Positions 1 to 24,957 of a DNA stretch of 24,957 nt are shown here, one piece after another. The position numbers and the translations under genes are program-made. The notes beneath the pieces were generated by a model that did no database searches, was not told the DNA's origin, and was given only the letters and a program-made list of their open reading frames with translations. The DNA lies in the NCBI GenBank assembly GCA_035695905.1, contig DASRRF010000673.1:1-24957 (forward strand), read 5' to 3'. The stretch comes from Micromonosporaceae bacterium. Its GTDB lineage: Bacteria; Actinomycetota; Actinomycetes; Mycobacteriales; Micromonosporaceae. Each line of letters starts with the position of its first letter. The stretch's first letter is position 1.

Positions 1-1413
1 GGTGGCTCCGACGGCTGCCCGACGTCCGGCGGTGAGAACGAGACGCAGGGCATGACGGCCGTGGTGGACTGGCTCAACGGCCGGGCGGCCGGGTTCGACC
101 CTTCGGGAGCCAGCGCGCAGGCCGGCTGGTCCACCGGCAAGGTCGGCATGATCGGCGTGTCGTACAACGGGACGCTGGCCAACGCGGTCGCGGCGACCGG
201 GGTGGCCGGCCTGGAGACGATCGTTCCGATCGCGTCCATCTCCAGCTGGTACGACTACTACCGGGCCAACGGCGGTGTGGTGGCGCCCGGCACGTTCCAG
301 GGCGAAGACCTGGACATCCTGGCCAAGGCGGTGCTCACCAGGGCCAACCCGGAGGTCTGCGCCGGGGTGATCGCGGCGCTCGAACAGAACCAGGATCGCG
401 AGACCGGCGACTACAGCCAGTTCTGGCACGAGCGCAACTACCTGCGCGGCGTGGACAACGTACGGGCCAGCGTCTTCGTGGTGCACGGGCTCAACGACTG
501 GAACGTCAAGACCATGCACTTTGGACAGTGGTGGGACGCGCTGGCTGCCCGCGGCGTACCGCGGAAGATCTGGCTGCACCAGGCGAACCACCAGGACCCG
601 TTCAACCTGCGGCGTACCGAGTGGCTGTCCACTTTGCACAGATGGTTCGACCAGTGGCTGTACGGCATCGACACCGGCATCATGACCGAGCCGATGGCCG
701 ACATCGAGACCGCGCCGACCCAGTGGCAGACCGCGGCGTCGTGGCCGCTGCCCGGAACCCGTACCGCGCCGATGTTCCTCGGGCCCGCGGCGGACGACCG
801 GCCCGGTACGCTCACCACGACGCCGAGCGGAATCGGCTCCCGACTGTCGTTTGTGGACGATCCGGCGCAGACCGCCGAGCAGCTGGCGGACAGCGAGCTG
901 ACTGCGGACCCGAACCGGCAGGTCTACCTGACCGCACCGCTGGCCACGCCGGTGCGGCTGTCGGGTACCCCGCGGGTCACCGTACGCGCCTCGCTGGACG
1001 GCCGGTCACCGTACCTGACCGCGCTGCTCGTGGACTACGGGACCGACGCCAGGTTCGCCGCGATCCGCCGACTCTCCGATGTGGACTGTATCGGCCCCGG
1101 CATCCCGGGTGACCCGGGTTGCTTCGCGCGCCGGGCGTATGTCACCGCGGTCACCCCGTACCAGATAGTCACCCGCGGCTGGCTCGACGTGCGCAACCGG
1201 GCCAACGCACGGGTGACCCAGCCGATCACGCCGGGCACCACCTACTCGTTCAGCTGGGAGCTGCAGCCCAACGACCACATCGTCGCGGCCGGACACCGGC
1301 TCGGCCTGGTACTCATCTCGACCGATCGCGACTACACCCTGCGGTACCCGGCCGGTACGGTGGTCAGCGTCCAGCTCGGCCTCAGCCACCTCCAGCTACC
1401 CGTGTCCGGGTAG
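1..1413 (+). CDS. pepX: Xaa-Pro dipeptidyl-peptidase (S15 / CocE-NonD family), 5' end outside window
   Basis: Frame is open from base 1 (GGSDGCPTSGGENETQGM...). Nucleophile motif GVSYNG, candidate Asp in GLNDWNV and His in HQANHQDP, C-terminal PepX-like beta domain (VTRGWLD...FSWELQPNDH). Confidence 0.85.
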   Translation, partial: GGSDGCPTSGGENETQGMTAVVDWLNGRAAGFDPSGASAQAGWSTGKVGMIGVSYNGTLANAVAATGVAGLETIVPIASISSWYDYYRANGGVVAPGTFQGEDLDILAKAVLTRANPEVCAGVIAALEQNQDRETGDYSQFWHERNYLRGVDNVRASVFVVHGLNDWNVKTMHFGQWWDALAARGVPRKIWLHQANHQDPFNLRRTEWLSTLHRWFDQWLYGIDTGIMTEPMADIETAPTQWQTAASWPLPGTRTAPMFLGPAADDRPGTLTTTPSGIGSRLSFVDDPAQTAEQLADSELTADPNRQVYLTAPLATPVRLSGTPRVTVRASLDGRSPYLTALLVDYGTDARFAAIRRLSDVDCIGPGIPGDPGCFARRAYVTAVTPYQIVTRGWLDVRNRANARVTQPITPGTTYSFSWELQPNDHIVAAGHRLGLVLISTDRDYTLRYPAGTVVSVQLGLSHLQLPVSG

Positions 1414-1452
1414 CGCTCGACCGGCGCACTGCCACGGTCGGAGCCGCCGACG

Positions 1453-1458
1453 TAGGAT
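1453..1458 (+). promoter_or_regulatory. Candidate sigma-70-type -10 element (TAGGAT) for the lipoprotein gene
   Basis: TAnnnT match 35 nt upstream of GTG 1493; the -35 match is weak. Confidence 0.3.
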
Positions 1459-1492
1459 TCGCGGCGACACCGTGCGTTCGAGGAGGCCGACT

Positions 1493-2086
1493 GTGCGCCG
1501 TACCATCGCAGCGATTGTCATGACCGCGACCATCGCGACGGCCGCCGCGTGCAACGCCGCGGGACCACCCACCCCGCCGAGAGGTCCGGATACCGGAACT
1601 CCGGGCACCGGCGTGCCGACCGCGTGGCCGCTGCCGGCCGATGCCTCCGCCGCGGCGGCCAAGGCCGGCCTGCAGATGCTCGGCGAGGAGAAGCTGACCG
1701 TGCACTACCATGCGCACCTGGACGTCATCGTGCGCGGCAACCGGATCCAGGTGCCCGCGTTCATCGGCATCGACCGGGCCAAGCAGAAGATCACCGCGCT
1801 GCACACCCATGACACCAGCGGGATCGTGCACATCGAGTCCGCCGATGACGTCCCGTTCACCCTCGGCCAGGTCTTCACCGAGTGGGGCCAGCCGCTGTCC
1901 ACCACCCAGCTCGGGCCGGTGACGGCGGCCGCGGGCGAGGTGGTCCGGGTGTACCGCAACGGCAACCAGACCAGCGACATGGGCGCCCTGCGGCTGGCCG
2001 CGCACGACGAGATCGTGGTCTGGCTCGGGCCGTCCGGCTCCATGCCCAACGTGCCGAAGGCCTATGACTTCCCGGCGGGCCTCTAG
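1493..2086 (+). CDS. Uncharacterised lipoprotein with HYHAH and HTHD..G..HIE histidine motifs
   Basis: AGGAGG at 1481-1486, 6 nt before GTG 1493 (preferred over the ORF-track start 1472). Signal peptide VRRTIAAIVMTATIATAAA-C ends in a lipobox-like Cys; Pro/Thr linker then a globular domain. Confidence 0.75.
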   Translation: MRRTIAAIVMTATIATAAACNAAGPPTPPRGPDTGTPGTGVPTAWPLPADASAAAAKAGLQMLGEEKLTVHYHAHLDVIVRGNRIQVPAFIGIDRAKQKITALHTHDTSGIVHIESADDVPFTLGQVFTEWGQPLSTTQLGPVTAAAGEVVRVYRNGNQTSDMGALRLAAHDEIVVWLGPSGSMPNVPKAYDFPAGL

Positions 2087-2622
2087 CGGGTACGCAGCCT
2101 ACAGTCGTGTTCCACCACGTCCGACACGCCGGGGCTGCTCTGGAAGCGGGCAATGACGATCCTGGCCGCGGCGAGATCCCGCACTGTGATCCGGTACGCG
2201 GACGGGAGGGTGTCGGGGTGCACGGAGGCGACCAGGTCGGGCGCGTCCTTGAACATCTCCTTGAAGTTCTCGTACGCCTGGTTCTTGGACTCGTACGCGA
2301 ACTGGATCACCTCCGGCATCCGGGCCAGCCCGGCGCCGCTGCCCTGGATCTGCTCCGGTGTCGCGTCCGGCTGAAAGAAAATGCTGACGTGGCAGCCGAT
2401 CGGCCGGGTGGCCAGGGTGTACTCGGCGGGTCGAAGGTGCCACCCGAGGATGCCGGCCGCGGCGGCGAGCACGACCGCCATTCCACCCGCCACCGCCAAC
2501 AGCATCCGGCGCCGGTGAAACCGGCGCATCCGGCCGGCCAGGTTTGCGTGGATCCGCTGCGGGTCGGGTGCCACGGCCGCGGCGCGGTCCAGCGCGGCCC
2601 GGATCAGGTCATCGATGGTCAT
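2083..2622 (-). CDS. Single-pass membrane protein, putative anti-sigma factor with an FtsX-like extracellular domain
   Basis: ATGA overlap with the upstream ECF gene. N-terminus DDLIRAALD..A, basic RRFHRRR, one TM segment, then VSIFF..ESKNQAYENFKEMFKDAPDLV...LPSAYRITV...PGVSDV, which resembles actinobacterial FtsX ectodomains. Confidence 0.7.
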   Translation of the reverse strand: MTIDDLIRAALDRAAAVAPDPQRIHANLAGRMRRFHRRRMLLAVAGGMAVVLAAAAGILGWHLRPAEYTLATRPIGCHVSIFFQPDATPEQIQGSGAGLARMPEVIQFAYESKNQAYENFKEMFKDAPDLVASVHPDTLPSAYRITVRDLAAARIVIARFQSSPGVSDVVEHDCRLRTR

Positions 2623-3131
2623 CCCCGCTCCTCGGGTACGGACGCGGTGGGCGTCAGGGCCATCGCGGCGCGCAGCGCGTTGAGCGCCCGCGCGCAGTGG
2701 CTACGTACGGTGGCCGGGGCACAGCCGAGCAGGTCGGCGATCTCCGGGTCGGACAGCCCGTCGTAGTAGCGCAACGCTATTGCGGCGCGCTGTTTCGGTG
2801 GCAGCGCGGCGATCCTGCGCAGCATCTCGTCCCGTTGGTCGAACTCTCCGGTCCGATCCGCGGCCGGCTCGGCACTGGCGTCGAGCGCGGCGTGGCCGAG
2901 CGGGATGACCCGCGCCGACCGGCGCCGCCGCCAGGACAGGAACTCGTTGAGCACCATGCGTTTGAGGTACGCCTCGGGTTGGTCGAGCTTGGCCACCTTG
3001 GTCCACCGGGACTGGGCCCGTACGAGTACCTCCTGCACGATGTCCTCGGCCAGGTACGGGTCGCAGGTGACCACTGAGGCGTACCGCACCAGCGCGCCGA
3101 GCCGGTGCCCGACGTACTCGTCGAACGTCAT
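2619..3131 (-). CDS. ECF RNA polymerase sigma factor (SigE family)
   Basis: FDEYV..LVRYA..AEDIVQEVL (region 2) and LPPKQRAAIALRYYDGLSDPEIADLLGCAPATVRSHCARAL (region 4). GAGGAGG precedes ATG 3131. Confidence 0.92.
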   Translation of the reverse strand: MTFDEYVGHRLGALVRYASVVTCDPYLAEDIVQEVLVRAQSRWTKVAKLDQPEAYLKRMVLNEFLSWRRRRSARVIPLGHAALDASAEPAADRTGEFDQRDEMLRRIAALPPKQRAAIALRYYDGLSDPEIADLLGCAPATVRSHCARALNALRAAMALTPTASVPEERG

Positions 3132-3173
3132 GTGGCCTCCTCGCACTGTTGCTCCTACAACGCGGCCGGCCGG

Positions 3174-4226
3174 TCAGATTGTGGAGTCCTGGCGCAGCAG
3201 CCACGCGATGGCGAGCGGGTAGCGGTACTCGATCATCGCGTGGGTGGCGTCGAACAGCTCGAAGTGGATCCGCTCGCCGGGTACCCCGGCGGCGCGTATG
3301 GCCTGGTGGAACGCTGCCGCCCCGAGGTCGAGGTGGTAGTCGTCGCGGTTGCCCGCGTCGATCCAGATCGCCCGCATCGAGCGCAGCGCCTCCGCGTACC
3401 GCGGCTCGGCGGCCATCCGCACCGGATCGCGGGCCAGCCAGCGCTGCCACACCTCGGGGATGATCCGGCCGGTCTCGTCGAACGGGATAAGCACGGTGCC
3501 GTCCGGCTCGGCGGAGTACGCGGCAGCGTAGGCGTACACCTCCAGCAGCTTGGCGTCGCTGTCCCGGGTACCGAAGATGCGGGAGCGCAGGTCGGCGAAG
3601 AACTTGTCGTACGAACCGTCGTAGCGGTCGCGCAGCAGCCGGGCCGCGGCGGCGAACATCGGTGGGGCGACGATCTCGAAGAGCGAGTCTCCGGCGTGCG
3701 TGGCGAACGCGCCGAACACATCCGGCCGCAGCATCGCGTTGATCATCGCGCCGTACCCGCCGCTGGACTTGCCGGTGATCGCCCGGTGGTCGCGGTCGGC
3801 GATGGTCCGGTACCGTTCGTCCACAAAGGACACGACATCCTGGCAGAGGTACGAGTGATAGTCTCCGGTACCCGGTGAGTCAAGGTACTGGCTGCCGCCG
3901 AGAGCGGTCCACGCGTCAACGTAGACGACAATCGCCGGCGGCGCGCCGTCGTCCGCCGCTTCACCGGCGGCGAACATCTGGTCGAGCAGCTCGGGGAACG
4001 GCTGGCGGAACGGCGTACGGTTGCGCCAGGTCGCCACGTGGCCGGTGTAGCCCTGGATCACGTACACGGCCGGGTAGCGCCGGCCGGGCTCGCTGTCGTA
4101 CCCCGGCGGCACGTATATCCACAGTGGACGCTCATGCGGGTCGCCGAGCGGGTTGCCGCGCAGGTGCCCGCTGACGATCACGTGTTCATCGAGCCGGCCG
4201 GCGAGATCGGTGGACCAGGGCAGCAT
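3174..4226 (-). CDS. Alpha/beta-hydrolase esterase (enterochelin-esterase-like)
   Basis: GNPLGDP, IYVPPGY, GKSSGG nucleophile elbow, candidate Asp (DAGNRDD) and His (DATH). TGATG coupling with dppA and GGAGG RBS. The 609-aa ORF-track entry is an upstream frame extension. Confidence 0.85.
   Translation of the reverse strand: MLPWSTDLAGRLDEHVIVSGHLRGNPLGDPHERPLWIYVPPGYDSEPGRRYPAVYVIQGYTGHVATWRNRTPFRQPFPELLDQMFAAGEAADDGAPPAIVVYVDAWTALGGSQYLDSPGTGDYHSYLCQDVVSFVDERYRTIADRDHRAITGKSSGGYGAMINAMLRPDVFGAFATHAGDSLFEIVAPPMFAAAARLLRDRYDGSYDKFFADLRSRIFGTRDSDAKLLEVYAYAAAYSAEPDGTVLIPFDETGRIIPEVWQRWLARDPVRMAAEPRYAEALRSMRAIWIDAGNRDDYHLDLGAAAFHQAIRAAGVPGERIHFELFDATHAMIEYRYPLAIAWLLRQDSTI
4117..4129. repeat. Dispersed palindrome, 1-mismatch copy
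   Basis: ATCCACAGTGGAC inside the esterase gene. Confidence 0.75.
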
Positions 4227-5053
4227 CAGTACGCCTCCGCGAGTGATCGGGTCAGGTAGACCAATGTAACGAACGCCGGGAACAGCCGCAGCGGCGCGTC
4301 GTCGCTCAACCGAACGGCCCGGCCGCCGGTGCGCTCGACGCCGCGCAGCCAGGTGGCCTGCTCCGCCATGTCCGGGCTGGCCAGGTCGATGTCGATGGTG
4401 ATGGGCAGCGCGAACTCGGGTGGGCTCAGCCGGTCTAGAGTAGACAGTGCACTGTGGACGCCGCCGCGGATCAGGTCCCGGGCGACGGTCGGGTGCAGGT
4501 GTTGTGCCGCGTACCGGCTGATGGACTCCTTGACCGCGATCTGCGTGATGCCAGGACAGAACCTGGCCGCCTCCGGCCCGACATGCTGGTCGCCGGTGAT
4601 GGCCGCGACCGGGACCCGGAAATGTGCGGCGACCAGCGCGTTCAGGCCGGACTCGCCGGCTTCCTGACCGTTGATCCGCACGTTGGTGACGGCCCGGGGG
4701 TTGTAGGTATGCGACAGCGCGCCCGGGGTAGCGATCGCGGCGTGGTAGCCGAGGAACACGATCGCGTCGTACGACGAGTCCAGCCCCTGCATCATGTAGA
4801 GCGGCTTGAACTTGCCGGACAGGTACGACGCCTGCGCATCCAACGCCTCCGGTGGCAGGTTGCGCATCACCGAGTGCGCGTCGTTCACGCAGATCTCGGT
4901 GAAGCCGGCGGCGTGCGCGCCCGCGATCGCGGCGTTCACCTCGCCGAGCAGCAGCGCGCGCCCGTGCGCGTAGTCGTCCCCGCCGGCCAGGCACTGCTCC
5001 CACGCCACGATGCCGGCGACACCCTCCATGTCCACCGAGATGAATACCTTCAT
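4226..5053 (-). CDS. dppA: M55-family D-aminopeptidase (DppA-like)
   Basis: N-terminus MKVFISVDMEGVAG (DxE metal ligands), NDAH, GYHA, HTY and ESGLN motifs. Confidence 0.92.
   Translation of the reverse strand: MKVFISVDMEGVAGIVAWEQCLAGGDDYAHGRALLLGEVNAAIAGAHAAGFTEICVNDAHSVMRNLPPEALDAQASYLSGKFKPLYMMQGLDSSYDAIVFLGYHAAIATPGALSHTYNPRAVTNVRINGQEAGESGLNALVAAHFRVPVAAITGDQHVGPEAARFCPGITQIAVKESISRYAAQHLHPTVARDLIRGGVHSALSTLDRLSPPEFALPITIDIDLASPDMAEQATWLRGVERTGGRAVRLSDDAPLRLFPAFVTLVYLTRSLAEAY
4447..4459. repeat. Dispersed palindrome, 1-mismatch copy
   Basis: GTGCACTGTGGAC inside dppA, preceded by a degenerate copy at 4433-4445. Confidence 0.75.
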
Positions 5054-5059
5054 CCCCGC

Positions 5060-5065
5060 AGCGTA
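5060..5065 (-). promoter_or_regulatory. -10 element TACGCT positioned for a leaderless dppA transcript
   Basis: TAnnnT hexamer 6 nt upstream of ATG 5053; no SD-like sequence in the 16-nt gap. Confidence 0.5.
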
Positions 5066-5069
5066 TTGG

Positions 5070-6173
5070 TTAACCGCTCACCAGCGTGGCCGGGCCGCCG
5101 AGAAACCGGCCGATGTCGGTCACCTCGGCAGCGAGCCGGCCGTTGGTTCCGCGGGGGAGCGCGGTGAACGGCTCGACCCGCACCCGCAGCGAGCCGGCCT
5201 TGCGGTCCACCCGCCAGGTACCGGCGACCCGGCCGTCGACCAGCACCGCCGGCGTGATGATGCCGCCGCCGGCCTGGATCCTTTTCGCGTATGCCGGATC
5301 CAGGGTGAAGTCCCGGCTGCCGAACCCGAGCAGGTACTCGTCGAACTGGCCGAGCAGGCGGACCACAGGCTCGGCCGGCGCGTCAGGGTCCACAGTGGAC
5401 GGTAGGTAGGCCGGCTCGCCGGCCACGCTCACCTCGGTGTGGTCCGCGGCGACCAGCCCGAACCCGGTACGCGCGCGGCCGATCGGCAGACCGGACCACG
5501 CGGCGAAGTCCCGGGCGGTCGCCGGCCCGTGCCCGGCGAGGTACCGGCCGGCCAGCTCGGCGACCGCGGTGTCCGGGTCGAGCACCGGGCCGGCCGGGGT
5601 ACCCAGCCACTCGTCCAGCAGTACGTAGCTGGGGCCGGGCAGCTCCGGTCCGCGGCAGATCAGCCCGCGCATCGCCGCGTACCCGAACAGGTGGGCCGGT
5701 GCCTGGGTCGCGGGGTCGATCCGTACGCCCTGCTCGGCGATCCGCGCAACGAGCTCGGCGCGGGCCAGCGGCGGCGAGCCGGCGAGCACCGTGGCGATCG
5801 CCGCGAGCCCGCGCTCGCACACCTCATCGGTGAGGTGCAGCTCCTGGCGGCGCCGCCGGCCGGCGGCCGCGAAGATCGGCCCGAGCAGCGCCACCATCCA
5901 GCGCACGTCCGCCGCGGCCAGCATGTGCAGCGTGCCGCGCATCGCCCAGGTACGCACCACGGCCCGATCGTCGTTGATCGCCCGGCTCACGTCGTCCGCG
6001 GTGAGCCCGGCGGTCCGCGCCCGTACCGCGAGCCGGGCGGCCGCGATCGACTGCGCCTGCACCGCACCGACCCGAGCCACCGCGTCCGGCACCCGTACCG
6101 GCCGCGGACCGCACAGCAGCTGCGCCCGCATCCGCAGGGTGCGTACCCGGTCGACGGCGAGGTCGCGGCTCAT
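5070..6173 (-). CDS. AlkZ/YcaQ-family (HTH_42) winged-helix DNA glycosylase-like protein
   Basis: VGAVQAQ (QxQ catalytic motif), RTWAMRGTLH, YLAGHGPAT..DFAAWSGL, LLGQFDEYLLG, VLVDGRVAGTW. Start ATG 6173 preferred; GTG 6215 is the alternative. Confidence 0.85.
   Translation of the reverse strand: MSRDLAVDRVRTLRMRAQLLCGPRPVRVPDAVARVGAVQAQSIAAARLAVRARTAGLTADDVSRAINDDRAVVRTWAMRGTLHMLAAADVRWMVALLGPIFAAAGRRRRQELHLTDEVCERGLAAIATVLAGSPPLARAELVARIAEQGVRIDPATQAPAHLFGYAAMRGLICRGPELPGPSYVLLDEWLGTPAGPVLDPDTAVAELAGRYLAGHGPATARDFAAWSGLPIGRARTGFGLVAADHTEVSVAGEPAYLPSTVDPDAPAEPVVRLLGQFDEYLLGFGSRDFTLDPAYAKRIQAGGGIITPAVLVDGRVAGTWRVDRKAGSLRVRVEPFTALPRGTNGRLAAEVTDIGRFLGGPATLVSG
5388..5400. repeat. Dispersed palindrome GTCCACWGTGGAC, exact copy
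   Basis: GTCCACAGTGGAC inside the AlkZ-family gene. Confidence 0.85.
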
Positions 6174-6180
6174 GCGGATG

Positions 6181-6186
6181 AGTCTG
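6181..6186 (-). promoter_or_regulatory. Candidate -10 (CAGACT) for a leaderless AlkZ-family transcript
   Basis: CAnnnT variant 7 nt upstream of ATG 6173; no SD visible. Confidence 0.3.
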
Positions 6187-6247
6187 CGGCGAAGTTGCCG
6201 GATGTGGGCGAGCACACGCCGGGCCTAGCGCCCCGGCGCGGTGACAT

Positions 6248-6952
6248 TCACTGCGGGCCGGCGGCGCGTACCGTCAACGTGGTCCACGCGCCGAGATAGA
6301 TGGTGTCGCCGTCGCCGACCGGGATCGGCACGTGCGACTCGATCGGCTCGGTGGCCGGGTCGTTGACGTATGTTCCGTTGGCCGAGTCCAGGTCGACCAC
6401 CGCCCAGGAGTGGTCGGGCTGGGCCAGCAGCAGCGCATGCAACCGGGAGACGCCGGGGTCCTCGGGTGGGCCGACGAGATCGATGTCCGGGTAGATCCCC
6501 CGGGACCGGCTCTGCCGGCCGATCGTCACCCGCTCGCCGCTGAGCGGGAAGCGGCGCTCCGGAACGAATCTGGGGTACGCGAGCAGCTCGGCATCGGCGC
6601 CGCCCTGGGCCCGGATGATGTCGAAGTACGCCCGATCGGCGCCCACCACGATCTGCCATCCTGTGTTCGTCGGGGTCGTGGATGGCGCCGGCGGGGCGGC
6701 CGGGGCTCCACCCAGCGACGCGGCGACGAAGTCGTACCCGTCCTGCTCGCAGAATCGACCGGTACGCGGCATGCCGCACTGCGGGCACGGCGTCTGCTCG
6801 GCCACCGGTTCGCCGGCTCCGGTCGGTGCGGGCGGGGCGGCGGGCGAGCCGGTAGCAGGGGCGGCGGGCGGCGGTGTGCCGTCCATCCGGGCACCGCAGA
6901 CGTCGCAGTAGTCACCGGTCGCTGAGTCGTGGCCCTTGGGACACGTGGCCAT
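6248..6952 (-). CDS. FHA-domain protein with two N-terminal Zn-ribbons
   Basis: CPKGH..YCDVCG and CPQCG..FCEQDG; FHA signature IGR...VSRLHA...DLDSANGT. AAGGAG RBS. Confidence 0.9.
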   Translation of the reverse strand: MATCPKGHDSATGDYCDVCGARMDGTPPPAAPATGSPAAPPAPTGAGEPVAEQTPCPQCGMPRTGRFCEQDGYDFVAASLGGAPAAPPAPSTTPTNTGWQIVVGADRAYFDIIRAQGGADAELLAYPRFVPERRFPLSGERVTIGRQSRSRGIYPDIDLVGPPEDPGVSRLHALLLAQPDHSWAVVDLDSANGTYVNDPATEPIESHVPIPVGDGDTIYLGAWTTLTVRAAGPQ

Positions 6953-6972
6953 GGCCGACTCTCCTTCGTTCG

Positions 6973-8262
6973 CTATTCACTCTTCTTCACCCGGATCGTC
7001 TTCACCGAACGCACGTCGGCGATCTCGGCGTCCACCCCGGCGACCTTCTTCTTCAACCGGACCGTGCCGGCCGGCGCGTCGACCACGTCGACGACCTTGG
7101 CCAGCAGCTTCGCGGTGTCCTCGTGGCCGGACTCGTTCGCCAGCTGGACCGCGCGGCCGAGCTTGGCGGTGGCCACCTCGACATCGCCCGCGTCGCGGGC
7201 GGCCAGTCCTTCCTGGATCGCGGCGGCCAGCTCGGCCTGCCCGGTGTAGTGGGCCACCTGAGGATTGAGCTTTGTGGACAGTGCGGTGTCGTCGGTCCAC
7301 TTCGCGAGCACGAGCTGCTCGGCGAGCGGCTGGCCACCGCCGACCACGCTCACCCGGCCGACCAGGCGCTCCTCACCGACGGTGCCCGGCTCGACCTCGA
7401 TGGATACGTGGTAGTCCCGGCTCTCCGCGCCCCAGGCTCCGGTCGGGTACTCGCCGATCCGCGCGCTCACCTCGGCCCGCCGCGGGGTGAGGTCCTCGAC
7501 CTGCGGGAAGACCTGCTTGACGAAGCGTACGGTGGCACCGGCCGGAGTCCACAGGCGCAGCGTGACATGCGCGACCGCCTTGCCCATCGCGGCCTCGGTC
7601 ATCGCCTGGAACGCGGCGGGCAGCTGCGCCGGATCCTCCAGGCCGTCCGCCGTACCGAGCAGGGTGGAGGCCACCGCGCGAAGCTCGCGGGCCACCCAGT
7701 CGGTACCCACGCCGCGGCTGTCGCAGACGAACTTTCCCTGGCAGATCTCCAGTACCCGTTGAAGTTCTTCCGGGGTTTCATGCTGGTTCTGCCCGTCGGT
7801 GAGCAGGATCGCGTGCTTCACCTCGGCGTCCTGGCCGGCGAACAGCCGGTTGGCCAGGTCCAGCCAGCGGCCGATCGCGGTGCCACCGTCCGCGCGCAGC
7901 CGGGCCACCACGGCCTTGGCCTCGGCCCGGGTCTGCGCCGAGGCGGGCACCATCCGGCGCTCGCGCGGGTAGACCATGTGCGCCTGGGCGTTGCCGCCCA
8001 CCACCGCGAACGCCACCCCGTCGCGCAGTGTGTCGATCGCGGTCGCGGTGGCCTTCTTCGCCTCGGCCATCTTCGATGCCGGACTGCCCATCGAGCCGGA
8101 GCAGTCGACCATCACGACCTGGGCGGCGGTCGGTGGCCCGGCGCCGTCGCGCAGGCCGGCTCCGCTGGTCGTGACGGTGACCACCGCGTCGACCACCCGC
8201 CCGCCGTCGGGCAGGTACTCGTTCTGGTAGACGTCCGCCTGGAAGTCGGGTTGCCCGGTCAT
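6973..8262 (-). CDS. von Willebrand factor A (vWA) domain protein
   Basis: MIDAS motif DCSGSM, GGTAIG, LLTDG. ATG 8262 overlaps the PP2C stop (ATGA). Confidence 0.88.
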   Translation of the reverse strand: MTGQPDFQADVYQNEYLPDGGRVVDAVVTVTTSGAGLRDGAGPPTAAQVVMVDCSGSMGSPASKMAEAKKATATAIDTLRDGVAFAVVGGNAQAHMVYPRERRMVPASAQTRAEAKAVVARLRADGGTAIGRWLDLANRLFAGQDAEVKHAILLTDGQNQHETPEELQRVLEICQGKFVCDSRGVGTDWVARELRAVASTLLGTADGLEDPAQLPAAFQAMTEAAMGKAVAHVTLRLWTPAGATVRFVKQVFPQVEDLTPRRAEVSARIGEYPTGAWGAESRDYHVSIEVEPGTVGEERLVGRVSVVGGGQPLAEQLVLAKWTDDTALSTKLNPQVAHYTGQAELAAAIQEGLAARDAGDVEVATAKLGRAVQLANESGHEDTAKLLAKVVDVVDAPAGTVRLKKKVAGVDAEIADVRSVKTIRVKKSE

Positions 8263-9242
8263 TGCGCTGACCCTTCTGGTGGTTCGTACGGCGGGAACGG
8301 CAGTACGGCGATGGCGATGTTGTCCACCCCGCCCGAATCCAGCGCGAACTGGGTCAGCGCGGCGGCGGTCGCGGTCGGCGGTTCGCCGATCGCGGCGGTG
8401 GCCTCGGCGAGCTTGTCCGGTTCGGGCAGGTAGCGGTGCAGGCCGTCGCTGCAGACCAGGACCGTGCCCGGTCCGGTGGGGGCGAACACCACAACGGTGG
8501 GCTCGGTGTCTCCGGCGTCGGCGCCCAGCCACCGGATCAGGGCCAGCGATCGCGGGTCCGCGTCGGCGGCCGGTGCGGTCGGCTGCCCGGCCTCGCCACC
8601 GCGGGCGGCCAACTGGGCGGCCAGCGAGTCGTCGGTGGTCAGGCAGCTGGACTCGGCTCCGTCCAGCCAGTACGCCCGGCTGTCGCCCACCCAGCCGACG
8701 GTGACCTCGGTGCCGGTGACGATCGCCGACACGTACGTACAGCTGGGCGGGTTGTCCGCGGGCGTGCCCAGCGCAACGACGGCCTTGGCCGCCGCCCTGG
8801 TGCCCGCCTCGGTGGCGGTCCTCGGCGAGCCGCCCCGGCCGAGCACCTCGAGCAGTGCGGGCATGCAGGCGTCGATCGCGGCGGTGGCGGCGGTGTCCGG
8901 CCGGGTCGAGCTGGACACGCCGTCGCAGACCACCGCGATGCTCGCCGCACCGAGGGTGGCGATGGCCATCGCGTCTTCGTTGCGGGCCTTGTGGTGGCCG
9001 CGGTCGGTGGCCCCGCCGAGCCCGCCCAGATCCAGTTCGGCGTGGTCCTGCCCGGCCCCGCGGCGCTGGCCGCAGTTCTCGCAGTACCCCTGCGCGCCCA
9101 CGTCGGACGACCCGCAATGCGGACACGGGCCGGGTAACGCCTTGGAGGACAGCCATTGCAGCGCCGGGATGAGCCGGTGCCCGCAGGACTCGCAGAACCG
9201 GTCGCCATCCACTATGGACACTCCACAGGCGGGGCAGCTCAT
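8259..9242 (-). CDS. PP2C/PPM-family Ser/Thr phosphatase with two N-terminal Zn-ribbons
   Basis: TDRG..NEDA, VVCDGVSSS, VGDSRAY, CSDGL, GGVDNI. N-terminal CPACG..FCESCG and CPHCG..YCENCG. ATG 9242 overlaps the kinase stop (ATGA). Confidence 0.92.
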   Translation of the reverse strand: MSCPACGVSIVDGDRFCESCGHRLIPALQWLSSKALPGPCPHCGSSDVGAQGYCENCGQRRGAGQDHAELDLGGLGGATDRGHHKARNEDAMAIATLGAASIAVVCDGVSSSTRPDTAATAAIDACMPALLEVLGRGGSPRTATEAGTRAAAKAVVALGTPADNPPSCTYVSAIVTGTEVTVGWVGDSRAYWLDGAESSCLTTDDSLAAQLAARGGEAGQPTAPAADADPRSLALIRWLGADAGDTEPTVVVFAPTGPGTVLVCSDGLHRYLPEPDKLAEATAAIGEPPTATAAALTQFALDSGGVDNIAIAVLPFPPYEPPEGSAQ

Positions 9243-11476
9243 ACCAGCGTCCTCGGTCGAACCGCGTTGGCCCGGTCGACCAGCGCTATCCGGTCGTCCG
9301 GGTCGTGCGCCACCTTGGCCAGGATCCGGTACGCCTGCTCCAGGCCGAGGCGCAGCGAGCGTTCGGTCAGCTCGTGCCCGAGCACCCGGCCACCGGCCGG
9401 ACGGCCGGAGCCGGTCCACTCCAGCGCCGCCTCCAGCGTCTCGACGGTGAGCTGCGCCTGCCGGCCGACGTCCAGCCCGAGGCGGACCAGCCGGCCGGAC
9501 GCGTCGACCAGGTCGGCCTCGGCCAGCGCCTGGCGATCCCCGGCCAGCCGGGCGCGCAGCGCGGCGACCTGTGCCGCGGCACGGTAACTCGAGTTGTCCG
9601 GCACCTCGTCGAGTACGGCCACGGCACCGGCCCGATCGTGCGTACCCAGGCGGAGCCGGGCCAGCCCGAACGCGGCGCTGACATACCCGCGGTCGGACCG
9701 CCAGACGCGCTCGTAGAGGCGGGCGGCAGTGTCGGCATCGCCGCTCCACTCGGCGGCCACCGCCAGGGCCAGCCGGGGCGCCGGCTCACCGGGCAGCGCG
9801 TCGTAGACCGCGTCGAACGACTCCCTCGCCGCGGCGGGCTGCCTGCCGGCCAGCGCGGCCAGCCCGCGATACCAGTCGATCCGCCAGTCGGTGGGCTCGG
9901 TGCCGGCCAGCGCATCCAGCTCGGCCGCGGCCTTGGCCAGGTCGCCGCGCTCGATGTTCGCCAGGATCAGCCGCAGGGACACCTCGACGGTACGCACCGG
10001 TGCGGTGTGCAGCGCGCGTACCAGCTCGTCGGGGTCGGTACTGCTCAGCGTCGCCAGGAAGCCGGCGCCCTCGTCCGCGGTGTCCACCTGCGGGACCGGC
10101 AGCGCGGCGGCGATCGCCGGACCGTCGAACTCCGCCGGCTGCGCCCCGTCGCCGACCGCGCCGGCCTGGGTACCGAAGGCCCGCCGCTCCGGGGTGAACC
10201 GGGTGGATGCCGCGGGCCTGGCCACCCCGTCGGCCGCGGAGAGCACCTCGCGCAGTACGCCGAGGAGTTGCTCGCGCAGTTCGCCGGCGGACTGGAACCG
10301 CTGGGCCGGATCGGGGTGGGTGGCCCGGCGCAGCAGCCGGTAGTACGACTCCTCCTGGGCCAGCAGCGGGATGTCGGCCCGGTCCGGCAGCCGTTCGGCG
10401 TACCTGCTGGAGAAGCCGGAGAAGTTGAAGCTGAGTACGGCCAGCGCCCGCCCGACCGTGTAGATGTCAGCCGGGACCGACGGGCCGACCCGGGCAACCT
10501 CGGGCGCCTGGTACCCGGGGGTGCCGTAGACCGCGCTCTGCTCGTCGTCGGCCCGGCGGACCGCGCCGAGGTCGATGAGCTTGAGCTGTTCCTCGGCGTG
10601 GATGACGTTGTCCGGCTTGAAGTCACAGAACAGCAGATCCCGGTCGTGCAGGTAGCCCAGCGCCGGCAGGATCTCCACCCCGTACGCGAGGACCTGGGCG
10701 AGCGGCAGCGCCGAGCCGGACCCGGCCTGTGCCCGGTACGCGAGCAGCATGTCGCGCAGCGAACGGCCGCCGACGTACTCCATCACGATGTAGCCGACCA
10801 TGGTGCCGCTGGCCTTGTCCGGGTGCTGTACGAAGTCGTGGATCTTCACGATGTTCGGGTGGTCCACCTCGACCAGGAACCGGCGCTCGGTCACCGCCGC
10901 CGCCATCGCGTCGGCATCGCCGGTGTTGATCAGTCCTTTGAGGACAACCCAGCGGTCGAGCACCGAGTCGCTGACATTGCGATCCCGGGCCAGGTAGATC
11001 CAGCCAAGGCCGCCGAAGGCCAGGCAGCCGAGAATCTCGTACCGGTTGTTCACCAGATCGCCGGCGCCGAGCCGGGGATGGAACGAGAACCGCGCGCCGC
11101 AGTTGGCACAGAAGCCTTCGACGAGCCCGGGCTTGCCGTCCCGGCTGCGGCCGACCGGCTTGTCACACTGGCCGCAGTACCGCCGCGACTCGGATACCTG
11201 CGGATCGGCCATCACCGCGGTGGCCGGATCCCGCAACGGGACCCGGGGCATGTCGATGAGACCGGCGCCCAGCCCGCCCCGGGTCGAACCGCGCCGGCCG
11301 GTAGAGCCGGACGCCGACCGCGTCTGTCCGGTGTGGACGGTGTGGGCAGCCGTCGCACCAGCGGTCGCGGTCGCGGTCGCCGGCGTGGTACCCGGTGGCG
11401 CCTTGCGCCCGCACTCGTCGCAGTACCCCTCCGGCCCGTACGTACCGGTGCAGCCCGCCCGTACACACGCGGTCAT
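9239..11476 (-). CDS. pknG: PknG-like Ser/Thr protein kinase (Zn-ribbon, rubredoxin-like CxxC pair, kinase, TPR-like C-terminus)
   Basis: GCLAFGGLGWIYLA, VVLKGL, TERRFL, non-RD FCDFKPDN, LKLIDLGAV, YGTPGYQAPE. YCGQC...FCANC precedes the kinase domain. Lies downstream of glnX-glnH. ATG 11476 has a GGGAG RBS and ATGA overlap. Confidence 0.9.
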   Translation of the reverse strand: MTACVRAGCTGTYGPEGYCDECGRKAPPGTTPATATATAGATAAHTVHTGQTRSASGSTGRRGSTRGGLGAGLIDMPRVPLRDPATAVMADPQVSESRRYCGQCDKPVGRSRDGKPGLVEGFCANCGARFSFHPRLGAGDLVNNRYEILGCLAFGGLGWIYLARDRNVSDSVLDRWVVLKGLINTGDADAMAAAVTERRFLVEVDHPNIVKIHDFVQHPDKASGTMVGYIVMEYVGGRSLRDMLLAYRAQAGSGSALPLAQVLAYGVEILPALGYLHDRDLLFCDFKPDNVIHAEEQLKLIDLGAVRRADDEQSAVYGTPGYQAPEVARVGPSVPADIYTVGRALAVLSFNFSGFSSRYAERLPDRADIPLLAQEESYYRLLRRATHPDPAQRFQSAGELREQLLGVLREVLSAADGVARPAASTRFTPERRAFGTQAGAVGDGAQPAEFDGPAIAAALPVPQVDTADEGAGFLATLSSTDPDELVRALHTAPVRTVEVSLRLILANIERGDLAKAAAELDALAGTEPTDWRIDWYRGLAALAGRQPAAARESFDAVYDALPGEPAPRLALAVAAEWSGDADTAARLYERVWRSDRGYVSAAFGLARLRLGTHDRAGAVAVLDEVPDNSSYRAAAQVAALRARLAGDRQALAEADLVDASGRLVRLGLDVGRQAQLTVETLEAALEWTGSGRPAGGRVLGHELTERSLRLGLEQAYRILAKVAHDPDDRIALVDRANAVRPRTLV
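11361..11380. repeat. 6-nt tandem repeat (GCGGTC)x3 encoding Thr-Ala repeats in the kinase N-terminal linker
   Basis: Read directly: gcggtc gcggtc gcggtc gc. Confidence 0.8.
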
Positions 11477-12699
11477 GTCGGCTCCCTCAGGCCCGGTGTT
11501 GTCCCTGCCCGCTCCGCCAACCGCCGCTGGTAGCGCAGCACCGCGCGGGTCGCCGCCGGCAGGTCGCACGGGCTCGTGTACAGCAGCTCCTGCGCCTGCC
11601 GGTGCAGGTCGGACAGCTCAGTGTCCTCGGTGAACCCGGACCGGGCCGCCTTCGCGCGGTAGGCGTCCAGCCGGCCGCGAAGCTCGGTGCGGCGGGCGAG
11701 CAGCCCGTCGGCCGCCGCCCGCAACGCGTCGGCACGCTGCTGCCCCGCGGCCACGTCGCGCTGCACGGCGGCCAGCTCGTCGGCGAGCTGCGCCCACCGG
11801 CCTGCCGCGGCGAGCGGCTCGAGGCCGGCCACCCGGCCGCGCAGCGCGCCGGCGATCGATGGTGCCGCGGGCAGGCCTGGTTCGGCAATCTTCGCCAGCG
11901 CCGTGGCGTAGGACCGGCCCGCGTCGTCCTCGGCCTTGGCGACCAGGCTCACCGCCGCGTCCAGTTCCGCAATCCCTTGCGGGTACGCGGTACGCACCCG
12001 CGCCAGCTCGGCCAGCCGATCCCGGGTGGTGGTCAGCTCGGTGCCGATCCGGTCCAGCGCACCAGTGTCCATTGTGGACAACGGGTCGGCGAGCGCGGCG
12101 TCGGTGGCCTCGGTCAGCCTCGCCCGGAGCCGGTCGAGATCCTTGCCGAGCGGGCCGGCCCCGGCACCCAGCGACTCGGCCGACGCCTGCGCGGCGGCCA
12201 GCGCCTCGGCCGTCGGGGCCAGCCGGTTGGCCAGCGCGGCGCAGGCGGCGTCGACCTGGTCCAGTGCCGCGACCACCTCGCCGTTGGCCGATTCCAGCCG
12301 GCGGGCGAGCTCGGCCACGGTGAGCGTCTCGGCCGGCGGGCCGGTGGCGGTCTCGTCCAGCGGTACGCCGCTGGCGGCCAGCCGGATCGAGCGCTCGCGG
12401 AGCAGCCCGGTCAACTCGGTCAGCTCGTCCGGTCCCGGCCGGGACCGCTCCACCCGGATGGTCTGCGCCCGCTCGAGCCGATCCTTCACCGTGTTGAACT
12501 GCGCCCACAAAGTATCCGTGCGGGCCTGTACGTCGCGGCCGACCTGGGCGGTGCGGCCGGTCACCGTACCGCGCCGGAGGAACGCCAGGCCGGCGTGGCT
12601 GTCCAGGGCGAACATCCCCGCGGCGATCCGGTCGTACCCGGCGACCAGCGCGACGAGCGCCAGGTCGACCTCGTCCCGGGTCATCGGCGGCCGGTTCAT
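11473..12699 (-). CDS. Hypothetical Ala/Leu/Arg-rich, predicted all-helical (coiled-coil-like) protein
   Basis: Fills the gap between glnH (stop 12705) and pknG, with a 5-nt gap and an ATGA overlap. Heptad-like L/A pattern, no signal peptide or TM, C-terminal LLYTSPCDL..A..AV..YQ. Confidence 0.8.
   Translation of the reverse strand: MNRPPMTRDEVDLALVALVAGYDRIAAGMFALDSHAGLAFLRRGTVTGRTAQVGRDVQARTDTLWAQFNTVKDRLERAQTIRVERSRPGPDELTELTGLLRERSIRLAASGVPLDETATGPPAETLTVAELARRLESANGEVVAALDQVDAACAALANRLAPTAEALAAAQASAESLGAGAGPLGKDLDRLRARLTEATDAALADPLSTMDTGALDRIGTELTTTRDRLAELARVRTAYPQGIAELDAAVSLVAKAEDDAGRSYATALAKIAEPGLPAAPSIAGALRGRVAGLEPLAAAGRWAQLADELAAVQRDVAAGQQRADALRAAADGLLARRTELRGRLDAYRAKAARSGFTEDTELSDLHRQAQELLYTSPCDLPAATRAVLRYQRRLAERAGTTPGLREPT
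12067..12079. repeat. Dispersed palindrome, 1-mismatch copy
   Basis: (T)GTCCATTGTGGAC(A) inside the helical hypothetical gene. Confidence 0.75.
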
Positions 12700-12704
12700 C
12701 GCGG

Positions 12705-13694
12705 CTAGTCCCGGTACCGGGCCGGCGGCGGGTTCGGCGTGGCACCGAGCCCGGACAGCCACTTGCGGTAGATCTGTTGCCAGCCCCCGTCGTCGCGTAG
12801 CTGCTGGAGTACCGCGTTGACGAAGCGGACCAGGTCGGTCGCGTCCTTCGCCATCGCCACCCCGTACGGCTCGCTGGTGATCTTGTCGCCGACCACCTTG
12901 GTGTTCAGATCCTGCGCGGCCAGGCCGGCCAGGATCGTGTCATCCGTGGAAATCGCGGTCACCTGCCCCTGCTGAAGCATGACCAGGCAGTCGGTCCAGT
13001 CGGTGACCGCGACCGGCAGCGGGTGGGACGGGGCCGCGGCGACGGTACGGATGGACGTACTGCCGTCGGTGGCGCAGACCTTCTTGCCGCCGAGATCGGC
13101 GATCCCGGCCACGCTGGAGTCCCGGGTGACCAGTACGCGCTGGCCGGCGGTGAAGTACTCGGTGGAGAACGCGACCTGCTCCAGCCGCTCGCACGTCATC
13201 GTCATGGTACGGACGACGATGTCCACGTCGCCGTTCTGGATCGCCGGGATCCGCTCCGCGGAGCTGATCGCCTTGAACTGGATCCGATCCGGGTCGCCGA
13301 ACAGCGCCCGGGCGACCTCGTGCGCGATGTCGATGTCGAAGCCGCTCAGCGTACCGGTCAACGGGTCGCGGAAGCCGAACAGGTAGGTGTTCTGGTCGAC
13401 CCCGACGATCAACCGTCCACGTTGGACAATCCGGCCCATGGTCGAGCCGGCCGGCATCTGCCCGGGCGCCGGCCGGGAACCCTGCGGGCGCAGGCTCGCC
13501 CGGGGATCGCAGGAGGCCGGCGGGGCCGCCGACGTACTCGGCACCGCATACGGGTCCTTCGCTCCGACCGGTCTCGGCACCACCGGCGACGCGTCGGCCC
13601 GCCGGGGGACCGGCTGCGCCGCCCCGCCACACGCCCCGAGCACGGTGATGGCGGCGATCAGCGTGGCGACGAGTGCGATCCGCTTGCGTGTCAT
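12705..13694 (-). CDS. glnH: GlnH-like amino-acid-binding lipoprotein (SBP family 3)
   Basis: Lipobox VLGA-C; GVDQNTYLFG, GFDIDIA, TMTMTCER, WTDCLVMLQQG..ISTDDTILAGL, EPYGV. ATGA overlap with glnX. Confidence 0.88.
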   Translation of the reverse strand: MTRKRIALVATLIAAITVLGACGGAAQPVPRRADASPVVPRPVGAKDPYAVPSTSAAPPASCDPRASLRPQGSRPAPGQMPAGSTMGRIVQRGRLIVGVDQNTYLFGFRDPLTGTLSGFDIDIAHEVARALFGDPDRIQFKAISSAERIPAIQNGDVDIVVRTMTMTCERLEQVAFSTEYFTAGQRVLVTRDSSVAGIADLGGKKVCATDGSTSIRTVAAAPSHPLPVAVTDWTDCLVMLQQGQVTAISTDDTILAGLAAQDLNTKVVGDKITSEPYGVAMAKDATDLVRFVNAVLQQLRDDGGWQQIYRKWLSGLGATPNPPPARYRD

Positions 13695-15067
13695 CGGTAC
13701 TCCGCGATCCGTTGCTGCATTCCGCCGGCCACGCCGATGGCGAGCAGGGCGGTGAGCAGGGCGATGGCTACCGCGACACCGGACAGCGCACCGGAGGCGG
13801 CGGACACCTGACGGTTGAACCGGTCGGTGTTGTGCGCGATCGCCGCGGCCAGGTCATCGTCGAGCTTGATAAACACGCTACCCGCACTGGTCGGGTCGGA
13901 GCCGATCGCCGCGGCCACCGCCTCGCTGTACCTGCCGTCGTTGTCCAGTGTGCGGATGTTCTTGTGTACGGCCTGCCAGGCCCGGGCGTTGGCGATCGCC
14001 GAGTCGAGCCGGTTCCGGGTGGCGTTGTCGGTGGCGTGGGTACGGGCCTGACCCAGCAGGCCGCCCGCGCCGTCCGCGCCGATCAGCTGCTCCAGCACCG
14101 TGACGTAGTCCTGCTCGAACCCGCCGCCGGTGCCCCGGGCGACCAGGGTCAGCGCCTCGTCGCTGCGCCCCTGCAGGGCAGCGATGCGGGCCTCGGCGAG
14201 CACGTTGACCTGCGCCGAGCCGTCCCGCCGGCTCTGCGTCAGGTGACTGCCGGCCCGGCTGGAGGCGACCCCGAGCCAGACCAGCGAGACCAGGGTGGCC
14301 GCGGCCGCGGCGAGCAGGCCAACGTTGAACACCCGGTTGGTCCGCCGGCTCAGGTAGCGCAGCGCGTACCCGAGCGCGGCCAGGGTCAGCACCAGCAGCG
14401 GTACGGCCAGCCACGGGTACCCGCCCGCGGCGCCGCGGGCCGCGTCCAACCGGGCCTGAACCGCGCGGAACAACGCCTTCGCCGCCGGCAGCAGGGTGCC
14501 GCGCATCATCCCGGAAGCCTCGCGTAGGTACGCCGCGCCGAGCGGTACCCGCTGCCGGCTGTAGGTCCGCGCGGTCTCCACGAGCCCGGTGTAGACCGGT
14601 AGGGCCGAGGTGATGTCGGCGATGGCCTTGGCACCGGGGCCGTCGCTGATCCCGCCGCCCGCGGCGACCGCGAGCGCGTCGGTCGCACCGGCGATATCCG
14701 CCTGGTACCGGTCACGCAGCGCGGCCGGCTCCAGGCCGCTGGACAGGAATGCGCTGGCCGCGGTGGCATCCGCGTCGGACAGCGAGCGGTAGAGGTTCTG
14801 CGCGGCGACCGCGAGCGCGCCGCTGTGCGCCGTCGCGCCGTCGATCTCGCCGGCCCGGTCGCGTACTCCGAGCACACCCGCCACTCCCGCACCGAGACCG
14901 AGCGCGAGCAACACCGCCATCAGCGCGGTCAGCCGGCCCGGCGTACGGCGCAACCGGACCGCCGCGCGATGCCGCAACGGAACCCGGCGTGGCCGCTCCG
15001 CAAGCGGCCCGGTGGCGGGCCCAACGGGTCGTGCGACCGGCGCTTGCGGGCGCGAAGTAACGGTCAC
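13691..15067 (-). CDS. glnX: GlnX-like four-TM membrane sensor with two extracellular helical domains
   Basis: TM1-ectodomain-TM2-RRTNRVFNVGL loop-TM3-ectodomain-TM4 topology; LYRSLSDADATAASAFL and EALTLVARG motifs; located immediately upstream of glnH. Start is uncertain (GTG 15067 preferred, TTG 15136 is the ORF maximum). Confidence 0.8.
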   Translation of the reverse strand: MTVTSRPQAPVARPVGPATGPLAERPRRVPLRHRAAVRLRRTPGRLTALMAVLLALGLGAGVAGVLGVRDRAGEIDGATAHSGALAVAAQNLYRSLSDADATAASAFLSSGLEPAALRDRYQADIAGATDALAVAAGGGISDGPGAKAIADITSALPVYTGLVETARTYSRQRVPLGAAYLREASGMMRGTLLPAAKALFRAVQARLDAARGAAGGYPWLAVPLLVLTLAALGYALRYLSRRTNRVFNVGLLAAAAATLVSLVWLGVASSRAGSHLTQSRRDGSAQVNVLAEARIAALQGRSDEALTLVARGTGGGFEQDYVTVLEQLIGADGAGGLLGQARTHATDNATRNRLDSAIANARAWQAVHKNIRTLDNDGRYSEAVAAAIGSDPTSAGSVFIKLDDDLAAAIAHNTDRFNRQVSAASGALSGVAVAIALLTALLAIGVAGGMQQRIAEYR

Positions 15068-15134
15068 CGGAACCCCATCTGCCGTTCGTTCATCGTGTCC
15101 ACCGGCCTCCCCGCCGTCGTGCACCGCAGACGCC

Positions 15135-15140
15135 AAGGTA
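15135..15140 (-). promoter_or_regulatory. Candidate -10 (TACCTT) for the glnX-pknG operon
   Basis: TAnnnT hexamer just downstream of the SARP stop, followed by GGAGG at 15106-15110. Confidence 0.3.
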
Positions 15141-15150
15141 GCCGATCACC

Positions 15151-23995: not shown

Positions 23996-24075
23996 GTCGC
24001 CTCCTCGCCTGCGGCTCGGACGCGCCGCTCGCGCAAGCTGCTGAGCCTGATGGTTCGCTCGCTACGCTCGCTCAC
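23988..24075 (-). mobile_element. Putative 80-bp MITE/REP-like insertion at the frdB/frdC junction flanked by an 8-bp direct repeat (GTGAGCGA)
   Basis: Direct repeat at 24068-24075 and 23988-23995. Internal AGCGAGCGTAGCGAGCGA motif, 7-bp stem (24013-24019/24041-24047, one G-T pair), own SD, and a 27-aa mini-ORF at 23992-24075. Confidence 0.5.
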
Positions 24076-24815
24076 TGTTTGCCCCACGGCATCAGCAGGG
24101 ACTTGACCGCGGCCATCGCGGCGGTCAGCTTGTAGCGCTGGATCGCGCCGGCCGGATCGACACCCTTCGGGCACGCCCGCGAGCACTCCCCGACGAACGT
24201 GCAGTCCCAGATACCCTCGTGCGACGAGAGTACGGTCAGCCGCTGGTGCTCGCCCTCGTCGCGGGAGTCGAGGTTGTAGCGCTGCGCCAGCGCGATCGCC
24301 GCCGGCCCGATGAACTTGTTGTCCAAGCCGTACACCGGACAGGCCGAGTAGCACAGCATGCAGTTGATACACATGCTGAACTGCTGGTACTCCTCGAGCT
24401 CGGCCGGCGTCTGCAGGTACTCGCCGTCCTCGACCGGCTTCTCCTCGTCCCGGATGATCCACGGCTTGACCGCGCCGAGCTTGCGCATGAAGTCGGTCAT
24501 CTCGACGACAAGGTCGCGGATGATCGGGAAGTTGGCCAGCGGCTCGATCCGGATCGGCCCGGGCGCGTAGTCGGTCAGGAAGGTGGCGCAGGTCAGCTTC
24601 GGCTCGCCGTTGATGTTCGCGCCGCAGCTGCCGCAGATCCCCATCCGGCAGGACCAGCGGTACGACAATGTGCCGTCCAGCTCGTCCTTGACGAAGTTGA
24701 GCCCGTCGAGCACCGCCCAGTCCTTGCGCAGCGGCACCGCGTACTCGTCGAAGGTCGGCTTCTCCTCCTGCTCCGGCCGGTAGCGCGCTACCTGCAGGGT
24801 TATCTCGTCGGCCAT
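24072..24815 (-). CDS. frdB: Fumarate reductase iron-sulfur subunit
   Basis: [14 protein letters not shown] (2Fe-2S), [12 protein letters not shown] (4Fe-4S), [12 protein letters not shown] (3Fe-4S); operon context. Confidence 0.93.
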
Positions 24816-24817
24816 CC

Positions 24818-24957
24818 TCACCTCCCGTAGACCCGTTCACCCGGTGGCCATCGGGTGATGGTGACCGGCCAGTGCTCGACCCGCGGCGATCCGTCGGTGT
24901 CGCGGTACACGATGGAATGAGCCAGGAAGCGCTCGTCGTCGCGGGCGGGAAAGTCGG
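24818..24957 (-). CDS. frdA: Fumarate reductase flavoprotein subunit, 3' fragment (missed by the ORF track)
   Basis: Manual translation [45 protein letters not shown] matches the FrdA/SdhA C-terminal pattern; TGA at 24820-24818. Confidence 0.85.

What the first reader, a model, noticed from the sequence alone, without database searches (positions are those of the whole stretch)
2083..3131. ECF sigma factor coupled to an anti-sigma-like protein whose sensor is a stand-alone FtsX ectodomain
Seen: a SigE-family gene overlaps (ATGA) a 179-aa single-TM protein with a short cytoplasmic helical N-terminus, typical of ECF partners. Its outside domain reads like the FtsX large extracellular loop and is bracketed by two Cys (GCHV...HDC). 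There is no ftsE and none of the other FtsX TM helices. Established knowledge: the FtsX ectodomain binds and activates peptidoglycan hydrolases (RipC, PcsB, EnvC, CwlO). Inference: the domain has been repurposed as a sensor or decoy that reports hydrolase or cell-wall status to an ECF regulon.
Basis: partly seen in the sequence, partly recalled or inferred. Interest (0 to 1): 0.65.

Follow-up and report, generated by a model that had tools for sequence, protein, structure and literature searches.

The report
Sigma factor partner with FtsX ectodomain
A stress-type (ECF) sigma factor gene is coupled to a small membrane protein whose outside part is a copy of the cell-division protein FtsX's hydrolase-docking domain. 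The pairing recurs in many actinomycetes and suggests an undescribed link between cell-wall-cutting enzymes and gene regulation.

Summary
On the minus strand, an ECF sigma gene (2619-3131) overlaps by ATGA a 179-aa gene (2083-2622). That protein has a short cytoplasmic helix, one membrane helix and one FtsX extracellular domain (Pfam E 5.6e-19). The AlphaFold model's best PDB matches are all FtsX ectodomains. The real ftsEX lies on another contig.

The pairing is conserved:
- The closest homologue (44% identical) has the orthologous sigma (66%) upstream with the same ATGA overlap.
- All 24 best full-length relatives in 24 other genomes of the same family (probably Micromonosporaceae) sit next to an ECF sigma gene, 23 of them in the reverse gene order.

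Three new points:
- The flanking Cys pair is specific to stand-alone domains (41/107 against 0/33 in true FtsX).
- The hydrolase-binding X-lobe is 72% identical to the host's own FtsX, against 24% for the rest of the domain.
- The N-terminal module recurs in other ECF partners with different ectodomains.

Most likely this is an anti-sigma-type sensor that binds the same coiled-coil partner as FtsX. No binding was tested and no canonical anti-sigma domain was detected. No paper describes it, and databases call such proteins "FtsX extracellular domain-containing". First readers of this scan noted similar pairs on other DNA. I rate it a new variant of a known kind.

The parts
2619..3131 (-). ECF (SigE-family) sigma factor gene, 170 aa from the ATG at 3131. 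The open frame extends to a GTG at 3146.
   Evidence: Pfam Sigma70_r2 and Sigma70_r4_2. TIGR02937 above its cut-off, TIGR02983 139.6 bits against 141.55. GAGGAGG Shine-Dalgarno before the ATG at 3131. 66% identical orthologue in L099.
2083..2622 (-). 179-aa single-pass membrane protein: N-terminal cytoplasmic helix, TM helix and FtsX extracellular domain. Anti-sigma-like partner.
   Evidence: ORF. Pfam FtsX_ECD E 5.6e-19. AF2 model mean pLDDT 84. Fold search top hits are FtsX ECDs.
2619..2622 (-). ATGA stop/start overlap, indicating translational coupling of sigma and partner.
   Evidence: Sequence. The same overlap is present in the closest homologous locus L099.
2512..2622 (-). Codons 1-37: cytoplasmic N-terminal module, made of an amphipathic helix at residues 3-17, a second helix, and the Arg-rich RRFHRRR stretch.
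   Evidence: AF2 helices H3-17 and H21-42, pLDDT 91-95 for residues 1-20. Homologous N-termini occur in other ECF-adjacent proteins of the same genome and of relatives. 53% identity to P0016 here against 30% in the TM and linker.
2443..2511 (-). Codons 38-60: the single transmembrane helix.
   Evidence: Hydropathy peak at residues 41-59. Positive charges on the N-terminal side imply an N-in topology (inference).
2107..2394 (-). Codons 77-172: FtsX extracellular domain (Porter core plus X-lobe).
   Evidence: Pfam PF18075. pLDDT about 97. 4n8n_C TM 0.76 normalised to the target. The profile hits 4n8n at E 3.7e-12. 41% ungapped identity to the genome's own FtsX ECD.
2194..2289 (-). Codons 112-143: X-lobe (helical lobe), the partner-binding part of FtsX ectodomains.
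   Evidence: 23/32 identical to the own FtsX, against 16/66 for the rest of the domain. F82, F124, L130 and L139 align with the Mtb Phe cluster F61, F110, F113 and F122 that contacts RipC.
2392..2394 (-). Cys77 codon, immediately before strand 1 of the domain.
   Evidence: Sequence. Flanking Cys pairs are enriched in stand-alone ECDs.
2101..2103 (-). Cys174 codon, two residues after the last strand of the domain.
   Evidence: Sequence. Same statistics as for Cys77.

Best explanation
The two genes form an ECF sigma / membrane-partner module of the anti-sigma type.

The partner is anchored N-in by one transmembrane helix. Its roughly 37-residue cytoplasmic N-terminus is a conserved acidic amphipathic helix followed by an Arg-rich stretch. 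This is the part expected to hold the sigma factor (inferred). Its extracytoplasmic part is a single FtsX ectodomain freed from the FtsX permease. The two ends of the domain are probably stapled by a Cys77-Cys174 disulfide, taking the place of the two membrane helices that hold them together in FtsX (inferred).

The domain keeps the X-lobe and the hydrophobic cluster with which FtsX grips the coiled coil of its peptidoglycan hydrolase or activator (RipC, EnvC, PcsB). That lobe also stays closest to the host's own FtsX. The most likely input is therefore the same coiled-coil partner. RipC-like coiled-coil NlpC/P60 proteins are encoded in this genome. Occupancy of the ectodomain would change the stability or conformation of the partner and so release or retain the sigma factor. 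This would couple the state of the FtsEX-hydrolase axis to an ECF regulon.

Shown here: the gene pair, the fold, conservation of the pairing, modularity of the N-terminus, enrichment of the Cys pair, and retention of the X-lobe.

Inferred: sigma binding, the disulfide, the ligand, and the direction of signalling.

My odds: sigma-partner module with an FtsX-ECD outside domain, about 0.85. The partner acts as an anti-sigma factor, about 0.65. Its ligand is the FtsX partner protein, about 0.4.
For: Domain and fold:
- Pfam FtsX_ECD, E 5.6e-19.
- AF2 model with pLDDT about 97 over residues 77-172.
- Foldseek top hits are all FtsX ectodomains: 4n8n, 6hee, 6tpi, 8idb.
- The family profile hits Mtb FtsX at E 3.7e-12.

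Conserved pairing:
- ATGA overlap in the window.
- The closest homologue P0016 has the orthologous sigma (66% identical) upstream with the same overlap.
- All 24 best full-length matches in other genomes have an ECF sigma gene adjacent on the same strand, in either gene order. In most of the reverse-order loci no other same-strand gene follows the sigma that could be its partner.

N-terminal module:
- It recurs in four other ECF-adjacent proteins of this genome (contigs C229, C266, C496, C695) and in relatives, with unrelated C-termini.
- 15 of 23 family members weakly hit the CU044_5270 N-terminus and 7 of 23 hit an NCBIfam anti-sigma model.
- It is better conserved than the TM and linker between the window protein and P0016.
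- Casas-Pastor et al. report putative one-TM anti-sigma factors without Pfam anti-sigma domains in actinobacterial ECF groups (PMC7826278).

X-lobe:
- 23/32 identical to the own FtsX against 16/66 for the Porter part. This is the top value among 23 FtsX sequences, tied with the same-genus FtsX.
- In 15 genomes the X-lobe is closer to the same genome's FtsX than to the mean of other FtsX in 14 cases, against 9 of 15 for the Porter part.
- The four positions of the RipC-binding Phe cluster stay aromatic or aliphatic.

Cys pair: flanking Cys on both sides in 41/107 domains of this architecture and 0/33 true FtsX. Co-occurrence odds ratio 12, p 2e-8.

Candidate ligands: coiled-coil NlpC/P60 genes in the same genome.
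Against: - No recognised anti-sigma domain (zf-HC2, RskA and the like) is detected. The N-terminal profile has no relative among solved structures.
- The cytoplasmic part is much shorter than a class I anti-sigma domain.
- The Arg-rich stretch plus hydrophobic segment weakly resembles Tat signal peptides.
- In 23 of 25 family loci the partner gene lies upstream of sigma, which is less usual for anti-sigma genes.
- The X-lobe is also the most conserved part of FtsX in general. The own-genome excess is not independent across congeneric genomes: 6 of 7 genera are positive.
- The same domain occurs in lipoproteins and secreted tandem forms with no sigma nearby, so the domain itself is not tied to signalling.
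- The only other genome of the same genus searched (94% complete) gave no full-length match.
- No promoter or regulon could be defined.
Confidence: 0.6

Rival explanations
1. The partner is not an anti-sigma factor. It is a sigma-co-expressed effector: a membrane-tethered decoy ectodomain that titrates the hydrolase or activator away from FtsEX when the ECF regulon is on, damping cell-wall cleavage under stress. Sigma activity would be controlled elsewhere.
For: No canonical anti-sigma domain and a very short cytoplasmic part. The X-lobe is retained and tracks the host FtsX. Sigma-less lipoprotein and secreted forms of the same domain exist and can only act as binders. The partner-then-sigma gene order in 23 loci fits a co-transcribed effector equally well.
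Against: The N-terminal cytoplasmic helix is conserved and is shared with partners of other ECF sigmas that carry unrelated ectodomains. That is hard to explain if only the outside domain matters. Adjacency holds in 25 of 25 loci in both gene orders, and in most of the reverse-order loci no other same-strand candidate anti-sigma gene follows the sigma.
Confidence: 0.2
2. The disulfide-bracketed domain is a thiol-redox or folding sensor. Reduction or failed oxidation of Cys77-Cys174 would destabilise the ectodomain, lead to its proteolysis and free the sigma factor, so reporting extracytoplasmic oxidative-folding stress rather than hydrolase status.
For: Paired Cys flanking the domain are specific to stand-alone forms and co-occur strongly. 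Single-pass anti-sigma factors are commonly inactivated by proteolysis after destabilisation of the outside domain (established knowledge).
Against: Only about 38% of domains of this architecture have both Cys. Sigma-less lipoprotein forms have them too, which points to a structural staple.
Confidence: 0.1
3. The N-terminus is a long Tat or Sec signal peptide, and the protein is an exported, cleaved FtsX-ECD protein that merely neighbours a sigma gene.
For: The RRFHRRR stretch followed by an Ala/Gly-rich hydrophobic segment. Weak profile hits to Tat signal regions (MelC, TRAP binding proteins; tat_substr and formate_TAT in single members).
Against: The segment before the Arg run is a conserved, confidently predicted amphipathic helix, unlike signal-peptide n-regions. 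The hydrophobic stretch is about 22 residues, which is TM length. Strict adjacency to ECF sigma genes.
Confidence: 0.07

Closest known systems
FtsX extracellular domain of the FtsEX complex (M. tuberculosis FtsEX-RipC, PDB 4N8N/8IDB/8IDC; E. coli FtsX-EnvC 6TPI; S. pneumoniae FtsX-PcsB 6HE6)
   Same: Same fold, a Porter core plus a helical X-lobe. Significant profile match. The hydrophobic positions that bind the hydrolase coiled coil are retained. 41% identity to the host's own FtsX ectodomain.
   Different: No TM2-TM4, no FtsX permease domain and no ftsE neighbour, so no ATPase-driven mechanotransmission. The domain is a C-terminal ectodomain on a single anchor rather than a loop between two helices. 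It is flanked by a Cys pair absent from true FtsX. It is encoded with an ECF sigma.
Single-pass ECF anti-sigma factors, in particular the 'putative anti-sigma factors' without Pfam anti-sigma domains in actinobacterial ECF groups (clade of ECF38, ECF39, ECF51 and ECF222; Casas-Pastor et al. 2021, PMC7826278)
   Same: Adjacent to and translationally coupled with an ECF sigma. One TM helix, with a short conserved cytoplasmic N-terminus shared across partners of related sigmas.
   Different: The outside domain is an FtsX ectodomain, which I did not find described for any anti-sigma factor in the literature searched. The paper's supplementary tables were not available. I did not assign the sigma to a numbered ECF group.
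Class II short anti-sigma factors such as CnrY (from my own knowledge; CnrY-like factors are mentioned in PMC7826278)
   Same: A precedent that a cytoplasmic segment of a few dozen residues can suffice to bind an ECF sigma.
   Different: No detectable sequence relationship. CnrY works with a separate sensor protein (CnrX), whereas here the sensor domain is on the same chain.
NCBIfam CU044_5270 family (NF038083) and NF052375 anti-sigma factor
   Same: Weak similarity confined to the N-terminal cytoplasmic and TM part (E 0.003 and 0.018; 15/23 and 7/23 family members).
   Different: Scores are far below the family cut-offs. The C-terminal domains are unrelated.

Membership tests
ECF (group 4) sigma-70 factors | Regions sigma2 and sigma4 present, no region 3 or 1.1, small size | tested here: met
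   Sigma70_r2 (residues 16-77) and Sigma70_r4_2 (106-158) only, 170-175 aa. TIGR02937 sigma70-ECF scores 67.6 bits against a cut-off of 42.9.
SigE-family sigma factors (TIGR02983) | Score above the curated cut-off of the subfamily model | tested here: inconclusive
   139.6 bits against a cut-off of 141.55, over the full model length. It is the best-scoring model but just under threshold.
Pfam FtsX_ECD (PF18075) | Full-length match above the gathering score, and the Porter plus X-lobe fold | tested here: met
   69 bits against 23.5, profile positions 2-96 of 96. AF2 pLDDT about 97. Top structural hits are FtsX ectodomains, TM 0.66-0.76 normalised to the target.
FtsX cell-division permease (FtsEX) | Four TM helices with the C-terminal FtsX permease domain (PF02687) | tested here: not met
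   One hydrophobic helix only. No PF02687 hit. FtsX_actino scores 45 bits against a cut-off of 250.
FtsX cell-division permease (FtsEX) | Encoded next to ftsE | tested here: not met
   The neighbours are a sigma gene and a convergent lipoprotein gene. The genuine ftsE-ftsX pair is on contig C768.
Membrane-bound ECF anti-sigma factors | Gene adjacent to and co-transcribed with the cognate ECF sigma, conserved across relatives | tested here: met
   ATGA overlap. Same arrangement in L099. Adjacent on the same strand in 25 of 25 family loci.
Membrane-bound ECF anti-sigma factors | Recognisable cytoplasmic anti-sigma domain (class I four-helix/zf-HC2, RskA-type and similar) | tested here: not met
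   No Pfam anti-sigma family at E<=1. No HxxxCxxC motif in the window protein or in 176 relatives. Only weak NCBIfam hits, at E 0.003-0.018. No PDB relative of the N-terminal profile.
Membrane-bound ECF anti-sigma factors | Physical binding and inhibition of the sigma factor | not testable with these tools
   The structure tool folds single chains only. No complex prediction or experiment was possible.
Tat signal peptides | Twin-arginine motif (S/T-R-R-x-F-L-K), a moderately hydrophobic h-region and a cleavage site | tested here: inconclusive
   RRFH followed by a 22-residue hydrophobic stretch. Weak profile similarity to Tat leaders. No dedicated predictor was available.

The most novel reading that the evidence does not exclude
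The sigma-linked ectodomain competes with FtsX for the coiled coil of a RipC-like hydrolase. It would thereby report to an ECF regulon how much of the hydrolase is not engaged by the divisome's FtsEX. An anti-sigma factor would then have as its ligand a peptidoglycan-hydrolase regulator protein, forming a transcriptional checkpoint on cell-wall cleavage. Tandem-domain relatives would mimic the FtsX dimer in a single chain.
Probability: 0.3. Interest if true: 0.8.

Novelty: new variant of a known kind. Interest (0 to 1): 0.55.

Why it matters
FtsEX is the conserved switch that turns on cell-wall hydrolases during division in E. coli, pneumococcus, Bacillus and M. tuberculosis. Its ectodomain has been discussed only as part of that machine. 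Here the same domain has been released from the transporter and reused many times in actinomycetes: on sigma-factor partners, on lipoproteins and as secreted tandem repeats. It keeps the hydrolase-gripping lobe.

If the sigma-linked form binds the same hydrolase coiled coil, it gives a concrete and testable route by which cells could sense or buffer hydrolase activity. It would also add a new sensor domain to the ECF repertoire. A practical point is that databases label these proteins 'permease-like cell division protein FtsX' or 'hypothetical'. That is misleading for genome annotation.

Tried and rejected
This includes the tandem-domain forms such as P0018.
With the single protein it found only one true ftsX-type locus in genome contigs.
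- A class-wide search with tandem-domain protein P0018 at E<=1e-15 returned nothing and is uninformative.
- A FastTree of 332 ectodomains on 96 columns was poorly resolved. Only the window + P0016 pair is supported. Whether sigma-linked domains arose once or several times from ftsX is open.
- The sigma-70 promoter and terminator scan found nothing at 1400-6400. I saw no convincing ECF-type -35/-10 by eye upstream of the sigma gene. No regulon was predicted.
- The PDB search with the N-terminal profile gave no anti-sigma relative.
- A search for zf-HC2 motifs among 176 relatives found none. The zf-HC2 plus FtsX-ECD combinations noted by earlier first readers could not be confirmed here.
- Literature searches for FtsX ectodomain with anti-sigma or ECF, for PF18075 and for 'FtsX extracellular domain-containing' found no description of this architecture. 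The supplementary tables of the ECF reclassification paper are not held.
- I considered and rejected the idea that this is a truncated or fragmented ftsX. The gene has its own start, a different N-terminus, a stop after the domain and conserved homologues of the same length.
Full report
**1. What is in the window**

Both genes are on the minus strand. The sigma ORF runs 2619-3146 from a GTG. An ATG at 3131 preceded by GAGGAGG is the likely start, giving 170 aa. The protein has only Sigma70_r2 and Sigma70_r4_2. It passes the general ECF model TIGR02937 (67.6 bits, cut-off 42.9). Its best match is the actinobacterial SigE-family model TIGR02983, at 139.6 bits against a cut-off of 141.55.

The sigma stop codon overlaps, as ATGA at 2619-2622, the start of a 179-aa ORF (2083-2622). 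That protein has one hydrophobic helix at about residues 38-60, preceded by RRFHRRR. Residues 78-169 match Pfam FtsX_ECD (PF18075) end to end, at E 5.6e-19. Cys77 and Cys174 flank the domain.

It is not FtsX. It has no permease domain and scores 45 bits against a cut-off of 250 on the actinobacterial FtsX model. The assembly is a metagenome-type genome of 840 contigs, 71% complete, and it has a normal ftsE-ftsX pair on contig C768.

**2. Fold**

I folded the protein with an alignment of 48 relatives. The AlphaFold2 model has mean pLDDT 84, with about 97 over residues 77-172 and 91-95 over residues 1-20, which cover most of the first N-terminal helix (residues 3-17). The TM helix and linker are weak.

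Foldseek against the PDB puts only FtsX ectodomains at the top. They are M. tuberculosis 4N8N (E 1.4e-5, TM 0.76 normalised to the target), S. pneumoniae ECD1, the EnvC-bound E. coli domain 6TPI, and the cryo-EM FtsEX complexes. A profile of the family also finds 4N8N and 8IDB by sequence, at E about 4e-12.

**3. Is the pairing conserved?**

The exhaustive representative search gave 1138 relatives at E<=1e-3. The nearest is P0016 (184 aa, 44% identical, full length). It lies on a 1.1-kb metagenome contig (L099). There the upstream gene is the orthologous sigma (66% identical), with the same ATGA overlap.

In 200 other genomes of the window's taxonomic family, at least 30 genomes from at least 11 genera have a full-length match to the family profile A1. 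The family is probably Micromonosporaceae. One member, P0167, is a Virgisporangium 'hypothetical protein' that UniRef calls 'FtsX extracellular domain-containing'.

I examined the 25 best full-length loci, the window's own among them. All 25 have an ECF sigma gene adjacent on the same strand. The gene order differs, however. The window and one other locus (L032) have sigma then partner. The other 23 have partner then sigma, often abutting or overlapping, and in most of them the sigma is followed by a gene on the opposite strand or by no clear gene, so no other candidate partner is seen there.

Across the class, 300 sampled genomes almost always show a single match, which is ftsX. Extra copies are confined to a few families. 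The only other genome of the same genus gave no full-length match.

The tallies include some unpublished genomes (G031, G081, G121, G153, G213, G222, G239, G245, G247, G258, G476). No locus-level statement here rests on them.

**4. The N-terminus**

The first roughly 70 residues comprise an acidic amphipathic helix, a Pro-containing loop, an Arg run and the TM helix. The same module is found in at least four other proteins of this genome (contigs C229, C266, C496 and C695, in ORFs of 173-454 aa). Each lies directly downstream of an ECF sigma and has an unrelated C-terminus. The same holds in relatives.

Weak NCBIfam hits to the CU044_5270 N-terminus (15 of 23 members) and to an anti-sigma model (7 of 23) point the same way. 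Between the window protein and P0016, the cytoplasmic part is 53% identical, the TM and linker 30%, and the ectodomain 46%.

No canonical anti-sigma domain, zinc motif or solved relative was found. The ECF reclassification paper notes that most putative anti-sigma factors match no Pfam anti-sigma domain. It also notes that a clade of actinobacterial groups (ECF38, ECF39, ECF51, ECF222) shares one type of cytoplasmic region (PMC7826278). The module fits that description, but I did not assign the sigma to a numbered group.

A weak resemblance to Tat leaders is kept as a minor rival.

**5. The ectodomain keeps the business end of FtsX**

In FtsX the helical X-lobe grips the coiled coil of EnvC, PcsB or RipC. 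In M. tuberculosis the contact is a Phe cluster of F61, F110, F113 and F122 (PMC11627006). By the profile alignment these map to window residues F82, F124, L130 and L139. The host's own FtsX has the same residues at all four positions, F, F, L and L. All four positions remain aromatic or aliphatic across 56 sigma-type stand-alone domains.

The window's X-lobe (residues 112-143) is 23/32 identical to the host FtsX, whereas the Porter core is 16/66. Among 23 FtsX sequences of the family, the host and same-genus FtsX are the closest for the X-lobe but not for the core.

I extended this to 15 genomes that have both a sigma-linked domain and FtsX. The X-lobe is closer to the same genome's FtsX than to the mean of the others in 14 cases (mean excess 8.9 points, rank 1 in 7). 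For the core the figure is 9 of 15 (1.6 points). Congeneric genomes are not independent, and by genus the count is 6 of 7 positive. I therefore treat this as suggestive evidence of co-evolution with a shared ligand, or of partial gene conversion.

Candidate ligands exist. The genome encodes a 323-aa protein with a signal peptide, a coiled coil and an NlpC/P60 domain. It also encodes a larger coiled-coil NlpC/P60 protein.

**6. The cysteine bracket**

Among 176 representative relatives, none of 33 true FtsX has a Cys near either end of the domain. In the N-cytoplasmic + TM + ECD architecture, 41 of 107 domains have Cys at both ends. The two co-occur with odds ratio 12, p 2e-8.

The first and last strands of the domain lead to TM1 and TM2 in FtsX, so they should lie side by side. 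A disulfide staple replacing the two helices is therefore the simplest reading. I could not measure the distance because model coordinates are not exposed.

**7. The wider family**

The same census shows 69 proteins with the short N-terminus, a TM helix and one or two ectodomains. It also shows 41 proteins with a signal peptide or lipobox and one or two ectodomains, and 33 without a detected TM helix. The window ectodomain's closest match among the 40 relative genomes (39% identity, L004) is a lipoprotein with no sigma nearby.

The ESM Atlas lists many clusters of 183-196-aa 'FtsX extracellular domain-containing' proteins from Actinomycetota. First readers of this scan noted ECF sigma plus FtsX-ECD-like partners on at least five other genomes. 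Those notes are unchecked, and two claim a zf-HC2 N-terminus. I found tandem-domain relatives but could not read their gene context, and I found no zf-HC2 forms among the nearest 176.

**8. Interpretation**

The best-supported reading is an ECF sigma / anti-sigma-type pair whose sensor is a liberated, disulfide-stapled FtsX ectodomain that still binds the FtsX partner.

Rivals are:
- a co-expressed decoy that is not an anti-sigma factor;
- a redox or folding sensor that uses the Cys pair;
- an exported protein whose N-terminus is a signal peptide.

No promoter or regulon could be defined. The genes immediately upstream on the same strand are an M55 D-aminopeptidase and a PF00756 esterase. They may be co-transcribed, but I did not test whether that context is conserved.

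**9. Novelty**

ECF sigma / single-pass partner pairs are a known kind, and the FtsX ectodomain is a known fold. The combination, its conserved Cys bracket and the X-lobe tracking are not described in the literature I could search. I rate it a new variant of a known kind, of moderate interest. It is a clear, testable hypothesis linking FtsEX-type hydrolase control to transcription, but the function is not yet demonstrated.

Noticed in passing
window 1472-2086 (+): 204-aa predicted lipoprotein (lipobox IATAAAC) with no Pfam or NCBIfam match. It is convergent with the partner gene, and the 3' ends of the two genes overlap by 4 nt (2083-2086).
   Followed up: partly
window 3174-5053 (-): An M55 D-aminopeptidase gene (4226-5053) slightly overlaps a PF00756 esterase gene (3174 to about 4232), which ends 42 nt before the sigma start. 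No terminator-like site lies in between, so the four genes may form one operon. A D-aminopeptidase next to a putative cell-wall-sensing sigma module is suggestive, but I did not check whether this context is conserved.
   Followed up: partly
own genome: L055 (C229), L056 (C266), L057 (C496), L059 (C695): At least four further ECF sigma genes, each followed by a membrane protein that shares the same short N-terminal helix, Arg-run and TM module but has a different, unidentified ectodomain (ORFs of 173-454 aa). This looks like a modular family of sigma partners in this organism.
   Followed up: partly
L023-L047 (relatives of the same family): In 23 of 25 loci the FtsX-ECD partner gene lies upstream of the ECF sigma gene (partner then sigma), the reverse of the window's order. 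This N-terminal subtype starts MDxxLRxLFxRALxDEP.
   Followed up: yes
proteins P0017-P0163: Many actinobacterial proteins carry two tandem FtsX ectodomains behind the same kind of short N-terminus and TM helix, or behind a signal peptide or lipobox. A tandem pair could mimic the two ectodomains of the FtsX dimer.
   Followed up: partly
L004 (G016:C1:7913944-7917405): The window ectodomain's closest match among the 40 relative genomes searched (39% identity) is a lipoprotein-type stand-alone FtsX ectodomain (signal peptide, LVAC lipobox) with no sigma gene within 1.5 kb.
   Followed up: yes
L096 (G000:C328) and L097 (G000:C352): Two RipC-like genes encode a coiled coil plus an NlpC/P60 domain. 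The larger one continues into two repeats of about 90 aa that look fibronectin-type-III-like, followed by a Pro/Thr-rich tail.
   Followed up: no
window 5070-6215 (-): An AlkZ-like DNA glycosylase gene (PF06224, E 2.5e-65) lies 16 nt upstream of the M55 peptidase gene on the same strand.
   Followed up: no

What the first reader, a model, noticed from the sequence alone, without database searches (positions are those of the whole stretch)
6248..15067. Self-contained seven-gene PknG phosphorelay: GlnX-GlnH-X-PknG-PP2C-vWA-FHA
Seen: seven genes joined by ATGA overlaps or 5- and 20-nt gaps. They encode a membrane sensor, a ligand-binding lipoprotein with no ABC permease or ATPase, an unknown helical protein, a kinase, a phosphatase, a MIDAS vWA protein and a pThr reader. 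Established knowledge: in Mycobacterium and Corynebacterium the operon is glnX-glnH-pknG, GlnH senses amino acids, and the FHA substrate GarA/OdhI and the phosphatase are encoded elsewhere. Kinase-PP2C-vWA triads occur separately in Ter-associated/YegIKL-type stress systems. Inference: a fusion of both logics into a complete writer-eraser-reader circuit, with an output (vWA/FHA complex) different from GarA control of the TCA cycle. Similar gene strings may exist in other filamentous actinomycetes, but I know of no mechanistic description of the four extra genes as a system.
Basis: partly seen in the sequence, partly recalled or inferred. Interest (0 to 1): 0.75.

Follow-up and report, generated by a model that had tools for sequence, protein, structure and literature searches.

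The report
Extended seven-gene PknG nutrient-signalling operon
The seven genes are real and form the widespread, apparently undescribed long form of the actinobacterial PknG amino-acid-sensing operon, adding its own phosphatase, an archaeal ArnB/ArnA-like vWA/FHA switch and an unnamed helical protein to the three genes studied in Mycobacterium and Corynebacterium.

Summary
Observation confirmed. Seven minus-strand genes (15067-6248) are joined by four ATGA overlaps and gaps of 5 and 20 nt. They encode GlnX, lipoprotein GlnH, an unnamed helical protein X, a full PknG, a zinc-ribbon PP2C, a MIDAS vWA protein and a zinc-ribbon FHA protein.

The four extra genes are conserved with pknG, in the same order, in Micromonosporaceae, Pseudonocardiaceae and Streptomycetaceae. 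Actinomadura and Spirillospora carry a rearranged form. However, this is not a local fusion. In the PknG tree the three-gene mycobacterial operons nest inside the extended ones, so the textbook operon looks like a reduced form.

The cassette is also not shown to be self-contained: the genome has a true GarA/OdhI orthologue elsewhere.

The vWA protein is ArnB-like. It has the ArnB_C domain, its orthologue is PDB 4FX5, and ArnB is the next-best fold match. Together with the zinc-ribbon FHA protein it mirrors the archaeal ArnA/ArnB phospho-switch. X has an EzrA-like helical-repeat fold and belongs to a large unnamed family.

No binding or phosphorylation was shown here. I found no paper describing the cassette. 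This scan had already noted it in at least 16 other genomes.

The parts
13691..15067 (-). glnX: four-TM signal-transduction membrane protein with two extracytoplasmic domains of about 150 aa. The start is uncertain (GTG 15067 or TTG 15136).
   Evidence: NF058618 GlnX family, 408 bits against a cut-off of 250. Four hydrophobic segments. Its stop overlaps the glnH start as ATGA.
12705..13694 (-). glnH: lipoprotein solute-binding sensor, predicted to bind Asp/Glu.
   Evidence: SBP_bac_3 at 9.6e-33. Full-length match to M. tuberculosis GlnH 6H2T at E 1e-84. The ligand residues R147, T162, R169, W232 and D250 are kept, with K161R and S164T (residue roles from PMC6069109). Lipobox L-G-A-C.
11473..12699 (-). 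X: 408-aa soluble all-helical protein of an unnamed family with an invariant Arg-rich C-terminal motif. It is a candidate adaptor or scaffold.
   Evidence: No Pfam, NCBIfam or PADLOC match. 1694 representative clusters at E<=1e-10. AF2 model pLDDT 92.9. Best solved match is EzrA 4UXV (Foldseek probability 0.99, E 0.05; VIA Z 11.9). 35 of 37 hits in a class-wide sample lie 1.9-3.3 kb upstream of the PknG_TPR match.
9239..11476 (-). pknG: Ser/Thr kinase with an extra N-terminal zinc ribbon, an S/T-rich linker, a rubredoxin domain, a kinase domain and a TPR domain.
   Evidence: PknG_TPR 6.8e-90, PknG_rubred 8.7e-26, Pkinase 3.2e-25. M. tuberculosis PknG 2PZI at E 4.4e-162 over residues 69-743. 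It is the only PknG_TPR match in the genome. The extra zinc ribbon is present in 74 of 78 loci with X and in 0 of 10 loci lacking X and vWA.
8259..9242 (-). PP2C phosphatase with an N-terminal double zinc ribbon. It is the operon's own eraser.
   Evidence: PP2C_2 9.5e-10 and DZR 8e-08. Stp1/IreP-type model 1.1e-25. PstP 1TXO at 7.8e-12. ATGA overlaps on both sides.
6973..8262 (-). ArnB-like vWA protein: MIDAS vWA domain, beta-sandwich, C-terminal helical ArnB_C domain and a basic tail.
   Evidence: VWA_3 plus VWA_3_C (PF18571) at 2.7e-18. PDB 4FX5 at E 4.5e-128. Fold search of the AF2 model (pLDDT 85.4) ranks 4FX5 first, then ArnB 8S05 (E 1.6e-18) and vWA2 5A8J (E 4.9e-17). MIDAS residues and tail residues S419 and T422 are invariant in 23 orthologues.
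6248..6952 (-). ArnA-like reader: two zinc knuckles, a Pro-rich linker and an extended FHA domain.
   Evidence: FHA 2.7e-13. The pThr-binding G-R, S-x-x-H and N-G-T residues are kept across orthologues. It follows vWA after 20 nt and is conserved at this position in the 43 full loci.

Best explanation
This is the long form of the actinobacterial PknG amino-acid-sensing operon, inherited as one seven-gene cassette.

Shown here: the gene content, the tight coupling, the conservation with pknG, and the family or fold of each protein.

Inferred from the mycobacterial and corynebacterial work: lipoprotein GlnH binds Asp/Glu outside the cell, four-TM GlnX passes the signal inward, and PknG is activated through its TPR domain.

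Inferred from the anatomy: PknG phosphorylates GarA (encoded elsewhere), its own S/T-rich N-terminal linker, and the ArnB-like vWA protein, probably in that protein's C-terminal helical domain or basic tail. The zinc-ribbon FHA protein then binds the phosphorylated vWA protein, as archaeal ArnA binds phospho-ArnB. This would form a nutrient-dependent complex that the operon's own PP2C takes apart again.

The soluble EzrA-like protein X, whose gene overlaps the pknG start, most likely acts as an adaptor or scaffold. It would link the very small cytoplasmic parts of GlnX, or the vWA hub, to the zinc-ribbon-bearing PknG. What the vWA/FHA complex controls downstream is unknown.
For: - Gene model and junctions.
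- Families.
- True PknG: 2PZI at E 4.4e-162.
- GlnH ligand residues conserved.
- GlnX family match and four TM segments.
- GarA/OdhI orthologue present: 206.5 bits against a cut-off of 200, with its MerR-type neighbour.
- Same seven-gene order in 43 surveyed loci from Micromonosporaceae, Pseudonocardiaceae, Streptomyces, Kitasatospora and Actinacidiphila. 24 Actinomadura, Spirillospora and related loci carry X-PknG-PP2C-vWA-FHA.
- Unbiased class sample: 72 of 300 genomes have PknG_TPR. X lies just upstream in 35 of them. Further X-negative loci still carry GlnX-GlnH-ORF-PknG-PP2C-vWA-FHA with a weak X homologue.
- Flanking genes are not conserved, so the unit is exactly these seven genes.
- Genomes lacking PknG also lack X and vWA, for example the complete genome G297.
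- The vWA protein is ArnB-like. The published ArnA/ArnB mechanism is in PMC7472852, PMC6509490 and PMC12852372.
- FHA pThr-binding residues are intact.
- MIDAS residues and tail Ser/Thr are invariant.
- The PknG extra zinc ribbon tracks X and vWA.
Against: - No binding, phosphorylation or transcript was measured; every mechanistic step is analogy or inference.
- The genome is a 71%-complete MAG.
- 80 of the surveyed loci were chosen through X, so their counts are ascertained. The class sample corrects this only partly, because few candidates per genome were scored.
- The AU test group was named after the tree was seen.
- PP2C and FHA keep their zinc ribbons in a variant cassette that lacks vWA and X, so zinc-ribbon docking on vWA cannot be the whole story.
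- In the searches of relatives, 13 of 24 other genera of the same family gave no PknG_TPR match, including the same-genus genome G401 (94% complete), which also lacked X and vWA. The cassette is therefore dispensable.
- The EzrA likeness of X is below the level that excludes a generic helical-bundle match.
Confidence: 0.6

Rival explanations
1. Modulator-only reading. PP2C, vWA, FHA and X have no output of their own. They tune the classical PknG-to-GarA route. The FHA protein would compete with GarA for the autophosphorylated PknG linker, the vWA protein and X would hold the kinase at GlnX, and the PP2C would reset PknG and GarA.
For: - GarA is present in the genome.
- The PknG linker keeps an S/T cluster ahead of the conserved R-G-x-L-G-A-G-L motif, which is where GarA's FHA domain docks in M. 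tuberculosis (PMC8546545).
- The cassette encodes no DNA-binding or enzymatic effector domain.
Against: - The vWA protein is the most conserved member, with a mean column identity of 66% against 51% for PknG and X.
- The vWA protein stays beside PknG-like kinases even where PP2C and FHA are missing (L029, L040, L096, L105, L106).
- In Sulfolobus the homologous ArnA/ArnB pair has downstream effects of its own (PMC12852372).
Confidence: 0.25
2. First reader's reading. This is a lineage-specific fusion of a glnX-glnH-pknG operon with a TerY-P/YegIKL-type kinase-PP2C-vWA triad. It creates a self-contained circuit whose signalling bypasses GarA.
For: - Kinase-PP2C-vWA triads are a known mobile theme, including in actinobacteria (PMC7159879; TerY-P triad cited in PMC11090510).
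- Writer, eraser and reader are all in one operon.
Against: - There is only one kinase in the cassette, and it is an orthologous PknG.
- The PknG tree groups the loci by their named families (Micromonosporaceae, Pseudonocardiaceae, Streptomyces, Actinomadura/Spirillospora), and the three-gene forms nest inside the extended ones.
- GarA is kept.
- No Ter genes flank the cassette.
- The vWA protein is of the ArnB type.
Confidence: 0.07
3. The PP2C-vWA-FHA part is an anti-phage or conflict module that merely sits beside pknG.
For: - Ser/Thr kinases, vWA and FHA domains occur in defence systems.
- The kinase domain matches PD-T4-6 and Mad6 kinase models.
Against: - Those matches cover only the generic kinase domain. 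X, vWA, FHA, GlnX and GlnH match no PADLOC model.
- G+C is uniform across the window.
- There is no effector domain, and gene order is stable across families.
Confidence: 0.03

Closest known systems
GlnX-GlnH-PknG-GarA/OdhI pathway of Mycobacterium and Corynebacterium (PMC6069109, PMC9769921, PMC8546545)
   Same: Orthologous PknG with rubredoxin, kinase and TPR domains. GlnX-family four-TM protein. GlnH lipoprotein with the Asp/Glu-contact residues. glnX-glnH upstream of pknG on one strand. GarA/OdhI encoded elsewhere in the genome.
   Different: A 408-aa helical gene X lies between glnH and pknG. PknG carries an extra N-terminal zinc ribbon. A dedicated PP2C, an ArnB-like vWA protein and a zinc-ribbon FHA protein follow pknG. 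In the model organisms dephosphorylation is done by a phosphatase encoded elsewhere (Ppp in C. glutamicum, PMC9769921), and no vWA or second FHA partner has been described.
ArnA (zinc-finger FHA) / ArnB (vWA) phospho-switch of Sulfolobus acidocaldarius, with kinases ArnC/ArnD and phosphatase PP2A (PMC6509490, PMC7472852, PMC12852372)
   Same: The vWA protein has the same tripartite build (vWA, beta-sandwich, ArnB_C helical domain) and an intact MIDAS site. The partner is an FHA protein with an N-terminal zinc ribbon. A Hanks kinase and a Ser/Thr phosphatase act on the pair. Both systems are tied to nutrient status.
   Different: Sequence identity to ArnB is only 12-14%. The kinase here is PknG with a membrane sensor. 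The phosphatase is PP2C, not PP2A. The kinase and phosphatase also carry zinc ribbons. No archaellum is involved, so the downstream target must differ. Complex formation is untested here.
Kinase-PP2C-vWA triads: TerY-P triad, E. coli YegI-YegK-YegL, actinobacterial zinc-ribbon-kinase/PP2C/vWA sets (PMC7159879), the Deinococcus DRA0331-0334 vWA-kinase-FHA-PP2C operon (bioRxiv 10.64898/2026.01.23.701218), and P. aeruginosa PpkA/PppA/Fha1 (own knowledge)
   Same: A Hanks kinase, a PP2C and a vWA protein, often with an FHA protein, are encoded together as a phospho-switch.
   Different: Those kinases are not PknG and have no GlnH/GlnX sensor. None has the X protein. There is no Ter, T6SS or GTPase context here. 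The vWA protein here is of the ArnB_C type.
EzrA (spectrin-like cell-division regulator of Bacillota), as the nearest fold to X
   Same: A rod of repeated three-helix bundles. EzrA was the best solved-structure match in three searches.
   Different: X has no Pfam EzrA match and no membrane anchor, and its context is different. The score is within the range seen for unrelated helical bundles, so this is a resemblance of fold only.

Membership tests
PknG kinase (GlnX-GlnH-PknG system) | Rubredoxin-like domain, Hanks kinase domain and C-terminal PknG-type TPR domain in one protein | tested here: met
   PF16919, PF00069 and PF16918 are all above their cut-offs. 2PZI matches at E 4.4e-162 over residues 69-743.
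PknG kinase (GlnX-GlnH-PknG system) | Orthology to the studied PknGs rather than to a paralogue | tested here: met
   It is the single PknG_TPR match in the genome. In the tree it sits in the main clade that also holds the Mycobacteriaceae PknGs, apart from the long-branch PknG-like paralogues L104-L106.
PknG kinase (GlnX-GlnH-PknG system) | GlnX-family membrane protein and GlnH solute-binding lipoprotein encoded upstream | tested here: met
   NF058618 at 408 bits. Four TM segments. GlnH matches 6H2T at E 1e-84 with ligand residues kept. ATGA coupling of the two genes.
PknG kinase (GlnX-GlnH-PknG system) | GarA/OdhI substrate present in the genome | tested here: met
   NF041660 at 206.5 bits against a cut-off of 200, at G000:C734. 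The protein is 150 aa and has a MerR-type neighbour.
PknG kinase (GlnX-GlnH-PknG system) | Asp/Glu-stimulated phosphorylation of GarA by PknG | not testable with these tools
   Needs kinase assays or phosphoproteomics.
ArnA/ArnB-type FHA-vWA module | vWA protein with a tripartite fold ending in the ArnB_C (PF18571) helical domain | tested here: met
   PF18571 at 66 bits against a cut-off of 25.8. Fold search ranks 4FX5, then ArnB 8S05 at E 1.6e-18 (TM 0.57/0.64), then vWA2 5A8J at E 4.9e-17. Hoffmann 2019 equates the 4FX5 and vWA2 architecture (PMC6509490).
ArnA/ArnB-type FHA-vWA module | Intact MIDAS site | tested here: met
   D53, S55, S57, T128 and D156 are invariant in 23 orthologues.
ArnA/ArnB-type FHA-vWA module | Partner protein with an N-terminal zinc ribbon and a pThr-competent FHA domain, encoded adjacently | tested here: met
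   FHA at 2.7e-13. Two Cys knuckles and the G-R, S-x-x-H and N-G-T residues are conserved. A 20-nt gap follows vWA.
ArnA/ArnB-type FHA-vWA module | Zinc finger of the RanBP2 type, as in ArnA | tested here: inconclusive
   Pfam gave no zinc-finger family for the FHA protein. The PP2C ribbon matches DZR and Zn_ribbon models. The ribbon type was not resolved.
ArnA/ArnB-type FHA-vWA module | Phosphorylation-dependent physical complex of the FHA and vWA proteins | not tested
This needs pull-downs, or ITC with phosphopeptides.
TerY-P / YegIKL kinase-PP2C-vWA triad | Adjacent Hanks kinase, PP2C and stand-alone vWA genes | tested here: met
   pknG, PP2C and vWA are joined by ATGA overlaps.
TerY-P / YegIKL kinase-PP2C-vWA triad | Association with Ter (tellurite-resistance) or Hsp70-like YegD genes | tested here: not met
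   The immediate neighbours are a SARP regulator, an AlkZ-like glycosylase, an M55 peptidase and a dioxygenase-like protein. None of them is conserved beside the cassette. Only these four flanking ORFs were scanned.
EzrA family (for protein X) | Match to the EzrA sequence family (PF06160) | tested here: not met
   Pfam returned no family for X at E<=0.01.
EzrA family (for protein X) | Spectrin-like repeated three-helix-bundle fold | tested here: inconclusive
   4UXV is the top hit (Foldseek probability 0.99, E 0.05, TM 0.39; VIA Z 11.9, rmsd 12 A, 338 residues aligned; Atlas TM 0.53). A Z under about 13 is not decisive for helical bundles.
EzrA family (for protein X) | N-terminal membrane anchor | tested here: not met
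   No 19-residue window reaches the 1.6 hydropathy threshold (maximum 1.56), and the model is helical throughout.

The most novel reading that the evidence does not exclude
The ArnB-like vWA protein is the hub of a membrane-proximal signalosome. It would recruit kinase, phosphatase and FHA reader through their shared N-terminal zinc ribbons, as ArnB binds the ArnA zinc finger. X would be the spectrin-like strut that ties this hub to GlnX. On this reading an ancient nutrient-responsive vWA/FHA switch is shared by Crenarchaeota and Actinomycetota. PknG signalling in most actinomycetes would then have a second, unexplored output. Mycobacteria and corynebacteria would have lost it.
Probability: 0.3. 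Interest if true: 0.8.

Novelty: new variant of a known kind. Interest (0 to 1): 0.6.

Why it matters
PknG is studied as a tuberculosis virulence factor, as a lever for glutamate production in Corynebacterium, and through GarA as a handle on antibiotic yield.

All mechanistic work uses the three-gene operon. In the class sample here, the plain three-gene form was confined mainly to the 16 genomes of the mycobacterial family (plus a few second copies) among 72 PknG-positive genomes. Most others carry the longer cassette.

If the four extra proteins are real partners, several things follow:
- The unsolved step from GlnX to the soluble kinase gains a candidate adaptor, X.
- The pathway gains a dedicated phosphatase.
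- It gains a second phospho-dependent complex whose archaeal counterpart is already structurally understood.

All of this can be tested directly in genetically tractable Streptomyces strains.

Tried and rejected
- Complex prediction of full PknG with X residues 205-408 gave no verdict (score 0.00 in both runs, controls not run). It counts neither for nor against binding.
- The promoter and terminator scan of 5000-15500 found no promoter-like site. It found one chance-level terminator-like site on the wrong strand, so it says nothing about the transcript.
- PADLOC gave only generic kinase-domain matches.
- Apparent X homologues in genomes without PknG (G414, G432) are C-terminal helical tails of Acyl_transf_3 membrane proteins. 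I set them aside as helical or low-complexity likeness.
- A second vWA paralogue (L103) stands alone among unrelated genes.
- The upstream SARP regulator and the downstream AlkZ gene were tested as possible cassette members and are not conserved.
- Seven full-text searches (PknG with glnX/glnH, Streptomyces, vWA/FHA, GarA and SCO4 locus tags; the TerY triad; FHA/vWA/PP2C in actinobacteria; ArnA/ArnB) found no description of the extended operon. Bhattacharyya 2018 says only that the glnX-glnH-pknG arrangement is conserved. The library lacks most subscription journals, so this is absence in what was searched.
- The 4-nt-overlap count across orthologues picks the start codon nearest the overlap, so it is an upper bound.


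Full report
**Observation**

The window is about 72% G+C throughout. On the minus strand between 15067 and 6248 there are seven ORFs:
- glnX, 15067-13691. A TTG at 15136 behind a GAGG is an alternative start.
- glnH, 13694-12705.
- X, 12699-11473.
- pknG, 11476-9239.
- PP2C, 9242-8259.
- vWA, 8262-6973.
- FHA, 6952-6248.

Four junctions are ATGA overlaps. The glnH/X gap is 5 nt and the vWA/FHA gap is 20 nt.

**Identities**

- GlnX matches the GlnX-family NCBIfam model at 408 bits against a cut-off of 250. It has four hydrophobic segments that frame two extracytoplasmic domains of about 150 residues. This leaves only a roughly 70-residue N-terminal tail, a 12-residue loop and a short C-terminus in the cytoplasm.
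- GlnH is an SBP_bac_3 lipoprotein. It aligns end to end with M. tuberculosis GlnH (6H2T, E 1e-84). It keeps the residues that Bhattacharyya et al. (PMC6069109) assign to Asp/Glu recognition, with two conservative changes.
- The kinase has all three PknG domains and matches the M. tuberculosis PknG structure 2PZI at E 4.4e-162. It is the only PknG_TPR match in the genome.
- The phosphatase is a PP2C behind a double zinc ribbon.
- The vWA protein carries VWA_3 plus VWA_3_C, and its MIDAS residues are invariant in orthologues.
- The last protein has two zinc knuckles, a Pro-rich linker and an FHA domain with the canonical pThr-binding residues.
- X has no match in Pfam, NCBIfam or PADLOC.
- No ABC permease or ATPase lies nearby.

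**Conservation**

X belongs to a large unnamed family.
- A word-index search returned 174 relatives (the best 120 were listed), almost all named 'hypothetical' where a name was given, from Micromonosporaceae, Pseudonocardiaceae and Actinoallomurus.
- A profile search of 1.8 billion representatives found 1694 clusters at E<=1e-10.
- At least 569 species genomes encode a relative.

I fetched 80 of those loci with 10-kb flanks and laid the seven window proteins on them.
- The full string, in the same order and orientation, recurs in Micromonospora, Phytohabitans, Plantactinospora, Kibdelosporangium, Amycolatopsis, Actinophytocola, Kutzneria, Streptomyces, Kitasatospora and Actinacidiphila.
- Actinomadura and Spirillospora have X-PknG-PP2C-vWA-FHA followed by a GlnX-like gene and glnH.
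- Among the 91 PknG loci long enough for the tree, 43 show all seven genes and 24 show the five-gene core.
- The window's flanking genes (SARP regulator, AlkZ-like glycosylase, M55 peptidase, dioxygenase-like protein) are not conserved beside the cassette. The conserved unit therefore coincides with the finding's borders.

**An unbiased look**

In 300 genomes of the same class, each at least 90% complete, 72 have a PknG_TPR match and 37 have X at E<=1e-10. For 35 of those 37, X lies 1.9-3.3 kb upstream of the TPR match on the same contig.

I fetched 20 regions, most of them around PknG matches that had no X hit.
- Seven of them, from four further families, still read GlnX-GlnH, an ORF of about 1.3 kb, then PknG-PP2C-vWA-FHA.
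- Several of those ORFs are weak but significant X homologues through the C-terminal motif.
- The plain three-gene form was confined mainly to family f2. That family has 16 genomes and gives the highest scores to the Mycobacterium-derived Pfam model.

In 40 relatives, PknG, X and vWA are present or absent largely together, and always adjacent when present. The complete genome G297 lacks all three. So does the same-genus genome G401, which is 94% complete. The cassette is therefore co-inherited but dispensable.

**Direction of evolution**

I built a PknG tree of 91 loci.
- The window groups with the other Micromonosporaceae.
- The four Mycobacteriaceae three-gene loci fall inside a supported clade (SH-aLRT 98) that otherwise consists of extended loci from Actinomadura, Pseudonocardiaceae and Streptomyces.
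- Forcing the 76 X-bearing rows into one clade costs 40.7 log-likelihood units, p-AU 0.023. The caveat is that the group was named after the tree was seen.
- A second reduced form, GlnX-GlnH-PknG-PP2C-FHA, lacks X and vWA and has a long Gln/Pro/Gly/Tyr-rich linker in the FHA protein. It forms its own clade in four genera of the window's family.

Repeated loss is a simpler account than repeated gain of the same four genes in the same order.

**The vWA/FHA pair**

- The vWA protein matches PDB 4FX5 (Caci_2163 of Catenulispora acidiphila) at E 4.5e-128.
- Hoffmann et al. [quoted passage not shown]
- Watad et al. (PMC12852372) call the last domain ArnB_C.
- My AF2 model has pLDDT 85.4. It finds 4FX5 first, then ArnB in the ArnAB co-crystal (8S05, E 1.6e-18) and vWA2 (5A8J, E 4.9e-17).
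- ArnA is a zinc-finger FHA protein. Its zinc finger binds the ArnB beta-sandwich and C-terminal domain. Its FHA domain binds the ArnB C-terminal domain once kinase ArnC has phosphorylated it. Phosphatase PP2A dissolves the complex, and the whole switch answers to starvation (PMC7472852, PMC12852372).

The window encodes the same two protein types side by side, with a kinase and a phosphatase in the same operon and an amino-acid sensor in front. In the vWA orthologues the disordered basic tail has invariant S419 and T422. These are candidate acceptor sites, which is an inference.

**Protein X and the zinc ribbons**

- The AF2 model of X is confident (pLDDT 92.9). It is a rod of three-helix bundles.
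- EzrA is the best solved match in Foldseek, VIA-align (Z 11.9) and the Atlas. These scores do not exclude a generic helical likeness. X also has no EzrA sequence match and no membrane anchor.
- The most conserved part of X is an Arg-rich C-terminal stretch with about 20 invariant residues.
- PknG, PP2C and FHA all begin with similar zinc ribbons.
- The extra ribbon on PknG is present in 74 of 78 loci with X and in none of the 10 loci that lack both X and vWA. Mycobacterial PknG lacks it. These counts are not phylogenetically independent, but they cover at least three separate reduced lineages.
- This pattern fits docking of the ribbon on X or on the ArnB-like hub. Against a simple hub model, PP2C and FHA keep their ribbons in the variant without vWA.

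**What remains of the classical pathway**

The genome has a GarA/OdhI orthologue above the NCBIfam cut-off. It is 150 residues long and sits next to a MerR-type gene. The genome also has a PstP-like PP2C beside FhaA/FhaB-like genes. The PknG linker keeps an S/T cluster just ahead of the conserved R-G-x-L-G-A-G-L motif. 'Self-contained' is therefore not supported, and signalling to GarA is likely retained.

**Literature and earlier notes**

Seven full-text searches found no description of the extended operon. The PknG papers state only that glnX-glnH-pknG is conserved. Kinase-PP2C-vWA triads, with or without an FHA protein, are known elsewhere.

After I had reached my reading, I found that this scan had noted the same cassette in at least 16 other genomes, with similar conclusions. 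Those are AI notes and not independent evidence. No claim here rests on the unpublished genome G001, which gave only a sub-threshold match.

**Verdict**

The cassette is a new variant of known kinds: PknG sensing joined to an ArnAB-like phospho-switch and an unnamed scaffold. It is widespread, apparently unstudied and directly testable. This window is one ordinary instance of it.

Noticed in passing
window 15151-18345 (-): A 1064-aa SARP/AfsR-type regulator (Trans_reg_C, BTAD, NB-ARC, TPR) ends 15 nt (to the TTG at 15136) or 84 nt (to the GTG at 15067) upstream of glnX on the same strand. It is not found beside the cassette in the other loci, apart from a 36%-identical match elsewhere in L057.
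   Followed up: partly
window 5070-6215 (-): An AlkZ-like DNA glycosylase gene starts 33 nt after the FHA stop on the same strand. It is not conserved beside the cassette.
   Followed up: partly
L090, L092, L093, L094 (genomes G404, G416, G420, G421): A reduced cassette, GlnX-GlnH-PknG-PP2C-FHA, lacks X and vWA. Its PknG lacks the extra N-terminal zinc ribbon. Its FHA protein (395 aa in L092) has a long repetitive Gln/Pro/Gly/Tyr-rich linker. G404 also holds a second, very divergent full cassette (L091).
   Followed up: partly
L105, L106 (Streptomyces-like genomes G054, G286) and L096 (G437): Divergent PknG-like kinases are paired only with an ArnB-like vWA gene, in genomes that also have the full cassette. 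This suggests that kinase plus vWA is the minimal pair.
   Followed up: no
   Followed up: partly
L101:8330-10303 and L102:8387-10447: Acyl_transf_3 membrane proteins of about 660-690 aa have C-terminal helical tails that match the N-terminal half of the X profile (E 8e-21 and 4e-34), in genomes without PknG. This is probably helical likeness.
   Followed up: partly
G000:C759:146-1348: The window's genome has a PstP-like PP2C next to two FhaA/FhaB-like FHA genes. This is the usual actinobacterial cell-division phospho-cluster, so the cassette's PP2C is an additional phosphatase.
   Followed up: no
window 9239-11476, 8259-9242, 6248-6952 (N-termini): Kinase, phosphatase and FHA protein each start with a similar C-x2-4-C ... 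[YF]-C-[DE]-x-C-G zinc ribbon.
   Followed up: partly
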